Shown here in pieces: positions 1 to 41,129 of a stretch of 41,129 nt of DNA (positions within the stretch are counted from its first letter, which is position 1; each line of letters begins with the position of its first letter). Under the pieces are notes generated by a model, which saw only the letters and a list, made by a program, of their open reading frames with translations, was not told where the DNA came from and ran no database searches. This stretch comes from Escherichia phage vB_EcoS_P1338. The DNA is taken from the sequence record PP882707.1; one strand, 5' to 3'. The position numbers and the translations under genes were made by a program.

Positions 1-260
1 AGTTAACATAAGGGTGGCACTCTTTGGGTGGAACTGAAGGAGGCCATAGGGGGGGGAACTCGGTGTGTATGAACTATGAGATACCCACTCAGATTTTTCT
101 GTAGGATTCTTAAAGGGGTACATCAAGTATCTCATAAGGTTAACCACAGAGGCTCTATCATAAGGTGCTACGCAGGGAGCATAGCGGTGAGACTACGTGA
201 GAGACCCTAAGAGACCCTGTAGACCATTAAGGAATACATAAGGCTACCTCTTAGAGTTGA
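1..260. repeat. array of short direct repeats built on CATAAGG units at the phage right end (analogous to T7 short repeats near the genome ends)
   Basis: cataagg / ataagg units recur several times across the first ~250 nt; non-coding region beyond the last gene. Confidence 0.4.
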
Positions 261-317
261 CTTCTTACAGTGATTATAGGGAAGATGTATATCGACCATA
301 ATCACTAAGAGTGCGCA

Positions 318-566
318 CTAAGCGCCAATGAGCAGTCTAAGGAACACAAGTGAGTAGAGAACAAAGCAGAGTCTCCAGTTCACCGATGTGTTCAGCACTA
401 GATGCGAGACCAATGGAAGCAGCAAGTACAACGAGAAATTTGTAAGTCGTTCGATGCGTTGCCAGTGTCTTAAGCACGGATAGTAAGCGCATAGAGCGTC
501 CTCCTTGTTATACTTGATGGTTACACTGATAGTGGGGATGTAATTACTATTACTATCATCCCTCAC
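318..566 (-). CDS. hypothetical small protein at the T7 gene 19.5 position (GTG start, hydrophobic C-terminus)
   Basis: 82-aa ORF downstream of the right-end T7-type promoter; no in-frame ATG and only a weak RBS, so coding status is uncertain. Confidence 0.25.
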   Translation of the reverse strand: MRDDSNSNYIPTISVTIKYNKEDALCAYYPCLRHWQRIERLTNFSLYLLLPLVSHLVLNTSVNWRLCFVLYSLVFLRLLIGA

Positions 567-649
567 TGTAAGGGTCTCTAAGAGTTAGTCACTAAGTATG
601 CACTTTGCATATGCATCTATAAGTGTCTTTAAGTTGTCTTAGGGGGGCC

Positions 650-672
650 CTTCCCAATAGTGAGTCGTATTA
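650..672 (-). promoter_or_regulatory. T7-type promoter (phiOR-like)
   Basis: minus strand reads TAATACGACTCACTATTGGGAAG. Confidence 0.8.
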
Positions 673-737
673 GGAACACCCTTGATTTCATTAGGTTTTT
701 ATACCTCACTCTAAGGGTGTCCATTGTGCATATTGAG

Positions 738-1184
738 TCACTTTAAGTGCATATTGAGTCTACCAGACCTAGCCTTCTTGACCCACTGGATGTTTAAACC
801 AAGTCTCTTAGCGACCTCAGCATCTGAGCCATCAGCATCAAGCACAGCCTTTAGTCGTTTCTCAAATGACTCTTGGAGCCTCTCTGTAAGACTTCGGCGC
901 TTACCTGTAAACCCTCCACGAACCATGCGGCCTTTCGCCCTACAGTCCTCTATGTTCTCTTTCTGTGTTCCCTCAGATAAATGCTCAGGATTTACACACG
1001 AAGGGTTATCACATGAGTGCATTACCACACATCCTTCCTTTAATGGGCGCTTCAGGTGGACGTGCAGGGCGTATCTATGGGCCATCCAATGGACACCATT
1101 AACACGAATCCTGCCATAACCACCTTTAGTCTTGCACCCTTGGAAGATGTGGCAACCAGTTACATTATCGATTACCACTCTCAT
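738..1184 (-). CDS. HNH endonuclease (free-standing homing-endonuclease-like), C-terminal helix-turn-helix-like tail
   Basis: 148 aa; ATG preceded by AGGAGG; motifs GYGRI...H...MHSCDNPSCVNPEHL typical of HNH nucleases; sits immediately after the large terminase gene. Confidence 0.8.
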   Translation of the reverse strand: MRVVIDNVTGCHIFQGCKTKGGYGRIRVNGVHWMAHRYALHVHLKRPLKEGCVVMHSCDNPSCVNPEHLSEGTQKENIEDCRAKGRMVRGGFTGKRRSLTERLQESFEKRLKAVLDADGSDAEVAKRLGLNIQWVKKARSGRLNMHLK

Positions 1185-1205
1185 TACATACCTCCTACTT
1201 ATCTA

Positions 1206-2966
1206 TTACCACTCAATGAAGCAGCTAGAGTCTCCGTCGTCCTCGTAGTAGATGTCCACGCCACCAACATCGTAGCTATGGATAGCATCACCACCAATGG
1301 TCTGTTTCTCCATGTGGTGTTCAAGGAACTCAAGGGTCATCTCTTCTTCACCTACACGGCTGTCCACAAGCATCCCTTCACGCAGGAACTCGATACCCAA
1401 TGCGATAGCATCAAGTCGGTCATCATGTGCCACAGCGCCTCGCTCACGGGTCATACGGGTCATCTGATAGAACGCACTATAGCGAACATCATGTTTCCCA
1501 TCAAGGTCACGAGCAGTCTGGTAGTCCTCACGGATAACCTCATCACGAATGACCAGCTTGTGTGCACCCATCAACGGTTCGATAGTATCGCAGATTCGCA
1601 TCTCCTTCATGCCTTTAGCACGGATTTCCTCTAAGGCACACTTGTGGTGCTTCAGGAGAATCGGAGAGAAAATCTTACCGAACATACCGTCACCGAAGTT
1701 GGACTCGTGGACTACTGTCTGTACCTTCCACTGCTTGGCCTTCTTAGCGAGCTTCTCTAGGGTAGCATCTTCGTAACCACCACGGAACCCACCGACTTCC
1801 ATCAAGTAGATATAACCGTTAAGTGAGTATAGTACTGCATACCCGGTCTCATCCTTACCACGACCACTTGGGTCAATGACCAGAATCTTAGACTGATACT
1901 CAGCGGTACGAGAAGAGCACGTATGGAACGCATGGATGTCATCACCCTTCAGACCAACGTTAGGAAGTTCCTCATTGCGGTTCTGACGGTTCGGCAACCA
2001 CTGGTAAGACAATGGGGCACGTTCAGGGTCCACAGCGCACACGATAGCGTCACGGAGGCGTAGCGGGTACTTCTCGGCATCACTAAGGTTCGGGTTAAGC
2101 ATGAACTGAAGCGTGTATCCAGCTTTACCATATTCGAGTTCACGTTCACGGAGGTCATCCATGTCGAATCGAACAGGGTCAGTAGGTTGACCACGAAGTA
2201 ACTCAAAGCCCTCATCATATTCAGCCTTAAGCATCGGAGCCAATCGGTCCCCATAGTAGAGAGCCTCAGCGTCATTACGTGGATACTGTGCTGGCCAGAT
2301 TACTGTGCTGTACCCTTTGTTATCCTCAAGTTCCTTATAGAGAGTCATCTCGGTTTGAGGTGTACCAAGGTAGATAACACGAGAGGTAGGCAGTGGCTTA
2401 AGTAACGCAGCAAACTCAGTTACCAACGTCCAGAGCTTCTCACGGGCAGAACTCGTAGAGCTATTACCGGGAACCTCAACGTCATCTGCAATGATGATGT
2501 CAGCACGGCTACCAGTTAACTGACCAGTGATACCCACAGACTTCACAGAGGGTGAGTGGTCTGGTTTCGCCAAGCCAACGTCGAAGCTAATCACAGAGTC
2601 ACGCTGTCCCGGTCGAGGTTTCAACTCAGAGAGGAACGGTAAGAGGTCGATGATGTTCTTGATGAAGATGGAGTTAGCATCCGCACGTTCCTTAGAGGCA
2701 GACACGATGAGCACCTTAAGTTGAGGGTCACGCCATAAGACCCACACGACGAACGCACAGGTGATAAAGGACTTGCCGATACCACGGAACGCCTGAAGGA
2801 TAAACTTCTTGTGGTCGCCGTTAGCGAGTGTACGTGCCATATCAATCTGACACTTGGTTGGTTTAGGTAAGTTAAGAGCCTTCCATAAGACGAACAAGAA
2901 AGCGACAAAATCACCCTTAAGTTGCGCAATGATTAACGCATTCTTAGCTTCTTGGGATTGTGACAT
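1206..2966 (-). CDS. gp19: terminase large subunit (DNA packaging protein B)
   Basis: 586 aa, same length as T7 gp19 and near-identical over long stretches by recollection ([19 protein letters not shown]..., [11 protein letters not shown]...); start overlaps the stop of the upstream spanin gene (ATGA). Confidence 0.97.
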
Positions 2967-3412
2967 TACTTAGCCTCCTTCTTAGTTTGCATTTCTTTGA
3001 TTGTATCTTGGAGCGCACGAATCCACGCATCCCCTCTTTGAGTTACTCCGATAAGACGCTTACTAAACTCTTCGTCAAGTTCGGCTCGACCATCAACGAG
3101 GCATCCACCGTTATCTTGGAGTTCTCGTGTGGTGGCTGATAGTTTGACGCGCAAGCGCTTACCATCGTTACGCAAATCATTAATGACCCTATCAGTGCTG
3201 CCCTCCAGCGCCGCAAGGTCTTCTTGGTATTGTCGTGAGATTTCGTTGATAGCAGCCTGTTTATTCTCAGTCGCCTTAACTTTCTTAATGTACTCATTGT
3301 GCACCTCCTGTTCCCATTTAGTGTTAGCTTTGTCATATCCGTGGTTATACGCAAGGGTAATTCCCAAGGCAAACGCAGCGATTATGGCGTAGCTCTTTAA
3401 ATTCTTGAGCAT
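2966..3412 (-). CDS. gp18.5: i-spanin (Rz-like lysis protein)
   Basis: 148 aa, N-terminal transmembrane segment then coiled-coil-like region; position and size match T7 gene 18.5; GGGAGG RBS. Confidence 0.85.
3043..3297 (-). CDS. gp18.7: o-spanin (Rz1-like lipoprotein) embedded in the +1 frame of the i-spanin gene
   Basis: internal ATG of track ORF 3043..3372; product [10 protein letters not shown]...SACAS... has a lipobox-like CAS motif and resembles T7 gp18.7 by recollection. Confidence 0.7.
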   Translation of the reverse strand: MSTLRKLRRLRINRLLSTKSHDNTKKTLRRWRAALIGSLMICVTMVSACASNYQPPHENSKITVDASLMVEPNLTKSLVSVLSE

Positions 3413-3469
3413 AACTACCCTCCCGTATTTTCAGATTTCACGTAGCGTTACCGTGAGTTGTGTTGAAAT

Positions 3470-3500
3470 ATCATAAAGACCACTAGATGTAGTGGCCTTG
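3470..3500 (-). promoter_or_regulatory. stem-loop between gene 18 and gene 18.5, candidate RNase III processing site (R18.5-like)
   Basis: inverted repeat GGCCACTA...TAGTGGTC in the intergenic leader. Confidence 0.3.
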
Positions 3501-3510
3501 AGTTATTCCA

Positions 3511-3780
3511 TCAGTTCAGCATGTACTTCTCATCTTCAGTGAGACCATCAGCGCCCACTAGGTTCTGGTACTCTTCGAGTCCATCTGCCAGTCCACCAAG
3601 GATGTTACGGTCTGGCTGTAACTTGGAGACTTGGAACTTGTGGCGCTCTAACAGTTTCCCGATAGCGTTGTACAGTTGAGGTGTGCGCTTATCGTCATCC
3701 TGAAGGTCTTTCAGCATACGTTGAGCCATCTCAGTGTCCAGCATCTCAAGGAATTGAATCAAAGATTTATCGTTAGACAT
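3511..3780 (-). CDS. gp18: terminase small subunit (DNA packaging protein A)
   Basis: 89 aa, same size and position as T7 gp18; ATG start. Confidence 0.8.
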   Translation of the reverse strand: MSNDKSLIQFLEMLDTEMAQRMLKDLQDDDKRTPQLYNAIGKLLERHKFQVSKLQPDRNILGGLADGLEEYQNLVGADGLTEDEKYMLN

Positions 3781-3979
3781 CTTTACCCTCCTTCTTCCAT
3801 TTGATAATCACATCGACTACCTTGGCACCAATTTGAGCCACTGTGTAGGCAATTGCAGCTACATAGAACCACTCGTTAAGGGACAGTCCGAAGAACAGAC
3901 GGGCAGCACCATCGGCTACACCTGTCCCTACAATCGGAGCAGCCTTCACTACCTCGTTATTAAAATCTAATGACAGCAT
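3773..3979 (-). CDS. gp17.5: holin (class II, T7 gp17.5-like)
   Basis: 68 aa; MLSLDFNNE...GLSLNEWFYVAAIAYTV matches T7 holin by recollection; one transmembrane segment. Confidence 0.85.
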   Translation of the reverse strand: MLSLDFNNEVVKAAPIVGTGVADGAARLFFGLSLNEWFYVAAIAYTVAQIGAKVVDVIIKWKKEGKDV

Positions 3980-4099
3980 AAAACCTCCAGTTTAAAAGCG
4001 GGTCGTCCGTGACCCAGAGTTGTTACCATACGTTGGTCAGCGTGTAGTTAGCCTCTACCTCCACAACCTTCGATGACTCAATACCATTCTACTGATAAA

Positions 4100-4121
4100 C
4101 TAACCCGCCGAAACGGGTTTT
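4100..4121. terminator. short GC hairpin (AACCCG-loop-CGGGTT) just downstream of gene 17; T-rich flank is on the plus strand
   Basis: perfect 6-bp inverted repeat; on the coding (minus) strand the U-tract is weak, on the plus strand it is followed by TTTTGTTGTT. Confidence 0.25.
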
Positions 4122-4133
4122 GTTGTTATAGTA

Positions 4134-6845
4134 TTAATCAGCGTAAAGCATTAAGAACATAATAAGCTCTTCATAACGGATTCCATACCGTACACCGGCT
4201 GGTTTGGTTACTACAACCCTTTCTAGCGTTTCCGGGTTAATGTTTACTTCAGTAGATTCTTCCCATACATCCTTACACCAGAATGCATAATCCTCTGGAT
4301 TAAGTCCATGTTTAGTAAGAATAGAGCCGACCGTTTGAGCACCAACACCGAAGTGAATACGTGCAGATGCTCCCCCCTTAAGTTCTATAGCGTCAGTAAA
4401 CTTGTAGCGAATAATATTCTTACGAATTTCATTAGCCGCATCTCTTTCCGCACTCTCATTCACTGCTGGGGTTTTTTTCTTCAGTGTTTCATCGGAAGTA
4501 ACAATGGTGCTTGAAGCAGCATAAACAGCACTCCACCTGTGGCCTGCATACCCCAGCACTGTAGAGTTATCGGCAGCAGGTAAAATAGCATTATACCCTT
4601 CAATAATGAGGTCACCATTAGGGCTACCAGAAAACGATTTACCATCATAACTAGTAAGGGTGATTCCCTTAGTGCCCTCAGTAGTTGTTAACATAATACC
4701 AGCATTGGTAGCACCCAAGAGCTGAATATCACTATTATCATTACGCAAATCCTGCACAGGTGCTTCAAGTACAGTTGACGTGAATTTCCATTTCGTATCA
4801 GAAAAAAGTTCGACCGGTTGCACGTCATCCTTCTGGTACATCATGGCTTTAACACCGGAAGTTTTACGTCTTACACCGATGGCGTTTGGTTGTGAGCCAG
4901 ACCAGTTAGATGAGAAGGTAAATCCATCAAATTCCACTACAGACTCATAAGGATTGCTGGTATCGTTATTGATTGGTTCTGTAATAAAAATCCATCCCCA
5001 GTCGAAATAGTTATTATAAGTCCCTACGTTAGCATCTATCTGATACGCACGGGTGCACACCTCCCCATAGTAACCGTAGAATCTCAGGTTCCCGGCAACT
5101 TGTGAGTCTGAGCTTACGGTTTTAACCACACGCACACCACACGGTACATCTGCTGGTCCAGTTGTTTTGGTTATATTCTCACAAGAACCACCAAACACAC
5201 GAAGTGAGTCCGTGCTTTCAATCCAGAACGCACAGTTTCCCGTTACGTGAATTGGGTTGTAAATAGTGATTCTGGTGTTGTTGTTGTCGCCTGAAACACT
5301 CCGGTTGAATCTAAACCCGCAGTCAACGTTTTCAAATACTGGATTTTTTATGGTGTGATAATATGCAGCACTATTAGCCCCAAAAACTGTTGGTCCCGGT
5401 TGCAGTAACACCCCTACAGAGACGTCTGTCGCTTTTGGGTTGTTTAGCTGACAAAACTGTTGCGATACACGTGCAGTAGTTTGTGTGAGGTCTTCCGGGC
5501 TTATTGCGTATGCCACTACTTTTGTGAAACCATCTGGATTTATTACCGCAGGGTTAGTTACGATGCAGAAATCATGGCTCATTCTTAAGCATGTGATGCC
5601 AGAAGCTCCCGCTACGATTGTTGTTCCGGTGAAATCAATATACCTTGTAGACGTAACATCCTGCGTATACGAGCCATCGAATTTCATTACAAGACTTTGT
5701 GTTATGCGATATCTCGCACCTACTCTTCCTGTTAATTTACCAAACGGCACAATCTCCAACCACGACAATGCCGCCAGCATCGCGGAGGTATCATTATTTA
5801 TCCCGTCGCCAATAGCACCGAACTCTTCAAATGACTTTACTGTCGTAGCCCGATGAGCAATCTGGTCAATTGTTGCACCATGCTTTGTTAGATCAGTTCT
5901 AATAGACGCATCACCAACACTAACCCACTTCCCTAATCCAATCCCACCGGAAGTTTCAGGAGTTGAACCAGCAGGGATGTTCTTTGGAAGCGTACCATCC
6001 CAGCGGTAATACTCACCCTCCTCTTCCCACAGTAGTACCTCGTTCCAGGTTATAACGTTGAAGCCTTTCTCGAAGGAGCGACGGGTAACATATCCAATTC
6101 GAGCAGATGCCTTGATACTCTCAGCGATTCGTCGTGCTTCATCCTCGCTATCCTTAGCGTTGCCAGCATAGCTACCAGCAGATGCTGCATATTGTCCAGA
6201 AGTATTCTTGAACTGCTCGGCTTCATTCCGGAATTCATTAGCCTCATCGCGCCATTGCTTTGCGTTCGTAGCGTGGGTGCTGGACTCGTTCTTAAAGCCC
6301 TCCGCTTTATTTCTGAAAGTCTCAGCCTCATTGCGGAACTGTAGGGCCTCATTACGTGCCTGCCATGAGTTCTGGTTCATGGTCTTAAGTTGACCAAACG
6401 GAACAGCGTCTAGGTCATCCACGGCGTTCGCTAGGTTCACGATACGACGACCACGTGCATCCAAGTGACCATCATTATTGACCCCAATGGTATCCGCAGT
6501 TAGGTCTCGTGCTTCTTCAGCAACGTGAAGCGTTTGAATCTGTGCAATGTTCAGGTCATATGCGCGAAGGATTGAGCCATCAGCAAAGTCAACCAGACGG
6601 TCTGTCGCGGAGGTGAAACGACGAATCTCAATGGAGTAATATCCATCAGCAGCCGTCCATGCACGAGTTGTAGTGATTTGTGTCTTAGTGGTGAACCGAT
6701 AGTCCTGATTTAGAACCAGTTCCTTACGGTCTTTACCAATTAGAGTTACCGTCACAAACTTACGCGCTAAGTATTCAAAGGTGATTGCAAAGTCCACAGC
6801 ACCTGTTAGCGGATAAGTCATTACGGTACGAATTTTAAGAGCCAT
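4134..6845 (-). CDS. gp17: tail fiber / tailspike: T7 gp17-like N-terminal anchor, beta-helix depolymerase-like central domain, C-terminal intramolecular chaperone-like domain
   Basis: 903 aa; first ~200 aa align with remembered T7 gp17 (FEYLARKF, RLVDFADGSILRAYDLN, VNNDGHLDARGRRIVNLANAVDD); from ~aa 335 FEEFGAIGDGINNDTSAMLAAL (pectate-lyase-type motif); near aa 784 SDETLKKK resembling the Ser-Lys autocleavage motif of tailspike C-terminal chaperones. Confidence 0.9.
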   Translation of the reverse strand: MALKIRTVMTYPLTGAVDFAITFEYLARKFVTVTLIGKDRKELVLNQDYRFTTKTQITTTRAWTAADGYYSIEIRRFTSATDRLVDFADGSILRAYDLNIAQIQTLHVAEEARDLTADTIGVNNDGHLDARGRRIVNLANAVDDLDAVPFGQLKTMNQNSWQARNEALQFRNEAETFRNKAEGFKNESSTHATNAKQWRDEANEFRNEAEQFKNTSGQYAASAGSYAGNAKDSEDEARRIAESIKASARIGYVTRRSFEKGFNVITWNEVLLWEEEGEYYRWDGTLPKNIPAGSTPETSGGIGLGKWVSVGDASIRTDLTKHGATIDQIAHRATTVKSFEEFGAIGDGINNDTSAMLAALSWLEIVPFGKLTGRVGARYRITQSLVMKFDGSYTQDVTSTRYIDFTGTTIVAGASGITCLRMSHDFCIVTNPAVINPDGFTKVVAYAISPEDLTQTTARVSQQFCQLNNPKATDVSVGVLLQPGPTVFGANSAAYYHTIKNPVFENVDCGFRFNRSVSGDNNNTRITIYNPIHVTGNCAFWIESTDSLRVFGGSCENITKTTGPADVPCGVRVVKTVSSDSQVAGNLRFYGYYGEVCTRAYQIDANVGTYNNYFDWGWIFITEPINNDTSNPYESVVEFDGFTFSSNWSGSQPNAIGVRRKTSGVKAMMYQKDDVQPVELFSDTKWKFTSTVLEAPVQDLRNDNSDIQLLGATNAGIMLTTTEGTKGITLTSYDGKSFSGSPNGDLIIEGYNAILPAADNSTVLGYAGHRWSAVYAASSTIVTSDETLKKKTPAVNESAERDAANEIRKNIIRYKFTDAIELKGGASARIHFGVGAQTVGSILTKHGLNPEDYAFWCKDVWEESTEVNINPETLERVVVTKPAGVRYGIRYEELIMFLMLYAD

Positions 6846-6890
6846 AATGTACCTCCTTAGTTGGGTATAATAAAGGGAAGCTGTGTGAGC

Positions 6891-6913
6891 CTTCCCAATA
6901 GTGAGTCGTATTG
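6891..6913 (-). promoter_or_regulatory. T7-type promoter upstream of gene 17 (phi17)
   Basis: minus strand CAATACGACTCACTATTGGGAAG, 1 nt after the gene 16 stop. Confidence 0.8.
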
Positions 6914-6914
6914 T

Positions 6915-9900
6915 TTACTTCTTGTCAGCCTTAATGTGAACACCGTTGGCCTCATAGAACTTAATGAGCATCTGCTGAGAGATTGGGTCGTTAGGAATCA
7001 TCTCTCGGTGGGCATTCATCAAGCCAGTCATCATCTCACGCTCGGTCACTTTGTTAGGAGCCATAAGGACACCATAAGCATTTCGACCAGCAGCAAGAGT
7101 GGCACCAGCGAAACCAAGAGCAGGAATCTGTTCACCAATAGCGCCCATAATGGAATCACCCATGTCACGAGAAGTTACCGCCTTATTGCGTTCACGCTTG
7201 TCATCACCTTTCGGTAGAATCGTAGAGCGAACCATAAGACCTTGGTCGTAACCCGCAGCACCCATAGCGAAGTTAGCGATACTCAGAGGCGACCCAAGGT
7301 GTGAACTTCGGGAGGCCGCTGCATAGGCAATCATCTTCGGGTCGAGAGCTTTCTTCAAGTAATCCTTCTGTTGCTCTTTAGGAAGACCAGCAGATTTCAA
7401 GTGAGCCTGTGCCACGTAGTAGGAACCGGCAAGGCCACCAGAGATAGCATAGGTCAGAGCCATGTCCATAGCGCGATGGTTCTTAAAGGCTTCGTTGCCA
7501 GAGCGGATAAACTTAGAGTTCATCGACTTGATGACAAACGATTTAAACTGAAGGACTAACTTAGCGGTAGCGCCAAACGCATGGGAATCCTGTAAGGAAA
7601 CCTTATGAGGTCGGAGCATCGTCTCATCAGCAACCTTGTCAGCCAATCGCCATAAGTCCATAGCACGAGGGTCATTAGCCAGCTTACGCTTGTCCTTAAA
7701 TGTGAACTTACCGTCTTCCCCACGGGTAACGTTCTCACGGATGAGAGCCTGAATGCCTTCCCACTGTTCCTTAGAGATACTCGCAGACTTCAGCATGTCA
7801 CCTTTAATCCACTTGTTGGCACCCTTGCCAGTAATAGCATGAGTTACCACATCACCCATCACGCCCTGCCGGGCCATGTCCAGAAGGTAGTTTGACGTAC
7901 CATTGAGGAACTTGGTCAGAGGTGAGCGAGCCGCCAGTTCTTGAGTTGTGTGCTTAATAGAACCAACAACCTTAGCTGCAACATCAGGTGTATCAGTTGA
8001 CTCACGGAGTCGCTGAATGATGTCTTGACGTGTCGGTCTGATTAAGTCATCAAACTCTTTACCGAACACCATAGAGTGTAGTTCCTTAAGTTCCTTACCA
8101 GAGACTGGCTTGTTGCGGAACGCTAAGTCACGCAGTACCGGAATGCCATGCAGCATCGCACGGGTGTTACCCTTCGACAACATACCGGAGATTTCGGTTA
8201 GGTTCTGCAAGCCCATATATGCGTTCTTCGTAAAGAAGGACATATCGGACAGGGCGCGAACCATAGTGTCACCTACAGTATCCTGATTACGTCGAGCACG
8301 ACCAGTGAGAATCTTAACGGTATCCTTAAGTGCTTCCACTTCACCTTTCATCGTGCCCTTCCCTTCTGACTTCTTATCGAGAGCCATGATGGAATCCTTC
8401 AGTTCAGCAGTGGTCTTCCCTGTGCCACCCATGATAGCAATGTCACCATCAACGCGGCGGTCATATGCTGGCATCACATGCTTCATATCGAAGTCACGGA
8501 GGTCATTCACAGAGAACTGTTGTCCGTTAGGGAGCGTTACAGGCATGTCAGAATCGAACAGGTTACGGGCTTCAAGGAACGAGTTGTTCTCAATACCCAC
8601 GAGACCCTCAATGTTATCGTCAATGACACTTGAAGAGTTGAACTCATCTGTCTTCGCAATACCATAAGCCTTATCGCTGGCATGTTTCATCACCATCTCT
8701 TCGGTTACAGCCTTCGGGTCGATGCCCAAGGTCTCCGCTAAGTGCTCATCTACACGAGCCTTAACTTCTGGACGTGAACGGTAAGAGGTCATCCAGCTTG
8801 CAGCGATTGCTTCCTGTAAACCATCAGAGCCACCAAGAGCCTGTGAGTACAACTGCTTGGCTTCCCGTGAGTACACATGAGGAACGTAAGTCCCTTTGTG
8901 ACGACTGTTAGGGAAGATGGAAGTTGCCTTGTTACCGAACATCGACGGGTTCTCCATCATCTCACGCTTGAGGTCAAAGTGTTCCTTCATGATGTCCATC
9001 ACCTTACGCTCTGCCTTGGTCAAGTTAGCCTGAAGTTCAGGACGCTCGATAGCCACAGCAACACGACGATAGATTTCTTGACGGGCACCTTGAGCACCAC
9101 TCTTGAACATGCCCACAGACCACTCAGGGTCAGCCATAGCTTCCTTCATTGCACCATAGAGGTCATTGTAGGTTCGCTGGTTGGTACTGTGAAGTCGCTC
9201 TTTAATGTCGGAGGCAGTGGCCCCAAACTTACCATGTGAGCCAGACTCCATACCTGTAGGTGAGCGCACTAAGTCCTTAGCGAGACCTCGGATTTCAGCG
9301 TGTTCTGAACGTAGAGTTCTCAAGCCGATTTCGCTTAGTCCACGCATAGGCAATCCCCAAGCAGCACGTTCAGGGTCCACTTCAGCGAACTCTCTGGCTG
9401 TCATAGGGTTCGCTAGGTTGGTATCACTAATAATGGAACCATCACGCAGCACTACCGCACCCGGTTCAGTTTCGAGAGGTGCATACTCAACGCCGTTGTG
9501 CTGTGAGAACACTCGGTCTTCACTAGGAGGCATACGACTTGCATCATATCCACCAGTGTTACGGGCAGTCTCACGAGCCTCGAAGCGCATCTGTGTAGCA
9601 GAAAACGGGTTCTCAATCTGTTCAGCACCAGACTTACGGAGACCCGCAGCAACACCATCAGCAACCGCAGTGAGTCCCCCAGCAAGCAGCATACCAGCAA
9701 GAGCAGCTTCCGCATAGTGAGCATGACCACCAGCAATGGATGTGCGCAGACCCTCAGAGGCAACGTTGAGTGCACCAGCTTGAGCACCAACCATCAACGC
9801 CTTGTTCACCAGCTTGAATCCCTTGGCTGTAGTCCCTGCTAGTGGGACGTAGGTCAAAGGGTCCACACCAGCACCAATCAGGCCAGCAGACAGCTTGGCA

Positions 9901-10862
9901 CCAAGTCCAGCTTCAGCAGCCTTAGCGTCAGCCTCGAAGTTCTCGTTAGCCAGCTTGATTAGCTCATCAAGGTTCTCAGCGGAACCGCCAAGCACAACGT
10001 TCATGTACGCAGGGTTCTTCACTTCTGTGCGAATCTTATCGAGTTCTTCAGGCGACCAAATATGACTATTAAACCATGTCGGTTGAAGTACATCAGTGAG
10101 CACATCAAAACCATTGTCACGCTTACCAGCACGGAAGGCAACACCCAATGTTGAGTTGGAGAGTTCTGCTTCAGCAGCACTACCGAATCCGAAGAAGGTT
10201 GAACGCTCATTGGCTTCGTCAAGAGTTGTTCCTTTTGCTTCCCAATAGTCTTTACCGAACGGCTGATTGGGAGCGGCCTGTTCTTTACCTTGAAAGGACA
10301 TTGAGTGAGACTCAGGGAGTTCTGTAGTTACCTTTCCTTTCTTCCCGATACCACTCATAGCAGCATCGAACGGAATCCCTTTACCCTTTGGGGTGATACC
10401 ACCGAAGGACTCAATGTCACCACTCTTAGGAGACTTAGCGACATCCAGAAGTGAGCGCAAATAGTTACGCCCTTCATCCCCAATACCAGCAAAGTTACCG
10501 GAGTCGTAGGCTTCCAGTTGAGGCTTACCATTTTGGCCTTCGCCTTGGTTGTACGCAAGGGCAGCTTTCAGTTCGTCCCCGTTGTATTTCTTAACGAGGT
10601 CTGCAAGGTAACGAGCACCAGCATCAATAGACTTAGCCGGGTCGTTGAAGTCCTCATCGTTCTGGAGACCGTAAGCCTTACCAGTTGCCTTGGTGAACTG
10701 CATGACACCTCTCGGTCCTGTTGGCGATTGAGCCGTAGGCTTAAAGCGGGATTCTACCCAACCGACCTTCCGAAGAAGGCCATAGGAGACTCCATGTGTG
10801 TCAGCAGCTTGTTGGAATAACGCATCATATTCATGCGGTTCGTTCGGGTTATACTTATCCAC
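6915..10862 (-). CDS. gp16: internal virion protein D with N-terminal lytic transglycosylase domain
   Basis: 1315 aa (T7 gp16 about 1318); GTG start preceded by GGAGG; N-terminus MDKY...GVSYGLLRKVGWVESRF...GVMQFTKATGKAYGL is the SLT motif. Confidence 0.95.
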   Translation of the reverse strand: MDKYNPNEPHEYDALFQQAADTHGVSYGLLRKVGWVESRFKPTAQSPTGPRGVMQFTKATGKAYGLQNDEDFNDPAKSIDAGARYLADLVKKYNGDELKAALAYNQGEGQNGKPQLEAYDSGNFAGIGDEGRNYLRSLLDVAKSPKSGDIESFGGITPKGKGIPFDAAMSGIGKKGKVTTELPESHSMSFQGKEQAAPNQPFGKDYWEAKGTTLDEANERSTFFGFGSAAEAELSNSTLGVAFRAGKRDNGFDVLTDVLQPTWFNSHIWSPEELDKIRTEVKNPAYMNVVLGGSAENLDELIKLANENFEADAKAAEAGLGAKLSAGLIGAGVDPLTYVPLAGTTAKGFKLVNKALMVGAQAGALNVASEGLRTSIAGGHAHYAEAALAGMLLAGGLTAVADGVAAGLRKSGAEQIENPFSATQMRFEARETARNTGGYDASRMPPSEDRVFSQHNGVEYAPLETEPGAVVLRDGSIISDTNLANPMTAREFAEVDPERAAWGLPMRGLSEIGLRTLRSEHAEIRGLAKDLVRSPTGMESGSHGKFGATASDIKERLHSTNQRTYNDLYGAMKEAMADPEWSVGMFKSGAQGARQEIYRRVAVAIERPELQANLTKAERKVMDIMKEHFDLKREMMENPSMFGNKATSIFPNSRHKGTYVPHVYSREAKQLYSQALGGSDGLQEAIAASWMTSYRSRPEVKARVDEHLAETLGIDPKAVTEEMVMKHASDKAYGIAKTDEFNSSSVIDDNIEGLVGIENNSFLEARNLFDSDMPVTLPNGQQFSVNDLRDFDMKHVMPAYDRRVDGDIAIMGGTGKTTAELKDSIMALDKKSEGKGTMKGEVEALKDTVKILTGRARRNQDTVGDTMVRALSDMSFFTKNAYMGLQNLTEISGMLSKGNTRAMLHGIPVLRDLAFRNKPVSGKELKELHSMVFGKEFDDLIRPTRQDIIQRLRESTDTPDVAAKVVGSIKHTTQELAARSPLTKFLNGTSNYLLDMARQGVMGDVVTHAITGKGANKWIKGDMLKSASISKEQWEGIQALIRENVTRGEDGKFTFKDKRKLANDPRAMDLWRLADKVADETMLRPHKVSLQDSHAFGATAKLVLQFKSFVIKSMNSKFIRSGNEAFKNHRAMDMALTYAISGGLAGSYYVAQAHLKSAGLPKEQQKDYLKKALDPKMIAYAAASRSSHLGSPLSIANFAMGAAGYDQGLMVRSTILPKGDDKRERNKAVTSRDMGDSIMGAIGEQIPALGFAGATLAAGRNAYGVLMAPNKVTEREMMTGLMNAHREMIPNDPISQQMLIKFYEANGVHIKADKK

Positions 10863-10885
10863 TTGGAACCTCCTATCGTGGCCTG

Positions 10886-13165
10886 TTAGTCTTTACCAGT
10901 CAGCGTATCCAGAATACCCTTGCCACTAACGCTATCGTACATGCTGCCAGAGCGCTTAGGCTTCTTAGCTTCACGTTCACGCTTGCGGTTCATAGCTCGT
11001 GTATGTAGGGTTCGCTTGTTGGCATCTTTGAGTGCCTTGTTACGGGCTTCCTCGTCCAGCTTCGCTTGGTTCTCTTGGTACATCTTAGAGAGCAACTTCT
11101 TGTCGTACCGAATGTTTACCTGTCCGGTAGTGTCCATCAGATAGATAGAGTCACCACGCTCGAACACAGTGAGTTGCTTGTTAGTCACCCAAGGGTTCGT
11201 CTCAGCGAGTTTCTTAGCGGCTTGGTCGATAATGTCCTTACCTTGTTTCCAAGAGTCCGGGTCATCAGTCACACGCAAAGAGTTTCTCGTCAAGACACCA
11301 ATGGTATCACCATCAACACCGTCAGCAGTGAGAGTCGTTGTGTTCTCTTTGAGATACTTATCGACCTGTTGCATAGCCGAATCGGAGTTACCTGTGCGGT
11401 ACTTAACGGAGTCATAAATCTTACGAGCACCAGCGTCCAATGTGGCTGGCATACGGGACAGTTCAGGAGACTGTGAGTTGTTCTTCAGGGAAGCCCATGC
11501 CTTGTCATCCTCGTACTGCATCTCTTTGGTAAGAGACTGTCGAGCCTTGTCAGCATCTAAGAGAATCTGCGGGTCAATCCCTTGGTTGTCCATCATGTCC
11601 ATAGTGAGGAACATCTCAGCCTTATCAGGATACAACGCAGCGAATAACTCAGGGTCAGTATTACGAACACGACGCAGGGCATTAAGAGCCACACCGCCAT
11701 CTTCCGGCATCTTCCCGTTAATCACAGCGGACGTCCATTCCTTCTCAGCGTCACCAATCAGTTCACCAACCGCAGTACGGAAAGCACCCTTCTCGGAGTC
11801 AGCCTTGAGGTAGTCCAGCTTCATTCGGTCCTTCTGTTCATTAGGGATGTTCATAGCATCAATGTCAGCCAGCTTCTTGTTAGCATAGTTAACCATATCA
11901 CTATGGGTGAACTCACCAGTGTTCTCGTTGGTAGGCATATCGCCATACGCAGTAGACACGTACTGACCATTGAGTCGCTTCTGGAACTGTGCATCAATGA
12001 CATTCATCTTGTTCATCGACTTCTGTTGCTTGTCCATCTGCTTGGCTAACTCAGCGGTCTCCCGCTTCATCCTGTCCTGCATCTGCGTCTGTGCATTGAT
12101 TAACGCCTGACGTTCAGGTGTCATCTCTTCGCCCGGTTGCAGTGTGTCCAGTTCAGCCTTGATGGATTGCAACTGTTCCCAGCCAATGTTCACGTTCTCT
12201 TGGTTCAACGCAGAGTTCACATTAAGTTGGAACGCCTCGGTCTTCTTAGCATTCAACTGGAACTCATTATGTTGAGCCTTAACCATCAGATTGTTCCACT
12301 GTTCGGCACCCATCAGTTCCTTGAAGGTAGTCTCCTTGCCATGAAGTTTGACCTTACGGTTCTCAATCTGTTGCAGGAACTGACCACCGCCCTCACGGTT
12401 AACCACGTCAGAGAGGCCTTGGCTAATCATGGTGAACGCTTGGTCATCACTAGGGATACTACCGGTCGTCAATCCAGCACTGAAGTAGTTCTCAAAGAAA
12501 TCACCAGCATACGGAGAACGTAGGGTTTCCGGGTCGTTCAACACAGAGTTCAACTCAACTCGGCTATTGATTACAGCACCCTTCTTAGCTTGGTCGCTAA
12601 GGAAGTTATCATGTGCACCATAGAGAGCAATGTTACGCTCGGTGATGTCGGAGTTGAATCCCTTCTGATAGTGCTCATCAGTCTCGTCGATACCGAACTG
12701 TTCAGCATAGTTCTTAGCGGCTTCTTGTAGTCGGCTGTGACGGAACTCTTCCAACTCCTGACGAGTGCGGAACTCACCGTTCTTAACCTTCTGTGCCACC
12801 TCGTCATCAACTAAGTAGGCAGCGTTACGACCAGTCTTAATCTTCAAGGCTTCCATCGCGTATGGGTCATCCTGATACAGCAGTGTACCATTCTTAATGG
12901 CCTCTCGACGTTGTTCGGGAGTCAGCTTACGAATAATCTCGTTAGAGCGTTCGTCTGCTTTATCCTTCTGATACTGGTCATACTTCATATAAGCATCTGC
13001 GCCCATCTCAGCAAGTTTACCTACAGTACCAATCAGTGCAGACTTCTCAGCATACTTAGGGTCTTCATAGACGGTTGCAGCCTTCACTTCCACACGACCA
13101 GTGCCCCGCAGACGACTAGTAGACGGAGCGTTCATGCCACCCAATGCTTGAGCTAACTTACTCAT
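10886..13165 (-). CDS. gp15: internal virion protein C
   Basis: 759 aa, size and position match T7 gp15; helical and charged composition. Confidence 0.9.
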   Translation of the reverse strand: MSKLAQALGGMNAPSTSRLRGTGRVEVKAATVYEDPKYAEKSALIGTVGKLAEMGADAYMKYDQYQKDKADERSNEIIRKLTPEQRREAIKNGTLLYQDDPYAMEALKIKTGRNAAYLVDDEVAQKVKNGEFRTRQELEEFRHSRLQEAAKNYAEQFGIDETDEHYQKGFNSDITERNIALYGAHDNFLSDQAKKGAVINSRVELNSVLNDPETLRSPYAGDFFENYFSAGLTTGSIPSDDQAFTMISQGLSDVVNREGGGQFLQQIENRKVKLHGKETTFKELMGAEQWNNLMVKAQHNEFQLNAKKTEAFQLNVNSALNQENVNIGWEQLQSIKAELDTLQPGEEMTPERQALINAQTQMQDRMKRETAELAKQMDKQQKSMNKMNVIDAQFQKRLNGQYVSTAYGDMPTNENTGEFTHSDMVNYANKKLADIDAMNIPNEQKDRMKLDYLKADSEKGAFRTAVGELIGDAEKEWTSAVINGKMPEDGGVALNALRRVRNTDPELFAALYPDKAEMFLTMDMMDNQGIDPQILLDADKARQSLTKEMQYEDDKAWASLKNNSQSPELSRMPATLDAGARKIYDSVKYRTGNSDSAMQQVDKYLKENTTTLTADGVDGDTIGVLTRNSLRVTDDPDSWKQGKDIIDQAAKKLAETNPWVTNKQLTVFERGDSIYLMDTTGQVNIRYDKKLLSKMYQENQAKLDEEARNKALKDANKRTLHTRAMNRKREREAKKPKRSGSMYDSVSGKGILDTLTGKD

Positions 13166-13179
13166 AAACTGTACCTCCT

Positions 13180-13785
13180 TTATTTACCTTGTCCGGTAGA
13201 CTTAGCATCTGAAGCCTTAACCTTAGAGGCCACCTTCTTGCCTAACTTATTGGTTAACGGACTACCAGCAGTAGCCACATCGACCAGCTTGGTTAAACCT
13301 AAACCCAATGGGTCAATGATTTGTTCCAGCTTGCCTTTCAGCTTAGGTTCAGACTTGTTGATTTCATTAATTTGACTCACTGTGTTCTCTCGGTTAGCAA
13401 TACGCTTTCCTAAGATGACACTGTAGTCTCGTTGGTAGTTCTCAGTGAGACCTTGGGACTCTCGAAGGAAGTCACCCTCAGTAACGCGAGCTACACGTTC
13501 CATAGAGTTACCCTCAAGCATCCCTTCACCGATTGCCGCACGGATAGTCCCCATGTTTCTCACACGGTTCATATTCGCTTGTGTCATCTCTTGGACAGTG
13601 GAGTCTACAAGGTCACGTTCCTCTAACTTAAGGTTCGCATCTGTGTAGTTCATCTCCTTAATCATCTGCCAACTTTGACGACGACCTTGGTCAATCTGTG
13701 CGGCCTTCGCCTGTTCGCCTTGCATACCGCCCATTACCATAGACACGCCTTGCATTGCGATAGGGATTGCAGCCATCCAGCACAT
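13180..13785 (-). CDS. gp14: internal virion protein B
   Basis: 201 aa; MCWMAAIPIA...IRAAIGEGMLEG...VTEGDF matches T7 gp14 by recollection. Confidence 0.9.
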   Translation of the reverse strand: MCWMAAIPIAMQGVSMVMGGMQGEQAKAAQIDQGRRQSWQMIKEMNYTDANLKLEERDLVDSTVQEMTQANMNRVRNMGTIRAAIGEGMLEGNSMERVARVTEGDFLRESQGLTENYQRDYSVILGKRIANRENTVSQINEINKSEPKLKGKLEQIIDPLGLGLTKLVDVATAGSPLTNKLGKKVASKVKASDAKSTGQGK

Positions 13786-13787
13786 GG

Positions 13788-14198
13788 TTAACCTCCTATT
13801 GTGAATAATTGGAATTGATTACTGTCACCAGTAAACTCATTGTGGAATACCGCACCGATAGACTTTAAGAACCTAATGTGGGACTTATTGCCTAGCCATA
13901 CATAGTTCCAGATTACTGGATACTGTTTCAGCATTGTATCGCGGTACTCTAGAATGAGCTTGCGGAACTCCTTACGTGACTTCAGACTTAATCTCCATAC
14001 TTCAGCGGACGTTACGAACCACACTTGGTCCCCACGGTTTCCACCAATAGCCACAGGAATCCCATGAAGAGACATAGTGACACACTCAGAGGCTGGTGGG
14101 AATGACGGTTCAATGCCATAGGCGTGTGCCTCAGCTACGTCTTCTGGAGATGGTTCGAATAATTTAAAGTCTCTTTCTGTTGTTGGTCGGATAATCAT
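13788..14198 (-). CDS. gp13: internal virion / head assembly protein
   Basis: 136 aa; MIIRPTTERDFKLFEP...GIEPSFP...ASECVT...WFVTS matches remembered T7 gp13. Confidence 0.85.
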   Translation of the reverse strand: MIIRPTTERDFKLFEPSPEDVAEAHAYGIEPSFPPASECVTMSLHGIPVAIGGNRGDQVWFVTSAEVWRLSLKSRKEFRKLILEYRDTMLKQYPVIWNYVWLGNKSHIRFLKSIGAVFHNEFTGDSNQFQLFTIGG

Positions 14199-14225
14199 AG
14201 AGTTTCTCTCCTATAGTATAAACCC

Positions 14226-14248
14226 CTTCCCAATAGTGAGTCGTATTG
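14226..14248 (-). promoter_or_regulatory. T7-type promoter upstream of gene 13 (phi13)
   Basis: minus strand CAATACGACTCACTATTGGGAAG. Confidence 0.8.
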
Positions 14249-14276
14249 TTCACTAAATAAGTCGGGGTGTTTACGA

Positions 14277-16658
14277 TTAGATACCAGAAGAGCGACGCAG
14301 GTAGTTACCTTCCCAGCCACAACCAATCACGTTAAGTGGGGTCGTGTGGTCGGAGATAATACGCACTTCGTTCAACTTGGCGTTACCAGACACGGGGAAC
14401 CGGAACTGCCCAGTACCAACGTTGAGTCCACCAGTGCGTAAGGCATTTGAACCCAACCTAGCTCCTGCCATGTCATAGCTGAAAAGACGTGAGGTGTTCT
14501 CTACTTCCACAACGAACGCACCAGAATCCTCATAGTTGACCCATGCGCGCCGAAGCTGTAAGCGACCAATGTCCTCGGTAGCTGTTGAGCCATCATCCTC
14601 TGTCTTCTTGATGAGGAACTTTGAGAACACATACCGAAAGTCAATAGCCAATCCAATGTACACCTTCTCACCCTCTCGGTTCCCATCAAGGACCAAGCGA
14701 GGTTCACCATTAGGCCATCCACCATGCGGCTCATCTAACCATGATACCTTACCATCCATCGCCACAATGTAGAACTTACCTAAATAGTTCTTCATTCCGT
14801 AGAATTGACTTGGATAGATAACAGTCTCATACGTGTCATCATCGTAGGAACCATAAGGGATTGTTATTTCCAGCTTGTTATCTATGTAGATGCGGTAAGG
14901 TTCTTCAGGGTAGTCAATGGAGTTCTTTGTGAAGTGTGCCCGTGCCATCCACGTATGGGACTGGTTGCGTAACAGAAGGTACATAGTGGAACCAATAGAA
15001 TCACAAGCCAATACAGTTACGTTACTCCCTAGTTCCCAATGAGACCACGACTGTTGCACATTTTCCTCATTCAAGTACAGAAATTTGTGCATGAAGATTT
15101 TGCTTGGGGCGTTTTCGGATAACACCGAAACGAAGTTCTCAGTGCCAGAGCCTCGAATGGAGAACACACCATTAGGAATGTAGCTAGGAACGTGAGCACT
15201 TATGTCCTCCGCAGACTTCACGGAGCTAACATCCTGTACAGCATAGTATCGGTTGATTGATGTATAGGATGCACGAGGTGACGCAAAGTAGACACCACGC
15301 CCAATACCAAAAGGTCTCGCCCTGTCTGACACATCGAACTCGGTCGTTAGGTTCAACTCAACTGACTTCGGTGAGAGGATACCAGAGGCAGATAATACGA
15401 ACTGTGCTTGGTCAGACCATAGGAGCAACTCTTCGGAGAACGGTACAGCATATTTAAGCGTACTGATTCGGTTGTGTGACACAGCAACGTCGATTGGGTC
15501 ATCATCGGATAGGTTGGCAACCGATGCAGGGAACAGTGAGAAATACTTGGATGTACGAGACATCACAATGTTTTCACCAGCAAGAAACCCTAAGCGGTTC
15601 CTGAAGAAGAACACATCGTTAATCCGCTGGTCTACGATAGACGGGTCGGGGTTAGTATTCATGTCACCACACTTGCGCTCATCCCATGGCAAGGCTTCCA
15701 TCTTAAAGGAACCATCGGCCTGTCGAATCAATGCGTGTGGCATGGTTGCCCCATTGAGTCCCTTCTGTACTCCCCATCCGGCTACTTCCTTCCACACTTT
15801 ACGTGCTGCATCGTACTGTACATAGAACTCATCGGAAGTCTTAGAGGTGTCGCCAACGATTTGTACGGAGTATCCATTAGGAGCCTCAGAGGGTAACTTA
15901 GTGAATGACTGGCTGGTGTGCATTACCGCAGACATCAACTGTCCACCATAACCATCCTCTACCTCGACCTTCCAGATTGGTTCGTCACCTCGTGACACAA
16001 TATGAATGAACCCAGCACCCTCGTTGACAGTCCATCCCCAAGTGTTTGCACCTCCTTCTCGAAGTAGCTGTGCCATCTTCTTAACGAGCCATTGTGCATC
16101 CGTCTGTTCAACTTCAGTGGCATTGGCACCATCAGCAATCTTATAGGACGCAGAGATACCATTCAGTCTAATCGTAAAGGTACGACCATACTGACCACCA
16201 CGGATGTTAATGAGACACTCACCGTCTTCTCGAATAGTGTAGATAGGGTCTTTGTTGGCTTGAACAACCTTAGAGCGGTTCACTACGAACGTGTAGTCTG
16301 CCACAGTTACCATCCTTAAGTCATCCCTAGGGTTAGCACAGTTAGCGTATGAAGTGTCACCATGTACAACATACTCACGCCCATTGAGGTCAAATACTTT
16401 GATACCGCTTCCAGTGAACACAACGTAATACTGTTCGACGCTGTCACGGTTTATTAGGTGAACTAAAGGTGCGCCACCAAGGAACCCAGCGTCACCAATA
16501 GTTTTCGTAAAGATGAAAGGTGGCCTCTTCTGGAGACCTTCAGTTTCAGACGACCATCCGTTAATCTGTTCAGCGCCCTGCTCGGGGAACCTTAAGATGT
16601 CTGGTTGTTGACTGATACCGCCTTTCAGGTTCTTGACGGATTGTGAAATAAGAGCCAT
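14277..16658 (-). CDS. gp12: tail tubular protein B
   Basis: track ORF 14277..16724 trimmed to the internal ATG giving MALISQSVKNLKGGISQQPDILR (T7 gp12 N-terminus); AAGGAGGT RBS before this ATG; 793 aa. Confidence 0.95.
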   Translation of the reverse strand: MALISQSVKNLKGGISQQPDILRFPEQGAEQINGWSSETEGLQKRPPFIFTKTIGDAGFLGGAPLVHLINRDSVEQYYVVFTGSGIKVFDLNGREYVVHGDTSYANCANPRDDLRMVTVADYTFVVNRSKVVQANKDPIYTIREDGECLINIRGGQYGRTFTIRLNGISASYKIADGANATEVEQTDAQWLVKKMAQLLREGGANTWGWTVNEGAGFIHIVSRGDEPIWKVEVEDGYGGQLMSAVMHTSQSFTKLPSEAPNGYSVQIVGDTSKTSDEFYVQYDAARKVWKEVAGWGVQKGLNGATMPHALIRQADGSFKMEALPWDERKCGDMNTNPDPSIVDQRINDVFFFRNRLGFLAGENIVMSRTSKYFSLFPASVANLSDDDPIDVAVSHNRISTLKYAVPFSEELLLWSDQAQFVLSASGILSPKSVELNLTTEFDVSDRARPFGIGRGVYFASPRASYTSINRYYAVQDVSSVKSAEDISAHVPSYIPNGVFSIRGSGTENFVSVLSENAPSKIFMHKFLYLNEENVQQSWSHWELGSNVTVLACDSIGSTMYLLLRNQSHTWMARAHFTKNSIDYPEEPYRIYIDNKLEITIPYGSYDDDTYETVIYPSQFYGMKNYLGKFYIVAMDGKVSWLDEPHGGWPNGEPRLVLDGNREGEKVYIGLAIDFRYVFSKFLIKKTEDDGSTATEDIGRLQLRRAWVNYEDSGAFVVEVENTSRLFSYDMAGARLGSNALRTGGLNVGTGQFRFPVSGNAKLNEVRIISDHTTPLNVIGCGWEGNYLRRSSGI

Positions 16659-16683
16659 TAGAGACCTCCTTAAGTTATTACGA

Positions 16684-17274
16684 TTAGCGAGACAGCAAAC
16701 CACCAGTGAAGGCATCACCGTCAAGCATGTTGAAGTTACCGAAGTCTAACTCGTATTCGGTGCACTGCATTTTGGCTTCCTGTTCCTCTTCAGCTAAGAC
16801 AGCATCAATCTCAGGGGCACCAAAGAATCGGTTGTTAAACTGACGAGCGGCCTTTGTGACAATCCAATGGCGGAAGCACTCAGGCATCTCATAGAACTCT
16901 CGCATTCGGATGATAGTCACAGTGATAGGGTCTTTGAAGACATCAGTGCGGTTCTCTCGGTCATACACATAGCCGCCACGGTTGACGTAAGCGGTAGTAC
17001 CTCCTTCAGAGAACACAGCAAGGTAGTCGGACATGTAGGGAATCAGACCGTTGAACATATCAGGTAGCAACTGTTGGCCTTCCTCGATGTTGAACGTCCA
17101 GCCCTTGGACTGAATCTGACGGTTAATCTTATTGAGTATTCGGCGAGCGTTAGCAACGTCAGCATTAGCATCACCCTCCAGAGTGGACACAGGCGGTTCA
17201 CCGATAGAGGCCAAGATGTCATTGACCGCATTCAACTCTTCGCCAGTCTCTAGGGTAGTCTCATAGGAACGCAT
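16684..17274 (-). CDS. gp11: tail tubular protein A
   Basis: 196 aa, same length as T7 gp11; [41 protein letters not shown] nearly identical by recollection. Confidence 0.95.
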
Positions 17275-17282
17275 ATTGATTT

Positions 17283-17305
17283 CCTCCCATTAGTGAGTCT
17301 ATTAG
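17283..17305 (-). promoter_or_regulatory. divergent T7-type promoter-like element immediately upstream of gene 11
   Basis: minus strand CTAATAGACTCACTAATGGGAGG; core GACTCACTA retained, upstream half shifted/divergent; downstream of the Tphi-like terminator. Confidence 0.45.
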
Positions 17306-17311
17306 TGGTAC

Positions 17312-17353
17312 GAAAAAACCCCTCAAGCACCCGCGAAGGCACCCAAGGGGTTT
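17312..17353 (-). terminator. Tphi-like intrinsic terminator after the capsid gene
   Basis: minus strand AACCCCTTGGGTGCCTTCGCGGGTGCTTGAGGGGTTTTTT; GC-rich hairpin with G-U pairs plus U-tract, closely resembling remembered T7 Tphi. Confidence 0.85.
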
Positions 17354-17365
17354 CATATAGTTTAC

Positions 17366-17509
17366 TTACTGTTCAGCAGCCAGTTTCGCCGCTCTGTTAG
17401 CAGCACGAGTACGAGCAGCTTTCTGTTGTGGCGTTAGCTCTTGCTCAACTTCAGTAGGAGACTCAGTGTCCCCTACGAGTTTGCGAGAAGTTAAGCCGTT
17501 TTGAAAACC
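17366..17509 (-). other. capsid 10B-type -1 programmed frameshift site (G GTT TTC) and ~47-codon -1 frame extension
   Basis: GGTTTTC heptamer 5 codons before the capsid stop; the -1 frame stays open for ~47 codons and ends just before the terminator hairpin. Confidence 0.6.
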
Positions 17510-18105
17510 AGCGCACCTACTGCTTCAGGACGCAGACCACCGTGACCCATCGCGTACTTAGCGATAATCTGGTCAGCCTGATAGTTGGCACGACGAGCAC
17601 GTTCCAGCGCCATATCTTTCAACTTAACAGTACCAACGGCAGAGCGGTGGCAGAACAGACCGACCACATTGTTCAGAGCAACCTTATCATTGCCAGTAGC
17701 AGTCGCAGGGAATGCGTGTTTCTGTTCAGAAGGTGCATCTTCACGGTCATTACCAGCACCACCAGCGGTCAAATGCGGAACTTCAATAACTTCGAAGCCC
17801 ATGACGTTGCGGATAGAACCGGTAGACGGGTCAATCAGCGCCTGATAGTTTGCAGCGTTAGGCATCAGAGCCGCCAGAATCGCAGAGTAGTTATCAGGGG
17901 TGGTGTAGAAGGTACGGTCCGCAGACGGAACATAGTTCTTAGTCAGACGTGCACGAGCCAGAGTCAACTGTGCAATGATAGCCTGACCCAGCTTAACTTG
18001 GTCGCCTTGCAGGTCAGCCGCAGCGCCTACTTCCAGAACACTTGCAGTACCTAAGCCAGCGATGTTCTCGTTGGAAGCAGCCGGAAGGTTACACAATTTA
18101 GCCAT
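17491..18105 (-). CDS. gp10: major capsid protein, C-terminal segment (second of two ORFs)
   Basis: 204 aa; NENIAGLGTA...ILAALMPNAANY...RSAVGTVKL...ERARRANYQADQIIAKYAMGHGGLRPEA matches the T7 gp10 C-terminal two thirds by recollection. Confidence 0.9.
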   Translation of the reverse strand: MAKLCNLPAASNENIAGLGTASVLEVGAAADLQGDQVKLGQAIIAQLTLARARLTKNYVPSADRTFYTTPDNYSAILAALMPNAANYQALIDPSTGSIRNVMGFEVIEVPHLTAGGAGNDREDAPSEQKHAFPATATGNDKVALNNVVGLFCHRSAVGTVKLKDMALERARRANYQADQIIAKYAMGHGGLRPEAVGALVFKTA

Positions 18106-18467
18106 TTTTCGGAACGCACGTCATAGTGGTTCATTGCGTCTTCGATGTCGTAAATCAGAACGTCAGCAGTCAGCAGGCCATCAATGTTAATGGTCTTCTC
18201 AGTGTGCTTCATGTCTTTACGTTTGTCATCGAGGTTCTCACCCGGTTGCAGATAAGCAGCTTTGGTACGACCCAGCACAGGGAACTGCGCGGACTTACCG
18301 GACTGAATAGAACGCACGAGGTGTTTGTTCATAGTTACGGAGGTACGGGTAAATGCAGTCAGAACTTCACCGCCGAAGACCTTCAGGAACAGAGCCAGTT
18401 TATCACCAGCGCTCATGCCTTTACCTTGGTCCTTACCAATCTGTTGTCCACCAGTCATGTTAGCCAT
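18051..18467 (-). CDS. gp10: major capsid protein, N-terminal segment (first of two ORFs; last 18 codons are out-of-frame read-through)
   Basis: 138 aa; MANMTGGQQIGKDQGKG...DKLALFLKVFGGEVLTAF...DIEDAMNHYDVRSE matches the T7 gp10 N-terminus, then diverges (KWLNCVTFRLLPTRTSLA) after an A5 run. Confidence 0.9.
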   Translation of the reverse strand: MANMTGGQQIGKDQGKGMSAGDKLALFLKVFGGEVLTAFTRTSVTMNKHLVRSIQSGKSAQFPVLGRTKAAYLQPGENLDDKRKDMKHTEKTINIDGLLTADVLIYDIEDAMNHYDVRSEKWLNCVTFRLLPTRTSLA

Positions 18468-18614
18468 GTTGAATCTCCTTCTGTTGATTTATGATAAAAG
18501 TTTAAGTGTGTGAGGTACTACTTGAAACGAGTTGGTTCTCATTGTGTATCACTCAAAGGGAGATACATCCCATCTGGATAGGTCTACGAGCGCAGACATC
18601 GCAGGGTCTAAGTC

Positions 18615-18637
18615 TCTCCCAATAGTGAGTCGTATTA
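18615..18637 (-). promoter_or_regulatory. T7-type promoter upstream of the capsid gene (phi10)
   Basis: minus strand TAATACGACTCACTATTGGGAGA, 2 nt after the gene 9 stop. Confidence 0.85.
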
Positions 18638-18639
18638 AT

Positions 18640-19548
18640 TTAGAACTGACTGTACATCATCTTGCGCTCAACTTCCGCACGGAACTTACTGTCGTGGCGA
18701 TAGCGAGGGTCGGACATTGCAGCAATCATCTCAGCCTGTGACTCAAAGCCAGACTGTTTGGTGCGTACAGGTGCAGCAGGTACAGCACGTTTAGCAATGC
18801 TACGAGCAGCAGGTTTACCGAAAGTCTTCGCACGGCTTGCACCAGCGAGATTCACGATAGCCTTCACAGTGGAAAGGTCACGGTTCTCCAAGGCACTAAT
18901 CAGAGACTCAGCAGCATCCGGGTTGGACACTTCGAGGTGATTGTAGATTGCTTGGAACTGTGCTTCACCGCCAGCATACTCCATAACGGACTGAACATAC
19001 TGTTCTACCAGAGCTTCCTGACCACGGATGTAGGAGTCAACGAAGGACTTAGAGTAACCAGCTTTAGCCAGTTCTTCATAGGACTCTTCGGACAGACCAT
19101 CTTCGCCGTATTCTTGCTGGATTCGGACAATGGTTTCTTCTGACAGACCACGTTCGGCAGCCTGATTGACCATCTCTTCGAACCCTGCTTCGTGCTCTTC
19201 GAGTTGACTTGAGGCTTCGTTCAGTTCATCTGGAACGTCACCAACTGGTTCAAACTCTTCGGAGCCTTCTTCGTCACCTTCGGAGTAGTCAATGTCTTCT
19301 ACAGCCTCTTCCGGTTCACCATCAGTGGAGATACGAATCTCAGTGCGGTCTTCGTCCTCTTCACCAAACGGGTCATTACTACCATAAGGGTCGTCATTGT
19401 GTGCTAACTCAATGGAGTCATCGCCATCACGGGCAGCAACATCAAGTTCAAGCATTGCCTGTTCGTGGTCAGTCGGAGTAGACCCGCCAACAACCGCAGA
19501 GTTCACACCGAAAGATGCGTAAACGTCAGCATTAGATTCACCAGCCAT
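18640..19548 (-). CDS. gp9: capsid assembly (scaffolding) protein
   Basis: 302 aa, highly acidic; MAGESNADVYASFGVNSAV...SYIRGQEALVEQYV...KAMSDPRYR matches T7 gp9 by recollection. Confidence 0.95.
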   Translation of the reverse strand: MAGESNADVYASFGVNSAVVGGSTPTDHEQAMLELDVAARDGDDSIELAHNDDPYGSNDPFGEEDEDRTEIRISTDGEPEEAVEDIDYSEGDEEGSEEFEPVGDVPDELNEASSQLEEHEAGFEEMVNQAAERGLSEETIVRIQQEYGEDGLSEESYEELAKAGYSKSFVDSYIRGQEALVEQYVQSVMEYAGGEAQFQAIYNHLEVSNPDAAESLISALENRDLSTVKAIVNLAGASRAKTFGKPAARSIAKRAVPAAPVRTKQSGFESQAEMIAAMSDPRYRHDSKFRAEVERKMMYSQF

Positions 19549-19602
19549 ATTTGTATCTCCTTTGATAATGAAATTTAGAACTCAAAGGGAGGACGTATTG
19601 TC

Positions 19603-19625
19603 TCTCCCATTAGTGAGTCGTATTA
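19603..19625 (-). promoter_or_regulatory. T7-type promoter upstream of gene 9 (phi9)
   Basis: minus strand TAATACGACTCACTAATGGGAGA; its first three bases are the gene 8 stop codon. Confidence 0.85.
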
Positions 19626-21224
19626 AATCATGCCAGCCTGTTCAGCCGCAGCTTGCATGTTCTCAGGGCTTGCAGTAGCCAGAGCACCAGCACCAGCACC
19701 AGCAGACGCAGCAGCGTTCTCCATAGCAGTGCCTTGAGCGGCCTCAGCCATTTCCTGTTGTTTCTCTTCAGGTGTCTTAAGGATACCAGAAGTGTCGATG
19801 CCGATAGCGTTCGCAATGCGCAACTTAATGGTCGCAATGTTGATGTCCGGGTCATTCTGCATAGGAGCAAGAGCAGACCACGCAGCAATACAGCGTTCCA
19901 GCTTATCGAGGTCTTGACCACGACCCAATGCTTCCATCCCGGTACTGATAGTTGGCTCAACGGCCTCTTTCGGTAACTCAGGAATCTGATTGGTTGCTTG
20001 AAGTTGCTTCAGAAGGACACGAACCATAGGCAACTGAAGTTCCTGTGAGAGAATCGAATAGACACCGCCAAGGGTATCTTCCAGTTCCGATGCAACATAA
20101 CGAATCTCTTCGGCTGTCACACGCTCACCAGTACGCTGTACCGCAGAGTTCAACATAAAGGCATAGGAAAGTCGACCTTCAATCTGTTCACTCACAGCTT
20201 TCGCTACAGAGAAGTCAGCGGCCTTTTCCAACTGAAGGAACGAGATGTCTTCTGGACGACCAGACACAAAGTCACCTGTCTGTGCTTTCGTTAAGCGACG
20301 AACCTGTGTGATACCAGCCGGGTTAACCAAGCCGATAACTTTAGCACTAATCATTGACATCTTAACGATAGCTTCTTGGAGGTTCTCAAGGGACCGTAAG
20401 TCACCTAAGTATTCCTCACAGTAAGAACGACCATATGACTCTCCGTCAATACGCACCATGCGAACCGGGATATACGGACAAGCGTCCACCGGATAAGAAG
20501 CATCTGTGCCATCAACTTCAACGCCATCAATCTCTTCGTACTTGAGGTACTCACCAGATTCTTCGTCAAGATAAATGTGTGTGTACACATCAATCATTTC
20601 GTCGCCTTTATGTTCCTGACCTGAGTCCATAGAGTTTCTTACGTCTTCTGGAAGTGCTGCATAAGCAGTCTTATCCAAGGTCACAATCTGTAGTACCGTG
20701 CCGAATGCGTCTCGTTGGACAACATAAGAAGACAAGCGGTATAGCTTCATGGGATTGTAAGTGCCTTCAGGTTCAGGAATGTAGAGCAGAGCGTTACCTG
20801 CAACGACCAACTGCTTGAGGGTCTCAAAGAGTGTCACACGGTATGAGTTTGACTCGATGTAGTTCATCAAGATTCGCTCGACCATTGAGAGACCTTCTTC
20901 GACCTTTGCTAGTTCGGCTGGCTGTGCAACCAATTGTTTCGCTTCGAACTCAGAGATGGTTAGCTTCATCCACGTCTGCATAGGGAACAGAGCGAGCATG
21001 AGCTTAGAGGCCAAGTTGTTCAAGCCACGAGCACCAACTGCTTGCCACGGAGTGGTATAGTCAGTAGAGGCGTTGTCGGAGTCTTTAGGGAACAACGAAG
21101 GGATGGTGTACTTCGCACAGTTTTCCGCACGGGTCTCATAGGAGTTCCGGTCGTTCTTCAATGCGTCATACACCGCCTTGGCACCATTCTCCGCGAAGCC
21201 TTCACGTTTCTGTGAGCTTGCCAT
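19623..21224 (-). CDS. gp8: portal (head-to-tail connector) protein
   Basis: 533 aa; YTIPSLFPKDSDNASTDYTTPWQAVGARGLNNLASKLMLALFPMQTWM matches T7 gp8 by recollection. Confidence 0.97.
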   Translation of the reverse strand: MASSQKREGFAENGAKAVYDALKNDRNSYETRAENCAKYTIPSLFPKDSDNASTDYTTPWQAVGARGLNNLASKLMLALFPMQTWMKLTISEFEAKQLVAQPAELAKVEEGLSMVERILMNYIESNSYRVTLFETLKQLVVAGNALLYIPEPEGTYNPMKLYRLSSYVVQRDAFGTVLQIVTLDKTAYAALPEDVRNSMDSGQEHKGDEMIDVYTHIYLDEESGEYLKYEEIDGVEVDGTDASYPVDACPYIPVRMVRIDGESYGRSYCEEYLGDLRSLENLQEAIVKMSMISAKVIGLVNPAGITQVRRLTKAQTGDFVSGRPEDISFLQLEKAADFSVAKAVSEQIEGRLSYAFMLNSAVQRTGERVTAEEIRYVASELEDTLGGVYSILSQELQLPMVRVLLKQLQATNQIPELPKEAVEPTISTGMEALGRGQDLDKLERCIAAWSALAPMQNDPDINIATIKLRIANAIGIDTSGILKTPEEKQQEMAEAAQGTAMENAAASAGAGAGALATASPENMQAAAEQAGMI

Positions 21225-21237
21225 AGTGCCTCCTTAA

Positions 21238-21528
21238 TCAGATATTCAGACCACCGCCAGAACTGCGAGCGACACTCAGAGATTTCTTGCCACCAGCACG
21301 GGCTTTCTTCTTACCTGATTCAGTCTGTGCATCATCTTCGGTCTCTACGTCACCCTTTGTGGGTGCTTCGATAATCTGTGCCGGAGGTGGAGCGGCCTGT
21401 TCCATTACCTGAACACCAGACTTCTCGCCTTGACCAAGTACACCGCCTACAGCACCAACAGCGCCTTTGGCAACCTTCTCTACTGGCTTAGTGATTTTCT
21501 TAACGGCCTTTTTGATTTTCTTACCCAT
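21238..21528 (-). CDS. gp7.3: tail-associated host-range protein
   Basis: 96 aa; MGKKIKKAVKK...DAQTESGKKKARAGGKKSLSVARSSGGGLNI matches remembered T7 gp7.3. Confidence 0.85.
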   Translation of the reverse strand: MGKKIKKAVKKITKPVEKVAKGAVGAVGGVLGQGEKSGVQVMEQAAPPPAQIIEAPTKGDVETEDDAQTESGKKKARAGGKKSLSVARSSGGGLNI

Positions 21529-21530
21529 GA

Positions 21531-21917
21531 TTATACCCTCTTGAATACGTTTCGAATTGCCCCATCGTGTTCATGTGCACAACGGGAGACCCACTGGCAA
21601 CCTCTACGAGTCGCCTCAGCTAACACCCAGCGCCAGACCCAAGGTGCATACCCAGAGCGTGGCTTAAGGACTATATTGGTGATATCCAATATGTCACCCT
21701 TATGGTGTATGTCGTTGCTGATACAGAGTGCTACATAAGCCACAGGATAACCCTTGGCATTCTTAAAGTAGAACTCTTCGTACCCAGCGTCATCCATAAG
21801 TTCATCCACGTAGTCAGCATACTCGCTTAACGTAGTGAACCCTTCGGGCAACCCTAAGTGCGCCACAGTCCAGACAATAGCTGCCGCACGTTCTGTGCAC
21901 TTATGTACTGTAACCAT
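21531..21917 (-). CDS. hypothetical protein at the T7 gene 7 position
   Basis: 128 aa, ATG start, assigned by synteny only. Confidence 0.6.
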   Translation of the reverse strand: MVTVHKCTERAAAIVWTVAHLGLPEGFTTLSEYADYVDELMDDAGYEEFYFKNAKGYPVAYVALCISNDIHHKGDILDITNIVLKPRSGYAPWVWRWVLAEATRRGCQWVSRCAHEHDGAIRNVFKRV

Positions 21918-21935
21918 TTACCGAACTCCTCCTAA

Positions 21936-22214
21936 TTATCTCTTCTTAAAGACACTGGTACGAATACCAGACTTAGTTTTATTCTTGGCTGCATTATCAG
22001 CCTTCTTGGACTTCTCAACGGAGTCATCCAGTTTCACCTTCAGGGACTTCTTGCCACCAGTTGGCACCTCAGAAGAGGTTCCGGTGTCCTTATCGGTATC
22101 ATCATCTCCACCAAAGAGGATGCCTTTCGGTTCCTCAGTGAGTGGTGCAGGGTCTACCGCTCGGACTTTGTTAGTGTCCACTTTAGGTGTTTTAATCTTA
22201 GGCGACCAGCACAT
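21936..22214 (-). CDS. gp6.7: small virion protein
   Basis: 92 aa; MCWSPKIKTPKVDTN... resembles remembered T7 gp6.7 N-terminus; synteny. Confidence 0.8.
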   Translation of the reverse strand: MCWSPKIKTPKVDTNKVRAVDPAPLTEEPKGILFGGDDDTDKDTGTSSEVPTGGKKSLKVKLDDSVEKSKKADNAAKNKTKSGIRTSVFKKR

Positions 22215-22233
22215 CAGATTACCTCCTGTTAGA

Positions 22234-22479
22234 TTAGGATTCTGCCTGTTCCTTACGGATTGCCTCCATGTCGTCTAAGGTTTGAGACGCATAGTTTAGA
22301 CCCGCGAGGAACCCAGCTATGTAGCTTTCAGACCACCCAGCCTGTTTCAATCGGTTGATTAGACCAGACTGAATAGCATATCCAGCATTGTATTGAACCT
22401 GTAGGTACTCCATAGTTGCACGAGGCACATTAGGAATATCTTGTGGGTTCTCCATGTACTTCTTAATAGGGGTTAACAT
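22234..22479 (-). CDS. gp6.5: hypothetical protein at the T7 gene 6.5 position
   Basis: 81 aa; follows a T7-type promoter with a TAACTTTAAGGAGA leader; synteny. Confidence 0.75.
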   Translation of the reverse strand: MLTPIKKYMENPQDIPNVPRATMEYLQVQYNAGYAIQSGLINRLKQAGWSESYIAGFLAGLNYASQTLDDMEAIRKEQAES

Positions 22480-22533
22480 AGTTAATGTTCTCCTTAAAGT
22501 TAGAACTTAAAGTAGGTATCATATAGGCACCCC

Positions 22534-22556
22534 CCTCTCAATAGTGAGTCGTATTG
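22534..22556 (-). promoter_or_regulatory. T7-type promoter upstream of gene 6.5 (phi6.5)
   Basis: minus strand CAATACGACTCACTATTGAGAGG. Confidence 0.8.
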
Positions 22557-22584
22557 ATTTCACTGTCGAGAAGAATGCCTAGAG

Positions 22585-22671
22585 TTACACACTCTTAGCA
22601 ATAAGCGCAGCCCAAATCATAGAGAAGGCTACGGCTGTGAACATCACGAGCGCAACTGTTCCGGCGACCAT
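22585..22671 (-). CDS. small hydrophobic peptide overlapping the 3' end of gene 6 (gene 6.3 position)
   Basis: 28-codon ORF MVAGTVALVMFTAVAFSMIWAALIAKSV found by hand; overlaps the gene 6 end as T7 gene 6.3 does; AAGGA about 10 nt upstream. Confidence 0.4.
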   Translation of the reverse strand: MVAGTVALVMFTAVAFSMIWAALIAKSV

Positions 22672-23558
22672 AGGTAAATTTCCTTGTCGATAAAGTTGTA
22701 CTCTTCGAAACGAAGGATGCGAGCCATCTGGCCTTGCTTAATGATTTCCTCTTCGGTCATCCCAGCTTTGGCACCAAGGGTCACAATCGCTTCCCACAAG
22801 GTTCGGTCTCCCATGTCAACCTTCTTCCATTCGAGGACTGTCTGACCCTTACGGGCACCAGACTTAAAGGTTTTCTCAACCTGTTCAAAGGCATACGGAT
22901 TCTCCAGCCACTCAGCGGTGGTCTCGCCCCAGCCCGGAATGCCACCGTAGCCATCCGTCAAGTCACCTTTAATGGTCTGATAGATGTGCCAGTAGTCGGC
23001 AGTCGTCTGGTCTTGAGTCAAGATGTTACCAGTAGTGCACCACAAGAAGTCACAATCAGGGATAGTCTTAAAGTCCTTATCACAGGAGACCAGCACAGCC
23101 TTATTGAAACCAAAATGTTTAGCACCAGACCCAATGATTCCCATTACGTCATCACCCTCTAAGCGAGGCTCAAGGATAGACGTCCAGTCCTCACAGGCTT
23201 GAACACGCTCGATGAACGCACGGTAGCCTACAGGCTTACGGGATGCCTTACGGTTCTCCTTGTAGGTAGGGTCCACCAGTTCCTTACGCCAGTTCACAGA
23301 GTCAGTGAAGGCCAATACGATAGGCGCATCACGCCAAGCCTTCTTGCGACCGGCATAGGACTTGATGGAGTCTACCAGAATGTTCCACGCTTTCCCGTGG
23401 TCACACTCTAAGGTCCACACATCGTCACCCCAATCGGTCTCGACTTCACTTGCTGCCATCGCTTGGAATACCAGCCAGTCCCCATCCATTACGAGAACAC
23501 CCTTATCGGATTTACCTTGGCGAATCTCATAGAACTCATTCAGAGTTAAAGCGCTCAT
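22644..23558 (-). CDS. gp6: 5'-3' exonuclease
   Basis: 304 aa (T7 gp6 about 300); position between the gene 5 cluster and the virion genes; ATG start. Confidence 0.95.
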   Translation of the reverse strand: MSALTLNEFYEIRQGKSDKGVLVMDGDWLVFQAMAASEVETDWGDDVWTLECDHGKAWNILVDSIKSYAGRKKAWRDAPIVLAFTDSVNWRKELVDPTYKENRKASRKPVGYRAFIERVQACEDWTSILEPRLEGDDVMGIIGSGAKHFGFNKAVLVSCDKDFKTIPDCDFLWCTTGNILTQDQTTADYWHIYQTIKGDLTDGYGGIPGWGETTAEWLENPYAFEQVEKTFKSGARKGQTVLEWKKVDMGDRTLWEAIVTLGAKAGMTEEEIIKQGQMARILRFEEYNFIDKEIYLWSPEQLRS

Positions 23559-23734
23559 AGATCATCCTCCCCGTAGACCATTTCGATAGCATCTGAATAG
23601 CCATCCCAATTGTCCACACCACAGGCTCTCAAAGCGTTCAGGAACTCTTGGTCTTTCTCAAGGGACTGGATGTACGCTTGCATGTCATTCCACGCTTCAC
23701 GAGTCACCTGTACGTTGTCAGTATGCAAACTCAT
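23555..23734 (-). CDS. gp5.9: RecBCD inhibitor-like small acidic protein
   Basis: internal ATG of track ORF 23555..23788 overlapping the gene 5.7 stop (ATGA); VTREAWNDMQAYIQSLEKDQEF resembles remembered T7 gp5.9. Confidence 0.7.
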   Translation of the reverse strand: MSLHTDNVQVTREAWNDMQAYIQSLEKDQEFLNALRACGVDNWDGYSDAIEMVYGEDDL

Positions 23735-23940
23735 ACACAACCTCCCATCTTCTTCAGGAACCGGACACCAGCGCCTGTTACTTCCCAAGCGCCAGCATTA
23801 CGCCCATCGACTGATAGGCAAGAGATATGACCACGACTCGCAGCCTCAGCCACCAGTGACGCATTGTTGCGCACATAGTTCGACTGAAAGGTCTTAGGGC
23901 AGCTTTTAATAGCCGCCAGTACACGTAGATAATCACCCAT
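23731..23940 (-). CDS. gp5.7: small protein at the T7 gene 5.7 position
   Basis: 69 aa, same length as T7 gp5.7; synteny and overlap architecture. Confidence 0.75.
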   Translation of the reverse strand: MGDYLRVLAAIKSCPKTFQSNYVRNNASLVAEAASRGHISCLSVDGRNAGAWEVTGAGVRFLKKMGGCV

Positions 23941-24233
23941 TACTTCACCTCACGAATAGTTGCAGGTGCAAACTTAATGCCCTCTCCGTGGTGCTCAATG
24001 CCCATCTCACGGATTTCATTACGAATGCCCTGCTTAACAGCAAAGGCAACAACACCATCGGCACCATGAGTAAGAGCCTGTACGAGTAACTCTTTGTCCT
24101 GTGCACTTACGGACTCACCATCACGAACGCTGCGGGCCAAATCCAAGATGCGTTCCTTAATCATATCTTCAGTCTCAGAGTCAACCTTTACGGTCATTTC
24201 GAATGATACTTTAAAACGTTTAGTAATAGCCAT
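23940..24233 (-). CDS. gp5.5: small protein at the T7 gene 5.5 position (H-NS binding in T7)
   Basis: 97 aa; KRFKVSFEMTVK...PATIREV resembles remembered T7 gp5.5. Confidence 0.8.
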   Translation of the reverse strand: MAITKRFKVSFEMTVKVDSETEDMIKERILDLARSVRDGESVSAQDKELLVQALTHGADGVVAFAVKQGIRNEIREMGIEHHGEGIKFAPATIREVK

Positions 24234-24555
24234 GATATTTCTCCTTTGCTTCTAAGGTGATGACCTTCCGTTCTCGGTTAGTCTTGATTATATGTTCCCT
24301 CTTAGGGATACATTGTAGGTGCTCTATGTTACAGCACCCGCGATTCAGGCATAGATGGTCTATCTCATACCCTTCTGGTATCTTTCCGTGCCTTAACTCC
24401 CACACGAATCTGTGAAACATAAAGGCAAACTTAGTACCCTTTCGGGAAGACCCTATGCTATACCGGAAGTATCCATCTTGGTTCCGCTTATGGGAGACGC
24501 AGACAATACATCCAGTCGGCATAGTGTGAAACCTGAGCGTGGCAACGCCTCCCAT
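24220..24555 (-). CDS. gp5.3: HNH endonuclease at the T7 gene 5.3 position
   Basis: track ORF 24220..24585 trimmed to the ATG preceded by AAGGAGG; motifs CIVCVSH...GYFRY...EIDHLCLNRGCCNIEHL. Confidence 0.85.
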   Translation of the reverse strand: MGGVATLRFHTMPTGCIVCVSHKRNQDGYFRYSIGSSRKGTKFAFMFHRFVWELRHGKIPEGYEIDHLCLNRGCCNIEHLQCIPKREHIIKTNRERKVITLEAKEKYHGYY

Positions 24556-24566
24556 AGTATACCTCC

Positions 24567-26681
24567 TTAGTGACATACCGCCCAATTCGGACCCATCTTT
24601 CCTTCAGTATCTAACTGACACCGGAAGTTAAAGTGGTCGCCTACCCAACGCATAGCCTGTTGAGATACTTCGATTACAACTTTGGCAATCTCTTCTGTAC
24701 GGCAAGCAAGCTGTTGCTCATCATGAATCCATCCCATAAGGCAGAAGTCACCATCCCATCCGTGTTTGTAGCCCATCTCAAGGAGCATCTCTTCTGTCTC
24801 AACAATCCACAGTTTACAAATCAGAGCACCAGCAGACTGCAACAAGGTGTTCAACGCAGCGTGAGGACTACGGACGTGTACTTTACGACCATCCAAGCCA
24901 CGAACCCAACGGCGCTTCCAAGTTACTTTCTGTTCGCCACCAACCCACTTGGAGTCCTTGACGAGTGTCCCTGTGATTGCTTCACGTAACGCAGCGATAG
25001 CCGGAGTTTGCTCAAGGAAGTTCTTGATGAGTCGCTTACCATCTTCGGCAGTGCCACCAACAATCTGTCCAATCTTCGCAGCACCAGCACCATAGAGGAA
25101 CCCATAGATAAACGTCTTAGCATTATCACGAGTAGGCAGACCAGCAGCCAATTGGTTCTTCGTATGGATGTCACCAGTGAGGATAGTCTCAACGTACTCA
25201 CCCTCATCATAACGATACATGAAGTGGCCCAAGCAACGTAGCTCAAGGCCGGACGCATCCACACCAACTTGAATCCAAGGGTCTGGCTTACCGTCTTTCA
25301 TGTTGTGCTCGGCACCGAAAGCAGCACGGCAAGGTTCACCATAAGCAGCACGGATTGAAGGCACCTGTGCCACGTTAGGGAAACTATGGGTTGCACGACC
25401 AGTTACCGCACCGTTCGGGTTAACGCTTCCGTGAATACGACCATCGTCTCCAATCATTCGGAGCCATCCGTTATCACCTTCAGCAACCTGACCAATACGC
25501 TTCTGAATCATAAGGTATTCTTTAATTAACTCAATGCAACGTTGTGCATCAGGGTCGTCTACCTTAACGTGCTCTAAGACCTCATCGTCTACCTTTGGTG
25601 CACCACTAGGAGTGAACTCAACGGGAACCCAGCCAGCCTTGGTGAGAACACGAGTGATGTGGTCTCGGCTCGCAGGGTTAAACACAACGTGCTCAACCGG
25701 AGTATACGGAGCACCCTCAACGTAATCGCGGGTATCCAACTCACACGGTTCTAAGCCTTCACGTTGCTTCTTGTTCTTAGGCTTCTTAAAGATGCCACCC
25801 TGTTTCGGATACTTCACACGAGGATACTTGGTGAGCGGCTTTCCGGTACGAGGATGCCTGAATGCTTCAGTACCGCCCTTAGCGGAGTACCATGAGCCAA
25901 ACGTATTGGTTAACTCTACGAGTAGCTCACCACGTCTGCCAGCGAGTTCTGCGTAGAGATTCTCCAAGGACTTGATGTCAATAGGAAAACCGTTACGTTC
26001 CATCTTAGCTAACAACCATGCAGCATCATGTTCCAGTTTGACAGCCTCAAGGCTACCATTCCAGAAACGGTCTGCTTCTGTGCTTCCAGCGGGTGTCTCG
26101 TTAGGGAAATAGAAAGTGTTACTACACAGTTTCTCAAAGAGTGCCTTGGTGACTACAACGTCTTGAACGTTATATTCCATCATGTCTTCGTTGAAGAACA
26201 GCCACTCCATCCCGTCTTCGTATTCATCACCAGACTCTTCCAGTGACTTCTTAAAGTCGTCCTTGTACTCACCCTTCATTTCACCCAAGCGGTAGCCCCA
26301 TGCTTCCAGAGCGTGAGACCCAAAGCGTTGACCTGGTAGCTTGCCAGCACGAAGCAGACCAGCATCGGTGTCTTTGATGTTAGAGTAAATCAGTCGGGAC
26401 ATCACTAAGGTGTCCAAGACGTTCTCTTTCGGGAACTTAACGTCACGATTAAGAATCAGCTTTGCCAGCTTCTCGATAACCGGAACGTCATACTTGTGCC
26501 CGTTGTGAAACACAATGAGACCACCGCGAGCAACCTCAGCTTCGAGTGCATCAATGTATGCCCCAAAGTCATCAGGTCGATAACGGATGTACTGGTCAGT
26601 TGTGTAGTCGTAAGTCACCGCACAGTGAAATTGACTAACGTTGTGCAGCAACCCGTTTGTTTCGATGTCGGATAGTAACAT
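24567..26681 (-). CDS. gp5: DNA polymerase (family A) with 3'-5' exonuclease domain
   Basis: 704 aa, same length as T7 gp5; conserved blocks recognisable along the whole protein. Confidence 0.98.
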   Translation of the reverse strand: MLLSDIETNGLLHNVSQFHCAVTYDYTTDQYIRYRPDDFGAYIDALEAEVARGGLIVFHNGHKYDVPVIEKLAKLILNRDVKFPKENVLDTLVMSRLIYSNIKDTDAGLLRAGKLPGQRFGSHALEAWGYRLGEMKGEYKDDFKKSLEESGDEYEDGMEWLFFNEDMMEYNVQDVVVTKALFEKLCSNTFYFPNETPAGSTEADRFWNGSLEAVKLEHDAAWLLAKMERNGFPIDIKSLENLYAELAGRRGELLVELTNTFGSWYSAKGGTEAFRHPRTGKPLTKYPRVKYPKQGGIFKKPKNKKQREGLEPCELDTRDYVEGAPYTPVEHVVFNPASRDHITRVLTKAGWVPVEFTPSGAPKVDDEVLEHVKVDDPDAQRCIELIKEYLMIQKRIGQVAEGDNGWLRMIGDDGRIHGSVNPNGAVTGRATHSFPNVAQVPSIRAAYGEPCRAAFGAEHNMKDGKPDPWIQVGVDASGLELRCLGHFMYRYDEGEYVETILTGDIHTKNQLAAGLPTRDNAKTFIYGFLYGAGAAKIGQIVGGTAEDGKRLIKNFLEQTPAIAALREAITGTLVKDSKWVGGEQKVTWKRRWVRGLDGRKVHVRSPHAALNTLLQSAGALICKLWIVETEEMLLEMGYKHGWDGDFCLMGWIHDEQQLACRTEEIAKVVIEVSQQAMRWVGDHFNFRCQLDTEGKMGPNWAVCH

Positions 26682-26693
26682 TGTGTTTACTCC

Positions 26694-27110
26694 TTAAAAT
26701 GTAGATTTATGGTAGCCCATGAAGTTCTTCGGGTCAATCACACGCAGGTTCTTGTGGTTCATCTTGTGGTACTGAATACCAGCGACTGTACCCATTGCGT
26801 CAATACGTGTCACACGGGAACACCAAATGTCAGTCCCTTCGACCTTACGGACATACCAAATATCTGCGTTGCTGGTTGAGGTGCAGAAGTCCCCAGCCTT
26901 GATGTGGGTCATCTTGTCTGCATCGAAAGTCTGCATACCAACACTACCGCTAGTGGCTTTAGGTTTCACCCATTGACCACGGGAGCGAGTCCACCCTAAG
27001 TTCTTCAGGATGTGTACCGCCGAGTCACGAGCACATTCATACTCTTTAACGTCTGCCAGTTCAGCTTCCAGTTTAGAGATTTCAGCTTCGATTACATTAC
27101 GATTACGCAT
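26694..27110 (-). CDS. gp4.7: hypothetical protein at the T7 gene 4.7 position
   Basis: 138 aa (T7 gp4.7 135), synteny. Confidence 0.7.
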   Translation of the reverse strand: MRNRNVIEAEISKLEAELADVKEYECARDSAVHILKNLGWTRSRGQWVKPKATSGSVGMQTFDADKMTHIKAGDFCTSTSNADIWYVRKVEGTDIWCSRVTRIDAMGTVAGIQYHKMNHKNLRVIDPKNFMGYHKSTF

Positions 27111-27150
27111 AGTGTTGTTCTCCCATTAGTTAGTTGAATAGATTTCATAC

Positions 27151-27200
27151 AAAAGTTAATCACGAAGGCCACCATTAAGATGACCTTTAGTTTAACTCTT
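27151..27200 (-). promoter_or_regulatory. conserved 50-nt hairpin element before gene 4.7, candidate RNase III site (R4.7-like); copy 1 of a 50-bp direct repeat
   Basis: aaaagttaatcacgaaggccaccattaagatgacctttagtttaactctt; imperfect long stem with internal loop; second copy at 34101..34150 differs at 1 nt. Confidence 0.55.
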
Positions 27201-27501
27201 ACTCTTCACATTTGTCAGCGAGCATGTTGCTCTCAGACTCCACAGCATTAGCCAGCAGAACCTGACGCACATTGTCTTCACCTACAGCAACGGAAGCAGC
27301 TACAGCAACGGAAGCCAGAAGACGACCTGCCTGTGCATCATCAAGAGTCACACGCTGTGTATGCGCCTTGGTGGACTTAGAGTCCTTCCAACGGTAGACC
27401 AGAGTGACCTTGCCATTGCGGACGTTGATGTGCACTCGACGAGCATACTGGTCAATGGTGTCGGACAGACGGATAGTGTTGCCGGGAAATTTAATAGCCA
27501 T
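27199..27501 (-). CDS. gp4.5: small protein at the T7 gene 4.5 position
   Basis: 100 aa, synteny. Confidence 0.7.
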   Translation of the reverse strand: MAIKFPGNTIRLSDTIDQYARRVHINVRNGKVTLVYRWKDSKSTKAHTQRVTLDDAQAGRLLASVAVAASVAVGEDNVRQVLLANAVESESNMLADKCEE

Positions 27502-27514
27502 GATGTGTCACTCC

Positions 27515-27727
27515 TTACAGAAAGAATTTGTTGAGGTCGGTTGCTTTAGCTGCAATCTTAGCAGCAGACGTTACGCCAGCACTTGCATCTTCAGACAGCA
27601 GACGGGCCTGTTTAGCCAAGCGTTGAGCCTGTTCAGCGTCCTTACGTGCCTTGTCGTTCAGACGTTTAGCTTCACGGAAGTACATTTTAACTACCAGCTT
27701 ACCAAGTGTATTGATGAATTTAAACAT
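27515..27727 (-). CDS. gp4.3: small protein at the T7 gene 4.3 position
   Basis: 70 aa, same length as T7 gp4.3; synteny. Confidence 0.75.
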   Translation of the reverse strand: MFKFINTLGKLVVKMYFREAKRLNDKARKDAEQAQRLAKQARLLSEDASAGVTSAAKIAAKATDLNKFFL

Positions 27728-27769
27728 TGTGATTCTCCTTAAGCGGATTGATAAGTGGGAACAGAGTGT

Positions 27770-27792
27770 CTGTCCCTTAGTGAGTTATATTG
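27770..27792 (-). promoter_or_regulatory. T7-type class II promoter variant upstream of gene 4.3
   Basis: minus strand CAATATAACTCACTAAGGGACAG; exact +1 assignment uncertain. Confidence 0.65.
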
Positions 27793-27800
27793 ATTTACTA

Positions 27801-29610
<1,810 letters not shown>

Positions 29611-29660
29611 AGTGATTACTCCTTATACAATTTTAGCGAACAAAGGGAGAAACCTTTCGG

Positions 29661-29683
29661 TCCTCCCATAGTGAGTTATATTA
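29661..29683 (-). promoter_or_regulatory. T7-type class II promoter variant upstream of gene 4
   Basis: minus strand TAATATAACTCACTATGGGAGGA. Confidence 0.65.
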
Positions 29684-29773
29684 ATCCTTACGTGTCAGAA
29701 TGTAGACCATTGCCAGCATGAACGCGAGGCGATAAATCAAATCGTACAGACCCATCTCGTGGATAATCATCAT
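29681..29773 (-). CDS. 30-aa hydrophobic peptide immediately after the lysozyme gene
   Basis: MMIIHEMGLYDLIYRLAFMLAMVYILTRKD; starts 5 nt after the gene 3.5 stop; no clear RBS; 3' end overlaps the promoter. Confidence 0.3.
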   Translation of the reverse strand: MMIIHEMGLYDLIYRLAFMLAMVYILTRKD

Positions 29774-29777
29774 AATA

Positions 29778-30233
29778 TTAACCCCAATCACTAGTTACTA
29801 ATTCACCAGTCTTCAGCCAGCGGCTCAAGTTGAATGACGGACACGCTTTAGGTGCCACATCGTGGTGCGCTTTTACTTCTGCATCTGGATACATGTCCAG
29901 CAGGTCTGCAAGTTTCTCTTTAAGAGAGTGCATCTGTGCTGGCGTAAAGTTAGCTTCGAACTTACCTTTATCATCAATGCCACCTACGAGGCATACACCG
30001 ACTGACTTACTATTCCAGTCCTTAACGTGAGACCCAACGACATCGACCGGACGGCCTTCTTCGATTGTCCCATCACGGCGAATAATGAAGTGGTAGCCTA
30101 CATCAAGCCAACCGAGTTCTTTATGCCACTGACGGATTTCACGCAGTCCAACATTCATGGACGCTTTGGTTGCGCTACAGTGGACAAAGATTGCTTCTGT
30201 CACAGCGCGTGGTTTGAATTGTACCTTACTCAT
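29778..30233 (-). CDS. gp3.5: lysozyme (N-acetylmuramoyl-L-alanine amidase; RNAP inhibitor in T7)
   Basis: 151 aa, same length as T7 gp3.5; AIFVHCSATK...VGYHFII...GVCLVGGIDDKGKF...APKACPSF. Confidence 0.95.
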   Translation of the reverse strand: MSKVQFKPRAVTEAIFVHCSATKASMNVGLREIRQWHKELGWLDVGYHFIIRRDGTIEEGRPVDVVGSHVKDWNSKSVGVCLVGGIDDKGKFEANFTPAQMHSLKEKLADLLDMYPDAEVKAHHDVAPKACPSFNLSRWLKTGELVTSDWG

Positions 30234-30676
30234 TTCTTCTTCACCTCTTTAAATTTATCGAATGGAACATCCTTAGAAGGCTCTTTCAGCCAATCAACTG
30301 GAATTAACTTGTCAGCAAACAGAATTCCGTGCTTCTCACAAAATTCTCCATAACTTGTTGGAGACCCTTTGTACAGCTTGGAGCGGCTTGAAGAGAACAC
30401 GATGCGCACATCAAGTTCAGGATGCTGTTCGCGTATCAGTAAGTGTTTCTTGCGGTCATCACTATCCCACAGGCCTTTGGTTTCCACAAAGATGCCATTA
30501 GGTAACAGGAAGTCCGGGCAATAGGTATGGTTGCTTGCAGGAATAACATAGGGTACTCGCCAACGCTCATAGTCGAACTTAATGTTCTTCCCTTCGAGTT
30601 GCTTGCTTACCTTATCCTCCAAGCCAGAGCGAAAGGCACCCACACGAGTGCCTCGACCTGCATAGCCCTTAGCCAT
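30230..30676 (-). CDS. gp3: endonuclease I (Holliday junction resolvase)
   Basis: 148 aa; VGAFRSGLEDKVSKQLE...VPYVIPASNHTY...FVETKGLW matches T7 gp3 by recollection. Confidence 0.95.
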   Translation of the reverse strand: MAKGYAGRGTRVGAFRSGLEDKVSKQLEGKNIKFDYERWRVPYVIPASNHTYCPDFLLPNGIFVETKGLWDSDDRKKHLLIREQHPELDVRIVFSSSRSKLYKGSPTSYGEFCEKHGILFADKLIPVDWLKEPSKDVPFDKFKEVKKK

Positions 30677-31377
30677 TAGAAGTCACCGTCTTCGTCTTCA
30701 TCATCCTCTTCTTCTGGTTCTTCATTCCAGCCAGAGTCGTTTTGTGGCTTGCGGGTCTGTGCTTCATCGGCTTCGTATCCATCTTCTTCGACTTCATCAC
30801 CCCAGTCATCCTCACCACCACCGAACTCGACCAGCTTAATCAGCATCACGGAATCCAGTTGCAGCTTAACGGAAGCACCTGCCACAGCAGACCAACCATA
30901 AGGGAACAGGGTGTATTTAATCTTCAGTTCAGAACCACCAGAGATAGCCGGACGCTCACCACGAATGCGCTTACCTTTGGAGTCCACAATAGCCAAGTCG
31001 ATTGGTTTGTTCTCACCAGTCTTCTTGTCAGTGAACGAGCCGTAGCACTTGAAGTTGAACGTAGTGGTTCCATCTTCGTTATCCATGAAAGGCATGTCGC
31101 CAACGTATGGCTTCAGCGGTTTCTTACCCTTGACAACTTTCGGCGGGTTAGCTTCATACTCTTCGAGACGTGCAGCATAATCCGTTTCGTGGGCTTCGAC
31201 AATCTCGTCAATCATTTTCTGACAGCGAGGGTCGTCGTTGGATACAGTAAGTGACACTTTGTAGACACCACGTTCGTTCTTGAAGTCACCGCTACCGAAG
31301 TCTGGTTTAGCCAGATAACAGTAAGGTTCAGCAACGCCACGAGCGGAAGTGAATACTTTACGTTTATTGAAAGCCAT
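30676..31377 (-). CDS. gp2.5: single-stranded DNA-binding protein
   Basis: 233 aa; AEPYCYLAKPD...KDPRCQKMIDEIV...GGGEDDW and acidic tail ending DEDGDF as in T7 gp2.5. Confidence 0.95.
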   Translation of the reverse strand: MAFNKRKVFTSARGVAEPYCYLAKPDFGSGDFKNERGVYKVSLTVSNDDPRCQKMIDEIVEAHETDYAARLEEYEANPPKVVKGKKPLKPYVGDMPFMDNEDGTTTFNFKCYGSFTDKKTGENKPIDLAIVDSKGKRIRGERPAISGGSELKIKYTLFPYGWSAVAGASVKLQLDSVMLIKLVEFGGGEDDWGDEVEEDGYEADEAQTRKPQNDSGWNEEPEEEDDEDEDGDF

Positions 31378-31388
31378 GATGTTTCTCC

Positions 31389-31565
31389 TTATGAGTTTTT
31401 GAGAAGGTCTTGAAGATAATCTTCAGTTGCATAATACAGGAAAGAGAAGTGAAGCCGCTTTGCGGCTGCCCGTGAGCAATTAGCATTCTTAGCTATCTCA
31501 TCAAACTGACGAGTGCGCAGTGCGTTATTCACGATTGCTTCTCGAATGATTTTGATAAGGGACAT
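31389..31565 (-). CDS. hypothetical 58-aa protein between the phi2.5-type promoter and SSB (no T7 counterpart recalled)
   Basis: internal ATG of track ORF 31389..31694 with AAAGGAGG RBS; stop TAA lies inside the SSB RBS; predicted helical; MSLIKIIREAIVNNALRTRQFDEIAKNANC... Confidence 0.6.
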   Translation of the reverse strand: MSLIKIIREAIVNNALRTRQFDEIAKNANCSRAAAKRLHFSFLYYATEDYLQDLLKNS

Positions 31566-31613
31566 AGAGTCCTCCTTTAGTTTCTGAAAGTTAAAAGTGG
31601 GGAAACGATGTGT

Positions 31614-31636
31614 CTCCCCAATAGTGAGTCCTATTA
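31614..31636 (-). promoter_or_regulatory. T7-type promoter upstream of the SSB operon (phi2.5-like)
   Basis: minus strand TAATAGGACTCACTATTGGGGAG; first three bases are the gene 2 stop codon. Confidence 0.75.
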
Positions 31637-31825
31637 AACCTTTCGGTCTGGACGGATACGTGTCACTGCGAAGCCAGCCGGGACGTATTGCCACTCAGCT
31701 AACTCGTTGGCCTCTTCAAGAGACACAGCGAACACAGGGACTTCGAACGATTGGCCTTGGCCTTCTACCGTTGCGAAGAACTTCTTGTCACCGTTGACCA
31801 GTGACCCTTTGTTTAAGTTGCTCAT
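31634..31825 (-). CDS. gp2: inhibitor of host RNA polymerase
   Basis: track ORF 31634..31843 trimmed to the ATG with GGGAGAGG RBS; KKFFATVEG...SFEVP...[12 protein letters not shown] matches remembered T7 gp2. Confidence 0.85.
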
Positions 31826-31903
31826 TGTCCTCTCCCTTTCCACAGGTTGTACATTTCGAGATAGTCAGTATTACCAGTCTCGTTAAATTTTCTCTCACAC
31901 CAC

Positions 31904-32155
31904 TCACTCGGTTTTAAGATGGTCTTTGGATTTAGGCGCTTCATTAGCTTCCTCCAATCTCTTCAAGTACCACTGAGCCTTCTTCAAGTCCTCAGTAGGG
32001 TTAAACTTCTTCTCGTAACGCCACATGTATTTCAGTACATTACCTTTAAGGAATCCTTTAAACGCCTCTTCTGTCATTGACGCACGAATTGCGTCGAGAC
32101 ATTCAATTCCACCAGACGTGTAGTGTGTGGGTTGGTTTACCATATCTTTGCTCAT
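31904..32155 (-). CDS. short homolog of the C-terminal domain of T7 gp1.7 (nucleotide kinase in T7)
   Basis: track ORF 31904..32182 trimmed to the ATG with AAGGAGG RBS; THYTSGGIECLDAIRASMTEEAFKGFLKGNVLKY aligns with the remembered C-terminal part of T7 gp1.7; N-terminal domain absent. Confidence 0.6.
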   Translation of the reverse strand: MSKDMVNQPTHYTSGGIECLDAIRASMTEEAFKGFLKGNVLKYMWRYEKKFNPTEDLKKAQWYLKRLEEANEAPKSKDHLKTE

Positions 32156-32156
32156 A

Positions 32157-32420
32157 TTAGAACACCTCCTTGATACGCGCAATGACCAGACGGACTTTAG
32201 GGAAACGGGTGACGAGAACCGGAATGAAAGGCCGGGAGCCAGTGGTCGCTTCTTTATATAAGCCAGTCGTAATCACAGCGTGAACACGGGGTGCTAACTC
32301 AATGGTAGAGCCAAGCACTTTAGGGATGACTGCATGTTTCTCAGAGGCCAGAACCGTCGAGCGGTCAGCACCACGAGCCGAAAAGATACCATTAGATTTA
32401 TTGAAGTGAAGTCTTAACAT
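32157..32420 (-). CDS. gp1.6: small protein at the T7 gene 1.6 position
   Basis: track ORF 32157..32435 trimmed to the ATG with GGAGG RBS; MLRLHFNKSNGIFSARGADRSTV resembles remembered T7 gp1.6. Confidence 0.65.
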   Translation of the reverse strand: MLRLHFNKSNGIFSARGADRSTVLASEKHAVIPKVLGSTIELAPRVHAVITTGLYKEATTGSRPFIPVLVTRFPKVRLVIARIKEVF

Positions 32421-32427
32421 TTGTGTG

Positions 32428-32450
32428 TCCTCCATAGGTGAGTCGTATTA
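32428..32450 (-). promoter_or_regulatory. T7-type class II promoter variant (phi1.6-like)
   Basis: minus strand TAATACGACTCACCTATGGAGGA. Confidence 0.6.
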
Positions 32451-32528
32451 GCAATCAGGCCAGCAGTTGTCGTCAATGATAACGAGAGCAAAGGTGGCAG
32501 CAATGATAGCGACGATTAGAAATAGCAT
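32448..32528 (-). CDS. 26-aa hydrophobic peptide at the T7 gene 1.5 position
   Basis: MLFLIVAIIAATFALVIIDDNCWPDC; GGAGG RBS; found by hand between two promoters. Confidence 0.45.
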   Translation of the reverse strand: MLFLIVAIIAATFALVIIDDNCWPDC

Positions 32529-32535
32529 GAGGTTG

Positions 32536-32558
32536 TTCCTCCATAGTGAGTCGTATAG
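32536..32558 (-). promoter_or_regulatory. T7-type class II promoter variant (phi1.5-like)
   Basis: minus strand CTATACGACTCACTATGGAGGAA. Confidence 0.6.
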
Positions 32559-32561
32559 AAA

Positions 32562-32594
32562 CGCAAAAAGGCCAGCCCCGTTAAGGACTGACCA
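32562..32594 (-). terminator. intrinsic terminator (TE-like early terminator)
   Basis: minus strand GGTCAGTCC-TTAACG-GGGCTGGCC followed by TTTTTGCGTTT; 9-bp stem with G-U pairs plus U-tract. Confidence 0.6.
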
Positions 32595-32602
32595 TTAATT
32601 AC

Positions 32603-33097
32603 TTATAGCTCCAATAGAAGTTTGTTGCGCGCTGCTACAGCCTCGTCAAGTGACTTATGATATGAAACATAACGTCTGCCAAACTTCCTAATTGAGACGG
32701 TGTAGAGGTTCCTATCCTGTCTCTTGTTTATATGCTTAAGTCCCAGCTTGTTAGTACAGTAGGTACCTTTGTTCTGGTTATTCTCAGCACTTGTTACCAC
32801 TCTAAGATTCTCTATAAGGTTGTTCTGCTTGTTCCTGTCAATATGGTCTACCTGTAAACCATCTGGTATAGGTCCATTGGTCAGTTCCCACACTACTCGA
32901 TGGACTCTCAAGTGATGGGCCTTTCCTTCCACTCTGACAGTCAAAGTCCAATATCCAGTTTTCTTTAGAGAACCAACAGGCTTACCATCTAGGCGAGAGA
33001 GGCCACTAGGAGCCTCCCTGTTAACCTTAAATCTTTTCGCTACGATTTCCCTCAACCCCTCTGAAGCAGGTGAAGGAGGGATGTCTAAGGCTCCCAT
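32603..33097 (-). CDS. HNH endonuclease with C-terminal AP2-like DNA-binding domain
   Basis: 164 aa; GGAGG RBS; HHLRVHRVVWE...VDHIDRNKQNNLIENLRVVTSAENNQNK (HNH) followed by YTVSIRKFGRRYVSYHKSLDEAVAARNK (AP2-like); start overlaps the last ~70 nt of the ligase gene. Confidence 0.85.
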   Translation of the reverse strand: MGALDIPPSPASEGLREIVAKRFKVNREAPSGLSRLDGKPVGSLKKTGYWTLTVRVEGKAHHLRVHRVVWELTNGPIPDGLQVDHIDRNKQNNLIENLRVVTSAENNQNKGTYCTNKLGLKHINKRQDRNLYTVSIRKFGRRYVSYHKSLDEAVAARNKLLLEL

Positions 33098-34061
33098 CTT
33101 TTGTTTCCTCCATGTAGTTTACTTGGCACTGCCAGCCCTCATAAGGATTGACCCCACCGAGGATATATGTGTCAGTGTTACAGGCTTCCGTGAACTCATC
33201 CATCAACGCTTGGCTGATATTGTTAGCGGAGACTACGCGACCGGACTCTAAGAGAACCTCGAAGCCAATCACTTTGCCTTCATTAGCGAGACCTTTAGTC
33301 CCCCAATTGAGTCCAACGATAATACCGTCAGCTTCATTCTCAGGCTTCATCTTCCACCAGCCAGACTTCTTGCCACGCTTGTAGACTTCCAGCGGGTCTT
33401 TGACGACCAGACCTTCATGACCATCGGCACGGGCTTTCTCGTAGAGTTCCTGAAGTTCTACCATGTCGTAGACTTCCTTGGCTTCAGAGAGTTCCCAAGT
33501 GATTTCCGGGAAGTGTTCACTAAGAACCGGAATGAGGGAACGCACATGCTCTTGCATCAGGAGGGACATAACGCCATACTCTTTGCCTTCTACCATATCG
33601 TGATACGGCATAGCAGCATACAGAACAACCTTAAGTTTCTTAGGGTCTAAGCGGAAGTCTACTTTACTCCCCTTGAGAGGCTCTACTCCACCAATATCAA
33701 ATCCACAATTTGTCTTCTTGAGCCACTTGGTACGCAGTAGGCCAGACCCTGTGTTGAAGTCTACGCCTTTGACCATCAGTTCACCATCCAGCATGAAGCC
33801 ATCAGGGAAAATCCAGCGGTCATCTTTGAGAACATTAGCCCAGCGTTGGTCGAACCCATTAAGGTGCTCAAGCGCGGGGATGGTCTTAGAGACACGGGAC
33901 AGCCACAGGCAGTCAGCCGTATTGTCAACCACGATGTTACCACGCACACCATCATGCTTAGTGTCAGCAATCAGGTAGCCAGCTTTGTCGAGTGCTTTCT
34001 TAATGGCAGACTCAACGTAGGATACAGCTTTAAAAGGGTTAGTCTTGAATGTGATTTCCAT
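33027..34061 (-). CDS. gp1.3: ATP-dependent DNA ligase
   Basis: 344 aa; adenylation motif KHDGVRG; TNPFKAVSYVESAIKKALDKAGYLIA...HEGLVVKDP...GKKSGWWKMKPENEADG matches T7 ligase by recollection. Confidence 0.95.
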   Translation of the reverse strand: MEITFKTNPFKAVSYVESAIKKALDKAGYLIADTKHDGVRGNIVVDNTADCLWLSRVSKTIPALEHLNGFDQRWANVLKDDRWIFPDGFMLDGELMVKGVDFNTGSGLLRTKWLKKTNCGFDIGGVEPLKGSKVDFRLDPKKLKVVLYAAMPYHDMVEGKEYGVMSLLMQEHVRSLIPVLSEHFPEITWELSEAKEVYDMVELQELYEKARADGHEGLVVKDPLEVYKRGKKSGWWKMKPENEADGIIVGLNWGTKGLANEGKVIGFEVLLESGRVVSANNISQALMDEFTEACNTDTYILGGVNPYEGWQCQVNYMEETKDGSLRHPSFTCFRGVEGNRSEKI

Positions 34062-34100
34062 GATGGAACTCCTTTAGTGTGTGTCGGTTATTAAGTAATC

Positions 34101-34150
34101 AAAAGTTAATCACAAAGGCCACCATTAAGATGACCTTTAGTTTAACTCTT
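34101..34150 (-). promoter_or_regulatory. conserved 50-nt hairpin element in the ligase leader, candidate RNase III site (R1.3-like); copy 2 of the 50-bp repeat
   Basis: aaaagttaatcacaaaggccaccattaagatgacctttagtttaactctt, 49/50 identical to 27151..27200. Confidence 0.55.
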
Positions 34151-34171
34151 TCGCAATAGTGAGTCGTATTA
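34149..34171 (-). promoter_or_regulatory. T7-type promoter upstream of the ligase gene (phi1.3-like)
   Basis: minus strand TAATACGACTCACTATTGCGAAA; overlaps the gene 1.2 stop. Confidence 0.75.
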
Positions 34172-34441
34172 CTTCCAGTGCTTCATATCACTGTGAACCT
34201 TGCGGAGCCATTCAGTCTGTGCATTACAGCGAACGTCTTCGTCTGACTGTTCGAAACACTTAGCGGTCAGCATTAAGCCATTCCGTAAGACCACTCGAAG
34301 TGTCTCTCCTGCGACCATTCGTCGCTGTGCGAAGTCCTCATAACGATAAGTCTCAACGACCACATTTGCATCGTGGTCTTCTTTAAGTCTCTCGATAGCG
34401 TCTTTGTATGCCATTAAGTTACCACTGTATAAGCGACCCAT
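34169..34441 (-). CDS. gp1.2: small protein at the T7 gene 1.2 position (dGTPase inhibitor in T7)
   Basis: 90 aa; MGRLYSGNL N-terminus and C-terminal WK as in remembered T7 gp1.2. Confidence 0.85.
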   Translation of the reverse strand: MGRLYSGNLMAYKDAIERLKEDHDANVVVETYRYEDFAQRRMVAGETLRVVLRNGLMLTAKCFEQSDEDVRCNAQTEWLRKVHSDMKHWK

Positions 34442-34572
34442 TAGAGTGCCTCCTTCCAGCAGCGTTTATGTGCACGTGTTCGTAATGGTTTATTAAACTT
34501 GCGACCCTTAGTTGCCTCGAAGTCATGAGCGTTACGGTTGGAACGTTTGGTCATCTTTTCTAAGTTACGCAT
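34441..34572 (-). CDS. gp1.1: small basic protein at the T7 gene 1.1 position
   Basis: 43-codon ORF found by hand: MRNLEKMTKRSNRNAHDFEATKGRKFNKPLRTRAHKRCWKEAL, near-identical to remembered T7 gp1.1; stop overlaps the gene 1.2 ATG (TAATG). Confidence 0.8.
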   Translation of the reverse strand: MRNLEKMTKRSNRNAHDFEATKGRKFNKPLRTRAHKRCWKEAL

Positions 34573-34632
34573 AATGTTGTTTCCTCTTAGAGTTAGAACT
34601 TAAAGTTATCTTAAAGTTTAGGAAGCCCATAG

Positions 34633-34655
34633 GCTCCCAATAGTGAGTCGTATTA
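34633..34655 (-). promoter_or_regulatory. T7-type promoter just downstream of the RNAP gene (phi1.1-like)
   Basis: minus strand TAATACGACTCACTATTGGGAGC. Confidence 0.8.
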
Positions 34656-34662
34656 GATTTCG

Positions 34663-37314
34663 TTAGGCAAACGCAAAGTCTGACTTCAGGATTTCTTGGA
34701 GGTCGAGAGAGCCTTTAGCTGGCATCTCAGGCATCTTGTCTAACTGTGATTCGTGTAACTGCTCGGCGAATTGCTCATAGAAGTCTGCAAGTACATCGTT
34801 CTCTTCGTAAGTGTTGACCATCGTTTCACGCACTGCTTTAAACAGGTTGCCAGCATCAGCAGGGATAGTACCAAAGGAGTCATGAATCAGTGCAAAGGAT
34901 TCCACACCGTAGACCTCATTGGAGCGGACCACAGTCATGCGCAGGTGGCTACCATCCATTGAGTGAACAAAGTTAGGTGCGATGCCTGACTCCTGTTTAC
35001 GAGCATCAATCCCGCTATCCTTGTTGGTGTTCACGGTAGGCTGTAGACGAATCTGGCCTAAGAACATTAGGTTCAAGCGGGTCTGTACTGGCTTCTTGTA
35101 TTCCTGCCAGACCGGGAAGCCATCAGGAGTTACCCAATGTACTGCGCAACGCTTGCGAAGAACCTCTTTGGTCTTCTTGTCCTTGACTTCAGCAGCTAGG
35201 AGTTTAGCCGCAGACTTCAGCCAGTTCATTGCTTCAACAGCAGCGACCACAGTCACTGTTACCGATTCCCAAATCAGTTTAGCCATATAGCCAGCCGCTT
35301 GGTTCGGTTGAGTGAACATCAAGCCTTTACCATCGTCGATAGCTGGCTGAATGGTGTCCTCTAGCACTTGGTCACGGAAGCCGTACTCCTTGGACCCGTA
35401 AGCCAACGTCATGACCGAACGCTTAGTGACCTTGCGAGTCACACCATATGCCAACCATTGACCCGCTAACTCTTTCGTTCCCAGCTTGAGCTTCTCAGTG
35501 ATTTCACCAGTGTCCTTGTTTGTCACTGTTTCCACTTCGTTATCAGTGCCGTTGATTACCGCTCCGCGGAGCATCTCGTTAACACGGTCAGCAACAATGC
35601 GATAGATGTCTTGGACTTCCTTGCTTGGCAACAGGTTAACCGCACGACCACCTACTTCATCACGAAGCATCGCGGAGAAGTGCTGAATACCAGAGCAGCT
35701 ACCATCGAACGCCAGCGGCAGAGAGCAGTTGTAGTTCATGCCGTGGTGTTGAACTCCAGCATACTCGAAGCAGAACGCGAGGAAGCAGAACGGAGAGTCC
35801 TGTTCGGCCCACCAAGTGTTGGCAATCGGGTCAGCCGCAACGCTCATTATGTTCTCATGGTTGTCCTCAATGAACTTAATGCGTTCTGCGAAGTCCACCT
35901 TGTCCACACCAGCAGTGTTAGCACCATGAATCTTCAGCCAGTAGTACCCATCGACACCAATCGGTTTACCTTTAGCGAGCGTCAGCAAGCCTTTGGTCAT
36001 GTCGTTGCCTTGCGGGTTAAACATTGGAACTGCATACACTCGACCGCGCCAGTCCATGTTCATCGGGAACCAGATAGCTTTAAACTGTGCGAACTTATTG
36101 GCTTGCCCTAACATGAACTCCATGCTCATGCGACGAGACACGCGAGCCTTCTCTTTGCGGTAGATTGCGGAGGCCGCTTTCTTCCACGCTTTGAGTGATG
36201 CCTCGTTCGTGTCGATGTCTTCAGGTTTGACAGGCAGTTCACCACGTTCGAGAGCAGGTACATCGTCAACCGGGCAATGCTTCCAGTTCACAATCTCGTT
36301 GACCACTGCCAGAACCTTCTTGTTAATCTTCCAAGGAGTATTCTGTGCGATGTTCACCGCCTTGTAAACTTCAGGCATGTACACGTCGTTGTAACGCTCA
36401 AGTCCCTTCTTGGAACCAGTACGAACCAGAGAGAGCGGCTTGCGACCAGCAGCCCAATAGCCACCACCAACCGGACTCGTCCAAGGCTTCGGGGGGACCA
36501 CGCAAGGTTGATACATCGGAGCGATTGCAGCCAGTGCACCAGCACGCTTAGATAACAGGTCAACGTATTGTTCGGTCAGTTGGATGTACTCGCCATCCTT
36601 CTCAACGTTACCAGCAAACGGTCGGTGTAACTCAACGAGACCAGTAGACCCAATGAGCAGTTCCAACATGCGTACACCAACATGAATTGACTCTTCAGGT
36701 GTCCATGTGGTCCACTTGGTTTGCAGTTGACCAGCATCTAACATCTTACCTTCAACCGCTTGCATGAATGCCTTCTTGTAGACGATACCTACGCGCTTGT
36801 TGAGTGCTTCCTGTACATGGTTCTTAAAGTGCTTCGCTTCTTCGTCACGGATGCGACCAAAACGTAGCTCATCTTCAATACTGCGACCAATCTTAGTGGC
36901 GACCGATTGAAGGTTCGTGTATTCCTCTTTGGTCAAGCAAGCCAGTGTGACCTTCAGTGTGATGAATGCAGCAGCTTCAGGTGCAACCTTCTGTACCAAA
37001 TTGTAGGCCACTGGACGCTTGCCACGCTTAGCTTCCACTTCGGTGAACCAAGTGTTCCATGCTTCAATGAACTTAGGTGCGAGAGATGACAGGAGCGGTT
37101 TAGCCACTGCGTTATCACCGAACTCACCCGCTTTGATTTGACGTTCCATTGCCTTAAGGAAACGCTTCTCGCCTTCAGTGTGCGCTTCGTGTTCTAACTC
37201 AAGCTGCGTAGCTGCAAGCTGTGCGCCGTAATGGTCAGCCAGAATGTTGTACGGCTGAATTGCGTTAGCGATGTCAGAAAAGTCATTCTTTGGTGCATTG
37301 ATTACGTTAGTCAT
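34663..37314 (-). CDS. gp1: DNA-directed RNA polymerase (single-subunit, T7 RNAP type)
   Basis: 883 aa, same length as T7 RNAP and collinear throughout; palm and specificity-loop blocks conserved (NTNKDSGIDARKQESGIAPNFVHS, ALIHDSFGT, ending SDFAFA). Confidence 0.99.
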   Translation of the reverse strand: MTNVINAPKNDFSDIANAIQPYNILADHYGAQLAATQLELEHEAHTEGEKRFLKAMERQIKAGEFGDNAVAKPLLSSLAPKFIEAWNTWFTEVEAKRGKRPVAYNLVQKVAPEAAAFITLKVTLACLTKEEYTNLQSVATKIGRSIEDELRFGRIRDEEAKHFKNHVQEALNKRVGIVYKKAFMQAVEGKMLDAGQLQTKWTTWTPEESIHVGVRMLELLIGSTGLVELHRPFAGNVEKDGEYIQLTEQYVDLLSKRAGALAAIAPMYQPCVVPPKPWTSPVGGGYWAAGRKPLSLVRTGSKKGLERYNDVYMPEVYKAVNIAQNTPWKINKKVLAVVNEIVNWKHCPVDDVPALERGELPVKPEDIDTNEASLKAWKKAASAIYRKEKARVSRRMSMEFMLGQANKFAQFKAIWFPMNMDWRGRVYAVPMFNPQGNDMTKGLLTLAKGKPIGVDGYYWLKIHGANTAGVDKVDFAERIKFIEDNHENIMSVAADPIANTWWAEQDSPFCFLAFCFEYAGVQHHGMNYNCSLPLAFDGSCSGIQHFSAMLRDEVGGRAVNLLPSKEVQDIYRIVADRVNEMLRGAVINGTDNEVETVTNKDTGEITEKLKLGTKELAGQWLAYGVTRKVTKRSVMTLAYGSKEYGFRDQVLEDTIQPAIDDGKGLMFTQPNQAAGYMAKLIWESVTVTVVAAVEAMNWLKSAAKLLAAEVKDKKTKEVLRKRCAVHWVTPDGFPVWQEYKKPVQTRLNLMFLGQIRLQPTVNTNKDSGIDARKQESGIAPNFVHSMDGSHLRMTVVRSNEVYGVESFALIHDSFGTIPADAGNLFKAVRETMVNTYEENDVLADFYEQFAEQLHESQLDKMPEMPAKGSLDLQEILKSDFAFA

Positions 37315-37344
37315 TGTTGCCTCACGTTGTTAAGAAAGTTTATC

Positions 37345-37378
37345 TATAAAGGCCAGCAGTCAGTGCCGACCTTGAAGA
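37345..37378 (-). promoter_or_regulatory. hairpin between gene 0.7 and gene 1, candidate RNase III site (R1-like)
   Basis: minus strand AAGGTCGGCA-CTGAC-TGCTGGCCTT, ~10-bp stem with two G-U pairs. Confidence 0.4.
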
Positions 37379-37387
37379 TACACCTTA

Positions 37388-38491
37388 TCAGCCCATAAGA
37401 TGTGCGTCAATCAGTTTGTCAATCATCAGTGGTGCGCCAGCTTGGATAGCCAGACCGTCAGCCACTTGCCACTTGAAGCCGTTCACTTGGTCAACCTTGC
37501 GTACCGTTGCGTTGCCATTGCGAAGCCGGAAGTCATGCCGAACCGACCCCATGAGTATCTCAGCGCGGCGCTCATTTCTTTCGATTGCACCACGTTCCCT
37601 ACGGATTGCCATAAAGTGTAAGCGGTCACGTTTAGCCACACGTTCGGCGTGTTTACGGTTACGCTTGCGGCGCTTCATGTTGGCCTTGCGGTTGATGCGG
37701 AACGTGCCGTTCAGGTCACGCCTTGCCTTACGGTTGCGACACCGTTCAATGATGCGCTCGTTAGCTATCGCCTCGACCTCGGCAATCAGTGCATCAGGGT
37801 CTAAAGGGAAACCGTCCTCACGTTCACTGTCATGGGAGAAACTAACCGGGTCAGTGATGTACGGGACATCGTTGTCATCGAACATAATGTTCCCGTTGTG
37901 CATGTCGAAAGATGCAATGCCGTGGAAGAACTCACGAATCATCTTGCATGTCTCGATGAACTCCCTGCTAACGAACTCTTCGTACCAATCAGCATCACTG
38001 CCATAGCACTCTATGAACTCCTGTGCAGCACTCGCATATTTTGCGTGAGTGTCATTAGCGTATCGGTCGCAACTGTTCAAATGGTCCAATACAACCGTAT
38101 AGCAACCCGCATGACGTGCTACGTGATAGACGTTAGGGATACCCGCTCGGCCTTGATGCATCCTACAGAATGCAGTGTATGCAGCGCCTGAATCCTCTTT
38201 CTTAAAGCCAACCTTAATGACTCGACCCGGTAACATTTCGTGCGAGTAGGCCGCGCTGAAGTGACCATTGCCTAACATGCGGAAACCTGCATCGCACATC
38301 AGTGCACCCAATGTGTGCCACCAGTCTTGATACTCCAAGCCATTTGAGCCATCAGTATCGTTGCCATCGCTTGTCTCACCGTTCACGATGTCAGCAGCCA
38401 GTGCAACCAGAAGAGTCTGGCGCTTGTCCAGTTCGCTAATCGGGAGTGACTTGATGATTGCCAGACGTGCCTGAATGTCGGTGTAGTTCAT
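37388..38491 (-). CDS. gp0.7: serine/threonine protein kinase / host transcription shutoff protein
   Basis: 367 aa; HQDWWHTLGALMCDAGFRMLGNGHFSAAYSH...VIKVGFKKEDSGAAYTAFCRM...IASFDMHNGNIMF...VPYITDPVSFS matches T7 gp0.7 by recollection. Confidence 0.9.
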   Translation of the reverse strand: MNYTDIQARLAIIKSLPISELDKRQTLLVALAADIVNGETSDGNDTDGSNGLEYQDWWHTLGALMCDAGFRMLGNGHFSAAYSHEMLPGRVIKVGFKKEDSGAAYTAFCRMHQGRAGIPNVYHVARHAGCYTVVLDHLNSCDRYANDTHAKYASAAQEFIECYGSDADWYEEFVSREFIETCKMIREFFHGIASFDMHNGNIMFDDNDVPYITDPVSFSHDSEREDGFPLDPDALIAEVEAIANERIIERCRNRKARRDLNGTFRINRKANMKRRKRNRKHAERVAKRDRLHFMAIRRERGAIERNERRAEILMGSVRHDFRLRNGNATVRKVDQVNGFKWQVADGLAIQAGAPLMIDKLIDAHLMG

Positions 38492-38525
38492 TAGATTGTG
38501 TCCTATTTAGTTAAACTTTAAGAGA
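38476..38525 (-). repeat. copy 1 of a repeated translation-initiation cassette (leader + ATG + first codons) heading gene 0.7
   Basis: core cattagattgtgtcctatttagtt shared with 38769..38792 and 38951..38974; extended ~50-nt match to the copy at 38938..38992 including codons MNYTD. Confidence 0.8.
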
Positions 38526-38570
38526 TAGAGAGAAGAGTGTTAATGTGGTTAACTTCAATAATCTTGATTT

Positions 38571-38771
38571 TCACCTTACAATCTCTGCGTCCAATACTGA
38601 TACTCTAACTAATATCCCAGCGCCATTTTTAACTATGAATCCGTCTGAATTTGGCGCTATTTCAAAAACAAAATATTCTTCACCTGATTTAAGTAAGTAT
38701 TCATCAATATCAATTCTAGGTTTATTATTTCTTGGTTTGAATTTAATAAATAGCGGTCGTTCGTTAATCAT
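38571..38771 (-). CDS. hypothetical 66-aa protein, strongly AT-rich gene headed by cassette copy 2
   Basis: MINERPLFIKFKPRNNKPRIDIDEYLLKSGEEYFVFEIAPNSDGFIVKNGAGILVRVSVLDAEIVR; about 32 percent G+C by hand count against roughly 50 percent for the flanking genes. Confidence 0.55.
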   Translation of the reverse strand: MINERPLFIKFKPRNNKPRIDIDEYLLKSGEEYFVFEIAPNSDGFIVKNGAGILVRVSVLDAEIVR

Positions 38772-38800
38772 TAGATTGTGTCCTATTTAGTTTAAGAAAG
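38769..38800 (-). repeat. copy 2 of the repeated translation-initiation cassette
   Basis: cattagattgtgtcctatttagtt followed by a divergent leader. Confidence 0.8.
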
Positions 38801-38953
38801 AGAATTGAGGATTAAACGCGCTTCTTTACATGCCTTTGCTACCTTTCTGGCGGGTATCCTCTTCAGGTGCAATGCCTTCATTAGAGTCTCGTTGGTAGCA
38901 CCATATGCCAGTGTGTACAGAACTTTCTTAGTTAAACTATCGGTGTAGTTCAT
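38792..38953 (-). CDS. hypothetical 53-aa protein headed by cassette copy 3, sharing the MNYTD start of gp0.7
   Basis: hand-derived ORF MNYTDSLTKKVLYTLAYGATNETLMKALHLKRIPARKVAKACKEARLILNSLS; first 15 coding nt identical to gene 0.7. Confidence 0.4.
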   Translation of the reverse strand: MNYTDSLTKKVLYTLAYGATNETLMKALHLKRIPARKVAKACKEARLILNSLS

Positions 38954-38992
38954 TAGATTGTGTCCTATTTAGTTAGTTAAACTTTAAGAGAG
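38938..38992 (-). repeat. copy 3 of the repeated translation-initiation cassette
   Basis: gtgtagttcattagattgtgtcctatttagttagttaaactttaagagag; differs from copy 1 by a 4-nt insertion. Confidence 0.8.
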
Positions 38993-39247
38993 AGCGTTCA
39001 ATGTATTGGTTAATGCTTGCTCGAGTGCTGCGAGCTTCTGCGCTTTTAGCTTGGCCTTTCGTCTATGCCATGCAGCCCGCTCCTGTTCCTTGCGCCTTTC
39101 TAGGTTGTTCTCGCGCCAAGTTCTCACGATACGCCTATTTGCTGCATTGAGTGTGCCATTAGACCTATAGCCTTTCTTCAGCGCTTTATTCTGCGCCCCT
39201 GCGTCCAGAGCGTGTACCAAGTTTGCGGCGTTAATGTGTTGCAACAT
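38984..39247 (-). CDS. hypothetical basic, Ala/Lys/Arg-rich early protein
   Basis: track ORF 38984..39256 (GTG) trimmed to the first ATG; GGTAGGTG Shine-Dalgarno-like; 87 aa. Confidence 0.5.
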   Translation of the reverse strand: MLQHINAANLVHALDAGAQNKALKKGYRSNGTLNAANRRIVRTWRENNLERRKEQERAAWHRRKAKLKAQKLAALEQALTNTLNALS

Positions 39248-39428
39248 AGAAGACACCTACCTTGTTAGCCTTAAAGCGCCCGTTGCGTTCACGGACTGTG
39301 AATCGTGGTAGAAAGCCATACTTCAGGTGCGAGAAGTTAGCCTTGTGTACCTTGAGACCCTTTGTGAAGTCCTTCAGGAAGTACAGCGTGATTAGAGTGT
39401 AAACGAGTGCGACAAATACGTATAACAT
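39231..39428 (-). CDS. hypothetical 65-aa early protein with N-terminal transmembrane helix
   Basis: ATG preceded by AAGGTG; MLYVFVALVYTLITLYFL hydrophobic start; overlaps neighbouring ORFs in other frames. Confidence 0.45.
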   Translation of the reverse strand: MLYVFVALVYTLITLYFLKDFTKGLKVHKANFSHLKYGFLPRFTVRERNGRFKANKVGVFYVATH

Positions 39429-39564
39429 GTGGTGTCACCTTATAGAGTGCAAAGAGAGTTATTAATAGTGCGACGATGCCTAAGTTTGTGATGCCTGTGA
39501 TGTGCTTAGAGCCGCCTGTTACCTGCCATCCTGTGAAGAACCATCCAGACCAGTTAGTGAACAT
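39337..39564 (-). CDS. hypothetical 75-aa early protein with a central hydrophobic segment
   Basis: ATG inside the gene 0.4 3' end with GAGGA 9 nt upstream; ITNLGIVALLITLFALY hydrophobic stretch; 3' third overlaps the next ORF. Confidence 0.45.
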   Translation of the reverse strand: MFTNWSGWFFTGWQVTGGSKHITGITNLGIVALLITLFALYKVTPHVIRICRTRLHSNHAVLPEGLHKGSQGTQG

Positions 39565-39727
39565 TTAGTTTGTCCTCATCATTGTCAAGTGCAATTGCTT
39601 TGTTGTTGTCGTACAGTTCTTTTAGCTGGGCCATTGCGAGTCCCCAATCGAACCCGCAACGCACCATGTCACTATAGAACAATACAGTTTGAGCGGTCAG
39701 ACCGTATTGCGTGGTGTTGTTAGCCAT
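39554..39727 (-). CDS. gp0.4: gp0.4-like small protein (FtsZ inhibitor in T7)
   Basis: 57-aa ORF found by hand (under the track's 60-aa cut-off): [47 protein letters not shown]..., close to remembered T7 gp0.4; ATG overlaps the Ocr stop (TAATG). Confidence 0.75.
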   Translation of the reverse strand: MANNTTQYGLTAQTVLFYSDMVRCGFDWGLAMAQLKELYDNNKAIALDNDEDKLNVH

Positions 39728-40080
39728 TACTCTCCATCCTCCTCGTACTCTTCGACTTCCTCAAGATACTCGTTCAGTAAGTCTTCTGCGTCCTCCCAAA
39801 TGTCGATTGTGAGTTGCTCATAGATACGCGCTTGCAGGATACGGATAACGTCTTTGGTGTCCGGCATCAGACCAGAGTCTTCGAACTCAAGGTCAATGCC
39901 TTCGCTTGCCATTACACTGAAAATGTCGCTGTAGTAGTGCGGAACAGCATTATCAGCCACCATATGCACTGCATCGTGCAGGTCATCAGCGTCACGAATG
40001 TCATCATAACGGATGTTTTCTTTCAGCATTTCGTAAGCGTGGTCGAAAACGTTGTGATAAGTCATGTTAGACATAGCCAT
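39727..40080 (-). CDS. gp0.3: Ocr, DNA-mimic anti-restriction protein (inhibits type I R-M; also BREX in T7)
   Basis: 117 aa, same length as T7 Ocr and near-identical by recollection (MAMSNMTY...[44 protein letters not shown]). Confidence 0.95.
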
Positions 40081-40104
40081 TGTGTGTTACCTCATTGTGT
40101 GTGA

Positions 40105-40160
40105 TTAGTAGTGAATATCATAAAGGGCACCTTGCGATACCCTTGAGTTATCCGCTACGT
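40105..40160 (-). promoter_or_regulatory. RNase III processing site upstream of gene 0.3 (R0.3-like)
   Basis: minus strand TAGCGGATAACTCAAGGGTATCGCAAGGTGCCCTTTATGATATTCACTA matches the remembered T7 R0.3 region almost base for base. Confidence 0.7.
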
Positions 40161-40426
40161 GTGTACACTCAGTTACCGTGTCAACGATGTCGCCACACTC
40201 TACCATAACAACCATTCTTATGGTCTAAGGAATTACGGCGGGTTTTGTATGTCAGTTTTACTTTCATGGTAGTTCCTATTTTGTAGGTTTGCCTTACAGA
40301 CTACTTTGATTTGTTTACCGTGTCTGCATACTCCAGTAAACGGTGCTATCCGTAGCGAGTATCCGGCAGGTTTCGCAGTTCCTATCCGTTCTCTCTTTTT
40401 GCTGACTCGTTGTCAGCTTGTGGTAC

Positions 40427-40455
40427 ATCGTACCGTGTTTACTGCATGTTGTCAA
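40427..40455 (-). promoter_or_regulatory. host sigma70 early promoter A3
   Basis: minus strand TTGACA-17 nt-TACGAT within GGTTGACAACATGCAGTAAACACGGTACGATGTACC, near-identical to remembered T7 A3. Confidence 0.8.
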
Positions 40456-40551
40456 CCATCTTGTTTCGCTTTGTGTGCCGTGGTGCGCTTAAGTCACCTA
40501 GAAGACACCGTGCTCCAGTGTTGACGTTACTAGTGTTACCTAGCGTTGTGT

Positions 40552-40581
40552 ATCTTACTACATGTTACTTCGTGTTGTCAA
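40552..40581 (-). promoter_or_regulatory. host sigma70 early promoter A2
   Basis: minus strand AAAAACAGGCATTGACAACACGAAGTAACATGTAGTAAGAT, -35 TTGACA and -10 TAAGAT as in remembered T7 A2. Confidence 0.8.
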
Positions 40582-40678
40582 TGCCTGTTTTTCGTATGAC
40601 TTATCAGGCTGTCTACTTGACCACTTGACTAGTGGCATCTCAGCTATCCGGTGTTACCGTGTCGCCTTGATGTGATGA

Positions 40679-40706
40679 ATAATACACTATCTAATCTTAG
40701 AGTCAA
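40679..40706 (-). promoter_or_regulatory. host sigma70 early promoter A1
   Basis: minus strand TTGACT-16 nt-TATTAT. Confidence 0.65.
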
Positions 40707-40791
40707 TACTTAAAGTAACAAATAGTCGTCTTTAAGTAGTCTTTAAGTTATCCCTATAAGGAAGGGAATAGTAATAAGACTATAAACAACC

Positions 40792-40814
40792 ATTCCCAAT
40801 AGTGAGTCGCATTA
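40792..40814 (-). promoter_or_regulatory. T7-type promoter at the phage left end (phiOL-like)
   Basis: minus strand TAATGCGACTCACTATTGGGAAT. Confidence 0.7.
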
Positions 40815-40839
40815 GCTGTATGGTCTTTAAGGCTGGTCT

Positions 40840-41129
40840 AATAGTGGTAACGATAGGTGTCTATAGACTGAAGGCACCGACTGAAGGTTAACATAAGGAG
40901 AGGCAGCCATAAGGATAGACATAAGGTTAGCGTAGCTAATAAGAGGTGACATAAGGTGTTAACTCTAAGAGGAAACATAAGGTGATTACAGATAGGGACA
41001 CAGAGAGGACTACATATAGTGGTCATAATGTCCCCCCACACACCATATCTAGTGGTAACACCCAAAGTTAACCCAATGTCTCACATAAGGTTAGCGGAGC
41101 TAACAAGGATTGACATTAAGTGAACCATA
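40840..41129. repeat. array of short direct repeats (ACATAAGG units) at the phage left end, including a block resembling the T7 left terminal region
   Basis: acataagg recurs at least six times; minus-strand GGGTGTTACC...CTCTCTGTGTCCCTATCTGT matches remembered T7 left-end sequence. Confidence 0.45.

Follow-up and report, generated by a model that had tools for sequence, protein, structure and literature searches.

A probable homing endonuclease gene of the HNH_3 family between gene 19 and the phiOR-type promoter of a Berlinvirus

A small HNH gene located directly after gene 19 has been annotated in GenBank for several phages, appearing as gene 19.4 in 13a, as 'gp7.7 homolog' ('7.7') in Yepe2, as ORF42 in Berlin and as bas67_0006, a 'putative homing endonuclease', in ErnstBeyeler, with further orthologues annotated in Yep-phi, BP12A and PP74. 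The gene described here is a new allele of this already known element and is ordinary in itself. It is carried by a 41,129-nucleotide stretch of DNA from Escherichia phage vB_EcoS_P1338 (sequence record PP882707.1), which was analysed at its full length and is hereafter called the window. The annotated orthologues are 52-88% identical to the window protein at the amino acid level and resemble it in their position directly after gene 19, their length of 144-156 amino acids, the combination of an HNH_3 domain with a helix-turn-helix (HTH) and the presence of the same junctions. Unlike them, the window allele adjoins a gene 19 whose 3' end best matches HNH-less phages. The literature on this clade, covering Yepe2, Berlin, Yep-phi and gene 7.7, yielded no cleavage or homing experiment, and a recent preprint on the GAPS4 defence deals with other T7 enzymes.

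I-HmuI from phage SPO1 is a site-specific nicking enzyme. Based on structural modeling, the window protein would share with I-HmuI (PDB ID: 1U3E) an N-terminal HNH nuclease, an extended linker and a C-terminal HTH, however, sequence identity is only about 20%, I-HmuI is intron-encoded while the window gene is free-standing and intergenic, and the window protein possesses a Cys/His zinc site as found in I-PpoI. The catalytic histidine, the metal-binding asparagine and three zinc ligands of I-PpoI, an enzyme of the His-Cys box type, align residue by residue with the window protein. I-PpoI differs in being a homodimeric eukaryotic nuclear intron enzyme lacking an HTH, and its match to the window protein is weak (E = 0.1-0.17).

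T7 itself encodes three HNH-type genes, namely 2.8, 3.8 and 7.7, and the closest T7 homologues of the window protein are gp7.7 (40% identity over 99 amino acids) and gp2.8 (32% over 129 amino acids). These are likewise products of small, non-essential and intergenic HNH genes of T7-group genomes, however, they are found at different positions, after gene 7.3 and after gene 2.5, respectively, and the tblastn match to gp7.7 stops short of the C-terminal region of the window protein. The reported anti-GAPS4 activity concerns T7 gp3.8 and the triple deletion, as opposed to gp7.7 or gp2.8 singly. A further point of comparison are HK97 gp74-type proteins, which are also small HNH proteins encoded next to a terminase gene and near a genome end. 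They differ with respect to Pfam family, terminase family and the type of genome end, and the window gene is not conserved in close relatives.

The locus and its predicted protein

The window represents a T7-group genome in reverse orientation and was assigned to the genus Berlinvirus by Megablast, with P151, WW1, JSS1, BA14 and ErnstBeyeler being about 90-92% identical to it over 25 kb. The HNH (His-Me finger) endonuclease gene is found at 738..1184 on the minus strand, starts with ATG and encodes 148 amino acids, an assignment based on the open reading frame, profile searches and a structural model. It follows gene 19 (1206..2966, minus strand) on the same strand after a gap of 21 nucleotides. 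Gene 19 encodes a T7-type large terminase subunit, identified through its Pfam domains and its nature as a conserved flank, and its stop codon occupies 1206-1208. Read on the minus strand, the sequence upstream of the HNH gene is TAA TAGATAAGT AGGAGG TATGTA ATG, where AGGAGG (1191..1196, minus strand) represents a Shine-Dalgarno sequence located 6 nucleotides before the start codon. On the other side, about 65 nucleotides separate the HNH stop codon from a phiOR-type phage RNA polymerase promoter, TAATACGACTCACTATTGGGAAG (650..672, minus strand), one of 7 copies in the window. This promoter is part of the conserved flank common to genomes with and without the HNH gene, and its counterpart is annotated as phiOR in Yepe2 and BA14. 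The next gene after the promoter is a gene 19.5 homologue (346..486, minus strand; 47% identity to T7 gp19.5). An earlier note on this DNA, made from the sequence alone, had described a 148-residue HNH protein with a strong AGGAGG ribosome binding site between gene 19 and the right-end promoter, and all of these elements were confirmed.

The interval between gene 19 and the HNH open reading frame was scanned and contains no phage promoter, no sigma-70-like promoter and no intrinsic terminator. The HNH gene would therefore be read on the late gene 19 transcript, and it is most likely translated from this read-through transcript. The region around its ribosome binding site is free of unusual structure (z +1.3). 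A stem-loop, GGACACCCUU...AAGGGUGUUCC (674..722, minus strand), immediately precedes the promoter within the 3' untranslated segment of the cassette. Its predicted folding energy is -20.4 kcal/mol (z -2.4), and its sequence is conserved in HNH-carrying Berlinviruses.

The HNH domain proposed in the earlier note was detected by both Pfam and PHROG. The 148-residue protein matches Pfam HNH_3 (PF13392) with E = 5.9e-7 and 29.5 bits, compared to a gathering cut-off of 24.8 bits, and zf-His_Me_endon was obtained as a weak second Pfam match. PHROG 6254 ('HNH endonuclease') matches it from end to end (E = 1.4e-58), and the PADLOC 'HEase' (homing-endonuclease) model also matches the protein (E = 9e-6). 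The classical HNH Pfam model did not match, HNH_3 being found instead, an NCBIfam search returned no match, and nothing was found when the PDB was searched with the single protein sequence. A profile search of the PDB gave weak matches to I-PpoI and to HTH proteins. In the former, residues 35-81 are aligned with I-PpoI, with H56, C58, C63, H68 and N77 corresponding to I-PpoI H98, C100, C105, H110 and N119. In I-PpoI, these residues represent the general base (H98), the three ligands of the first zinc site (C100, C105 and H110) and the metal-binding asparagine (N119). Across 38 homologues, C11, G22-Y23-G24, H36, H56, C58, D59, N60, P61, C63, N65, P66, H68 and L69 are invariant, while N77 is nearly so, being present in at least 90% of them. 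We propose H56, N65 and N77 together with C11, C58, C63 and H68 as the catalytic and zinc residues of the protein.

An AlphaFold model generated from the alignment has a mean pLDDT of 85.6 and contains two strands (53-56 and 69-72) followed by a helix (74-83). Fold searches with this model returned I-HmuI (1U3E) as the best PDB match over the full length (probability 1.00, E = 3.9e-4), with I-PpoI in second place. The three C-terminal helices, at about residues 99-141, match HTH domains of the Fis, TrpR and XRE types, homologues of the protein carry precomputed Pfam HTH_23 or HTH_3 assignments, and pLDDT drops below 50 at residues 90-92, in the linker. The modeled architecture is a His-Me nuclease with a zinc site (residues 1 to about 85), a flexible linker and a three-helix C-terminal HTH at about residues 99-141, a predicted domain order known from proven site-specific homing enzymes. 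The protein lies above the HNH_3 profile threshold, and in the model a general-base histidine and a metal-binding asparagine would form part of a beta-beta-alpha-metal motif, accompanied by a structural zinc site.

The location of the gene, adjoining that of the large terminase and close to the genome end, raises the question of whether its product could instead be an HK97 gp74-like packaging factor on which the adjacent terminase would depend to form genome ends. HNH genes beside terminase genes are described as a known packaging theme in PMC3592412, and the summary of Kala et al. 2014 given in PMC8861465 describes the same theme of HNH genes next to terminase genes, linking the packaging role to long-tailed phages whose large terminase belongs to Terminase_1. 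The gene 19 product of the window is, however, T7-type, containing Terminase-T7_RNaseH-like (E = 8.5e-40) and Terminase_6N and no other Pfam domain; the HNH protein matches HNH_3 and not the classical model; and relatives are annotated with direct terminal repeats, not cos ends. Further, the gene is missing in T7 and in most Berlinviruses with a 99% identical terminase, and the viable phage fPS-9 has a disrupted copy. Given the wrong terminase family and a gene that can be dispensed with in T7, empty Berlinviruses and fPS-9, a packaging role was rejected as extremely improbable.

Distribution and the two alleles of the gene 19-phiOR interval

In total, 80 loci encoding gene 19 relatives and three annotated records were each scored for the HNH gene. 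At the Berlinvirus level, defined by a gene 19 protein at least 93% identical to that of the window, 6 of 16 genomes (the window and 15 loci) carry the gene and 10 lack it. The carriers are ErnstBeyeler, Yepe2, Yep-phi, BP12A, PP74 and the window, while P151 and the loci L004-L010, L013 and L014 do not contain it. Among loci with a gene 19 protein of about 80% identity, the gene is present in 6 T7-group loci (orthologues 52-55% identical) and one Helsettvirus locus (69%), and absent from T7 and about 60 other loci. In T7, no gene lies between the end of gene 19 (39130) and phiOR (39229), in agreement with the earlier note. Absence of the gene extends to many close relatives, even those whose gene 19 is most similar, namely P151, L004 and L005, which are 99% identical to the window at the 3' end of gene 19. 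In every carrier, the HNH gene starts 14-56 nucleotides after gene 19. At the DNA level, the cassette was matched in 106 phage records and the gene 19 region in 880.

The best match to the HNH protein in a collection of 5.8 billion proteins is a metagenomic homologue with 91% amino acid identity, encoded directly after a T7-type terminase gene and before an open reading frame the size of gene 19.5. With 91% being the best amino acid match, the donor of the window allele is not in the databases. Scanning again from the HNH alignment split the homologues cleanly: each of those with 52% identity or more directly follows gene 19, and no gene 19 is found in the 2.5 kb preceding any of those with 50% or less. 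What looked like a shortened copy in AKS2021HT58GU was discarded, as the match is merely split over the start of a circular record.

Alignment with HNH-less Berlinviruses shows a replacement: an allele-specific cassette of about 523 nucleotides (673..1195, minus strand) stands in place of about 78 nucleotides of empty sequence starting TGCGGGAAAGGTGCATAGG. The gene 19 stop codon and TAGATAAGTA are common to both alleles. In the window, the 5' junction is found 10 nucleotides past the gene 19 stop codon, after the shared TAATAGATAAGTA, and at the 3' junction the two alleles converge again precisely where the phiOR-type promoter begins. T7-group loci have their 5' junction at an equivalent point, where TGATTTATG is followed by CATTAGGACTGCAT in empty loci and by AGGCCAAGGAAGGCC...AAGGAGG...ATG in carriers. 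Based on comparison with empty alleles, the 5' junctions are located 6-10 nucleotides past the gene 19 stop codon in both the Berlinvirus and the T7 group. In two Helsettvirus loci, for which carrier alleles were compared, the ribosome binding site follows the gene 19 stop codon after 3 nucleotides.

How sharply the two alleles are bounded was assessed by counting alignment columns in which 7 HNH-carrying and 10 HNH-less Berlinvirus-level genomes share no state. No such column exists in the last 600 nucleotides of gene 19 (600 columns, 161 variable) or in phiOR plus the following 330 nucleotides (466 columns, 287 variable), compared to 26 of the 92 columns (71 variable) in the interval itself, where the last 88 nucleotides of the HNH-carrying allele were aligned with the empty allele. 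Thus, only the interval tracks whether a genome carries the gene, a pattern that frequent recombination in the flanks would produce. Any site making carriers immune and non-carriers sensitive should likewise lie in the interval.

On its 3' side, final codons of the open reading frame included, the cassette retains weak homology to the empty allele. A 28-nucleotide stretch in PP74 resembles the empty allele with a score reached by 14 of 2000 shuffles, and for a 24-nucleotide promoter-proximal stretch common to the cassette and P151 the score was reached by 5-17 of 2000. This weak homology is suggestive of an insertion near the 5' end of the ancestral interval. The 5' junction, AGATAAGTA, also resembles the 3' end of the open reading frame (AGACTCAATA / AAACTAAGTA). 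A target-site duplication was not accepted, the likeness being significant for some pairs only and thus held to be suggestive.

These observations can also be read as a passive 'moron' cassette, that is, two old alleles of the interval shuffled by ordinary recombination, with the nuclease having another job or none. The cassette is bracketed by a very conserved gene 19 3' end and a very conserved promoter, the sequence of the empty allele is also conserved between divergent Berlinviruses, and the weak 3' homology just described points the same way. Further, a compositional test for foreign origin revealed no anomaly in GC or GC3, the GC content of the cassette (47.4%) being fully matched to that of the genome (47.9%). 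We nevertheless consider this explanation very unlikely. It accounts less well for a conserved catalytic site, given the low dN/dS and the lack of any variation at catalytic and zinc residues, and the predicted architecture is that of proven homing enzymes. In addition, the three HNH_3 genes of the window are clean indels at different intergenic sites, which is the usual pattern of homing endonucleases.

The two other HNH genes, noticed earlier from the sequence and now assigned to HNH_3 as well, are located between gene 5 and gene 5.5 (24220-24555, E = 6.9e-18) and between the ligase gene and gene 1.6 (32603-33097, E = 5e-21; closest T7 relative gp3.8). Compared with P151, ErnstBeyeler, Berlin and BA14, both represent clean indels. 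Their products are distantly related to the HNH protein encoded beside gene 19. Recent duplication among the HNH genes of the window was rejected, with 38% identity over 47 amino acids for one pair and no significant match for the other. These four relatives have nuclease genes at other locations: P151 has one between genes 3 and 3.5, BA14 has one preceding gene 5, and in Berlin a nuclease gene interrupts the split DNA polymerase gene. The proposal that the HNH genes of this phage occupy a different set of positions from those of T7 holds in both directions: according to tblastn, the T7 positions of 2.8, 3.8 and 7.7 are all vacant in the window, and T7 has no HNH gene at any of the three positions used there.

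History, selection and decay of the HNH gene

The cassette and its flanks have different histories. In its last 300 nucleotides, gene 19 of the window is 99% identical to the insert-free P151, L004 and L005, and 84-95% identical to carriers in phage databases. The HNH gene reaches at most 88.6% nucleotide identity to any phage record, and its product at most 88% identity to any phage-record protein. Between the window and L085, dS is 0.25 for the HNH gene and 0.033 for the last 100 codons of gene 19; between Yepe2 (L003) and PP74 (L081), the values are 1.00 for the HNH gene and 0.22 for the whole of gene 19. Yep-phi (L011) and L085 differ in the reverse direction, with 0.225 for the HNH gene and 0.42 for the whole of gene 19. 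The discordance in both directions means that cassette and gene 19 do not have one common genealogy. HNH orthologue identity to the window is 52-55% in the T7 group, 69% in Helsettvirus and 68-91% in Berlinvirus, and this divergence, in partly tracking genus, suggests long vertical residence with occasional exchange.

All 28 pairwise comparisons of the HNH gene give dN/dS ratios of 0.09-0.27, indicating that the protein has been maintained by purifying selection. For a purely selfish element, purifying selection requires ongoing homing or a benefit to the phage. In Yersinia phage fPS-9, an internal deletion of 86 nucleotides removes the VMHTCDNP...KEN catalytic block and shifts the frame, with the rest of the locus being nearly identical to that of the intact fPS-59. 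Given a viable phage with a dead copy and the many empty genomes, the HNH gene is dispensable. Together, the intact, decayed and empty states fit the known life cycle of homing genes.

Purifying selection would also be compatible with a protein useful to its carrier, either by cutting co-infecting competitors or by binding to DNA ends or breaks and thereby weakening host defences that sense breaks, such as GAPS4, independently of catalysis, with spreading being secondary or absent. The competitor-cutting version implies cuts near the packaging or right-end region, leading to interference competition and marker exclusion. In a 2025 preprint, catalytically dead T7 gp3.8 relieved GAPS4 defence, wild-type T7 outcompeted a mutant lacking 2.8, 3.8 and 7.7 only under active GAPS4, and the Bas24 HNH enzyme (Bas24_0090) blocked related phages only if catalytically active (10.1101/2025.09.07.674715). 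The closest T7 relatives of the window protein, gp7.7 and gp2.8, are among the products removed in that mutant, however, the results concern other proteins, neither of these two was assayed singly and the GAPS4 effect was mild in the phage context (10.1101/2025.09.07.674715). Moreover, any benefit must be conditional, since the gene is absent from most relatives and decayed in fPS-9. We regard benefit as the main reason for the gene's presence as unlikely; such roles are compatible with homing and would plausibly add to it instead of replacing it.

A proposed homing cycle and its implications

Taken together, we consider it probable that the gene represents a free-standing, I-HmuI-like HNH_3 homing endonuclease gene residing at a lineage-specific site between gene 19 and phiOR of T7-group phages. 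It combines a presence/absence polymorphism, one insertion point and a genealogy discordant with its flanks with a predicted nuclease and DNA-binding HTH. In the proposed cycle, the AGGAGG of the gene would allow late translation of the enzyme from the transcript that reads through from gene 19. The C-terminal HTH and the linker may then place the N-terminal nuclease on a long asymmetric site in the genome of a co-infecting insert-free phage. This target would most likely be found in or beside the empty interval of about 78 nucleotides just after the gene 19 stop codon, because it is the only segment differing consistently between carriers and non-carriers. After nicking or cutting at the empty-allele site, T7-type recombination could repair the break from the HNH-carrying genome, with the 3' end of gene 19 and the phiOR promoter serving as homology arms, and repair would copy the cassette into the insert-free genome.

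It should be noted that ordinary recombination between the conserved flanks would give the same distribution without any endonuclease drive. The GC content of the cassette, equal to that of the genome, likewise carries no compositional sign of recent foreign origin. The earlier note had suggested a homing endonuclease that invaded the packaging module. Its homing component now has comparative evidence for mobility, however, 'invaded' is too strong a term, as repeated recombination of two old alleles fits equally well.

The region between the terminase gene and phiOR plays a part in T7 concatemer processing and packaging as well as in the secondary initiation of replication. The location of the HNH gene may therefore be more than coincidence: the enzyme could conceivably target the corresponding interval of insert-free competitors and act as a packaging-site-directed interference weapon, possibly also masking DNA ends against break-sensing defences, though we view this extension as quite unlikely. 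If true, a carrier would disable the genome maturation of a co-infecting competitor while converting the survivors.

The window adds one more allele to a known family of optional HNH genes located after gene 19 in phages of the Berlin, T7 and Helsett groups. It also highlights a clean natural system in which two sharply bounded alleles, about 523 nucleotides with the gene and about 78 nucleotides without it, are found between conserved flanks, narrowing the candidate target to an interval of about 90 nucleotides. As this system is found in easily grown coliphages, members of the BASEL collection among them, it would lend itself well to quantifying homing and marker exclusion, along with the anti-defence side-benefits recently proposed for homing endonucleases of phages. 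The locus is also relevant to genome annotation and phage engineering, as phages can do without the gene and its position points to a site that tolerates insertions.

Borders and decay of the gene 19-side HNH cassette

Between the stop codon of the gene 19-side HNH gene (738-1184, minus strand) and the phiOR-type promoter lies a minus-strand hairpin, GGACACCCUU...AAGGGUGUUCC (674-722), with a 10-bp stem and a large loop (-20.4 kcal/mol, z -2.4). Most Berlinviruses carrying the HNH gene keep this hairpin, which the empty allele lacks. It could serve as a processing or pause signal in the RNA, or belong to the immunity sequence of the cassette.

The cassette borders were also compared among T7-group loci containing the HNH gene (L021, L025, L027, L031, L032 and L035), covering ~5-60 nt after gene 19 and the surroundings of phiOR. 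In 13a-like carriers, a GC hairpin (AGGCCAAGGAAGGCC) opens the cassette 5' of the ribosome binding site. On the promoter side, the co-inherited tract is longer in these T7-group carriers than in Berlinvirus, because the HNH-containing haplotype takes in a variant phiOR promoter (TAATTCGACTCACTATAGGGAGAAG) as well as a deletion of ~48 nt located downstream of it.

A decayed copy is found in Yersinia phage fPS-9 (LT960606.1, 37696-38059), where the HNH orthologue is annotated as two ORFs, g049 and g050. An 86-nt deletion splits the gene and takes out the catalytic HNH motif, while the HNH gene of the sister phage fPS-59 is intact.

Further HNH_3 genes and the DNA polymerase gene

The window encodes two other HNH_3 genes, both on the minus strand: the gene at 24220-24555 separates gene 5 from gene 5.5, and that at 32603-33097 is flanked by the ligase gene and gene 1.6. 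Each represents a clean presence/absence indel relative to the Berlinviruses P151, ErnstBeyeler, Berlin and BA14, with segments 24246-24566 and ~32597-33189 finding no match in these four genomes. Neither gene stems from a recent duplication of the HNH gene beside gene 19. As the end of the ligase ORF (33027) and the 32603-33097 ORF overlap by ~70 nt, the true start of the latter may be located further downstream.

The DNA polymerase gene of Yersinia phage Berlin (NC_008694.1, 12124-14918) carries an annotation as a join of two segments enclosing an endonuclease VII ORF (13798-14232), which looks like an intron-type insertion. In contrast, the DNA polymerase gene of the window (24567-26681) is uninterrupted and lacks this insertion.

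Repeats and divergent regions

Two copies of a 51-nt direct repeat (98% identical) are located 6950 nt apart at 27150-27200 and 34100-34150, one of them adjoining a promoter copy at 34146-34190. The repeat includes a short hairpin-like motif (AAGGTCATCTTAATGGTGGCCTT, minus strand) and may represent a recurring element for RNA processing or regulation.

With a length of 41129 nt, the window exceeds related genomes by 0.6-2.6 kb. In its early (left-end) region, 38505-39314 and ~39381-40862 match none of the four Berlinvirus comparators at the nucleotide level. Imperfect 40-nt repeats are present at 40919-40958 and 41083-41122. Most of a tail-fibre-sized gene (4134-6845, minus strand, 903 aa) is likewise without nucleotide match (3980-6513) in these comparators and T7. 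This suggests that the receptor-binding region has been swapped, so that host range would differ from that of the closest relatives.

Follow-up and report, generated by a model that had tools for sequence, protein, structure and literature searches.

The gene 10A/10B frameshift of T7-like phages is already known and experimentally established. T7 makes a 345-aa 10A and a 398-aa 10B, the difference being a 53-aa extension, and the T7 record annotates a joined 10B CDS. In the 2016 recoding review, the shift site of T7 gene 10 is given as G_GU U_UUC (PMC5009743). According to the same review, T3 and phiYeO3-12 produce their 10B by a -1 shift near the capsid 3' end, which adds a surface extension, and the T7 tail, unlike that of T3, is not Ig-like (PMC5009743). 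The T3-type shift takes place at lysyl codons, not at Phe (PMC2579914). That the extension is surface-exposed in T7, as the first-pass annotation of the locus studied here had stated, is supported by a display paper in which C-terminal additions to gp10 are exposed (PMC1635266).

Direct protein evidence is available for Kvp1, a Kluyvera phage (Berlinvirus). SDS-PAGE gave a 43.6 kDa band above Gp10, and tryptic peptides from it, identified by MALDI MS/MS, cover residues 327-372 of Gp10B, which the authors read as a programmed -1 shift at TTTTCA (PMC2579914). Records of Kvp1, BP12A, BSP161, 285P, BA14, FE44 and other phages carry annotations of 10B, a minor capsid protein or a slippage site.

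The window analysed here is the whole 41,129-nt stretch of Escherichia phage vB_EcoS_P1338 DNA (PP882707.1), and all features described below are on its minus strand. Its gene 10A ends in ...GGT GCG CTG GTT TTC AAA ACG GCT TAA. This end contains a slippery heptamer of the X_XXY_YYZ type, G GTT TTC (17509..17503), which stands in the 0 frame as G_GUU_UUC with the codons GTT and TTC, and the GTT is five codons ahead of the 10A stop TAA (17493..17491), just as the first-pass annotation had it. A ribosome slipping back by one base here would read GGT TTT CAA AAC GGC..., which translates to QNGLTSRKLVGDTESPTEVEQELTPQQKAARTRAANRAAKLAAEQ, and the predicted frameshift junction peptide reads ...GALVFQNGLTSR. 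The resulting coding extension of 10B (17366..17503) ends at a TAA (17368..17366); the frame is open, as had been claimed, but by translation for 45 codons rather than about 47. It had also been said to stop just before a terminator hairpin, and folding agrees: the terminator stem begins 12 nt beyond the -1 stop.

That hairpin is a Tphi-like intrinsic terminator with an 18-bp stem, CCCC in its 5' arm and then a T-run (17313..17353, from folding). It is G+C-rich, a terminator scan match spans the upper part of its stem, and the Kvp1, BA14 and ETEP21B records list it as a terminator. The stem and the start of the T-run are identical in three aligned relatives (P151, Kvp1 and BP12A). Beyond it lie the phage RNA polymerase promoter phi11 (17283..17305, recognised by alignment and homology with the Kvp1 annotation) and the gene 11 ATG at 17274. 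The phi11 segment is present in the window, Kvp1 and BP12A and missing from P151, A7 and several others.

The likeness to T7 is close. The capsid family is the same, in T7, too, G GTT TTC AAA stands five codons from the 10A stop (so the site is of the T7 10B kind, as first described), and the T7 extension likewise ends just before the Tphi terminator with its CCCC-bearing 5' arm. The tail motif LTPxQxAARTRAANKA is common to both, whereas the tails show no sequence relationship in their first half. With 45 aa, the window's extension is shorter than that of T7 (53 aa), and the distance from slip site to terminator is ~150 nt versus >200 nt. The cassette of Kvp1, a member of the same genus, shows 95.8% identity over the 96 nt queried, and heptamer, hairpin, motif and terminator are the same. 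The Kvp1 tail is 3 codons longer, ending ...NKARKEAELAATE, and its gene 10 is intact, unlike that of the window. The T3 type differs in two ways: its lysine slip (A_AAG or CCA_AAG) contrasts with the Val-Phe site G GTT TTC here, and its Big_2 Ig-like extension contrasts with a window tail that has no Pfam match.

At roughly 90% probability, we read the locus as the cassette with which T7-like phages produce 10A and 10B from gene 10 by programmed -1 ribosomal frameshifting. In the proposed mechanism, the major capsid protein 10A would come from the bulk of ribosomes, which read ...GTT TTC AAA ACG GCT and terminate at TAA. A minority would slip back one base with tRNA-Val and tRNA-Phe on G_GUU_UUC, the slipped tRNAs would re-pair on GGU_UUU, and -1 reading would run on for 45 codons. 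The product would be the minor capsid protein 10B, with a charged C-terminal tail carrying LTPxQKAARTRAANKA on the capsid exterior. A stem-loop (described below) would sequester the 10A stop and meet the mRNA entry channel while the heptamer is decoded, and the downstream terminator, which is implicated in T7, may contribute to slippage.

Genome context and the interruption of gene 10

Over the capsid region, the window shares 99.5% identity with Escherichia phage P151 and 88-98% with other members of the genus Berlinvirus (Studiervirinae), among them Kvp1, BP12A, A7 and P483; the cassettes of P151 and P483 are identical to that of the window. Because identity is lower elsewhere (79-97% to P151, and at most ~93% to anything in the phage collection over 19000-23000), the window is a distinct Berlinvirus and a relative of T7. 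The genome is mosaic with respect to P151 (79-98% identity by segment, with several segments lacking a match), and it is in reverse orientation and a different permutation relative to the P151 record.

The host ORF encodes a Gp10A-like major capsid protein (PF21703, E 1.2e-27 for the N-terminal fragment and 1.3e-66 for the C-terminal fragment). Alignment with P151, Kvp1 and BP12A places a 58-nt deletion (3x19+1) in it, with the junction at 18108|18107, and this splits the gene. The deletion is clean, falling directly after ...CGTTCCGAA, and P151 bases 9872-9929 are absent from the window. The N-terminal fragment in the ORF list (18051..18467, 138 aa, ATG at 18467) is in frame as far as the junction and then continues out of frame to a TAG at 18053-18051; it matches positions 1-60 only of the PF21703 profile. 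The C-terminal part of gene 10A, 204 codons in its own frame (17491..18105), matches profile positions 81-279 and the T7 10A structures 2xvr/3j7w (E 5.5e-88). Profile positions 61-80 are missing from the window's gene 10, and about 20 residues, YTAQLGESLALAADGAVLAE in P151, are lost. Since the deletion breaks the frame, neither full-length 10A nor full-length 10B can come from the sequence as written, in which ribosomes starting at the true ATG would end at 18053-18051, short of the slip site. The junction also makes GAA AAA TGG, where slipping back by one base within the A-run would bring the frame back, though this is probably irrelevant.

The deletion could mean that the cassette survives only as a relic, the genome being defective: the lesion would be real, no functional capsid would be made and the intact slip site would go unused. 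This would fit a deletion whose length (3x19+1) splits the ORF and removes a block of the capsid profile, and the core genes other than gene 10 are all of normal length, which speaks against a generally error-ridden assembly. However, the junction sequence has no match in viral or metagenome contigs, none of the top 40 database relatives shares the deletion (each aligns in at least two pieces), and the flanks match P151 at 99.5% identity and carry no second lesion. No record of the 138-aa truncated product was found either. T7-like phages form no particles without gp10, and a genome of this kind would persist only as a defective or helper-dependent variant, or else be an artefact. We consider a relic unlikely; the most likely source of the deletion is a defect of assembly or sequence, and a defective variant is possible.

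The cassette itself is intact in the window, and its identity is unaffected by the deletion. The earlier prediction of a 10B-type extended capsid protein thus stands for the cassette and its lineage and fails for the literal sequence, in which gene 10 is interrupted; 10B in this particular phage is a prediction from sequence.

The stem-loop downstream of the slip site

The heptamer is followed by a 6-nt spacer, AAAACG (17497..17502), which in alignment is the most variable stretch of the cassette, holding variable sites 8-11, and then, 6 nt 3' of the heptamer, by a conserved bipartite stem-loop (17443..17496) found by MFE folding and covariation. The outer helix GCUUAACUUC/GAAGUUGAGC (17496-17487 with 17452-17443) has the 10A stop codon within its 5' arm. 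In the MFE fold it is followed by a 10-nt bulge (17486-17477), an inner helix GUAGGGGAC/GUCUCCUAC (17476-17468 with 17462-17454) and a 5-nt loop (17467-17463). The fold has a z of -3.4 to -3.6, and of 249 same-length segments spread over 10 kb of that strand, none goes as low; the lowest is the terminator (z -3.15). Across 39 sequences folded 3' of the site, z ranges from about -0.3 to -4.7, with most between -1.5 and -3.5.

Comparison among relatives supports the structure. Only 5 sites vary in the 54-nt stem-loop, versus 45 in the 150 nt of upstream coding sequence. The changes that occur lie in the loop, the bulge or the terminal pair, or are G-C/G-U interchanges. Across 14 distinct variants, 98.5% of cells hold standard pairs, compared with 30-54% when partners are slid. 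Double changes occur at 4 pairs, and the observed values were attained in 0 of 500 shuffles, with the reservation that all of these double changes come from the fPS-59 lineage and that the structure was derived from the same sequences. In fPS-59, 16 of the 54 positions are substituted, 11 of them inside stems, and 19 of 19 pairs are kept (P ~2e-5 under random placement). Pairing is kept there even though 9 of the 17 residues encoded by the stem-loop differ, so it is the RNA and not the peptide that is conserved in this half of the extension.

A T7-group counterpart can also be drawn, with an outer helix AGUAAUGC/GUGUUACU that likewise starts at the stop codon; GGUGGCC-UCAAC-GGUCGCU lies inside it. 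Pairing reaches 97%, but the changes are one-sided, there are no double changes and shuffles are uninformative. The two lineages therefore differ in their evidence: the stem-loop has compensatory support in the window's lineage, whereas the T7-group sequences appear compatible with pairing rather than demonstrating it. As to structure, the authors of the Kvp1 paper name just a 'pseudoknot' at the terminator, and the proximal stem-loop is mentioned neither there (PMC2579914) nor in the searched passages of the recoding review (PMC5009743). A search of 17200-17700 against Rfam found no family, the only match being a chance-level one to mir-451 (E 7.2).

The E. coli dnaX signal resembles this arrangement in having a heptamer, a short spacing and a stable stem-loop, and a stable helix 6 nt past the heptamer is the classical geometry of -1 stimulation in dnaX and in viral signals. 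The resemblance stops there: the dnaX heptamer is A_AAA_AAG, its shift truncates the product while the shift in the window extends it, and the window has no demonstrable Shine-Dalgarno stimulator at the right distance. The one candidate for such a stimulator, an AGGTG 4 nt before the heptamer, was rejected: the Gly/Ala codons there fix its sequence, and its spacing is wrong for stimulating a -1 shift. Third positions upstream of the heptamer vary freely in relatives.

Some stimulator 3' of the heptamer is to be expected, because about 10% of translations shift in wild-type T7, whereas GGTTTTC followed by foreign 3' sequence gives <1% shifting (PMC1635266). Published T7 work points to the distal terminator CCCC rather than to a proximal hairpin and thus against a role for the stem-loop; the 2016 review lists this long-range effect, exerted from >200 nt downstream, as unexplained (PMC5009743). 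The window's terminator retains CCCC, and a proximal stem-loop with covariation support is present as well. On balance, we see about an even chance that the stem-loop boosts slippage, which makes it a plausible stimulator that has gone undescribed. Slightly more tentative is our suggestion that it is the main cis-stimulator in Berlinviruses and that an equivalent helix, also starting from the stop codon, may operate in T7. As a separate observation, GGGG in the inner stem could pair over long range with the terminator CCCC, and this G-run is not universal among relatives.

The -1 frame as coding sequence

Neither the heptamer nor the length of the open frame says much by itself. The heptamer alone is not enriched in the window (3 copies versus 5.5 expected). 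A 45-codon open stretch arises by chance in random sequence with p ~0.1, i.e., (61/64)^45, and with p ~0.005 in the -1 frame of long genes from this genome. ORF length on its own is therefore weakly informative, and significance comes from position and from conservation in relatives.

Conservation was assessed in 80 capsid loci from IMG/VR and in 79 loci selected by a DNA pattern for the ARTRAAN motif. In every one of 40 distinct T7-like sequences, the motif lies in the -1 frame with respect to 10A, and GTTTTC is found in 39 (the exception, L115/L062, has GGTAAAG). The first-pass annotation had asked whether the -1 frame is kept in close relatives; it is open from slip site to tail in 38 of the 40, with substitutions on third positions. 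One of the two interrupted sequences is the Yersinia phage Yep-phi (L009/L128, 38616 bp), in which a G-to-T change makes a TAG after 15 extension codons and also breaks one outer-helix pair; the other is L100. Both still carry the motif downstream of the interruption, so the interruptions are recent. The two resemble natural losses of the full tail, and the full 10B tail is dispensable in at least one natural phage.

The conserved motif of the extension, LTPQQKAARTRAANRA (17390..17437), is shared with relatives and with T7 10B. In the wider set covering all lineages, LTPxQKAARTRAANKA is nearly unchanged across 27 distinct 48-nt DNA versions. All 16 third positions of this block vary, versus 6 of 32 first and second positions, and the pattern holds outside the codons fixed by the search pattern (9 of 9 versus 6 of 18). 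In the Berlin group (14 distinct sequences), the 46 nt 3' of the hairpin contain 7 variable sites, and 7 of 7 are -1-frame third positions. The window's extension matches the T7 10B tail over the LTPxQxAARTRAANKA core (BLASTP, E 4e-9) and phrog_12582, a PHROG 'head protein' family (E 3.5e-13); a Pfam search of the tail found no domain. Because variation is concentrated on third positions and 27 DNA variants encode nearly one peptide, the -1 frame bears the clear signature of purifying selection at the protein level, and with no start of its own this is the signature of recoding.

These data bear on the idea that the -1 ORF is untranslated and that the region is conserved only as RNA structure or terminator context. 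The 54 nt past the spacer would suit that idea, being more conserved than the upstream coding sequence (5/54 versus 45/150 variable sites) and forming a supported structure. Beyond the hairpin, however, all variation falls on -1-frame third positions, and the many DNA variants encode essentially one 16-aa peptide. Extension peptides have also been detected in Kvp1 by mass spectrometry (PMC2579914). We consider conservation as RNA only to be very improbable. The Kvp1 result has a further consequence: the mass-spectrometry test for junction peptides proposed in the first-pass annotation can be regarded as, in effect, already done in a congener.

We rate just as poorly the idea that the extension forms an independent small gene, translated from a start of its own. 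The ETEP21B and nasanit records do contain short CDSs labelled 'minor capsid' or 'head protein', and the PHROG family matching the peptide consists of short 'head proteins'. However, the Kvp1 product of 43.6 kDa is of capsid length (PMC2579914), and the GTG start in ETEP21B arises from an A-to-G change where the window has GTA. The window's -1 frame is closed upstream by a stop 7 codons before the slip site, and ATG, GTG and TTG are all absent between that stop and the end of the frame, so the extension does not show up in the ORF list. Lacking a start codon and with a stop so close upstream, the extension ORF cannot be initiated independently, and this route was ruled out.

Still less credible is a longer product made by RNA polymerase slippage on the T-run rather than by ribosomal slippage. 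Known polymerase slippage requires much longer homopolymer runs, and the run here is just four T. Although either route yields the same protein, and the review treats both mechanisms together (PMC5009743), BA14 has in place of the site A_AAA_AAG, a classic ribosomal slip heptamer, and a hairpin at 6 nt suits the geometry of ribosomal frameshifting.

Diversity among relatives and implications

The slip site itself evolves, as two further Berlinviruses show. In BA14 (L165, 256-275) it reads G GTT TTA AAA AAG, with a dnaX-type A_AAA_AAG in frame that no other relative has, and in ETEP21B (L166, 256-275) it reads G GTT TTT C; both variant sites lead into the same -1 tail.

Tails are more diverse. 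Extensions of 83-176 codons in the -1 frame are found in L017, L019-L021, L025, L026, L036, L037, L042 and L047, and likewise in L054, L060, L063, L065, L066, L070, L073, L078 and others. The L017-type and L036-type extensions (the two submitted to Pfam) are Big_2 Ig-like, as in T3, with E 1e-15 to 8e-20. A third kind of about 90 aa (L006, L014 and L015) has no Pfam match. Because Big_2, ~90-aa and other kinds of extension differ across relatives, the post-capsid tail module is swapped from lineage to lineage, with the frameshift strategy retained throughout.

The T7-like capsid genes of L023 and L024 (IMG/VR UViG_3300034127_000003 and UViG_3300034349_000001) have GGTTTTT near the capsid stop and an open -1 frame of 470 codons, which starts with a Big_2 Ig-like domain (E 1.5e-10) and continues for about 390 aa without a Pfam match. 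A GDSL-like 'FEGDSL' motif was seen in it by eye. The product could be a capsid-displayed enzyme made through frameshifting.

For annotation, the main reading calls for a joined 10B CDS in the record of this phage, as in Kvp1 and T7, in place of the short orphan ORF with which some relatives are annotated. The 58-nt lesion in gene 10 bears on any use or deposition of the genome. More generally, the 10B tail is the natural display position on T7-like capsids.

Of the features described here, the stem-loop is the only part with research value, as a candidate, and one that can be mutated with ease, for the 3' signal that stimulates a classic frameshift. The context dependence of T7 gene 10 frameshifting was still listed as unresolved in the 2016 recoding review (PMC5009743); a role for the stem-loop, if true, would help to explain it.

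What the first reader, a model, noticed from the sequence alone, without database searches (positions are those of the whole stretch)
18051..18110. Major capsid gene is split into two ORFs by a -1 frameshift at an A5 run
The N-terminal 120 residues (18108..18467) and the C-terminal 204 residues (17491..18102) both align with T7 gp10, but they are in different frames. The join is at GAAAAATGG, plus-strand TTTTT at about 18105..18109: after DVRSE the first ORF runs out of frame for 18 codons to a stop, while the second begins at the ATG formed inside AAATGG with no RBS of its own. Inserting one A would give a continuous ~325-aa capsid protein. By my recollection T7 also has about 20 extra residues between these two blocks, so a deletion may be involved. 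Possibilities are a homopolymer sequencing error, a genuine inactivating mutation in a defective or complemented phage, or, least likely, ribosomal slippage on the A run.
Basis: partly seen in the sequence, partly recalled or inferred. Interest (0 to 1): 0.7.

Follow-up and report, generated by a model that had tools for sequence, protein, structure and literature searches.

The report
Capsid gene gap from vector-screen editing
The capsid gene of this T7-like phage is broken by a clean 58-base gap, not a one-base slip, and the gap matches the stretch that NCBI-style vector screening would flag as T7 gene 10 from cloning vectors, so it is most likely a sequence-editing artefact and not biology.

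Summary
The split is real in the sequence. The minus-strand capsid gene reads as ORF1 (18467..18051) and ORF2 (18105..17491), in frames one base apart, joined at GAAAAATGG. The cause is not an A-run length error. All five closest relatives carry 58 more bases here, and the A5 run is only the new junction (GAA|AAATGG). The gap removes 20 near-invariant residues (YTAQLGESLALAADGAVLAE). Every other gene tested is intact. With VecScreen's unusual BLAST scoring (+1/-5), the nearly identical gene of phage P151 gives a 59-nt match to T7 gene 10 (score 29). That match starts exactly at the window's left breakpoint and ends 1 nt past the right one. It is the only match of 25 or more in the first 780 nt of the gene, the part I recall expression vectors carrying. 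No other scoring scheme reproduces that boundary. Three deposited Klebsiella phage genomes (RCIP0016, RCIP0029, RCIP0109) carry two or three capsid-gene gaps each, and those gaps match such hits in the same way. The most likely explanation is that a span flagged as vector contamination was cut out of the assembled sequence (confidence about 0.8). A real mutation, a homopolymer error and ribosomal slippage are all poorly supported. Biological interest is low. The practical value is as a warning about database quality.

The parts
18615..18637 (-). T7-type late promoter (phi10 equivalent), TAATACGACTCACTATTGGGAGA, upstream of the capsid gene
   Evidence: Read directly. It is one of 7 copies of this core in the window (family D1). 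Its VecScreen-type score against T7 phi10 is 21, below the level I recall as reportable.
18475..18478 (-). Shine-Dalgarno GGAG of the capsid gene, within AAGGAGATTCAACATG
   Evidence: Identical in all five relatives.
18108..18467 (-). 5' part of the capsid gene in its native frame: codons 1-120, ending ...NHYDVRSE
   Evidence: 100% protein identity to P151 capsid residues 1-120. Matches Pfam PF21703 positions 1-60.
18107..18108 (-). Junction of the 58-nt gap (GAA|AAATGG). The relatives have TATACCGCTCAGTTGGGTGAGTCTCTGGCTCTGGCTGCTGATGGTGCGGTTCTGGCTG between these two bases.
   Evidence: Alignment A1 columns 375-432. The placement is unique, with no microhomology. The missing segment is absent from the rest of the window.
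18051..18107 (-). Out-of-frame tail of ORF1: 18 codons (KWLNCVTFRLLPTRTSLA) plus a TAG stop. It is a by-product of the gap, not a real coding frame.
   Evidence: No protein on record shares this tail.
17491..18105 (-). 3' part of the capsid gene (ORF2, 204 aa plus stop). Its ATG is the internal Met141 codon of the intact gene, not a true start.
   Evidence: 99.5% identity to P151 residues 140-344. Matches PF21703 positions 81-279. The relatives read ...AVLAEMAKLCNL through this ATG.
17503..17509 (-). GGTTTTC, the conserved T7-type gene 10A/10B programmed -1 frameshift site. This is the genuine slippery site of the gene and is unrelated to the gap.
   Evidence: Identical in all relatives. T7's own record annotates a joined 10B CDS.
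17366..17502 (-). 10B-type C-terminal extension, open in the -1 frame (..GFQNGLTSRKLVGDTESPTEVEQELTPQQKAARTRAANRAAKLAAEQ*)
   Evidence: Translation: 47 codons from 17509, then TAA at 17368-17366.
17534..17574 (-). Retained 41-nt match to T7 gene 10 nt 955-995 (VecScreen-type score 29). It lies beyond codon 260.
   Evidence: The same match is retained in RCIP0016, RCIP0029 and RCIP0109. This is the basis for inferring that the screening library holds only the 5' part of gene 10.

Best explanation
The 58-nt gap is an editing artefact, not a property of the phage.

Inferred sequence of events: the assembled genome was screened for vector contamination with NCBI VecScreen/UniVec or an equivalent using the same BLAST scoring (+1 match, -5 mismatch). 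A large 5' part of T7 gene 10 sits in expression vectors (pGEMEX and pET-3x/17xb types), so a genuine stretch of this phage's own capsid gene, 54/59 identical to T7, was reported as an internal 'moderate' vector match. The flagged span was then cut out of the sequence and the ends were joined. That removed 19 codons plus 1 nt, shifted the frame and, by chance, created an A5 run and an apparent internal ATG start. The real phage almost certainly has an intact capsid gene of about 344 codons, like P151.

Shown here: the gap, its exact ends, their coincidence with the VecScreen-type match, the dependence on that scoring scheme, the intactness of all other genes, and the same signature in three other deposited genomes.

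Inferred: that the screening library contains gene 10 nt 1 to about 780, that matches of 25 or more are the ones acted on, and that a person or script did the cutting.
For: 1. The gap is 58 nt relative to five relatives. The P151 gene is otherwise 99.8% identical.
2. P151 against T7 gene 10 under VecScreen parameters gives an HSP at alignment columns 528-586 (59 nt, 54/59, score 29). The window lacks columns 528-585. I estimate the chance of a random deletion matching this well at about 2e-5.
3. Only +1/-5 scoring gives column 528 as the start. With +1/-4 the start is 462, with +1/-3 it is 335, and with default scoring the match spans the whole gene.
4. This is the only match of 25 or more in gene 10 nt 1-780. 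The retained matches there score 16-22. The phi10 promoter and leader score 21.
5. Klebsiella phages RCIP0029, RCIP0109 and RCIP0016 (OR532823, OR532903, OR532810) have 2-3 gaps each in the capsid gene. The 93-, 26- and 138-nt gaps equal the HSP extents computed on intact relatives exactly (scores 45-51, 20-26 and 36), and a 44-nt gap does so to within 1 column. All retained matches in nt 1-780 score 24 or less.
6. The match at nt 955-995 (score 29-35) is retained in all four genomes. This fits a library holding only the 5' part of gene 10.
7. All other P151 proteins map to the window full-length in one frame, so the sequence is not generally poor.
8. Hundreds of related records, including later RCIP submissions, have the intact segment.
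9. The blastn parameter set is documented in PMC10172123. pGEMEX vectors encode gene 10 fusions (PMC10693968).
10. There is no microhomology and no hairpin at the breakpoints.
Against: - The right end is 1 nt short of the computed match: 58 nt were removed, not 59. An off-by-one slice on the record's plus strand would explain this, but that is conjecture.
- I could not inspect UniVec, so the presence and extent of gene 10 in it rests on memory (first 260 codons in pET-3x, pET-17xb and pGEMEX).
- VecScreen's score classes (internal strong 30 or more, moderate 25-29, weak 23-24) are also from memory.
- The window's true ancestral sequence in the gap is unknown. P151 is a proxy.
- One RCIP gap (44 nt) scores only 18-20 on the proxy sequences.
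- The source record, its history and its reads were not available.
Confidence: 0.8

Rival explanations
1. A different processing artefact: reads or k-mers matching vector or T7 sequences were filtered before assembly, or an assembler or consensus caller collapsed a low-coverage hole, producing the gap without any deliberate excision of a reported span.
For: The gap ends lie at T7-identical stretches. Only this gene is affected.
Against: - The gap extents equal whole +1/-5 HSPs that include 5-17 internal mismatches, not exact k-mer runs.
- The longest exact run shared by P151 and T7 inside the window's gap is only 20 nt.
- Read filtering would not give base-exact HSP boundaries in four genomes.
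Confidence: 0.08
2. A genuine 58-bp deletion in a defective phage genome that is maintained by complementation from co-infecting wild-type phage or a helper host.
For: As written, the sequence cannot encode a capsid protein. Deletions do arise in T7-like phages. The junction is not contradicted by any read data available here.
Against: - The breakpoints coincide with a bioinformatic match boundary that has no biological meaning.
- There is no microhomology or hairpin at the ends.
- The same kind of gap, several per gene, occurs in three other deposited isolates.
- The rest of the genome is intact.
- The junction is absent from IMG/VR and JGI metagenome contigs, and the ORF products are not on record.
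- A 58-bp loss gives no plausible replication advantage (inference).
Confidence: 0.08
3. A homopolymer-length sequencing error: the true sequence has A6 where the record shows A5.
For: One added A would restore a single ORF. Ordinary 1-nt frameshifts do occur in deposited capsid genes, for example LZQQ01000005.
Against: - The relatives have no A run at this site. The A5 run is formed from two sequences that lie 58 nt apart in every relative.
- The A6 product would still lack 20 near-invariant residues.
- Pfam profile positions 61-80 are missing.
Confidence: 0.01
4. Programmed -1 ribosomal frameshifting, or transcriptional slippage, on the A5 run joins the two ORFs into a functional capsid protein.
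For: The frame relation is -1, and a tRNA-Lys could re-pair on A AAA. T7-like capsid genes do use -1 frameshifting, but at their 3' end.
Against: - There is no X XXY YYZ heptamer in the zero frame (C GAA AAA).
- There is no downstream structure (z = -0.21).
- The site does not exist in the relatives.
- Five A's are, from general knowledge, too few for efficient transcriptional slippage.
- The product would lack YTAQLGESLALAADGAVLAE, which lies in a long helix conserved in solved T7-family capsids.
Confidence: 0.01

Closest known systems
VecScreen/UniVec false positives on sequences biologically related to the source of a vector segment (the problem addressed by Schaffer et al. 2018, VecScreen_plus_taxonomy, as cited in PMC10978663)
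   Same: A genuine genomic segment is reported as vector because the vector segment came from a relative (T7). The +1/-5 scoring defines the reported span.
   Different: Here the consequence appears to be physical removal of the span from a deposited or processed genome, which breaks an essential gene. I could not read the 2018 paper, so I do not know whether T7-like phages are discussed there.
Capsid-gene gaps in Klebsiella phages RCIP0016, RCIP0029 and RCIP0109 (GenBank OR532810, OR532823, OR532903)
   Same: Internal gaps in gene 10 whose ends equal VecScreen-type matches to T7 gene 10. The main gap ends 2 nt from the window's right breakpoint. The match at nt 955-995 is retained.
   Different: They belong to a different genus (Przondovirus-like, not Berlinvirus-like). 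They have 2-3 gaps per gene of 26-138 nt, some in frame. Their ends are exact, while the window is 1 nt short at one end.
T7 gene 10A/10B programmed -1 frameshift (G GUU UUC near the 3' end of gene 10)
   Same: Same gene and the same direction of shift. The real site is conserved in this window at 17509-17503, with an open 47-codon extension.
   Different: It lies about 600 nt downstream of the finding. It is conserved in all relatives and adds a C-terminal extension. The A5 junction has none of these properties.
Ordinary single-base frameshift errors in deposited T7-like capsid genes, for example contig LZQQ01000005.1
   Same: The capsid gene is split into two abutting ORFs in a database record.
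   Different: That case is a 1-nt loss with nothing else missing. The window lacks 58 nt.

Membership tests
T7 Gp10A-like major capsid protein gene (Pfam PF21703) | Sequence match to the family profile | tested here: met
   ORF1 E = 1.2e-27 (profile positions 1-60). ORF2 E = 1.3e-66 (profile positions 81-279). 99.5-100% identity to the P151 capsid protein.
T7 Gp10A-like major capsid protein gene (Pfam PF21703) | One continuous reading frame covering the whole profile | tested here: not met
   Profile positions 61-80 are absent and the two halves are in different frames. As written, this is a broken copy of a family member.
Excision of a VecScreen-flagged 'vector' span | Gap ends equal the ends of a +1/-5 BLAST match to a vector-borne sequence | tested here: met
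   The left end is exact and the right end is 1 nt short (columns 528-585 against HSP 528-586). Other scoring schemes do not reproduce the left end.
Excision of a VecScreen-flagged 'vector' span | The removed match is in a reportable score class and all retained matches to the vector-borne part fall below it | tested here: met
   Removed: score 29. Retained within gene 10 nt 1-780: 16-22. Promoter and leader: 21. The class limits (25 or more) come from memory of the NCBI documentation.
Excision of a VecScreen-flagged 'vector' span | The same signature in independent records | tested here: met
   Four distinct gaps in RCIP0016, RCIP0029 and RCIP0109 equal HSP extents. Retained matches score 24 or less. 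A fifth gap, 120 nt in RCIP0109 (columns 468-587), matches an HSP only at its right end.
Excision of a VecScreen-flagged 'vector' span | The screening library actually contains T7 gene 10 nt 364-422 | not testable with these tools
   UniVec is not available here. Indirect support: pGEMEX encodes gene 10 fusions, a gene 10 fusion construct is present in nr (P0044), and the match at nt 955-995 is retained in all four genomes.
Excision of a VecScreen-flagged 'vector' span | Raw reads or record history showing the intact segment | not testable with these tools
   The source record was not identified. It is not in the INPHARED set, IMG/VR or JGI contigs.
Programmed -1 ribosomal frameshift site | Slippery heptamer X XXY YYZ in the zero frame | tested here: not met
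   The zero frame reads TCC GAA AAA TGG, so the heptamer would be C GAA AAA.
Programmed -1 ribosomal frameshift site | Downstream stimulatory RNA structure | tested here: not met
   MFE -23.6 kcal/mol against a shuffle mean of -23.0, z = -0.21.
Programmed -1 ribosomal frameshift site | Conservation of the site in relatives | tested here: not met
   No relative has the A5 run or the frame change.
Homopolymer-length sequencing error | A difference of 1-2 nt within a homopolymer that relatives also have | tested here: not met
   The difference is 58 nt, and the run is created by the junction.
Natural deletion by slipped mispairing | A short direct repeat at the two breakpoints, or a hairpin bringing them together | tested here: not met
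   There is no shared base at the breakpoints. DNA fold of the ancestral region gives z = +0.49.

The most novel reading that the evidence does not exclude
The most novel biological reading not strictly excluded is that the 58-bp gap is real and the genome is a capsid-defective 'cheater' T7-like phage, packaged in capsids supplied by a co-infecting relative, with its breakpoints matching the T7-identity block by coincidence. A separate, non-biological novelty is that vector screening may be systematically causing segments to be cut out of T7-like capsid genes in public records. I did not find this described in the papers I could search.
Probability: 0.06. Interest if true: 0.45.

Novelty: not a real feature. 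Interest (0 to 1): 0.15.

Why it matters
Biologically it matters little. The phage almost certainly has a normal capsid gene, and nothing new about frameshifting or split capsids follows from this.

Practically it is a useful warning.
- T7-like phage genomes contain stretches identical enough to vector-borne T7 gene 10 to be reported as vector contamination. Cutting those spans out silently breaks the major capsid gene in deposited records.
- I found the same signature in at least three GenBank genomes.
- Such records will mislead gene callers, capsid-based taxonomy and marker searches, pseudogene or 'defective phage' counts, and any scan for recoding sites.
- A simple check can detect and repair these cases: compare gap ends with +1/-5 matches to T7 gene 10.

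Tried and rejected
- **Missing segment elsewhere in the window:** searched for the 58 nt with up to 3 mismatches and found none. There is also no second capsid locus.
- **Other records with the same lesion:** exact look-ups of both ORF products found nothing. The junction is absent from IMG/VR (with a 0-30 nt spacer) and from JGI metagenome contigs. A 45-70 nt spacer search returned only the intact Shigella phage A7 gene.
- **Source genome:** looked for it with a tail-fibre 50-mer in IMG/VR and with both halves of the window against deposited phages. There was no near-identical record; the best match is about 92% identity.
- **Natural deletion mechanism:** looked for a hairpin or microhomology at the breakpoints and found none.
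- **K-mer read filtering:** my first idea for the artefact was exact k-mer read filtering against T7. Exact runs (k = 17-31) explain the ends only partly. I replaced this with whole +1/-5 HSPs, which fit exactly.
- **P0002 / LZQQ01000005:** suspected a fourth example, but it is an ordinary 1-nt frameshift.
- **Literature:** the search for the structural name of the missing helix was unhelpful. The VecScreen score classes and the 260-codon extent could not be documented from the papers held.
- **Structure model:** the model of a truncated homolog has low confidence (mean pLDDT 50), so I used it only for local helix propensity.
- **Rfam:** nothing in the window reached a gathering score.

Full report
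**What is in the sequence**

The window's reverse complement is a complete T7-like (Berlinvirus-like) genome. It has T7-type promoters (TAATACGACTCACTATTGGGA) and T7 gene order.

The capsid gene lies on the minus strand, behind a promoter (18637-18615) and an AAGGAG ribosome-binding site. It reads as two ORFs:
- ORF1, 18467..18051, 138 aa. It is capsid-like for 120 residues and then has an 18-codon out-of-frame tail.
- ORF2, 18105..17491, 204 aa.

Pfam places ORF1 on positions 1-60 and ORF2 on positions 81-279 of the Gp10A-like profile. Twenty profile positions are therefore missing, and the frames differ by -1.

**The cause is a 58-nt gap, not a one-base slip**

I aligned the gene with the five closest deposited relatives: P151, vB_YenP_WW1, VB_Ship_A7, P694 and pO103. 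All five carry 58 more bases, TATACCGCTCAGTTGGGTGAGTCTCTGGCTCTGGCTGCTGATGGTGCGGTTCTGGCTG, between ..TCCGAA and AAATGGC...
- Apart from this gap, the window differs from P151 at two positions in the gene.
- The A5 run is made from two A's on the left side and three on the right. No relative has it.
- The gap has a unique placement with no shared bases at the ends. The ancestral DNA forms no hairpin that would bring the ends together (z = +0.49).
- The missing bases are not elsewhere in the window.
- The gap removes residues 121-140 of the P151 protein, YTAQLGESLALAADGAVLAE. These are almost invariant against solved T7-family capsids (7Y23, and 2XVR/3J7V-X).
- The residues fall inside a long predicted helix in a low-confidence model (mapped).
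- Adding one A, or a -1 slip, would give a 325-aa protein reading ...DVRSEKMAKLCN... that still lacks this segment.

**The rest of the genome is sound**

All other P151 proteins with a counterpart map to the window in a single frame, most of them over their full length. Examples are DNA polymerase 704/704, portal, gp16 1315/1315 and terminase 586/586. Only the capsid gene is split. The record is therefore not generally error-ridden.

**Nothing else in public data carries this junction**

- Neither ORF product is on record.
- The junction is absent from IMG/VR and JGI metagenome contigs.
- No near-identical genome is among deposited phages; the best is about 92% identical.

**The unexpected lead**

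A homolog search with ORF1 returned truncated 'major capsid proteins' from deposited complete genomes of Klebsiella phages RCIP0029, RCIP0109 and RCIP0016.

Their DNA was aligned with intact relatives. Each has two or three internal gaps in the capsid gene, at positions shared between genomes: 44, 93 or 120, 26 and 138 nt. The 93- and 120-nt gaps end 2 nt from the window's right breakpoint.

Several lesions per copy of an essential gene, recurring in independent plaque-forming isolates, are not plausible as biology.

**Test of a processing artefact**

T7 gene 10 is carried by expression vectors; pGEMEX fusions are documented in PMC10693968. I compared intact relatives with T7 gene 10.

Exact k-mer runs touched the gap ends but did not fully explain them. 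I then used the BLAST settings of NCBI VecScreen (-reward 1 -penalty -5 -gapopen 3 -gapextend 3 -evalue 700 -searchsp 1750000000000; the parameter set is quoted in PMC10172123). With these, the match extents reproduce the gaps:

| Genome(s) | Gap (alignment columns) | Match on intact relative | Score |
|---|---|---|---|
| RCIP0029, RCIP0016 | 495-587 (93 nt) | 495-587 | 45-51 |
| RCIP0029, RCIP0109 | 735-760 (26 nt) | 735-760 | 20-26 |
| RCIP0109, RCIP0016 | 804-941 (138 nt) | 804-941 | 36 |
| RCIP0016 | 260-303 (44 nt) | 261-304 | 20 |
| Window | 528-585 (58 nt) | 528-586 on P151 (54/59 identical) | 29 |

RCIP0109's 120-nt gap (468-587) shares only its right end with the 495-587 match.

For the window, the left end is exact and the right end is one base short. 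By my estimate, a random deletion would fit this well about 2 times in 100,000.

**Predictions that held**

- In all four genomes, every retained match within gene 10 nt 1-780 scores 24 or less. In the window the scores are 16-22.
- The window's match to the phi10 promoter and leader scores 21.
- The removed match is the only one of 25 or more in that part of the window's gene.
- A match at gene 10 nt 955-995 (score 29-35) is kept in all four genomes. This fits a screening library that holds only the 5' part of gene 10. From memory, pET-3x, pET-17xb and pGEMEX carry the first 260 codons.
- The left boundary depends on the scoring. It is column 528 only with +1/-5. It is 462 with +1/-4, 335 with +1/-3, and the whole gene aligns with default settings.
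- Hundreds of related Klebsiella phage records, including later RCIP submissions, contain the intact segment.

From memory of the NCBI documentation, internal VecScreen matches are classed as strong at 30 or more, moderate at 25-29 and weak at 23-24. The pattern 'removed at 25 or more, kept at 24 or less' fits action on strong and moderate hits.

**Best explanation (confidence about 0.8)**

A genuine part of the phage's capsid gene was reported as vector contamination and cut out of the assembled sequence. That shifted the frame and, by accident, created the A5 run and an apparent internal start.

Weak points:
- The one-base discrepancy at the right end. An off-by-one slice on the record's plus strand would produce it, but this is conjecture.
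- I could not inspect UniVec, the source record or the reads.
- P151 serves as a proxy for the lost bases.
- One RCIP gap scores only 18-20 on the proxies.

**Rivals**

- A read-level or assembler artefact (0.08) does not explain base-exact HSP boundaries that include internal mismatches.
- A real deletion in a complemented, defective phage (0.08) would need its breakpoints to coincide by chance with a purely computational boundary. It also has no mechanistic footprint.
- A homopolymer error (0.01) is contradicted.
- Ribosomal or transcriptional slippage (0.01) has no heptamer, no downstream structure (z = -0.21) and no conservation, and its product would lack a conserved core segment.

**Comparison with what is known**

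The gene belongs to the T7 gp10A family, but the copy as written is broken. The genuine recoding site of this gene, the 10A/10B -1 frameshift at GGTTTTC, is conserved about 600 nt downstream (17509-17503), with a 47-codon extension open in the -1 frame. It has nothing to do with the finding.

The underlying problem is a vector-screen false positive on a sequence related to the biological source of a vector segment. That is a recognised class of problem (Schaffer et al. 2018, cited in PMC10978663; I could not read that paper). An ordinary single-base frameshift in a deposited capsid gene looks quite different (LZQQ01000005).

**Verdict**

This is not a real biological feature, and its interest is low (0.15). 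The useful outcome is a specific, checkable warning about the quality of T7-like phage records, together with a simple diagnostic for such cases.

Noticed in passing
L008 (OR532823.1, RCIP0029) 2501-3413; L009 (OR532903.1, RCIP0109) 2501-3248; L010 (OR532810.1, RCIP0016) 2243-3157: Three deposited Klebsiella phage genomes each have 2-3 internal gaps (26-138 nt) in the major capsid gene. The gap ends equal VecScreen-type matches to T7 gene 10, and the gene is annotated there as fragments. Later submissions from the same series (RCIP0154, RCIP0165) are intact.
   Followed up: yes
window 17366-17509 (minus strand): The T7-type 10A/10B programmed -1 frameshift site GGTTTTC is conserved, and the -1 frame stays open for 47 codons (GFQNGLTSRKLVGDTESPTEVEQELTPQQKAARTRAANRAAKLAAEQ*). 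The phage therefore probably makes a minor capsid protein 10B.
   Followed up: partly
window 27150-27200 and 34100-34150: A 51-nt direct repeat, 98% identical, with copies 6950 nt apart. On the minus (transcribed) strand each copy folds into a long interrupted hairpin (z = -2.5 and -4.7). The second copy directly follows a T7-type promoter. They resemble T7 RNase III processing sites. There is no Rfam match.
   Followed up: partly
window 647, 6888, 14223, 18612, 19600, 22531, 34146 (minus strand): Seven copies of a T7-type promoter core with T where T7 has A at position -1 (CACTATTGGGA, against CACTATAGGGA in T7). This single change keeps each promoter's VecScreen-type score against T7 phi10 at 16-21.
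   Followed up: partly
window about 3980-6845 (minus strand; reverse-complement coordinates 34285-37150): The tail-fibre gene matches P151 only over its first 121 residues or so (57% identity). The rest is unrelated to P151, and a 50-mer from it is absent from IMG/VR. This is a host-range module swap typical of the group.
   Followed up: no
window about 762-1154 and 24310-24534 (minus strand; reverse-complement coordinates 39976-40368 and 16596-16820): Two weak matches (27-29% identity) to the P151 HNH endonuclease, at positions that differ from P151: after the terminase gene and after the DNA polymerase gene. They are probably mobile homing-endonuclease genes and may account for the window's extra length (41.1 kb against 39-40.5 kb).
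   Followed up: no
L014 (LZQQ01000005.1, 38,484-bp contig in a WGS assembly) 2001-3016: A T7-like phage contig inside a bacterial WGS assembly. Its capsid gene is split by a plain 1-nt deletion (GCTGC-CTGATG). This is an ordinary frameshift error and a useful contrast to the 58-nt gap.
   Followed up: yes
window 40919-40958 and 41083-41122: A 40-nt direct repeat (83% identity, copies 164 nt apart) near the genome's left end, reminiscent of the short repeat arrays next to the T7 terminal repeats. No long terminal direct repeat was found between the two ends of the window.
   Followed up: no

Follow-up and report, generated by a model that had tools for sequence, protein, structure and literature searches.

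Phage T7 carries 10 RNase III sites, six of them in an intergenic stretch that also contains a promoter (PMC9135205), and those that share the box described below are classic substrates of the enzyme, both in vivo and in vitro (PMC6121014, PMC1540722). Internal loops keep E. coli RNase III from cutting more than once, and the 3' hairpin that results guards against 3'-5' decay (PMC1540722). In the T7 map, the site R1.3 stands in the order phi1.3-hairpin-ligase and the site R4.7 in the order gene 4.5-hairpin-phi4.7-gene 4.7. Dunn and Studier reportedly placed the cuts of R1.1, R1.3 and R4.7 at positions 5887, 6448 and 13892 in 1983; in the T7 sequence each of these positions lies exactly 3 nt after a GGCCUU, an offset common to all three that supports both these coordinates and the alignment used here. 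Because neither the T7 RefSeq record nor V01146 has any RNase III feature annotated, we took T3 (AJ318471) and phiYeO3-12 (AJ251805) as curated references: their GenBank records give the RNase III sites R1.1, R1.3, R3.8 and R4.7 as stem_loop features, labelled 'putative' in the case of phiYeO3-12. In both phages the 3' end of phi1.3 touches R1.3 or runs into it, and the gene 4.5 stop codon marks the start of R4.7. Neither has a gene 4.7, so that their R4.7 precedes gene 5.

We analysed a window consisting of the whole 41,129-nt record PP882707.1 of Escherichia phage vB_EcoS_P1338 (hereafter P1338). A repeat-family analysis found AATAGTGAGTCGTATTA, the reverse complement of the T7-type promoter, 10-11 times, and the sequence is ~90-96% identical to BA14, 285P, P483, PZJ0206 and other members of Berlinvirus (Autographiviridae, Studiervirinae). 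Judging from these reversed promoter copies and matches, the record holds the complete genome of a T7-like phage of Berlinvirus type (BA14/285P-like), written in reverse so that the genes run on the minus strand.

An earlier note on this DNA had reported that 27151..27200 and 34101..34150 are identical at 49 of 50 positions. This is correct, and the pair is contained in a 51-bp direct repeat (27150-27200 and 34100-34150, + strand) with 50/51 identical positions and a spacing of 6950 bp. The sole mismatch is a G at 27164 against an A at 34114 on the + strand, that is, C against U in the transcript, and the longest exact run within the repeat measures 36 bp (27165-27200 = 34115-34150). In 20 shuffled versions of the P1338 genome the longest exact repeat reached only 13-18 bp, and for the 23-nt core of the repeat, allowing up to 3 mismatches, 0.00 occurrences were expected by chance and two were found.

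Both copies lie in leaders, one before gene 4.7 and one in the gap between a promoter and the ligase gene, as had been claimed, once the locus is read on the minus strand (Table 1). At the R1.3 locus (copy A), the stop codon of gene 1.2 overlaps the phi1.3-type promoter, which reads TAATACGACTCACTATT followed by GCGAAA from 34171 to 34149; the homologous promoter position is labelled phi1.3 in BA14, T7, T3 and phiYeO3-12. With the +1 predicted at 34154, the hairpin would start ~4-5 nt into the transcript, and the 3' end of copy A lies 39 nt ahead of the ligase ATG at 34061. At the R4.7 locus, copy B begins within the stop codon of gene 4.5 (TAA, 27201-27199). The degenerate phi4.7-type promoter that follows aligns with the annotated phi4.7 of BA14 with one C>A change. 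This promoter stands 3' of copy B, and therefore its transcripts lack the hairpin.

Table 1. Features of the P1338 genome at the two repeat copies and at the other members of the hairpin family.
Feature	Position	Strand	Evidence
Copy A, R1.3-type RNase III hairpin (candidate)	34098..34152 (repeat proper 34100-34150)	-	Covariance model 68.8 bits, E 6e-12
phi1.3-type phage RNA polymerase promoter, TAATACGACTCACTATTGCGAAA	34149..34171	-	Member of 10-11-copy promoter family
Gene 1.2 (dGTPase inhibitor), upstream of copy A	34169..34441	-	ORF; PHROG 2949, E 4e-36
Gene 1.3, ATP-dependent DNA ligase, downstream of copy A	33027..34061	-	ORF; PHROG 114, E 1e-88
Copy B, R4.7-type RNase III hairpin (candidate)	27148..27202 (repeat proper 27150-27200)	-	Covariance model 67.4 bits, E 1e-11
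Gene 4.5 (toxin/antitoxin inhibitor family), upstream of copy B	27199..27501	-	ORF; Pfam PF17574 TA_inhibitor (Gp4.5), E 7e-30
Degenerate phi4.7-type promoter (CTATTCAACTAACTAATGGGAGA), downstream of copy B	27119..27141	-	Weak promoter-family member
Gene 4.7, downstream of copy B	26694..27110 (ATG 27110)	-	ORF; PHROG 4023, E 3e-56; gp4.7 in BA14
DNA polymerase gene, after gene 4.7	24567-26681	-	
Third family member, R1 position	37332..37388	-	Covariance model 49.8 bits, E 6e-8; motif match
Fourth family member, R18.5 position, between 89-aa and 148-aa ORFs	3459..3514	-	Covariance model 49.4 bits, E 8e-8
Weaker fifth member, R0.3 position	40106..40159	-	Covariance model 20.5 bits, E 0.1; outside training set

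The long imperfect stem with an internal loop proposed in the earlier note is real. Folded as sense (-) RNA, copy A reaches -21.5 kcal/mol (z -4.9) and copy B -18.8 kcal/mol (z -4.0), and 0/200 shuffles match these energies. The antisense (+) RNA gives only -7.7 kcal/mol (z -1.8) and -7.9 kcal/mol (z -1.3) for copies A and B respectively, so the fold is stable and also strand-specific; the lack of a stable fold, which the earlier note had named as a refuting outcome, is not what the prediction shows. The asymmetry arises because several G-U pairs exist only on the transcribed strand, and it speaks for an element that acts as RNA, in the sense orientation. Both copies show two helices of ~9-10 bp, an asymmetric internal loop and a small hairpin loop. 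In copy A, the lower stem is formed by AAGAGUUAA/UUAACUUUU and, beyond the internal loop, the upper stem by AAGGUCAUC/GGUGGCCUU, closed by the loop UUAAU. In the centroid structure of copy B, a lower stem of 10 bp leads through a 4/5 internal loop to an upper stem of 9 bp, closed by a loop of 5 nt; copy A folds in the same way except that an extra A-U pair narrows the internal loop. The single C/U difference between the copies sits precisely there, at the 3' base of the upper stem: the U pairs in copy A, and the C keeps the 4-nt/5-nt loop of copy B (ACUA/CGUGA). This is the internal-loop geometry of the T7 R1.1 substrate, which also has 4 nt on one side and 5 nt on the other (PMC6121014). A search of the whole P1338 genome against Rfam 15 at gathering thresholds returned no family matches; this null does not count against an RNase III site and shows only that no curated model matches.

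Conservation of the hairpins was assessed in related phages through a gp4.5-anchored scan of IMG/VR, which gave 37 loci, most of them covering both sites. Motif extraction from these loci yielded 78 distinct sites, T7 itself (locus L022, 39,937 bp) being included at R1.1, R1.3 and R4.7. Both P1338 copies contain the element ACU(C/A)AAGGUC ... GGCCUU(N)(A/G)UGA, which is common to the T7 R1.1, R1.3 and R4.7 leaders, and the first 8 bp of their upper stem (AAGGUCAU/GUGGCCUU) are identical to those of the T7 R1.1 hairpin (alignment A1). Over the 78 sites, the two-stem pairing holds in 91.2% of cells, compared to 78.2% after shuffling (0/500) and 30-53% in slid registers. Since the sites were gathered using the box motif, the invariance of the AAGGUC/GGCCUU box is in part a matter of ascertainment. 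The covariation of the lower stem is unaffected by this way of collecting sites: compensatory double changes are found at 9/9 pairs, with a covariation score of 0.406 vs 0.185.

We built a covariance model from the alignment of the hairpin sites. On P1338 it gave five matches, all on the coding strand, at the map positions of R0.3, R1, R1.3, R4.7 and R18.5. At the R1 position the hairpin lies upstream of the RNA polymerase gene and begins at the stop codon of a 0.7-kinase-like ORF. The one at the R0.3 position stands just upstream of an Ocr-like 117-aa ORF, and its box differs (AAGGGU.../...GCCCUU). In T3 and phiYeO3-12 the model gave six matches and no more, every one of them falling on a curated stem_loop (R1.1, R1.3 or R4.7). 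Across 709 kb of related loci, all of the matches with E <= 0.01 (118/118) fall on the coding strand; some of them are at what we take to be the position of T7 R6.5, a site absent from the training set.

The map order of both P1338 copies is that of T7 R1.3 and R4.7, their contacts with the end of phi1.3 and the stop codon of gene 4.5 are those of T3 and phiYeO3-12, and the T7 leaders (phi1.3-ligase and the 4.5-4.7 spacer) form hairpins with the same AAGGUC...GGCCUU upper stem, the same two-helix architecture and the same specificity for the transcribed strand. The lower stems, in contrast, are wholly different in sequence between P1338 and T7 and are kept paired by compensatory changes. Other differences exist too: the helix of T7 R1.3 differs in geometry and is nearly continuous, and the R1.3 of T3 and phiYeO3-12 obtains a lower model score (~45 bits) and is much less like the R4.7 of the same genome. 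R1.1 and the short R3.8, present in T3 and phiYeO3-12, are sites that the model does not detect in P1338, which lacks an R1.1 copy and gene 1.05, unlike its Berlinvirus relatives. Among these relatives (285P, PZJ0206, BA14, BSP161, P483, P151, Yep-phi and others) the same stems are near-universal; BA14, for instance, has both hairpins, and a few R1.3 alleles, those of the P694/P483/P151 type, carry substitutions. The hairpins are unannotated in both regions of the BA14 record, at the PZJ0206 sites and at the R1.3 site of P151. The P1338 hairpins are, in sum, ordinary for this phage group, in which they are conserved, and do not represent a novel class of element.

Synteny, sequence homology, structure and covariation, together with the match of the model to curated sites, support the reading of the earlier note, which had seen in the repeat the architecture and map position of the T7 sites R4.7 and R1.3. 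We estimate a probability of about 0.88 that the copies are signals for host RNase III, orthologous to R1.3 (copy A) and R4.7 (copy B) of T7 and T3, and cleaved as their homology predicts. Cleavage has been demonstrated in T7; for the P1338 copies we infer it by homology, along with the exact cut position and the effects on mRNA stability. Our literature search located no RNase III cleavage data for any Berlinvirus, and queries for R1.3 and R4.7 with RNase III, or for Kvp1 RNase III, located nothing.

Under this proposal, transcripts made by the phage RNA polymerase would fold into two coaxial helices of ~9-10 bp each with the asymmetric internal loop between them. RNase III would bind the helix and cut a single phosphodiester, which lies 3 nt beyond GGCCUU in the 3' strand of the internal loop. 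By homology with T7 R1.1, R1.3 and R4.7, the predicted scissile bonds are 34112/34111 in copy A and 27162/27161 in copy B. Such cuts would divide the polycistronic class II read-through transcripts between gene 1.2 and the ligase gene and between gene 4.5 and gene 4.7. Upstream of the cut, the fragment that ends in gene 1.2 or gene 4.5 would retain the upper hairpin at its 3' end and be shielded from 3'-5' exonucleases, and the downstream mRNA (ligase or gene 4.7) would receive a single-stranded 5'-monophosphate leader with about 35-50 nt before the start codon. The two loci would differ in which RNAs carry the site. As phi1.3 lies just upstream of R1.3, the RNA initiated there would be trimmed of a 5' hairpin of ~43 nt (from 34154 to the cut after 34112), and as the weak phi4.7 lies downstream of R4.7, that site would be carried by read-through transcripts only.

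We then considered why the copies are so alike. T7 R1.3 and R4.7 are only about 60% identical to each other, compared to 98% for the P1338 pair. However, within-genome identity between the two sites is already 82-96% (mean 90%) in nine Berlinvirus-like relatives, with P1338 as the extreme of the genus, against about 61% across 13 T7-like loci and ~62% across seven further relatives, one of which, locus L036, reaches 85%. The near-identity highlighted in the earlier note is therefore real, yet it is a trait of the genus rather than something special to P1338. In P1338 the sites show 1 difference, the fewest seen, and in relatives 2-9. Most variation among the sites of the genus falls in the loops: both hairpin loops are UUAAU in P1338, and in relatives they differ between sites (in 285P, for example, UUAAU vs UUAACG). 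The position that varies between the P1338 copies is always U in R1.3 orthologues of the genus and varies in those of R4.7. Ongoing gene conversion as a general explanation of the similarity was rejected on the counts of R1.3 vs R4.7 differences within the genus, with a mean of 4.5 inside genomes and 5.0 between genomes; differences within genomes are no smaller than those between them, and homogenisation across the genus is hence not ongoing. What makes the copies nearly identical is the conservation of the two stems in the whole genus, together with loop alleles that coincide in P1338.

The loops may have come to match through a short patch of conversion, in which UUAACG became UUAAU by one substitution and one deletion, or through a mosaic assortment of alleles. 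Copy A has the same sequence as R1.3 in 285P (L007) and PZJ0206 (L043), and copy B the same as R4.7 in P151, a phage whose own R1.3 is of a different type. With windows of 350 nt, which do not allow breakpoints to be placed inside the hairpins as opposed to the rest of the intergenic regions, the nearest relative of P1338 changes across both hairpins; as to recombination breakpoints within the hairpins themselves, this is suggestive only. In locus L016, the hairpin found before gene 4.7 has the U of the R1.3 type, an R1.3-type leader (GATTACTTAAT...CACTAAAGGAG) comes after it, and phi4.7 is missing. From its sequence we read L016 as a leader exchange between R1.3 and R4.7 sites, indicating that exchange does occur in the genus. 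One may extend this to propose that R1.1, R1.3 and R4.7 of Berlinvirus are homogenised, portable patches of homology, among which occasional ectopic gene conversion moves loop alleles, leaders and promoters, that the P1338 pair is a recent conversion patch, and that the sites are preferred crossover points for mosaics. This extension we regard as possible but doubtful. The support cited for it is that R1.3 and R4.7 are about 90% identical in this lineage against about 61% in T7-like phages, and that gene 4.7 of L016 gained an R1.3-type leader and lost phi4.7.

Three other accounts of the hairpins have to be weighed against RNase III signals. They might be mainly structural elements of the mRNA (stabilising its 3' end, capping its 5' end or binding another phage or host protein) that RNase III leaves uncut, with the conservation of the AAGGUC/GGCCUU box and of the ACU(A/C) and (U/C)(G/A)UGA loop strands reflecting that other partner. 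It is true that the box and the loop strands are conserved more than the freely covarying lower stem and that, to judge by the title of Chelladurai et al. 1991, cleavage specificity only partly explains box conservation. But the homologous T7 sites with the same box are classic RNase III substrates (PMC6121014, PMC1540722), and the argument from conservation is weakened by the ascertainment of the box and by the different box at the R0.3 position, so that we consider this account unlikely. Even less probable is that the hairpins terminate, attenuate or pause transcription by the host or phage RNA polymerase. They are stable, and their 3' arm ends in CUUUUG, as such a signal might; yet the U run is paired with AAGAG in the lower stem and leaves no free tail, and phi1.3 would be pointless as a promoter if a terminator followed 4 nt later. 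The homologues in T3 are annotated as RNase III sites, with the T3 terminator TE annotated separately. An identity as intrinsic terminators was rejected, since a terminator scan reports neither copy and does find a GC-rich hairpin with a T-run where TE is expected (32593..32570).

The repeat might also matter primarily as DNA, having arisen by recent duplication or as a conversion patch or a palindrome able to form a cruciform, and serving as a recombination substrate, a replication signal or a trigger of defence, the RNA structure being incidental. Several observations fit this: the copies extend over 51 bp in direct orientation with 98% identity, the R1.3-type hairpin variant and leader at the 4.7 locus of L016 represent, on our reading, an exchange of DNA, the nearest relative of P1338 changes across both hairpins, and palindromes of T7 RNase III sites have been reported to trigger DdmABC (Lamassu) as DNA (PMC11707656). 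Nevertheless, the fold as DNA is weak (-7.9 kcal/mol for copy A and -6.4 kcal/mol for copy B, z about -2.6) compared to that of the sense RNA, where the pairing needs G-U pairs found only on the transcribed strand; a DNA cruciform was rejected on these energies and on the strand asymmetry. Compensatory changes keep the RNA paired across genera, the 118/118 matches of the model on the coding strand follow the direction of transcription, and similarity within genomes is no higher than between them (4.5 vs 5.0 differences). The repeat is not a recent duplication, since both sites are old and have orthologues in T7, T3 and Berlinvirus phages. A primarily DNA-level role thus seems very improbable to us, and RNase III signals remain our preferred reading.

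For annotation, this reading puts on the map two out of at least five RNase III signals of a T7-like genome that is otherwise unannotated, and predicted ends for the ligase and gene 4.7 mRNAs follow from the positions of the sites. It also means that the 51-bp repeat is to be regarded as a conserved regulatory RNA element rather than as an assembly artefact or a mobile element. What is new is mild: the similarity of paralogous sites at the level of the genus and the evidence of occasional exchange between them, which make a small and tractable case of paralogous RNA signals that appear to swap sequence inside a 40-kb lytic phage genome.

The earlier note had also suggested that the repeats could allow recombinational deletion of the whole class II replication block. 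Direct repeats in T7 are documented substrates for such deletions, and the P1338 pair is of that kind, with tens of bp of near-identity (51 bp, 50/51, with its exact core of 36 bp) in direct orientation 6950 bp apart. A literature search on direct-repeat deletions in T7 found nothing relevant. The expected junction, promoter phi1.3-hairpin-gene 4.7 leader, gave 0 matches in IMG/VR with both specific and relaxed patterns. Its absence from sequenced genomes is to be expected, because the interval between the repeats holds genes 2, 2.5, 3 and 4, which established genetics has shown to be essential in T7. The suggestion therefore holds insofar as the substrate is physically plausible, but not as a deletion seen in these scans or compatible with the loss of essential T7 genes: a genome that had undergone it would measure about 34.2 kb and could occur only as a defective by-product, non-viable alone. 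For phage engineering, 50 bp of direct homology around the replication genes could yield such defective deletion genomes in high-titre stocks.

We compared the window with IMG/VR loci L006, L007 (285P), L013, L014, L015 and L043 (PZJ0206) around the R1.3-type RNase III hairpin before the ligase gene (34100-34150) and the R4.7-type hairpin before gene 4.7 (27150-27200). The identity of the nearest relative switches across both hairpins, placing mosaic boundaries within the R1.3 and R4.7 intergenic regions; 285P and PZJ0206, for instance, match the window at 82-89% upstream and 97% downstream of R1.3, and at 86-87% upstream and 78% downstream of R4.7. Another locus, L016 (IMGVR_UViG_2974609713_000001, 10300-10400), has the R4.7 hairpin followed by an R1.3-type leader (GATTACTTAATGAACACTAAAGGAG) and then directly by gene 4.7, with no phi4.7 promoter between hairpin and gene. 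This arrangement apparently arose through ectopic exchange between the R1.3 and R4.7 RNase III sites. In the window a phi4.7-type promoter is present. Compared with the annotated phi4.7 of BA14 it has A in place of C at about -7, within the polymerase-specificity region (CTCACTA to CTAACTA), a substitution that may weaken it and that Yep-phi shares.

RNase III-type sites also vary between genomes elsewhere. Between gene 1 and gene 1.1, 285P, PZJ0206, BA14, BSP161 and P483 have gene 1.05 and an R1.1-type hairpin, whereas the window (34581-34656, minus strand) has neither. The sole hairpin in its phi1.1 leader is a short one (GGGAGCC/GGCUUCC) at +1, and our covariance model, built from 78 related RNase III-type hairpin sites, finds no match in that leader. 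In the T7-like relative L024, the R1.1 hairpin occurs in two tandem copies (3487-3509 and 3561-3583), 74 nt apart. The model also matches a longer-looped hairpin, outside its training set, at 14899-14976 of the T7 locus (L022), which we take to be the R6.5 position, and at equivalent positions in most other T7-like loci; it detects no equivalent in the window or in Berlinvirus-like loci. Two distant relatives share a conserved hairpin, AAGGTCGG...CCGGCCTT (L036, 7023-7049; L039, 6993-7019), with gene 4.5 lying about 3.3 kb downstream; it may be an R3.8-like site or part of a coding sequence.

Palindromes of T7 RNase III sites, and similar ones of a T7-like vibriophage, reportedly trigger the V. 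cholerae DdmABC (Lamassu) system as DNA (PMC11707656), and multi-copy RNase III-type hairpins could therefore be a liability against defences of this kind.

The window holds a second long direct repeat, in the early region, which on the minus strand reads as a common leader, TAACTAAATAGGACACAATCTA, plus ATGAACTACACCGA. Because the exact repeat covers the start regions of two ORFs, these share the same ribosome-binding region and begin with the same five codons (MNYTD). Farther along, the overlap of an HNH_3 ORF with the ligase gene has a counterpart in gene 1.45 of phiYeO3-12.

Features located in the window
Feature	Position	Strand	Remark
phi4.7-type promoter	27119-27141	-	C>A relative to BA14
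Early-region direct repeat	38478-38513 and 38940-38975		36 bp, exact
Third, diverged repeat copy	38758-38793		75%
Kinase-like ORF, 367 aa	37388-38491		start region inside repeat
ORF, 53 aa	38792-38953		start region inside repeat
HNH_3 endonuclease ORF, 164 aa	32603-33097	-	overlaps ligase gene 3' end
GC-rich hairpin and T-run	32593..32570	-	after HNH_3 ORF, at position of early terminator TE

Follow-up and report, generated by a model that had tools for sequence, protein, structure and literature searches.

A mobile 58-codon gene beside the SSB gene of a Berlinvirus-type phage and its putative minimal HTH product

Phage T7 makes a number of small proteins before or during replication, among them gp2, gp5.5, gp5.7 and gp0.4, which are mostly dispensable on laboratory hosts. 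The targets of its small class I and class II proteins include RNA polymerase, H-NS and FtsZ, and extra small genes are commonplace in the class II regions of T7-like phages. The genomes of the T7 group are among the best annotated, yet the slot between gene 2 and gene 2.5, which in the T7 annotation contains the promoter phi2.5 and no CDS, can hold a conserved, selected and mobile gene for a protein of 58 aa. The copy described here, designated gene X, is a 58-codon ORF of Escherichia phage vB_EcoS_P1338 (PP882707.1); the whole stretch of DNA that was analysed, 41,129 nt in length, is referred to as the window. An earlier note on this DNA had singled out the ORF as an addition to the T7 gene set. 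It is an addition also with respect to the nearest Berlinvirus isolates: like T7, neither P483 nor 285P has a counterpart in this slot.

In the window all the features of this region lie on the minus strand. Gene 2 (31634..31825) encodes the 63-aa host RNA polymerase inhibitor gp2 (PF16857, E 5.8e-27), and gene 2.5 (30676..31377) a T7-type SSB of 233 aa (PF21265 SBB_T7, E 1.6e-87) with a strongly acidic tail at its C-terminus. Between them, gene X (31389..31565) comprises 58 codons plus TAA, beginning with the ATG at 31565-31563 and ending with the TAA at 31391-31389; its product, MSLIKIIREAIVNNALRTRQFDEIAKNANCSRAAAKRLHFSFLYYATEDYLQDLLKNS, has a mass of 6.75 kDa and a pI of 9.4. A Shine-Dalgarno sequence read from the letters, AAAGGAGG (31571..31578), stands 5 nt before the ATG. 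At its other end gene X abuts the SSB gene: the two A's of the TAA are at the same time the first two bases of the gene 2.5 Shine-Dalgarno AAGGAG (31385..31390, likewise read from the letters), and the distance from the stop to the SSB start codon is 11 nt. Every element that the earlier note had described is present, namely the ORF with its strong RBS behind a phi2.5-type promoter and the stop codon lodged inside the SSB Shine-Dalgarno. From this geometry a translational coupling between gene X and gp2.5 is plausible, not required. The same strong Shine-Dalgarno is retained by gp2.5 in relatives that lack gene X, so translation of gp2.5 does not depend on it.

The promoter, TAATAGGACTCACTATTGGGGAGA (31613..31636), is an exact match to the phi2.5 type of phage RNA polymerase promoter, and its first three bases double as the stop codon of gp2. 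The core GACTCACTAnnGGGAGA is present in at least 12 copies in the window, this one included, always on the minus strand, against 0.08 copies expected by chance. The promoter is kept in P483 and 285P, and phi2.5 of T7 is found at the equivalent place. As in other T7-type leaders, a hairpin would open the transcript: structure prediction gives a 5' stem-loop of 8 pairs, GGGGAGACACAUCGUUUCCCC (31599..31619), in which the window, compared with P483, 285P and the relative L018, has an extra G (31619) paired with an extra C (31602). A 'terminator-like' match near gene X is accounted for by this same hairpin in the 5' leader. With this arrangement, gene X would be transcribed from the class II phi2.5-type promoter on the SSB message and translated from an RBS of its own.

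Over 4 kb around gene X, the DNA is 89–94% identical to Berlinvirus isolates (P483, 285P, BA14 and relatives), which cover 73–85% of it; judged from these alignments, the window comes from a T7 relative of Berlinvirus type. In the window 256 nt separate gene 2 from gene 2.5; the corresponding figures for P483 and 285P are 69 and 68 nt. The difference is a clean indel of ~187 nt, a cassette that carries RBS, ORF and stop and nothing else, and whose approximate extent in the alignment is 31383..31580. Its edges are imperfect RBS-type direct repeats, 5' CAGAAAC-TAAAGGAG and 3' CAAAAACTCATAAGGAG, within which the exact joints are ambiguous. One further direct repeat was reported, an 11-nt one with a copy at each end of the ORF; it is probably due to chance.

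Gene X is almost certainly a real gene, because the family dN/dS is ~0.06–0.15, as estimated by pairwise Nei-Gojobori comparison of T7-group copies, whose silent sites are near saturation. Frameshifts and internal stops are absent from the gene X copies. A rival account would make the ORF a chance one in an enlarged 5' leader of the SSB message, in which the RNA is what counts. The 250-nt leader region does fold somewhat better than shuffled sequence (z -3.1), and the window is identical at the silent sites of gene X to its closest relatives, L017 and L018. The folding signal, however, stems mostly from the 5' promoter-proximal hairpin, which occurs as well in phages without gene X, and the region has no match in Rfam. 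Distant homologues, near saturation at silent sites and situated in unrelated genomic contexts, conserve the protein and not the nucleotide sequence, and the structural model of the product is very confident. An element acting solely as RNA was rejected on these grounds, and the chance-ORF account as a whole is extremely improbable.

The gene X protein belongs to a family already catalogued as phrog_9565. It matches this profile with an E value of 2.5e-26 (92.3 bits), residues 1-58 aligning with positions 4-61 of 64, and it has every one of the conserved residues of the family: R8, A10, R17, I24, R32, A35, K36, L38, F42, Y44, E48 and L51. A tblastn search with the protein retrieved 335 phage records, and when 1.84 billion representatives were searched exhaustively with a profile, only 49 clusters at 50% identity emerged, mostly stand-alone proteins of 57–84 aa. 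A collection of 50,697 phage genomes contained no copy above 80% identity, and the assemblies contained no record of the exact window protein. The earlier note had called the gene lineage-specific, a description that does not survive these searches: Autographiviridae, Schitoviridae, Kuravirus, Felixounavirus/Mooglevirus and Chaseviridae all carry the family. Gene X behaves as an accessory gene, found in some lineages and missing from others, and the homologues are not universal T7-group genes with a known function. All named members in public sources, including the vB_EcoS_P1338 protein itself, are annotated as 'hypothetical' or 'uncharacterized', and literature searches with the phage name, the PHROG identifier, a diagnostic peptide and T7-like or Przondovirus comparisons returned no paper on any member.

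Among relatives of T7, approximately 62 genomes of Klebsiella Przondovirus contain the gene, in two clades with 72% and 50% identity; the order gene 2, X, gene 2.5 is the same in the three records examined out of three. Metagenomic T7-like contigs harbour copies of 91%, 81% and 76% identity, each of them immediately before gene 2.5, and in some metagenomic T7-likes a further gene, for a product of 118-121 aa, separates gp2 from X. In one lineage, P0011 (60% identity), X lies immediately upstream of gene 5, with a 4-nt overlap with the DNA polymerase start. The IMG/VR loci add only two more Przondovirus-like copies. In the N4-like Gamaleyavirus, gene X stands where the middle-gene block ends, flanked by gp48 and the gene for the virion RNA polymerase. 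The Kuravirus (phiEco32-type) homologue resides amid small genes of unknown function; so do the Felix O1-type copies, and in Felixounavirus/Mooglevirus the homologue is the N-terminal domain of a protein of ~150 aa. In Chaseviridae, of which Yersinia phage PYps3T is an example, it precedes the genes for thymidylate synthase and primase-helicase, the distance being ~0.8-1.5 kb in Chaseviridae-like contigs. A viral structure library disclosed further uncharacterised relatives in Aeromonas, Shewanella and Proteus phages. The C-terminal regions of longer members (100-182 aa, including the Felix O1p51-like protein of ~150 aa) match no Pfam family. The family is confined to virulent phages, mostly of Enterobacterales, and its genes invariably form part of early or middle modules. 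As far as these gene orders tell, gene X is a horizontally mobile cassette that in the T7 group is always beside a replication gene.

Such a location could indicate an accessory factor of the replisome that cooperates with SSB, DNA polymerase and primase-helicase. It might, for instance, attach to the acidic tail at the C-terminus of gp2.5, or help to load the replisome or adjust its activity. Gene X abuts gene 2.5 in all the T7-group loci examined apart from the lineage that overlaps gene 5; the proximity of Chaseviridae-like copies to primase-helicase and of N4-like copies to the virion RNA polymerase gene tallies with such a role, as does the pairing of a basic window allele with an acidic gp2.5 tail. 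Nevertheless, most T7-group phages, including T7, P483 and 285P, replicate without gene X. The replisomes of the carriers are unrelated, Felix O1- and phiEco32-type copies do not adjoin replication genes, and weak fold and sequence matches to the Pol I family are not significant. A replisome function is therefore regarded as improbable.

The earlier note had predicted a helical product, and the AlphaFold2 model is indeed all-helical. It consists of four helices (pLDDT 96.9), H1 at residues 3-13, H2 at 17-28, H3 at 32-43 and H4 at 48-57, with a 3-residue turn between H2 and H3. The same note saw no recognisable motif, a view that must be revised. When compared with the classical 20-residue HTH pattern, an established signature, the family consensus I-A-x-x-L-G-C-S-R-x-x-A-K-x-L fits at HTH positions 4, 5, 8, 9, 10, 15 and 18, although the window protein has N where the HTH turn of the family has G. 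In the model, the tri-helical core, the sharp H2-H3 turn and the classical pattern that mark an HTH domain are all found together. Fold searching gives mainly HTH domains, the best Foldseek matches being Mu transposase I-beta, AsnC, CENP-B and homeodomains. Sub-threshold Pfam matches, in approximately 18 of 60 diverse members, are to HTH_23, Sigma70_r4(_2), HTH_17, HTH_28, HTH_11 and HTH_10, and fall at H2-H3 where coordinates were listed. The predicted HTH fold is considered probable for the gene X product.

Sequence searches of curated libraries were less productive. None of the 60 members reached the gathering score of a curated HTH family, or of any other family in Pfam, the best HTH matches being HTH_23 (E 0.0014) and Sigma70_r4 (E 0.0019), each in a single member, and the window protein itself matched no Pfam HTH family. 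Nothing significant emerged from the PDB sequences with either the single protein or the 60-member profile: the best matches, to a WUSCHEL homeodomain (E 1.4), a VHH (E 0.15) and T7 DNA polymerase (E 1.7), were set aside as noise. Searched against NCBIfam, the window protein matched nothing; of five other members a single one gave matches, non-significant at E values of 0.07 and 0.13 and far below the cut-off. Residues 3-37 weakly match the first 37 positions of the Nmad5 profile (nucleotide modification associated domain 5, PF18757; E 0.012, 16.1 bits against a cut-off of 27), with a parallel weak match to phrog_1965, a profile of 208 positions. Membership of Nmad5 was rejected: the match is restricted to the N-terminal sixth of 206 positions, is seen in one of 60 members and occurs without any DNA-modification gene context.

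Conservation across the 60 members divides into a core and a set of polar anchors. The hydrophobic core is made up of I7, A10, I24, A35, L38, F40, F42, Y44 and L51; the conserved polar residues are R8 (90%), R17 (83%, with a further 10% K), R32 (83%), K36 (97%) and E48 (83%). Columns 15, 16, 18, 19, 33, 34, 37 and 39 are among the most variable, with 2.5-3.5 bits. Basic anchors on the N-terminus of H2 and on H3, set amid variable residues, have the look of a nucleic-acid-binding HTH, as far as sequence can tell; the same pattern would also fit a protein interface engaged in an arms race.

The explanation that we favour runs as follows. Gene X would be a real, translated and horizontally mobile accessory gene, which the phage RNA polymerase would transcribe from the phi2.5-type promoter as part of the same class II (DNA-metabolism) message as SSB, and which would be translated from its own strong RBS. 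The product would be a minimal tetra-helical HTH domain, with H2 and H3 forming the HTH, and would bind nucleic acid, most probably double-stranded DNA. Contacts would be made through R17 at the N-terminus of H2, R32 and K36 in the recognition helix and possibly R8, and the hypervariable positions 15, 16, 18, 19, 33, 34, 37 and 39 would tune specificity. While the phage replicates, the protein would serve as a small regulator or as a factor in host takeover. The genetic part of this account, from the ORF and its expression signals to its mobility, family-wide purifying selection and HTH-like model, is read off the data, and DNA binding and any target are what we infer from them. That the protein acts by binding nucleic acid is a tentative proposal, somewhat short of even odds, and the explanation as a whole, a middle-phase nucleic-acid-binding accessory factor with the mechanism included, is given a probability of roughly 0.45. 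Several observations pull the other way. No curated HTH threshold was reached, and the profile search of the PDB came back empty. The median pI of the family is 7.7 and 15 of the 60 members have a pI below 6, unexpected for an obligate DNA binder. No operator-like inverted repeats were found around gene X, and the leader upstream of it is the same in phages without the gene. Lastly, surface residues kept across families that share hosts and are unrelated in their genomes fit a common host target, which might equally well be a protein.

The earlier note had put the gene forward as a candidate host-interaction protein. In a different reading of the same fold, the HTH-like bundle would bind a conserved enterobacterial protein and serve as a host-takeover or anti-defence factor. 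Its target could be, for instance, a component of a defence system or the transcription machinery, approached as a sigma region 4 or LuxR-like decoy, and the variable surface would be in an arms race with that target. Patchy presence and absence, horizontal spread and occurrence in virulent phages of five unrelated families, all with Enterobacterales as shared hosts, agree with this proposal, as do the Kuravirus and Felixounavirus copies located amid small early or middle genes. Acidic members amount to a quarter of the family, six members show sub-threshold matches of Sigma70_r4 type, and many small class I and II proteins of T7 (gp2, gp5.5, gp5.7) bind host proteins. Against it, the conserved residues are exactly those expected at the DNA in an HTH. 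PADLOC profiles, which represent defence systems and not anti-defence proteins, gave no match for the window protein and three longer members. Four family-diagnostic peptide strings were not found in the portion of the supplements available from one accessory-gene screen, that of Silas et al. (doi 10.1101/2023.04.06.535777). This proposal stands on the unlikely side, though it comes close in likelihood to the nucleic-acid-binding reading.

The allele of the window bears on this choice. Its closest relatives, L017 and L018, are 91% identical in amino acids, and gene X of the window differs from theirs by six non-synonymous and no synonymous changes. The flanks behave differently: gp2 shows eight silent and no replacement changes, and gp2.5 34 silent and 15 replacement changes (Fisher's exact p = 8e-4 for replacement and silent changes in X versus the flanks). 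At the pS of the flanks, ~0.18-0.23, approximately 8.5 silent differences would be expected in gene X, and the probability of seeing none is ~7e-5. Furthermore, L017 and L018 share every nucleotide over gene X and ~70 nt at the start of gp2.5, and differ on both sides of this segment. The silent-site deficit and the identity of L017 and L018 therefore indicate that the cassette spread recently between otherwise diverged backbones. After this spread, to judge by the alleles, five replacements (T15A, V16L, Y19R, Q37R and Y39H) became fixed in the window lineage, at positions where the other T7-group copies examined have consensus-like states. P0068 is an intermediate allele, with T15A, Y19H, Q37R and Y39H and with V16 retained; codon 19 was therefore hit twice, from TAT to CAT to CGT. 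A word search of 5.8 billion clustered proteins for a donor with the window-specific residues produced nine candidates, of which only the phage's own record matched, and because no donor is present there, point mutation is likelier than patch recombination. Through these changes, with Y19R, Q37R and Y39H gained, the pI rose from 7.8 to 9.4. On the putative binding surface of the HTH the replacements are neighbours of R17 and K36, and they occupy the least constrained columns of the family.

The meaning of this divergence depends on the regime against which it is held. By site counts, the 6:0 ratio taken by itself does not reject neutrality (omega = 1, P ~0.2), and it does reject the family regime of omega ~0.1 (P ~3e-4); both figures derive from small numbers. 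The allelic series from consensus through P0068 to the window, with no silent change, suggests recurrent positive selection on the HTH surface; directional selection on the window allele is suggested, not proven. The replacement-only divergence, the intermediate allele and the twice-hit codon 19 accord with a host-directed protein binder, even though the substitution signal is compatible with neutral drift at weakly constrained sites. A sharper version is rather unlikely: gene X would be a host-directed factor, handed on among at least five unrelated families of virulent phages, that either inhibits a defence system or modulates some conserved protein of enterobacterial transcription or DNA association, and its HTH surface would be under recurrent positive selection. 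Drift is taken furthest by the idea of a selfish or neutral passenger that recombines via promoter and RBS microhomology, its window allele drifting under relaxed constraint. The RBS-type repeats that flank the cassette, the patchy distribution, the placement of the replacements in the least constrained columns and the non-rejection of omega = 1 are all what such a passenger would show. It is nonetheless difficult to reconcile with purifying selection throughout the family, with R8, R17, R32, K36 and E48 conserved over five phage families, with copies that are free of frameshifts and stops and retain the strong Shine-Dalgarno, and with six replacements out of six where omega is ~0.1; this idea is accordingly very unlikely.

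Gene X merits pursuit on account of its distribution across families, its tiny and confidently folded product and its allelic series. A small family and a 6.75-kDa protein with a confident predicted fold make a tractable case for a takeover, regulatory or anti-defence activity, and the biochemistry should be easy. The natural alleles of the window lineage are in effect ready-made specificity mutants. Should the host-directed reading be true, gene X would represent a new, very small and broadly distributed family of counter-defence or takeover proteins, whose target could be found by pull-down. Should the protein be just a dispensable DNA binder, the locus would still document the movement of small cassettes among T7-like phages via promoter and RBS microhomology.

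Comparison with described systems places gene X at several distances. In the model, its predicted working likeness is to the tetra-helical HTH of LuxR/FixJ/GerE and of sigma-70 region 4, with no membership of these groups at sequence level. A similar likeness is predicted to the HTH of the PprI/IrrE-type metalloprotease regulators (PDB 8sln), which is part of a larger protein, a protease of 240 aa; the product of gene X lacks such a domain, and no relation between the two sequences was detected. Much closer is HOT34_gp16 of Klebsiella phage SH-Kp 152234 (YP_009966345.1), which is homologous over the full length with 72% amino acid identity. This Przondovirus gene occupies the same slot, has kept the same Shine-Dalgarno AAAGGAGG and ends with a stop beside the next Shine-Dalgarno. 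The two differ in that gene X is set in an Escherichia coli Berlinvirus-type backbone and its counterpart in a Klebsiella Przondovirus, in length (58 aa versus 60 aa, the window protein being without the C-terminal K-D) and in the five replacements that the window allele has acquired on its putative HTH surface. The backbone and the derived allele are what is new here; the kind of gene was already catalogued, though uncharacterised, as phrog_9565. With gp2, gp5.5, gp5.7 and gp0.4 of T7, gene X shares a similarly small size and the same part of the genome; in sequence and fold it is unrelated to them and, unlike these proteins, it is common to phage families other than that of T7.

The window allele of gene X, the 58-codon ORF between gene 2 and the SSB gene 2.5 (window 31389-31565, minus strand), differs from its closest relatives (L017:2501-2677 and L018:2250-2426) at codons 15, 16, 19, 37 and 39. 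Six replacement changes and no silent ones separate it from these nearest relatives, in contrast with the genes flanking gene X, where pS is approximately 0.2 (Fisher p = 8e-4). The database protein P0068 represents an allele intermediate between that of the window and its relatives, and codon 19 can be followed stepwise from TAT through CAT to CGT. The lack of silent change against such flanks, together with the intermediate allele, suggests that the gene X cassette was recently transferred and then underwent directional change on the putative helix-turn-helix surface of its predicted product.

The gene is not confined to this location. In another T7-like lineage a homologue with 60% identity, P0011 (L020:2501-2683 and L021:2501-2683), lies between gene 4.7 and gene 5, away from the SSB gene, and overlaps the start codon of the DNA polymerase by 4 nt: this position places the same cassette in a second slot, again abutting a replisome gene. 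Felix O1-like and some other phages carry the gene X domain with C-terminal extensions of 60–120 aa, as in Phi87_30 of the Felixounavirus UAB_Phi87 (L005:3001-3465) and in P0057-P0059, P0067, P0026 and P0021. The extensions vary from member to member and have no matches in Pfam, NCBIfam or PADLOC. In Escherichia phage G7C the homologue (L004:3001-3162; record 35960-36136) is flanked by gp47.2 on one side and the gene for the virion RNA polymerase on the other, and the GenBank record annotates no CDS there; several other records likewise leave the homologue unannotated, including those of Klebsiella phages 150016, 150009 and 150021.

Some metagenomic T7-like lineages harbour an additional gene of 118–121 aa, devoid of Pfam matches, between gp2 and gene X (L007:2074-2439 and L013:2082-2438). 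The presence of this further gene beside gene X gives the interval from gene 2 to gene 2.5 the appearance of an accessory-gene hotspot. At the gene 1.8 position of the window, a 40-aa ORF (31822-31944, minus strand) overlaps two genes, the gene 1.7 homologue (DUF3310) at its end and gene 2 at its start; the ORF has no Pfam match at E 0.001 or better, and in related contigs gene 1.8 is assigned by Pfam to DUF8272.

Elsewhere in the window, a 164-aa ORF (32603-33097, minus strand) encodes an HNH_3 homing-type endonuclease (E = 5e-21); approximately 70 nt at its 5' end are shared with the DNA ligase gene (33027-34061), at the 3' end of the latter. Since BLAST comparison leaves this region uncovered by the closest Berlinvirus isolates, the ORF probably represents a further mobile insertion. 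The transcript from phi2.5 begins with a 5' hairpin (31599-31619, minus strand) that carries an additional G and an additional C (inserted bases 31619 and 31602) relative to L018 and to P483 and 285P, the nearest Berlinvirus isolates, which are devoid of gene X. The insertion is paired and compensatory, extending the stem from GGG...CCC to GGGG...CCCC, and the initiating run of the promoter thereby reads GGGG rather than GGG.

Follow-up and report, generated by a model that had tools for sequence, protein, structure and literature searches.

The window analysed here, 41,129 nucleotides of Escherichia phage vB_EcoS_P1338 (PP882707.1), is a T7-like genome shown on its reverse strand, with its genes on the minus strand. 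Its nearest database genomes are Berlinvirus-type phages, at ~92% identity over ~85% of the first 25 kb. An intact gene for an ATP-dependent DNA ligase of 344 amino acids, the homologue of T7 gene 1.3, occupies 33027..34061 (minus strand) and matches the Pfam domains DNA_ligase_A_M (E 8e-26) and DNA_ligase_C (E 2e-40). Into its 3' end runs an open reading frame for a putative homing endonuclease at 32603..33097 (minus strand), 164 amino acids long with an ATG start. The coordinates of the two genes therefore give 71 nt common to both. The open reading frame listing places the endonuclease exactly where an earlier sequence-only reading of this DNA had put it, and that reading's start some 70 nt inside the ligase gene agrees with the measured overlap.

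Expression signals flank the endonuclease gene on both sides. Its Shine-Dalgarno sequence, GGAGGA at 33106..33111 (minus strand), stands 8 nt before the ATG and is made of the ligase codons Met-Glu-Glu. The early intrinsic terminator TE lies ~10 nt past the endonuclease stop codon, at about 32569..32593 (minus strand), located by terminator scan and folding and homologous to the annotated TE of phage BA14. Its 10-bp GC-rich stem is followed by a T-run (TTTTT), with a folding energy of -19.9 kcal/mol (z = -3.4), and the scan found no other terminator-like site in 32300-34200. The phage RNA-polymerase promoter phi1.5, assigned by homology to the BA14 annotation, sits directly 3' of TE at 32536..32558 (minus strand). 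Upstream of the ligase gene, a further phage promoter at 34149..34171 (minus strand) matches the T7 consensus with 3 mismatches, where 0 such matches are expected by chance, and takes the same position as phi1.3 in BA14. Judged by its sequence, this promoter could drive transcription of both ligase and endonuclease genes by phage RNA polymerase.

This layout agrees with the sequence-only reading on two points and departs from it on a third. An intrinsic terminator had been placed after the gene and the insertion within the early transcription unit, and the gene does lie upstream of the early terminator. The gene had also been said to replace T7 gene 1.4, and this does not hold. T7 gene 1.4 lies between genes 1.3 and 1.5, downstream of TE, and encodes 51 amino acids with no nuclease domain; the T7 map runs from the ligase gene (6475-7554) through TE (7588) and gene 1.4 (7608-7763) to phi1.5. 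In the present phage the order is ligase gene, endonuclease gene, TE and phi1.5, with gene 1.4 absent between TE and phi1.5. Gene 1.4 is equally absent from BA14 and PhiV-1, nearest relatives that lack the endonuclease gene, and only ~10 nt separate their ligase stop from TE. A third such relative, BSP161, has a 60-aa open reading frame in the slot held here by the endonuclease gene, and comparison of this frame with T7 gp1.4 found no similarity.

Results

The endonuclease carries an HNH catalytic core. Pfam HNH_3 (PF13392), the H-N-N type with a beta-beta-alpha-metal fold, covers residues 64-108 (32774..32908, minus strand) at E 5e-21, and its 74.5 bits exceed the cut-off of 24.8. PHROG 99 'HNH endonuclease' gives E 1.7e-41 for residues 27-163, and a match by chance can be dismissed for the HNH domain. 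Across 14 aligned sequences, H85 and N106 never vary and D84 and N97 are near-invariant (at least 90%), and H66, R67 and L98 also fall among the invariant or near-invariant columns of the homologue alignment. Presence and conservation of D84, H85, N97 and N106 thus assign the endonuclease to the H-N-N subtype.

Sequence and structure comparisons converge on the same solved relative. I-HmuI (PDB 1U3E), an HNH homing endonuclease that nicks DNA, is the best by sequence (E 3e-7, endonuclease residues 43-146), and a Foldseek search with the AF2 model of the endonuclease returned I-HmuI (1u3e) as top match at E 1.8e-5, followed by I-PpoI. The model has a mean pLDDT of 84 and shows the beta-beta-alpha-metal fold in strands 81-85 and 98-102 and helix 103-110, at pLDDT about 90. 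I-HmuI residue numbers were left untransferred to the endonuclease because the HMMER alignment has a gap around the last Asn. The open reading frame and its HNH catalytic residues are intact, and the putative enzyme would either nick its DNA target or break both strands.

The C-terminal domain, at residues about 119-163 (32609..32743, minus strand), is probably AP2-like and putatively binds DNA. Up to E 10, Pfam AP2 (PF00847, cut-off 33.3 bits) matched neither the whole protein nor the C-terminus taken alone, and relatives of the endonuclease reach only sub-threshold scores of 13-30 bits (15 bits, E 0.027, for gp1.45 of phiYeO3-12). The AF2 model arranges the region as antiparallel strands 123-126, 131-138 and 141-147 followed by helix 150-163, a predicted order that would fit the AP2 topology of three strands and a helix. 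When the profile of the C-terminal domain was aligned by hhalign with one built from AP2-type domains that are linked to HNH nucleases in phages, the match reached 96% probability (E 4.5e-9, 59 columns), the two sets having been cut from matches to one query and sharing the last HNH residue. In the reference AP2-type set, 10 of the 11 members match Pfam AP2 at E below 0.01, and the set remains below the gathering score. Searching PDB sequences with the C-terminal-domain family profile retrieved no AP2 entries, only noise. The Pfam failure, the model topology and the profile-profile match together therefore lead us to call the domain probably AP2-like rather than demonstrated AP2. Of the HNH-AP2 architecture that the sequence-only reading had claimed, the nuclease half is confirmed; the AP2 half is probable, by predicted topology and profile alignment, with no Pfam match.

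The 71 shared nucleotides (33027..33097, minus strand) are read in two frames. One gives DGSLRHPSFTCFRGVEGNRSEKI, the C-terminal end of the ligase, and the +1 frame gives MGALDIPPSPASEGLREIVAKRFK, residues 1-24 of the endonuclease. In all carrier lineages, though these are only ~42% identical overall, the +1 reading of the ligase tail is SPAS.ELR.I..K[F/Y]K. Non-carriers have an unrelated peptide in this frame, often without an ATG, and T7-type alleles hold a stop codon in it. Endonuclease residues 11-22 are predicted to be helical (AF2, pLDDT 74-94), and residues 1-11 have pLDDT below 50. Before codon 52, an in-frame ATG, GTG or TTG occurs only twice, as the ATG of codon 1 and the TTG of codon 15, and each lies inside the ligase gene. 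The annotated ATG is thus supported by the conserved +1 peptide together with the confinement of in-frame starts to the ligase gene. A start further downstream was rejected because no in-frame start lies between codon 15 and codon 52.

It is very improbable that the overlap is an artefact of annotation, with real translation beginning 3' of the ligase stop and the dual coding meaningless. Such a late start would suit the homology to PHROG and I-HmuI, which begins only at residues 27-43, the low pLDDT of residues 1-11, and the gene callers, which give later starts or miss the gene in PVN09, P483, pO111 and the SRR10989975 contig. Yet both starts available before codon 52 fall within the ligase gene, and initiation at codon 52 itself would delete strands that align with I-HmuI. 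The strong GGAGGA upstream of the ATG, the predicted helix at residues 11-22, and a +1 peptide that is conserved across diverged carriers and absent or stop-interrupted in non-carriers also argue for translation from the annotated ATG.

The gene recurs at this one site across genera of T7-like phages. Homologues with the same site and the same overlap occur in Teetrevirus phiYeO3-12, Przondovirus KP32, Teseptimavirus pO111, PVN09 and JacobBurckhardt, and Berlinvirus P483; SEqdws-315 and D226 form a further Berlinvirus lineage with the gene here. A start 71 nt inside the ligase gene is common to phiYeO3-12 1.45, KP32 gp9 and the genes of JacobBurckhardt, PVN09, P483, pO111 and SEqdws-315. The nearest Berlinvirus relatives BA14, PhiV-1 and BSP161 lack the gene. 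Among 50,697 phage records, only pO111 (86%), PVN09 (79.5%), P483 (75%) and JacobBurckhardt (62%) exceed 60% identity to the endonuclease, and by this measure its sub-lineage is rare. A search of 5.8 billion sequences found no identical protein and a best full-length match of 86%, and the metagenomic contigs with the best matches keep the order ligase gene, HNH gene, gene 1.6.

Identity along the locus marks out a cassette, comprising the ligase tail and the endonuclease gene, at 32603..33110 (minus strand), as delimited by sliding identity and BLAST breakpoints. Over the ligase body (34061-33200), the gene-less BA14, PhiV-1 and BSP161 are 96-97% identical to the present phage; they have no match to the cassette (33110-32603) and are 88-89% identical downstream of it (32602-32300). 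The Teseptimavirus phages pO111 and PVN09 are both 70% identical in the ligase body and rise to 83% and 82% in the cassette, with matches of only 21 and 29 nt downstream. P483, a fellow Berlinvirus, is 77% identical in the ligase body, 73% in the cassette and 95% downstream. Such discordance between ligase body and cassette is what the horizontal gain of a ~500-nt cassette would leave behind, and we read it in this way.

One edge of the cassette is exact and the other approximate. On the right, the endonuclease TAA (32605..32603) aligns with the ligase TAA of PhiV-1, and TE comes next in both phages. The left edge falls at about 33110-33190, where the ligase gene is rich in indels and mosaic in general. 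Comparing ligase 3' ends of carriers and gene-less relatives, as the sequence-only reading had proposed, thus defines the right junction to the stop codon and the left only to this interval. The insertion amounts to a net 424 nt. Junctions were taken from BLAST breakpoints and tail-anchored alignments; a global MAFFT alignment against BA14 was discarded for misplacing the large gap, and the 0% that the sliding-identity profile shows for BA14 and PhiV-1 is an artefact of such misalignment.

Purely vertical descent, in which the gene would be ancestral in T7-like phages and lost by many deletions with no horizontal movement, seems quite unlikely. A shared site and a shared overlap in at least four genera would be expected under such descent, and deletion derivatives do occur. 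However, the cassette is nearer to the Teseptimavirus copies than to that of P483, the order of the ligase bodies is reversed, and the flanks are near-identical to those of relatives without the gene.

Possession of the gene goes with a variant ligase tail. The survey covered about 89 ligase loci: IMG/VR supplied 78, GenBank phages 10, and the present phage one. Of these, 13 carry the gene, 3 keep a remnant of it, and the non-carriers contribute 73 unique tails. The tail SF[T/S/E][C/M]FRG...EK[I/V] is present in 13/13 carriers and 3/3 remnants. The 73 distinct non-carrier tails mostly read SFVMFRG...KM or SFDKWRG...KM, and none of them has SFTCFRG, the type of the present phage. A few non-carrier tails are intermediates, L057, L062 and L076 among them. 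Decay products occupy the same site: L039 retains an 88-aa stump, L059 and L067 retain 70-aa stumps, and L062 has a carrier-type distal tail with the endonuclease gene absent. This linkage and the conserved +1 peptide together make the last about 24-25 or more ligase codons part of the mobile unit.

Nine nucleotides distinguish 12 unique carrier tails from the 73 unique tails of non-carriers: 33101, 33100, 33084, 33075, 33071, 33068, 33045, 33040 and 33030. Four of them (33084, 33075, 33071 and 33068) cluster at 33068..33084 (minus strand), in the codons R-H-P-S-F-[VM to TC]. The nine positions are candidate determinants of recognition and self-immunity, and may equally reflect just the coding needs of the second frame.

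Discussion

The gene is probably a free-standing homing endonuclease gene of the HNH_3 (H-N-N) class, belonging to the phiYeO3-12 gene 1.45 group and mobile now or in the recent past. We favor this reading because the HNH core is related to I-HmuI, the distribution is patchy, the cassette is mosaic, and the linkage to the ligase tail is strict. Hallmarks of homing recur at the locus. The gene is sporadic among otherwise near-identical genomes, sits at a common insertion site in divergent genomes with a phylogeny discordant with its flanks, is linked to a tail polymorphism, and has degenerate and deleted copies that trace a cycle of gain, decay and loss. The mobile nature proposed from sequence alone is consistent with this patchy, mosaic distribution across T7-like phages; uniform presence without scars, the pattern named as contrary to it, is not what the survey found, given the remnants L039, L059, L067 and L062.

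We propose the following route for homing at the ligase gene. As the last gene before TE, the endonuclease gene would share a transcript with the ligase gene, made early by host RNA polymerase and, from phi1.3, by the phage enzyme. Translation would begin at the ATG served by GGAGGA inside the ligase codons. On co-infection with a gene-less relative, the enzyme would nick or cut that relative's ligase 3' end or TE region. Repair by recombination, with the carrier genome as template, would then transfer the endonuclease gene and, with it, the variant tail (about 24-25 or more ligase codons). The carrier genome would probably resist its own enzyme through the variant tail SFTCFRG...EKI, as against SFVMFRG...KM. 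In this route, cleavage activity, the target site, the choice between nick and double-strand break, and immunity are inferred. In the literature searched, we found no published study of a gp1.45-type protein or of a homing endonuclease beside a T7-like ligase gene.

A role beyond self-propagation is possible, though we hold it doubtful. The nuclease may have been domesticated as a weapon, retained for harming co-infecting phages (by interference or marker exclusion) or for degrading host DNA rather than being purely selfish. The intact open reading frame and catalytic residues speak for such a role, as does a location in the early region among other host-takeover genes. There are published precedents: phage homing endonucleases act in inter-phage competition (PMC11620839) and sit at genetic-exchange boundaries (PMC10448857 / 10.1101/2023.03.23.533998). 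Weighing on the other side, most close relatives thrive without the gene, remnants and deletions are common, and cassette-like mosaicism is what plain homing predicts. A weapon role is nonetheless compatible with homing as the main explanation.

That the gene is an inactive relic, once mobile and now encoding a non-functional or non-cutting protein on its way to loss, is unlikely. Decay after fixation is expected of homing endonuclease genes, truncated copies stand at the same site in related phages, and the present protein has no identical counterpart among the sequences searched. Against decay in this phage, the open reading frame is full length, no conserved HNH residue is missing, its start codon and ribosome-binding site are intact, the predicted fold is confident, and the overlap peptide in the endonuclease frame is conserved.

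We suggest tentatively, under the homing interpretation, that the overlap forms an obligatory three-way module, in which the conserved ligase segment LRHPSF..FRG near the C-terminus, the conserved N-terminal helix of the endonuclease in the +1 frame, and the self-protecting substitutions are all written in the same bases. Were this so, part of the ligase gene would be rewritten at each homing event, with VM becoming TC and the terminal M becoming I, and across genera the nuclease gene and the ligase allele would evolve together as a unit. As a corollary, the recognition site would be the near-invariant non-carrier sequence CTGCGTCACCC(A/G)TCGTTCG, with candidate cleavage of the gene-less allele predicted near CTGCGTCACCCATCGTTCGTTATG. 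The strict linkage of gene and tail thus yields a testable prediction of both enzyme target and immunity determinants. We found no description, in the literature searched, of an endonuclease gene linked to a rewritten, dual-coding ligase tail; the linkage is a modest, testable addition to the known picture.

The closest described counterpart is gene 1.45 of Yersinia phage phiYeO3-12 (NP_052076, 'HNH endonuclease'), whose product is 42% identical over 98% of the query length. Gene 1.45 and gp9 of Klebsiella phage KP32 hold the slot directly after gene 1.3 and overlap the ligase gene by 71 nt from the same ligase codon. Members of the group share a length of 157-169 amino acids, an HNH_3 domain, a similar C-terminal domain and the ligase tail SFTCFRG...EK[I/V]. 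The two records differ in one respect: TE is annotated inside gene 1.45 of phiYeO3-12, whereas it follows the gene in the present phage.

I-HmuI offers the nearest structural parallel. Its N-terminal beta-sheet region and H-N-N catalytic motif align with the endonuclease. Unlike the free-standing gene described here, I-HmuI is encoded in a group I intron, in Bacillus phage SPO1; it carries a different C-terminal DNA-binding module, where that of the endonuclease is predicted to be AP2-like, and overall identity is 25%. By analogy, the relation suggests a monomeric, metal-dependent, site-specific strand-cutting enzyme.

A comparable architecture, in which an AP2-type DNA-binding domain comes after an H-N-N nuclease, appears in the HNN-AP2 endonucleases of Xanthomonas phages Xp10, OP1 and Xop411, and also of T5, T1 and RB phages. 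Free-standing HNN-AP2 or HNH-AP2 endonucleases are a recognized phage class with a patchy distribution and degenerate copies (PMC2248197). Genes of this class in the Xoo phages are described as scattered and as having no conserved flanks, while the present family keeps to one precise site and overlaps its neighbor; the AP2 domain of the present endonuclease is also too diverged for Pfam.

Free-standing endonucleases of T4-like phages supply the behavioral parallel. Seg proteins are GIY-YIG enzymes, a nuclease family different from HNH. Their genes and those of the Mob enzymes lie between conserved genes, and the mosaic pattern at the present locus is the footprint expected of such elements, although homing was shown experimentally for those elements and is a proposal for the present family. 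Seg and Mob endonucleases cut a neighboring conserved gene in phages without the element and spread by co-conversion of flanking markers, in what is termed 'intronless homing' (PMC2988022).

T7-like phages themselves are known to vary in such genes. Variable homing endonuclease genes have been described as gp5.3 and gp3.8 (PMC4925675), and Hafnia phage Ca shows a 397-bp indel of an endonuclease gene (PMC8861465). With the HNN-AP2 class, the variability of T7-like phages and gene 1.45 all on record, what is new in the present gene is the allele; the kind of element and the site were already known. In sequence, the allele is at most 86-89% identical to anything recorded. We regard the gene as an ordinary mobile element, and the 71 shared bases as a tidy case of two-protein coding.

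The gene also marks a recombination hotspot at the junction of ligase gene and TE, which accounts for local mosaicism among T7-like genera. In mixed infections, or in engineered phage cocktails, such a hotspot could skew the inheritance of markers. If confirmed, the locus would offer a compact natural example of constraint on overlapping genes linked to a selfish element, and might add a site-specific nicking enzyme to those known. The main consequence is for annotation: the endonuclease gene is best treated as a mobile element and kept apart from the conserved genes of T7, and the deposited records of the relatives pO111, SEqdws-315, D226 and P483 miss it or call it wrongly.

Results

Ligase genes at loci lacking the endonuclease gene share a strongly conserved DNA stretch. 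Across 73 distinct gene-less alleles from several genera (surveyed loci L001, L007, L009 and L011-L088), the sequence CTGCGTCACCC(A/G)TCGTTCG is nearly invariant at the ligase codons equivalent to window 33066-33090. Third codon positions are near-invariant as well, with major-allele frequencies of 0.8-0.93 at several of them, and the conservation exceeds what the protein sequence alone demands. The stretch could be the target of the endonuclease, reflect a codon-usage effect, or have been homogenised by recombination.

The adjoining ligase segment is highly mosaic. Just upstream of the overlap between the two genes, window 33100-33190 (-), which encodes ligase residues about 291-320, is rich in indels: the window reads TEACNTDTYILGGVNPYEGW, and BA14, BSP161, P483 and SEqdws-315 each differ in both sequence and length. 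The left edge of the cassette formed by the ligase tail and the endonuclease gene falls in this segment, which suggests repeated recombination at 33100-33190.

Four IMG/VR contigs capture decay stages of the same element. At L039, the ligase tail typical of carriers, SF[T/S/E][C/M]FRG...EK[I/V], whose +1 frame encodes the endonuclease N-terminus, is followed by a truncated endonuclease stump of 88 aa, and at L059 and L067 the same type of tail precedes a 70-aa stump. L062 keeps the distal part of the carrier-type tail, with a +1 frame reading ...EELRTILKRKF, and its ligase stop is followed directly by the early terminator TE.

The slot between ligase and TE can also hold other genes. Some Berlinviruses carry a different small hypothetical ORF of 60 aa between the ligase stop and TE, as in Salmonella phage BSP161 (NC_048105.1, L007 1865-2047) and the 285P-type loci L011, L013 and L081. 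Comparison of T7 gp1.4 with the BSP161 ORF found no similarity; the site thus accepts several unrelated inserts.

The position of TE relative to the cassette differs among records. A TE-like hairpin lies 3' of the endonuclease gene in the window, pO111, PVN09 and JacobBurckhardt. The phiYeO3-12 record (NC_001271.1, L005 1584-1599) places a putative early terminator TE inside gene 1.45, the annotated counterpart of the endonuclease gene, just past the ligase stop. The cassette may lie on one side of TE in some lineages and on the other side in others, or else the old phiYeO3-12 annotation is doubtful. Coordinates of the 24-nt TE stem in the window differ by one base between the terminator scan (32593..32570) and the sequence ruler (32592..32569).

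Several phages have an endonuclease ORF that is intact at the ligase/TE site but omitted or mis-called in the deposited annotation. No CDS is recorded for the 167-aa ORF of Enterobacter phage vB_SEqdws-315 (OK663600.1, L008 1787-2290) or the 155-aa ORF of D226 (MN080711.1, L010). The pO111 record (OR204652.1, L003) shows just a small ORF on the opposite strand at the site; the endonuclease gene of this phage apparently begins with GTG. In P483 (NC_028822.1, L002 2537-3025) an open frame of 162 aa is annotated as a 63-aa fragment.

The window has a second ORF for an HNH endonuclease (24220-24585, (-)), which is 121 aa long and has a Pfam HNH_3 match (E 8.7e-18) and a weak additional match to zf-His_Me_endon. 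Listed with a TTG start codon, it directly follows the DNA polymerase gene (24567-26681), overlapping its 3' end by 19 nt, and occupies the same position as gp5.3 of phiYeO3-12. It is 28% identical to the ligase-linked endonuclease and is probably another homing endonuclease gene.

Follow-up and report, generated by a model that had tools for sequence, protein, structure and literature searches.

The three copies of one short leader in the early region of Escherichia phage vB_EcoS_P1338 (PP882707.1; the whole 41,129-nt stretch analysed is hereafter called the window) are very probably three "upstream gene to 0.7" junctions, contributed by three parental haplotypes and joined in tandem by recombination. 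Judging by its T7 ortholog, the repeated sequence is the native translation-initiation region of gene 0.7 and not a special cassette, and it appears to have been triplicated because two insertion or unequal-crossover events duplicated this resident leader as a by-product. The locus is a clear and fairly ordinary example of accessory-gene gain in phages, with no new kind of element involved.

The 24-nt sequence (AACTAAATAGGACACAATCTAATG on the minus strand) is present exactly three times in the window: CATTAGATTGTGTCCTATTTAGTT matches perfectly at 38489-38512 (copy 1), 38769-38792 (copy 2) and 38951-38974 (copy 3), confirming the observation of the initial annotation that three tandem genes begin with the same sequence. 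No fourth copy was found in the genome with 3 mismatches allowed, and 100 dinucleotide shuffles gave 0 matches to the 24-mer, i.e., none are expected by chance. Every copy ends in the ATG of one minus-strand gene (CAT on the plus strand), the genes served being the gp0.7 kinase, a 66-aa ORF and a 53-aa ORF, and upstream of each of the three ATGs all three frames are closed. The copies are spaced 182 and 280 nt apart and the intervals are conserved ORFs, in agreement with the earlier view that this is not a CRISPR array. Exact identity between copies 1 and 3 extends over 36 nt (38478-38513 versus 38940-38975) and includes the first 14 coding nt, coding nt 15 being a synonymous C/T difference; approximately 15 nt more upstream (CTCTTAAAGTTTAAC) also agree, shifted by a 4-nt TAAC indel, which brings the overall agreement to about 51/55 nt. 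The match of ~50 nt previously reported for these two copies is valid as an overall agreement, and both gp0.7 and the 53-aa protein do start with MNYTD and show no likeness afterwards, but the match is exact over the shorter run only. Copy 2 has the leader alone, 24-26 nt, in common with the others.

The leader is made up of a CT-rich tract, stop codons in three frames, the SD AGGA, a 9-nt spacer and ATG. Its T7 ortholog is TAAAGGACACAATGCAATG, and comparison of the T7 leader TAAAGGACACAATGCAATGAACATTACCGAC with the window leader TAAATAGGACACAATCTAATGAACTACACCGAC reveals homology (GGACACAAT..AATGAAC), with the SD AGGA about 9 nt ahead of the ATG. Position agrees as well: copy 1 (38489..38512, minus strand) lies just upstream of gene 0.7, encoding a 367-aa Ser/Thr protein kinase (37388..38491, minus strand), and the same holds in T7, where the ribosome-binding region of gene 0.7 (T7 nt ~2000-2035) likewise follows a 0.6B-type stop. 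The upstream part of copy 1 (38513..38528, minus strand; CTATCTCTTAAAGTTT) is CT-rich and stop-rich, with stops in all three frames, and this CT-rich part before 0.7 is kept in BSP161, P694, L006 and Carena regardless of the sequence further upstream. The kinase assignment follows the annotation of relatives, and PF27024 matches homologous 0.7 products in related contigs; an exact look-up of the window gp0.7 protein returned no identical entry. Gene 0.7 is directly preceded by the same leader in 84 phage records, among which the leader occurs in two places only in PC127 and PC192, and it is single-copy in about 80 Berlinvirus genomes. T7 and these Berlinviruses have one copy, whereas the window has three, two of which serve other genes. 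What the initial annotation read as a set of interchangeable 5' ends is one resident 0.7 leader, orthologous to that of T7; the objection that the repeat might be universal and invariant does not hold either, as it is single-copy in most relatives.

Signals other than those of translation are lacking at the leader. Its RNA is less structured than shuffled controls (copy 1 z = +1.4), with an MFE of -1.9 to -7.1 kcal/mol that is not better than shuffles. Promoter-like sites are at chance level (7 versus 6.3 expected), with none on the leader core; the terminator scan gave 0 terminator-like sites, the Rfam scan of 37300-41129 no match at E ≤ 1, and there is no inverted repeat at the leader copies. 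The copies qualify as putative ribosome-binding sites with the SD AGGA, a 9-nt spacer, ATG and apparently unstructured RNA, which supports the earlier reading of them as translation-initiation regions.

Upstream of the leader lies a variable slot, the left border of which is the stop codon of a 0.6A-like gene (65 aa; 39231..39428, minus strand; phrog_2385). Between 0.6A and the leader, relatives carry allele A (JSS1, Ship_A7, LPST144), allele B, a 54-aa gene found in 12 or more genomes, a third short ORF C (L006), an empty slot (BSP161, P483) or a spacer (Carena). With at least five alternative contents, the 0.6A-0.7 interval is a hotspot of gene gain and replacement, which bears out the earlier description of the gp0.4-gp0.7 interval as a gene-gain hotspot. 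All slot alternatives terminate in …TCTTAA(A) plus the leader, and alleles A, B and C start within the 0.6A 3' overlap. Normal A/B/C swaps are bordered on the left by the 0.6A stop codon and not by a copy of the cassette. Allele A of the window (38984..39247, minus strand; phrog_8393) encodes 87 aa from its ATG and is a homolog of the C-terminal region of T7 0.6B, with residues 23-87 showing 88% identity to T7 1802-1996. Allele A, allele B and the 66-aa gene in tandem were found in the window only, among the sequences recovered.

Copy 3 together with the first 14 nt of gene 0.7 (38940..38992, minus strand) is a native allele-A-to-0.7 junction of an L055-like parent, in its TAAC indel variant: allele A of L055 is the same as in the window at 241/241 nt, its A-to-0.7 junction corresponds to copy 3, the TAAC indel included, and the window copy 3 region is identical to L055 2741-2808, where an intact gene 0.7 follows. 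Copy 2 (38769..38794, minus strand), which contains the TAA stop of the 53-aa ORF, is a native allele-B-to-0.7 junction now located ahead of the 66-aa gene; the same junction, TCTTTCTTAAACT(A/C/T)AATAGG, runs straight into 0.7 in ETEP21B and ErnstBeyeler.

The 66-aa gene (38571..38771, minus strand) derives from a T1-like (Drexlerviridae) phage. Its product matches the phrog_29417 profile over its whole length (E = 1e-30, 1-66 of 66) and has homologs in 14 Drexlerviridae-type records at 65-97% aa identity (65-68% to Jk06 and ACG-M12), the gene being 95% identical to vB_Ec-G8 at the nt level. Its GC content is 31.8%, against 47.9% for the genome, and synonymous changes prevail over nonsynonymous ones (4:0, 7:2 and 11:0). 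At its Drexlerviridae home the gene belongs to an ATGA-coupled operon and has its own GGAGG SD; as the comparison with these homologs indicates, the gene is foreign, and the resident leader has taken the place of the donor SD, with the joint precisely at the ATG. Behind the gene lies a scar, an 18-codon GTG mini-ORF (38518..38574, minus strand) in which, on evidence that includes alignment to the allele A 3' end, the opening codons (MKI…) of the gene that follows in the donor run into the final ~25 nt of allele A (…NTLLSIS and stop). One 9/12 promoter match, at 38543-38515, overlaps this scar. The AlphaFold model of the 66-aa protein weakly resembles SH3 domains (Foldseek E ≥ 0.017), which hints at an SH3-like small beta-barrel. 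A "66-aa" gene in P694, initially a candidate for the same Drexlerviridae gene, was rejected as an unrelated 0.5-type gene.

The 53-aa gene (38792..38953, minus strand) has the body of allele B (phrog_10380), with its first codons taken from gene 0.7 (MNYTD for MLQHTD). Three-way comparison of the window, L055 and PC127/L045 places the crossover at 38939..38940 on the minus strand, within the microhomology ACAC(C/T)GA, where the 0.7 5' end (…ACACCGA) continues in frame into the allele B body (TAGTTTAAC…). Elsewhere, B always starts from the 0.6A overlap, with MLQHTD at 11 loci and MTERTD at one, on the T7-type backbone L056. The MNYTD start on B is found in the window alone; exact look-up of the 53-aa protein found nothing identical on record. 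The synonymous to nonsynonymous ratio of codon changes in B is about 1:1, and B is under only mild purifying selection. A three-helix model of the protein gave no significant structural match (E ≥ 2.5; LuxR/GerE-like HTH and small-terminase hits). Pfam detected no domain in the small proteins (six tested, from 0.4 to the 66-aa ORF), and in PHROGs they fall only into families of unknown function. Both the 53-aa and the 66-aa ORF look coding and, to judge from their conservation, are probably translated, which speaks against the objection that they are not.

These parts suggest two events. In the first, as PC127-type genomes imply, a B-type Berlinvirus would have received the 66-aa gene of a T1-like siphovirus precisely at the ATG of its 0.7 leader, with the microhomology TCT(A/T)ATGA at the left joint, while the right end of the gene would have met the final ~25 nt of allele A, followed by a second 0.7 leader, giving B-leader-66aa-scar-leader-0.7; no intermediate of this step was found. 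In the second, specific to the window, one unequal crossover at ACAC(C/T)GA would have connected an L055-like A-type genome, cut 14 nt into 0.7, with the allele B start of a PC127-like genome, yielding A-leader-B'-leader-66aa-scar-leader-0.7 and giving B its MNYTD start. The order given here for the two events is tentative. The earlier idea that different coding bodies were spliced at the cassette is correct insofar as a foreign gene and the B body were added there, but the leader is 0.7's own, duplicated in passing, and the joints lie at microhomologies, TCT(A/T)ATGA for the 66-aa gene and ACAC(C/T)GA for the 53-aa gene, instead of arising by homologous recombination within it. Since the junctions are joined at the leader, the added genes would inherit an unstructured RBS in the early polycistronic mRNA, while 0.7 retains its own. 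The breakpoints at the ATG likely reflect selection for such an inherited RBS with 0.7 kept expressed. Both additive events (2/2) were broken within 0-14 nt of the 0.7 ATG, and a mechanistic hot spot, beyond selection, is possible.

The 66-aa gene lies between two leaders in PC127, the window and 7 contigs, and is absent, with a single leader, from ETEP21B, FE44 and others. From the B body through copy 2 and the 66-aa gene to the scar, the window shows 95-99% identity to PC127, L045 and L049, and the module with a 100% identical 66-aa protein is present in four backbones: Berlinvirus with SAMase, Berlinvirus with Ocr, T7-type 0.7 and Kayfunavirus, while normal Kayfunaviruses are without it. 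No prior account of the repeat in Berlinviruses was found in the literature. Such spread invites a stronger proposal, in which the 0.7 leader, with its three-frame stops, SD and ATG, serves as a landing pad, or portable recombination site, for accessory cassettes across Studiervirinae, and genes bracketed by it, such as the 66-aa gene, excise and re-insert by homologous recombination during co-infection. If true, the leader would parallel T4 PeSLs and integron cassettes at the level of translation and with no promoter, and the recent passage of the module between Berlinvirus, T7-type and Kayfunavirus backbones would be accounted for; we regard this as unlikely.

Decidedly doubtful, too, is the version in which the leader is a dedicated mobile linker, the T7-group counterpart of T4 PeSLs or integron sites, so that the repeats would drive mobility instead of being left behind by it. 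Here, leader-flanked genes would routinely excise, possibly as circles, and re-insert at any resident copy by homologous recombination. It draws on the identical 66-aa protein in four backbones, on the breaks of both additive events at the ATG and on L048 and L051, which change from Berlin-type to T7-type sequence within the leader (at ATGAAC); exchange by homology does seem to occur at the leader, though later than the primary joints. The leader plus the first ~28 coding nt is also the most conserved stretch of the region, a profile given little weight as it is biased by the choice of loci by a pattern in the same region. However, only the 66-aa gene and the one-off B fusion have ever been found between copies, about 80 genomes are single-copy, and the metagenome searches, which might have uncovered further multi-copy loci, gave none: IMG/VR scans with the 24-mer and the 17-mer returned single-copy Berlinvirus loci only (5 loci), and the 17-mer scan of JGI metagenomes 5 single-copy Berlinvirus contigs and 18 chance hits in unrelated AT-rich DNA. 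Moreover, the Kayfunavirus transfer junctions fall outside the leader, at AGCG and ACGTCTGG microhomologies or at homeology within 0.6A, the A/B/C swaps are bounded on the left by the stop codon of 0.6A, and no recombinase or nuclease gene is present.

It is highly improbable that the arrangement is an assembly artefact, produced by mis-joining mixed A-type and B+66-type Berlinviruses at their common leader. The three-copy state and the MNYTD-B fusion have the window as their sole instance, and both parental types plus a donor-like Drexlerviridae contig occur in SRR20950718, SRR20950768, SRR20950777 and SRR20950906, runs with adjacent accession numbers that probably belong to one sequencing project. 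Yet the joint from the A leader to B (…ACACCGA|TAGTTT…) is new and in frame, its 7-nt imperfect microhomology with the parents is too short for k-mer graph bridging, and the two-copy module was found independently in 9 isolates or contigs. Still less credible is that the repeat is kept identical as a cis-regulatory site, for example a translational repressor target or an RNA-processing site, co-regulating the three genes: 24 nt are perfectly identical and the leader is highly conserved across Berlinviruses, but this identity follows from recent origin, as the flanking sequences, too, match the parents at 95-100% identity, and structure, an Rfam family, an inverted repeat and, in most relatives, a second copy are all missing. 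A further alternative, in which the 0.7 start was duplicated in tandem on the spot and the copies then diverged, so that the 53-aa and 66-aa ORFs would be decayed 0.7 paralogs with a leader and MNYTD start in common, is effectively refuted by the homologs of both bodies with other 5' ends (B behind 0.6A in 12 or more genomes, the 66-aa gene in Drexlerviridae operons), by the loss of any 0.7 similarity past 14 nt and by the 31.8% GC of the 66-aa gene.

Among known systems, the stacked junctions invite comparison with the promoter-early stem-loops (PeSLs) of T4-type phages, described as mobile regulatory cassettes (Arbiol et al. 2010, PMC2839356; PMC4122927). In both, small ORFans of a hyperplastic region lie next to conserved intergenic units that end in an SD and ATG, an ORFan may sit between two copies in one phage where a close relative has a single copy (here the presence/absence 66-aa gene), and direct repeats could mediate excision or insertion. 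In contrast, the leader has neither the sigma-70 early promoter of PeSLs, promoter sites being at chance level, nor their conserved GC-rich stem-loop/terminator, terminator-like sites numbering 0; it has translation signals alone, within a single polycistronic early mRNA, its copies number just 2-3, all at one locus, and the primary joints lie at microhomologies. An integron gene cassette is not indicated, there being no attC/attI-like inverted repeat and no integrase Pfam domain among the six small proteins; the large genes neighbouring the locus are the 0.7 kinase and RNA polymerase. Homing-endonuclease insertion finds no support in the small ORFs, which lack Pfam HNH, GIY-YIG and LAGLIDADG domains and have predicted folds of an SH3-like barrel and a 3-helix bundle. 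A moron is an inserted gene with its own promoter and terminator, whereas the 66-aa gene brought neither and lost its own SD.

Linker and boundary sequences of modular phage evolution are familiar from the Susskind-Botstein model, gene-boundary exchange in lambdoid phages and moron accretion. The locus resembles them in that unrelated alleles occupy one slot, bounded by the conserved 0.6A 3' end and the 0.7 leader, and in that a foreign gene of deviant GC was added between resident genes, although the duplicated boundary here is an RBS; such sequences are discussed in PMC2839356.

As a side effect of the stacking, the inserts are now flanked by direct repeats of 24-51 nt. Early-region deletion mutants of T7 are known, and the T7-type machinery for replication and recombination works efficiently on direct repeats that are tens of bp long. 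T7-type recombination via these repeats would therefore be predicted to delete or move genes precisely, with losses of 182-, 280- or 462-bp units. Deletions between short direct repeats in T7 were treated by Pierce & Masker 1989 (Mol Gen Genet 217:215), as cited in PMC5449768. Those deletions involve loss only, whereas the window repeats arose by gene gain and are predicted to be unstable.

For phage engineering, the locus points to an insertion site and a leader, both validated in nature, from which payloads could be expressed early in infection, with the caution that inserts between direct repeats may be precisely lost. It also shows, at base-pair resolution, one way for strictly lytic T7-like phages to acquire host-takeover genes while the essential early operon stays undisturbed: a newcomer joined at the resident start codon takes the resident RBS, and a second copy keeps the resident gene expressed. 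Finally, it records the recent passage of a gene from a T1-like siphovirus to podoviruses of three genera.

Recombination that added genes of different origins has duplicated the ribosome-binding site of gene 0.7, as the following comparisons show. The coding-strand 24-mer AACTAAATAGGACACAATCTAATG occurs in three exact copies in the window, just where the initial annotation had located them, each ending in the ATG of gene 0.7 (copy 1), the 66-aa ORF (copy 2) or the 53-aa ORF (copy 3); no further match was found in the window at ≤3 mismatches, and 100 shuffles contained no match at all. Between copies 1 and 3 an exact match runs for 36 nt and takes in the first 14 coding nt, and both copies carry CTCTTAAAGTTTAAC further upstream, displaced by a 4-nt TAAC indel. 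A 49-nt leader probe matched 84 phage records, almost all Berlinvirus-type, at a single place immediately before the kinase gene, with two places only in PC127 and PC192, and T7 has the orthologous leader at the orthologous position (…ATCTCATAACGAACATAAAGGACACAATGCAATGAACATTACCGAC). Judged by sequence, the repeated unit is the resident translation-initiation region of this kinase gene, gp0.7 (37388-38491, minus strand), which is followed by RNA polymerase. The leader comprises a CT-rich tract, stops closing all three frames, the Shine-Dalgarno (SD) motif AGGA, a 9-nt spacer and ATG; its RNA is less structured than shuffled controls, and an Rfam search matched no family. A scan for promoters and terminators ruled out both roles.

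The interval between the 0.6A stop and the leader is a polymorphic slot, and its alternative contents among relatives bear out the earlier proposal of a hotspot for gene gain. Allele A, a 0.6B-like gene with 88% identity to the T7 0.6B/"0.65" region over residues 23-87, occupies it in JSS1, Ship_A7, LPST144 and others; allele B, encoding an unrelated 54-aa protein (MLQHTDSLTKK…, phrog_10380), in ETEP21B, FE44, P694, ErnstBeyeler, CECAV_058 and five metagenome contigs; and a 31-codon hydrophobic ORF in the contig L006. The slot is empty in BSP161 and P483 and holds a spacer after a T7-type 0.6A in Carena, while the contig L056, with a T7-type backbone, carries allele B in the same slot with the T7-type leader as its border. 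All slot alleles start within the 0.6A overlap, and most finish with …TCT TAA, which is part of the conserved leader. In the window, allele A lies at 38984-39247 and the body of allele B, the 53-aa ORF, at 38792-38953 (both minus strand). The B protein is modelled as a three-helix bundle, for which a structure search gave no significant match. The N-terminal third of the window's allele A (INAANLVHALDAG…) is absent from T7 0.6B and resembles the start of a Kayfunavirus 108-aa protein (…GINLVHALDAD…; contigs L053, L054 and L044), suggesting that allele A is itself internally mosaic. In the Kayfunavirus-type contig L047 (SRR10828591_134411, 1292-1624), the 0.6A/B overlap is one base shorter than in Berlinvirus sequences, so that a 0.6A-like gene and allele B form a single reading frame of 110 aa. 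The fused protein is like the frameshift product that has been proposed for T7 0.6B, a hint that the slot may normally be read as an extension of 0.6A.

The 66-aa gene (38571-38771, minus strand; phrog_29417) is foreign to the window genome, with a GC content of 31.8% against 47.9% for the whole. Its relatives lie in ATGA-coupled operons of T1-like Drexlerviridae, the closest in vB_Ec-G8 (95% nt, 97% aa), and protein identity is 65-68% aa in Jk06, ACG-M12, phiEB49 and Veterinaerplatzvirus. Synonymous to nonsynonymous changes among homologs number 4:0, 7:2 and 11:0, and this synonymous excess marks the ORF, on codon evidence, as a real coding gene; its AlphaFold model is a small beta-barrel (pLDDT 77) weakly resembling SH3 domains. 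In the podovirus copies the donor SD, GGAGGATTTCTT, is swapped for the 0.7 leader exactly at the ATG, with microhomology TCT(A/T)ATGA. On the 3' side, the next gene of the donor contributes about 10 nt (GTGAAAATC…), which run into the final ~25 nt of allele A; this fusion creates an 18-codon scar ORF, and the second leader follows.

The three-copy arrangement can be traced to two parental types. PC127 and PC192 have the order 0.6A, B, leader, 66-aa gene, scar, leader, 0.7, and the contig L055 has 0.6A, A, leader, 0.7. The A body of L055 is identical to that of the window (241/241), and its junction equals window copy 3, TAAC indel included. The window matches L055 as far as …ATGAACTACACCGA and then PC127 and the contig L045 from TAGTTTAACTAAG…, the B parent reading …CAACACACTGA|TAGTTT… at the crossover point. 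By this parental comparison, the joint between the A-leader and B is an in-frame unequal crossover at ACAC(C/T)GA (window 38940|38939). That single event explains why there is a third leader, why B starts with MNYTD and why identities are mosaic across the slot (98% to PC127 for 0.6A, 100% to L055 for A, 96-99% to PC127/L045 for B and the 66-aa gene, and 97% to JSS1 for the 5' end of 0.7). In a comparison of 12 B loci and 8 protein clusters, the MNYTD start was confined to the window, and an exact look-up of the protein returned no record. On this reconstruction, the three copies are three native "X to 0.7" junctions, each from a different haplotype, and the three-copy state appears in the assembled window alone. 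The contigs L048, L050, L052 and L055 derive from runs with adjacent accession numbers (SRR20950906, SRR20950718, SRR20950768 and SRR20950777), probably one project; these runs include the B+66 module, the A-type parental junction in exact form, and a Drexlerviridae contig whose 66-aa gene is 94% identical, so that the inferred recombination partners co-occur in one sample series.

Four kinds of backbone carry the exact 66-aa protein between two leaders: Berlinviruses with SAMase (PC127, L045), Berlinviruses with Ocr (L049, the window), contigs with a T7-type 0.7 of 93% identity to T7 downstream (L048, L051), where the Berlin-to-T7 switch lies within ATGAAC, and Kayfunavirus (L044, L047). In the Kayfunavirus contigs the module extends into gene 0.7, bringing its first 30 nt along as a stub of 17 codons, and the joints lie at the microhomologies AGCG and ACGTCTGG or inside the homeologous 0.6A gene; the module is missing from the ordinary Kayfunaviruses U8 and ST64. 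Homologous exchange in conserved flanks, sometimes in the leader itself, and illegitimate joining are therefore both at work. The leader moves mostly as a passenger in module transfer, and the primary joints are not inside the repeat. The initial annotation is confirmed in its observation and partly supported in its reading: its gene-gain hotspot holds, and homologous recombination at the cassette, which it took as the probable source of the arrangement, is not supported as stated.

Surviving recombinants would be those in which the newcomer was joined at or just past the resident ATG and 0.7 retained its own leader copy. The newcomer would then be translated from a proven ribosome-binding site within the early polycistronic mRNA, the three-frame stop block giving clean termination to an upstream ORF of any frame. 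The 24-51-nt direct repeats are further predicted to let the T7-type recombination machinery excise 182, 280 or 462 bp precisely, or move the genes; in T7, direct repeats have been reported to give rise to deletions between them (Pierce & Masker 1989, as cited in PMC5449768). That the breakpoints cluster at the ATG may be due to selection alone or to a mechanistic hot spot.

Among known systems, the PeSL cassettes of T4-type phages come closest: these are conserved intergenic units that end in SD and ATG and bracket ORFans variable between close relatives (PMC2839356). The leader works partly in this way but is not a PeSL, since it lacks the defining promoter and stem-loop, has just 2-3 copies at one locus, and its primary joints fall outside the repeat. 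Membership tests rejected readings of the leader-flanked genes as integron cassettes, of the inserted gene as a moron or a homing-endonuclease insertion, and of the repeats as a CRISPR array, the last as already stated in the initial annotation. A literature search found no earlier description of the leader repeat. The finding is a well-resolved case of a known process in which modules are exchanged and genes accrue at conserved gene boundaries. It is less usual in that the duplicated boundary is purely a ribosome-binding site and that the cargo, a recent arrival from another phage family, is now spreading through three genera of Studiervirinae.

Elsewhere in the early region of this T7-like genome, which begins with three sigma-70 promoters (~40706-40427) and is read on the minus strand, the window has a T7-type Ocr/0.3 (39727-40080) where most Berlinviruses have SAM hydrolase, followed by 0.4 (39554-39727); L055 carries SAMase and Ocr in tandem (976-1861), another additive arrangement. 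A 75-aa ORF (39337-39564; phrog_27091) that is related to ORF2 of Yersinia phage Berlin shares 92 nt, in a different frame, with the 0.6A-like gene (39231-39428; phrog_2385). P694 and L055 have an unrelated 66-aa "0.5-type" gene at its position, preceded in P694 by an RNase III-like hairpin sequence, and the position looks like a second variable slot. A 20-nt inverted repeat, TTTAAGAAAGAGAATTGAGG, 90% complementary, pairs 38187-38206 inside gene 0.7 with 38791-38810 at the 3' end of the 53-aa gene, 584 nt apart, probably by chance. CATAAGG occurs 22 times in the window against ~3.8 expected, with 10 occurrences clustered at the ends (7-243 and 40892-41090, plus strand); by analogy with the short repeat arrays beside T7-type terminal repeats, these clusters suggest that the window spans an entire, terminally redundant genome.
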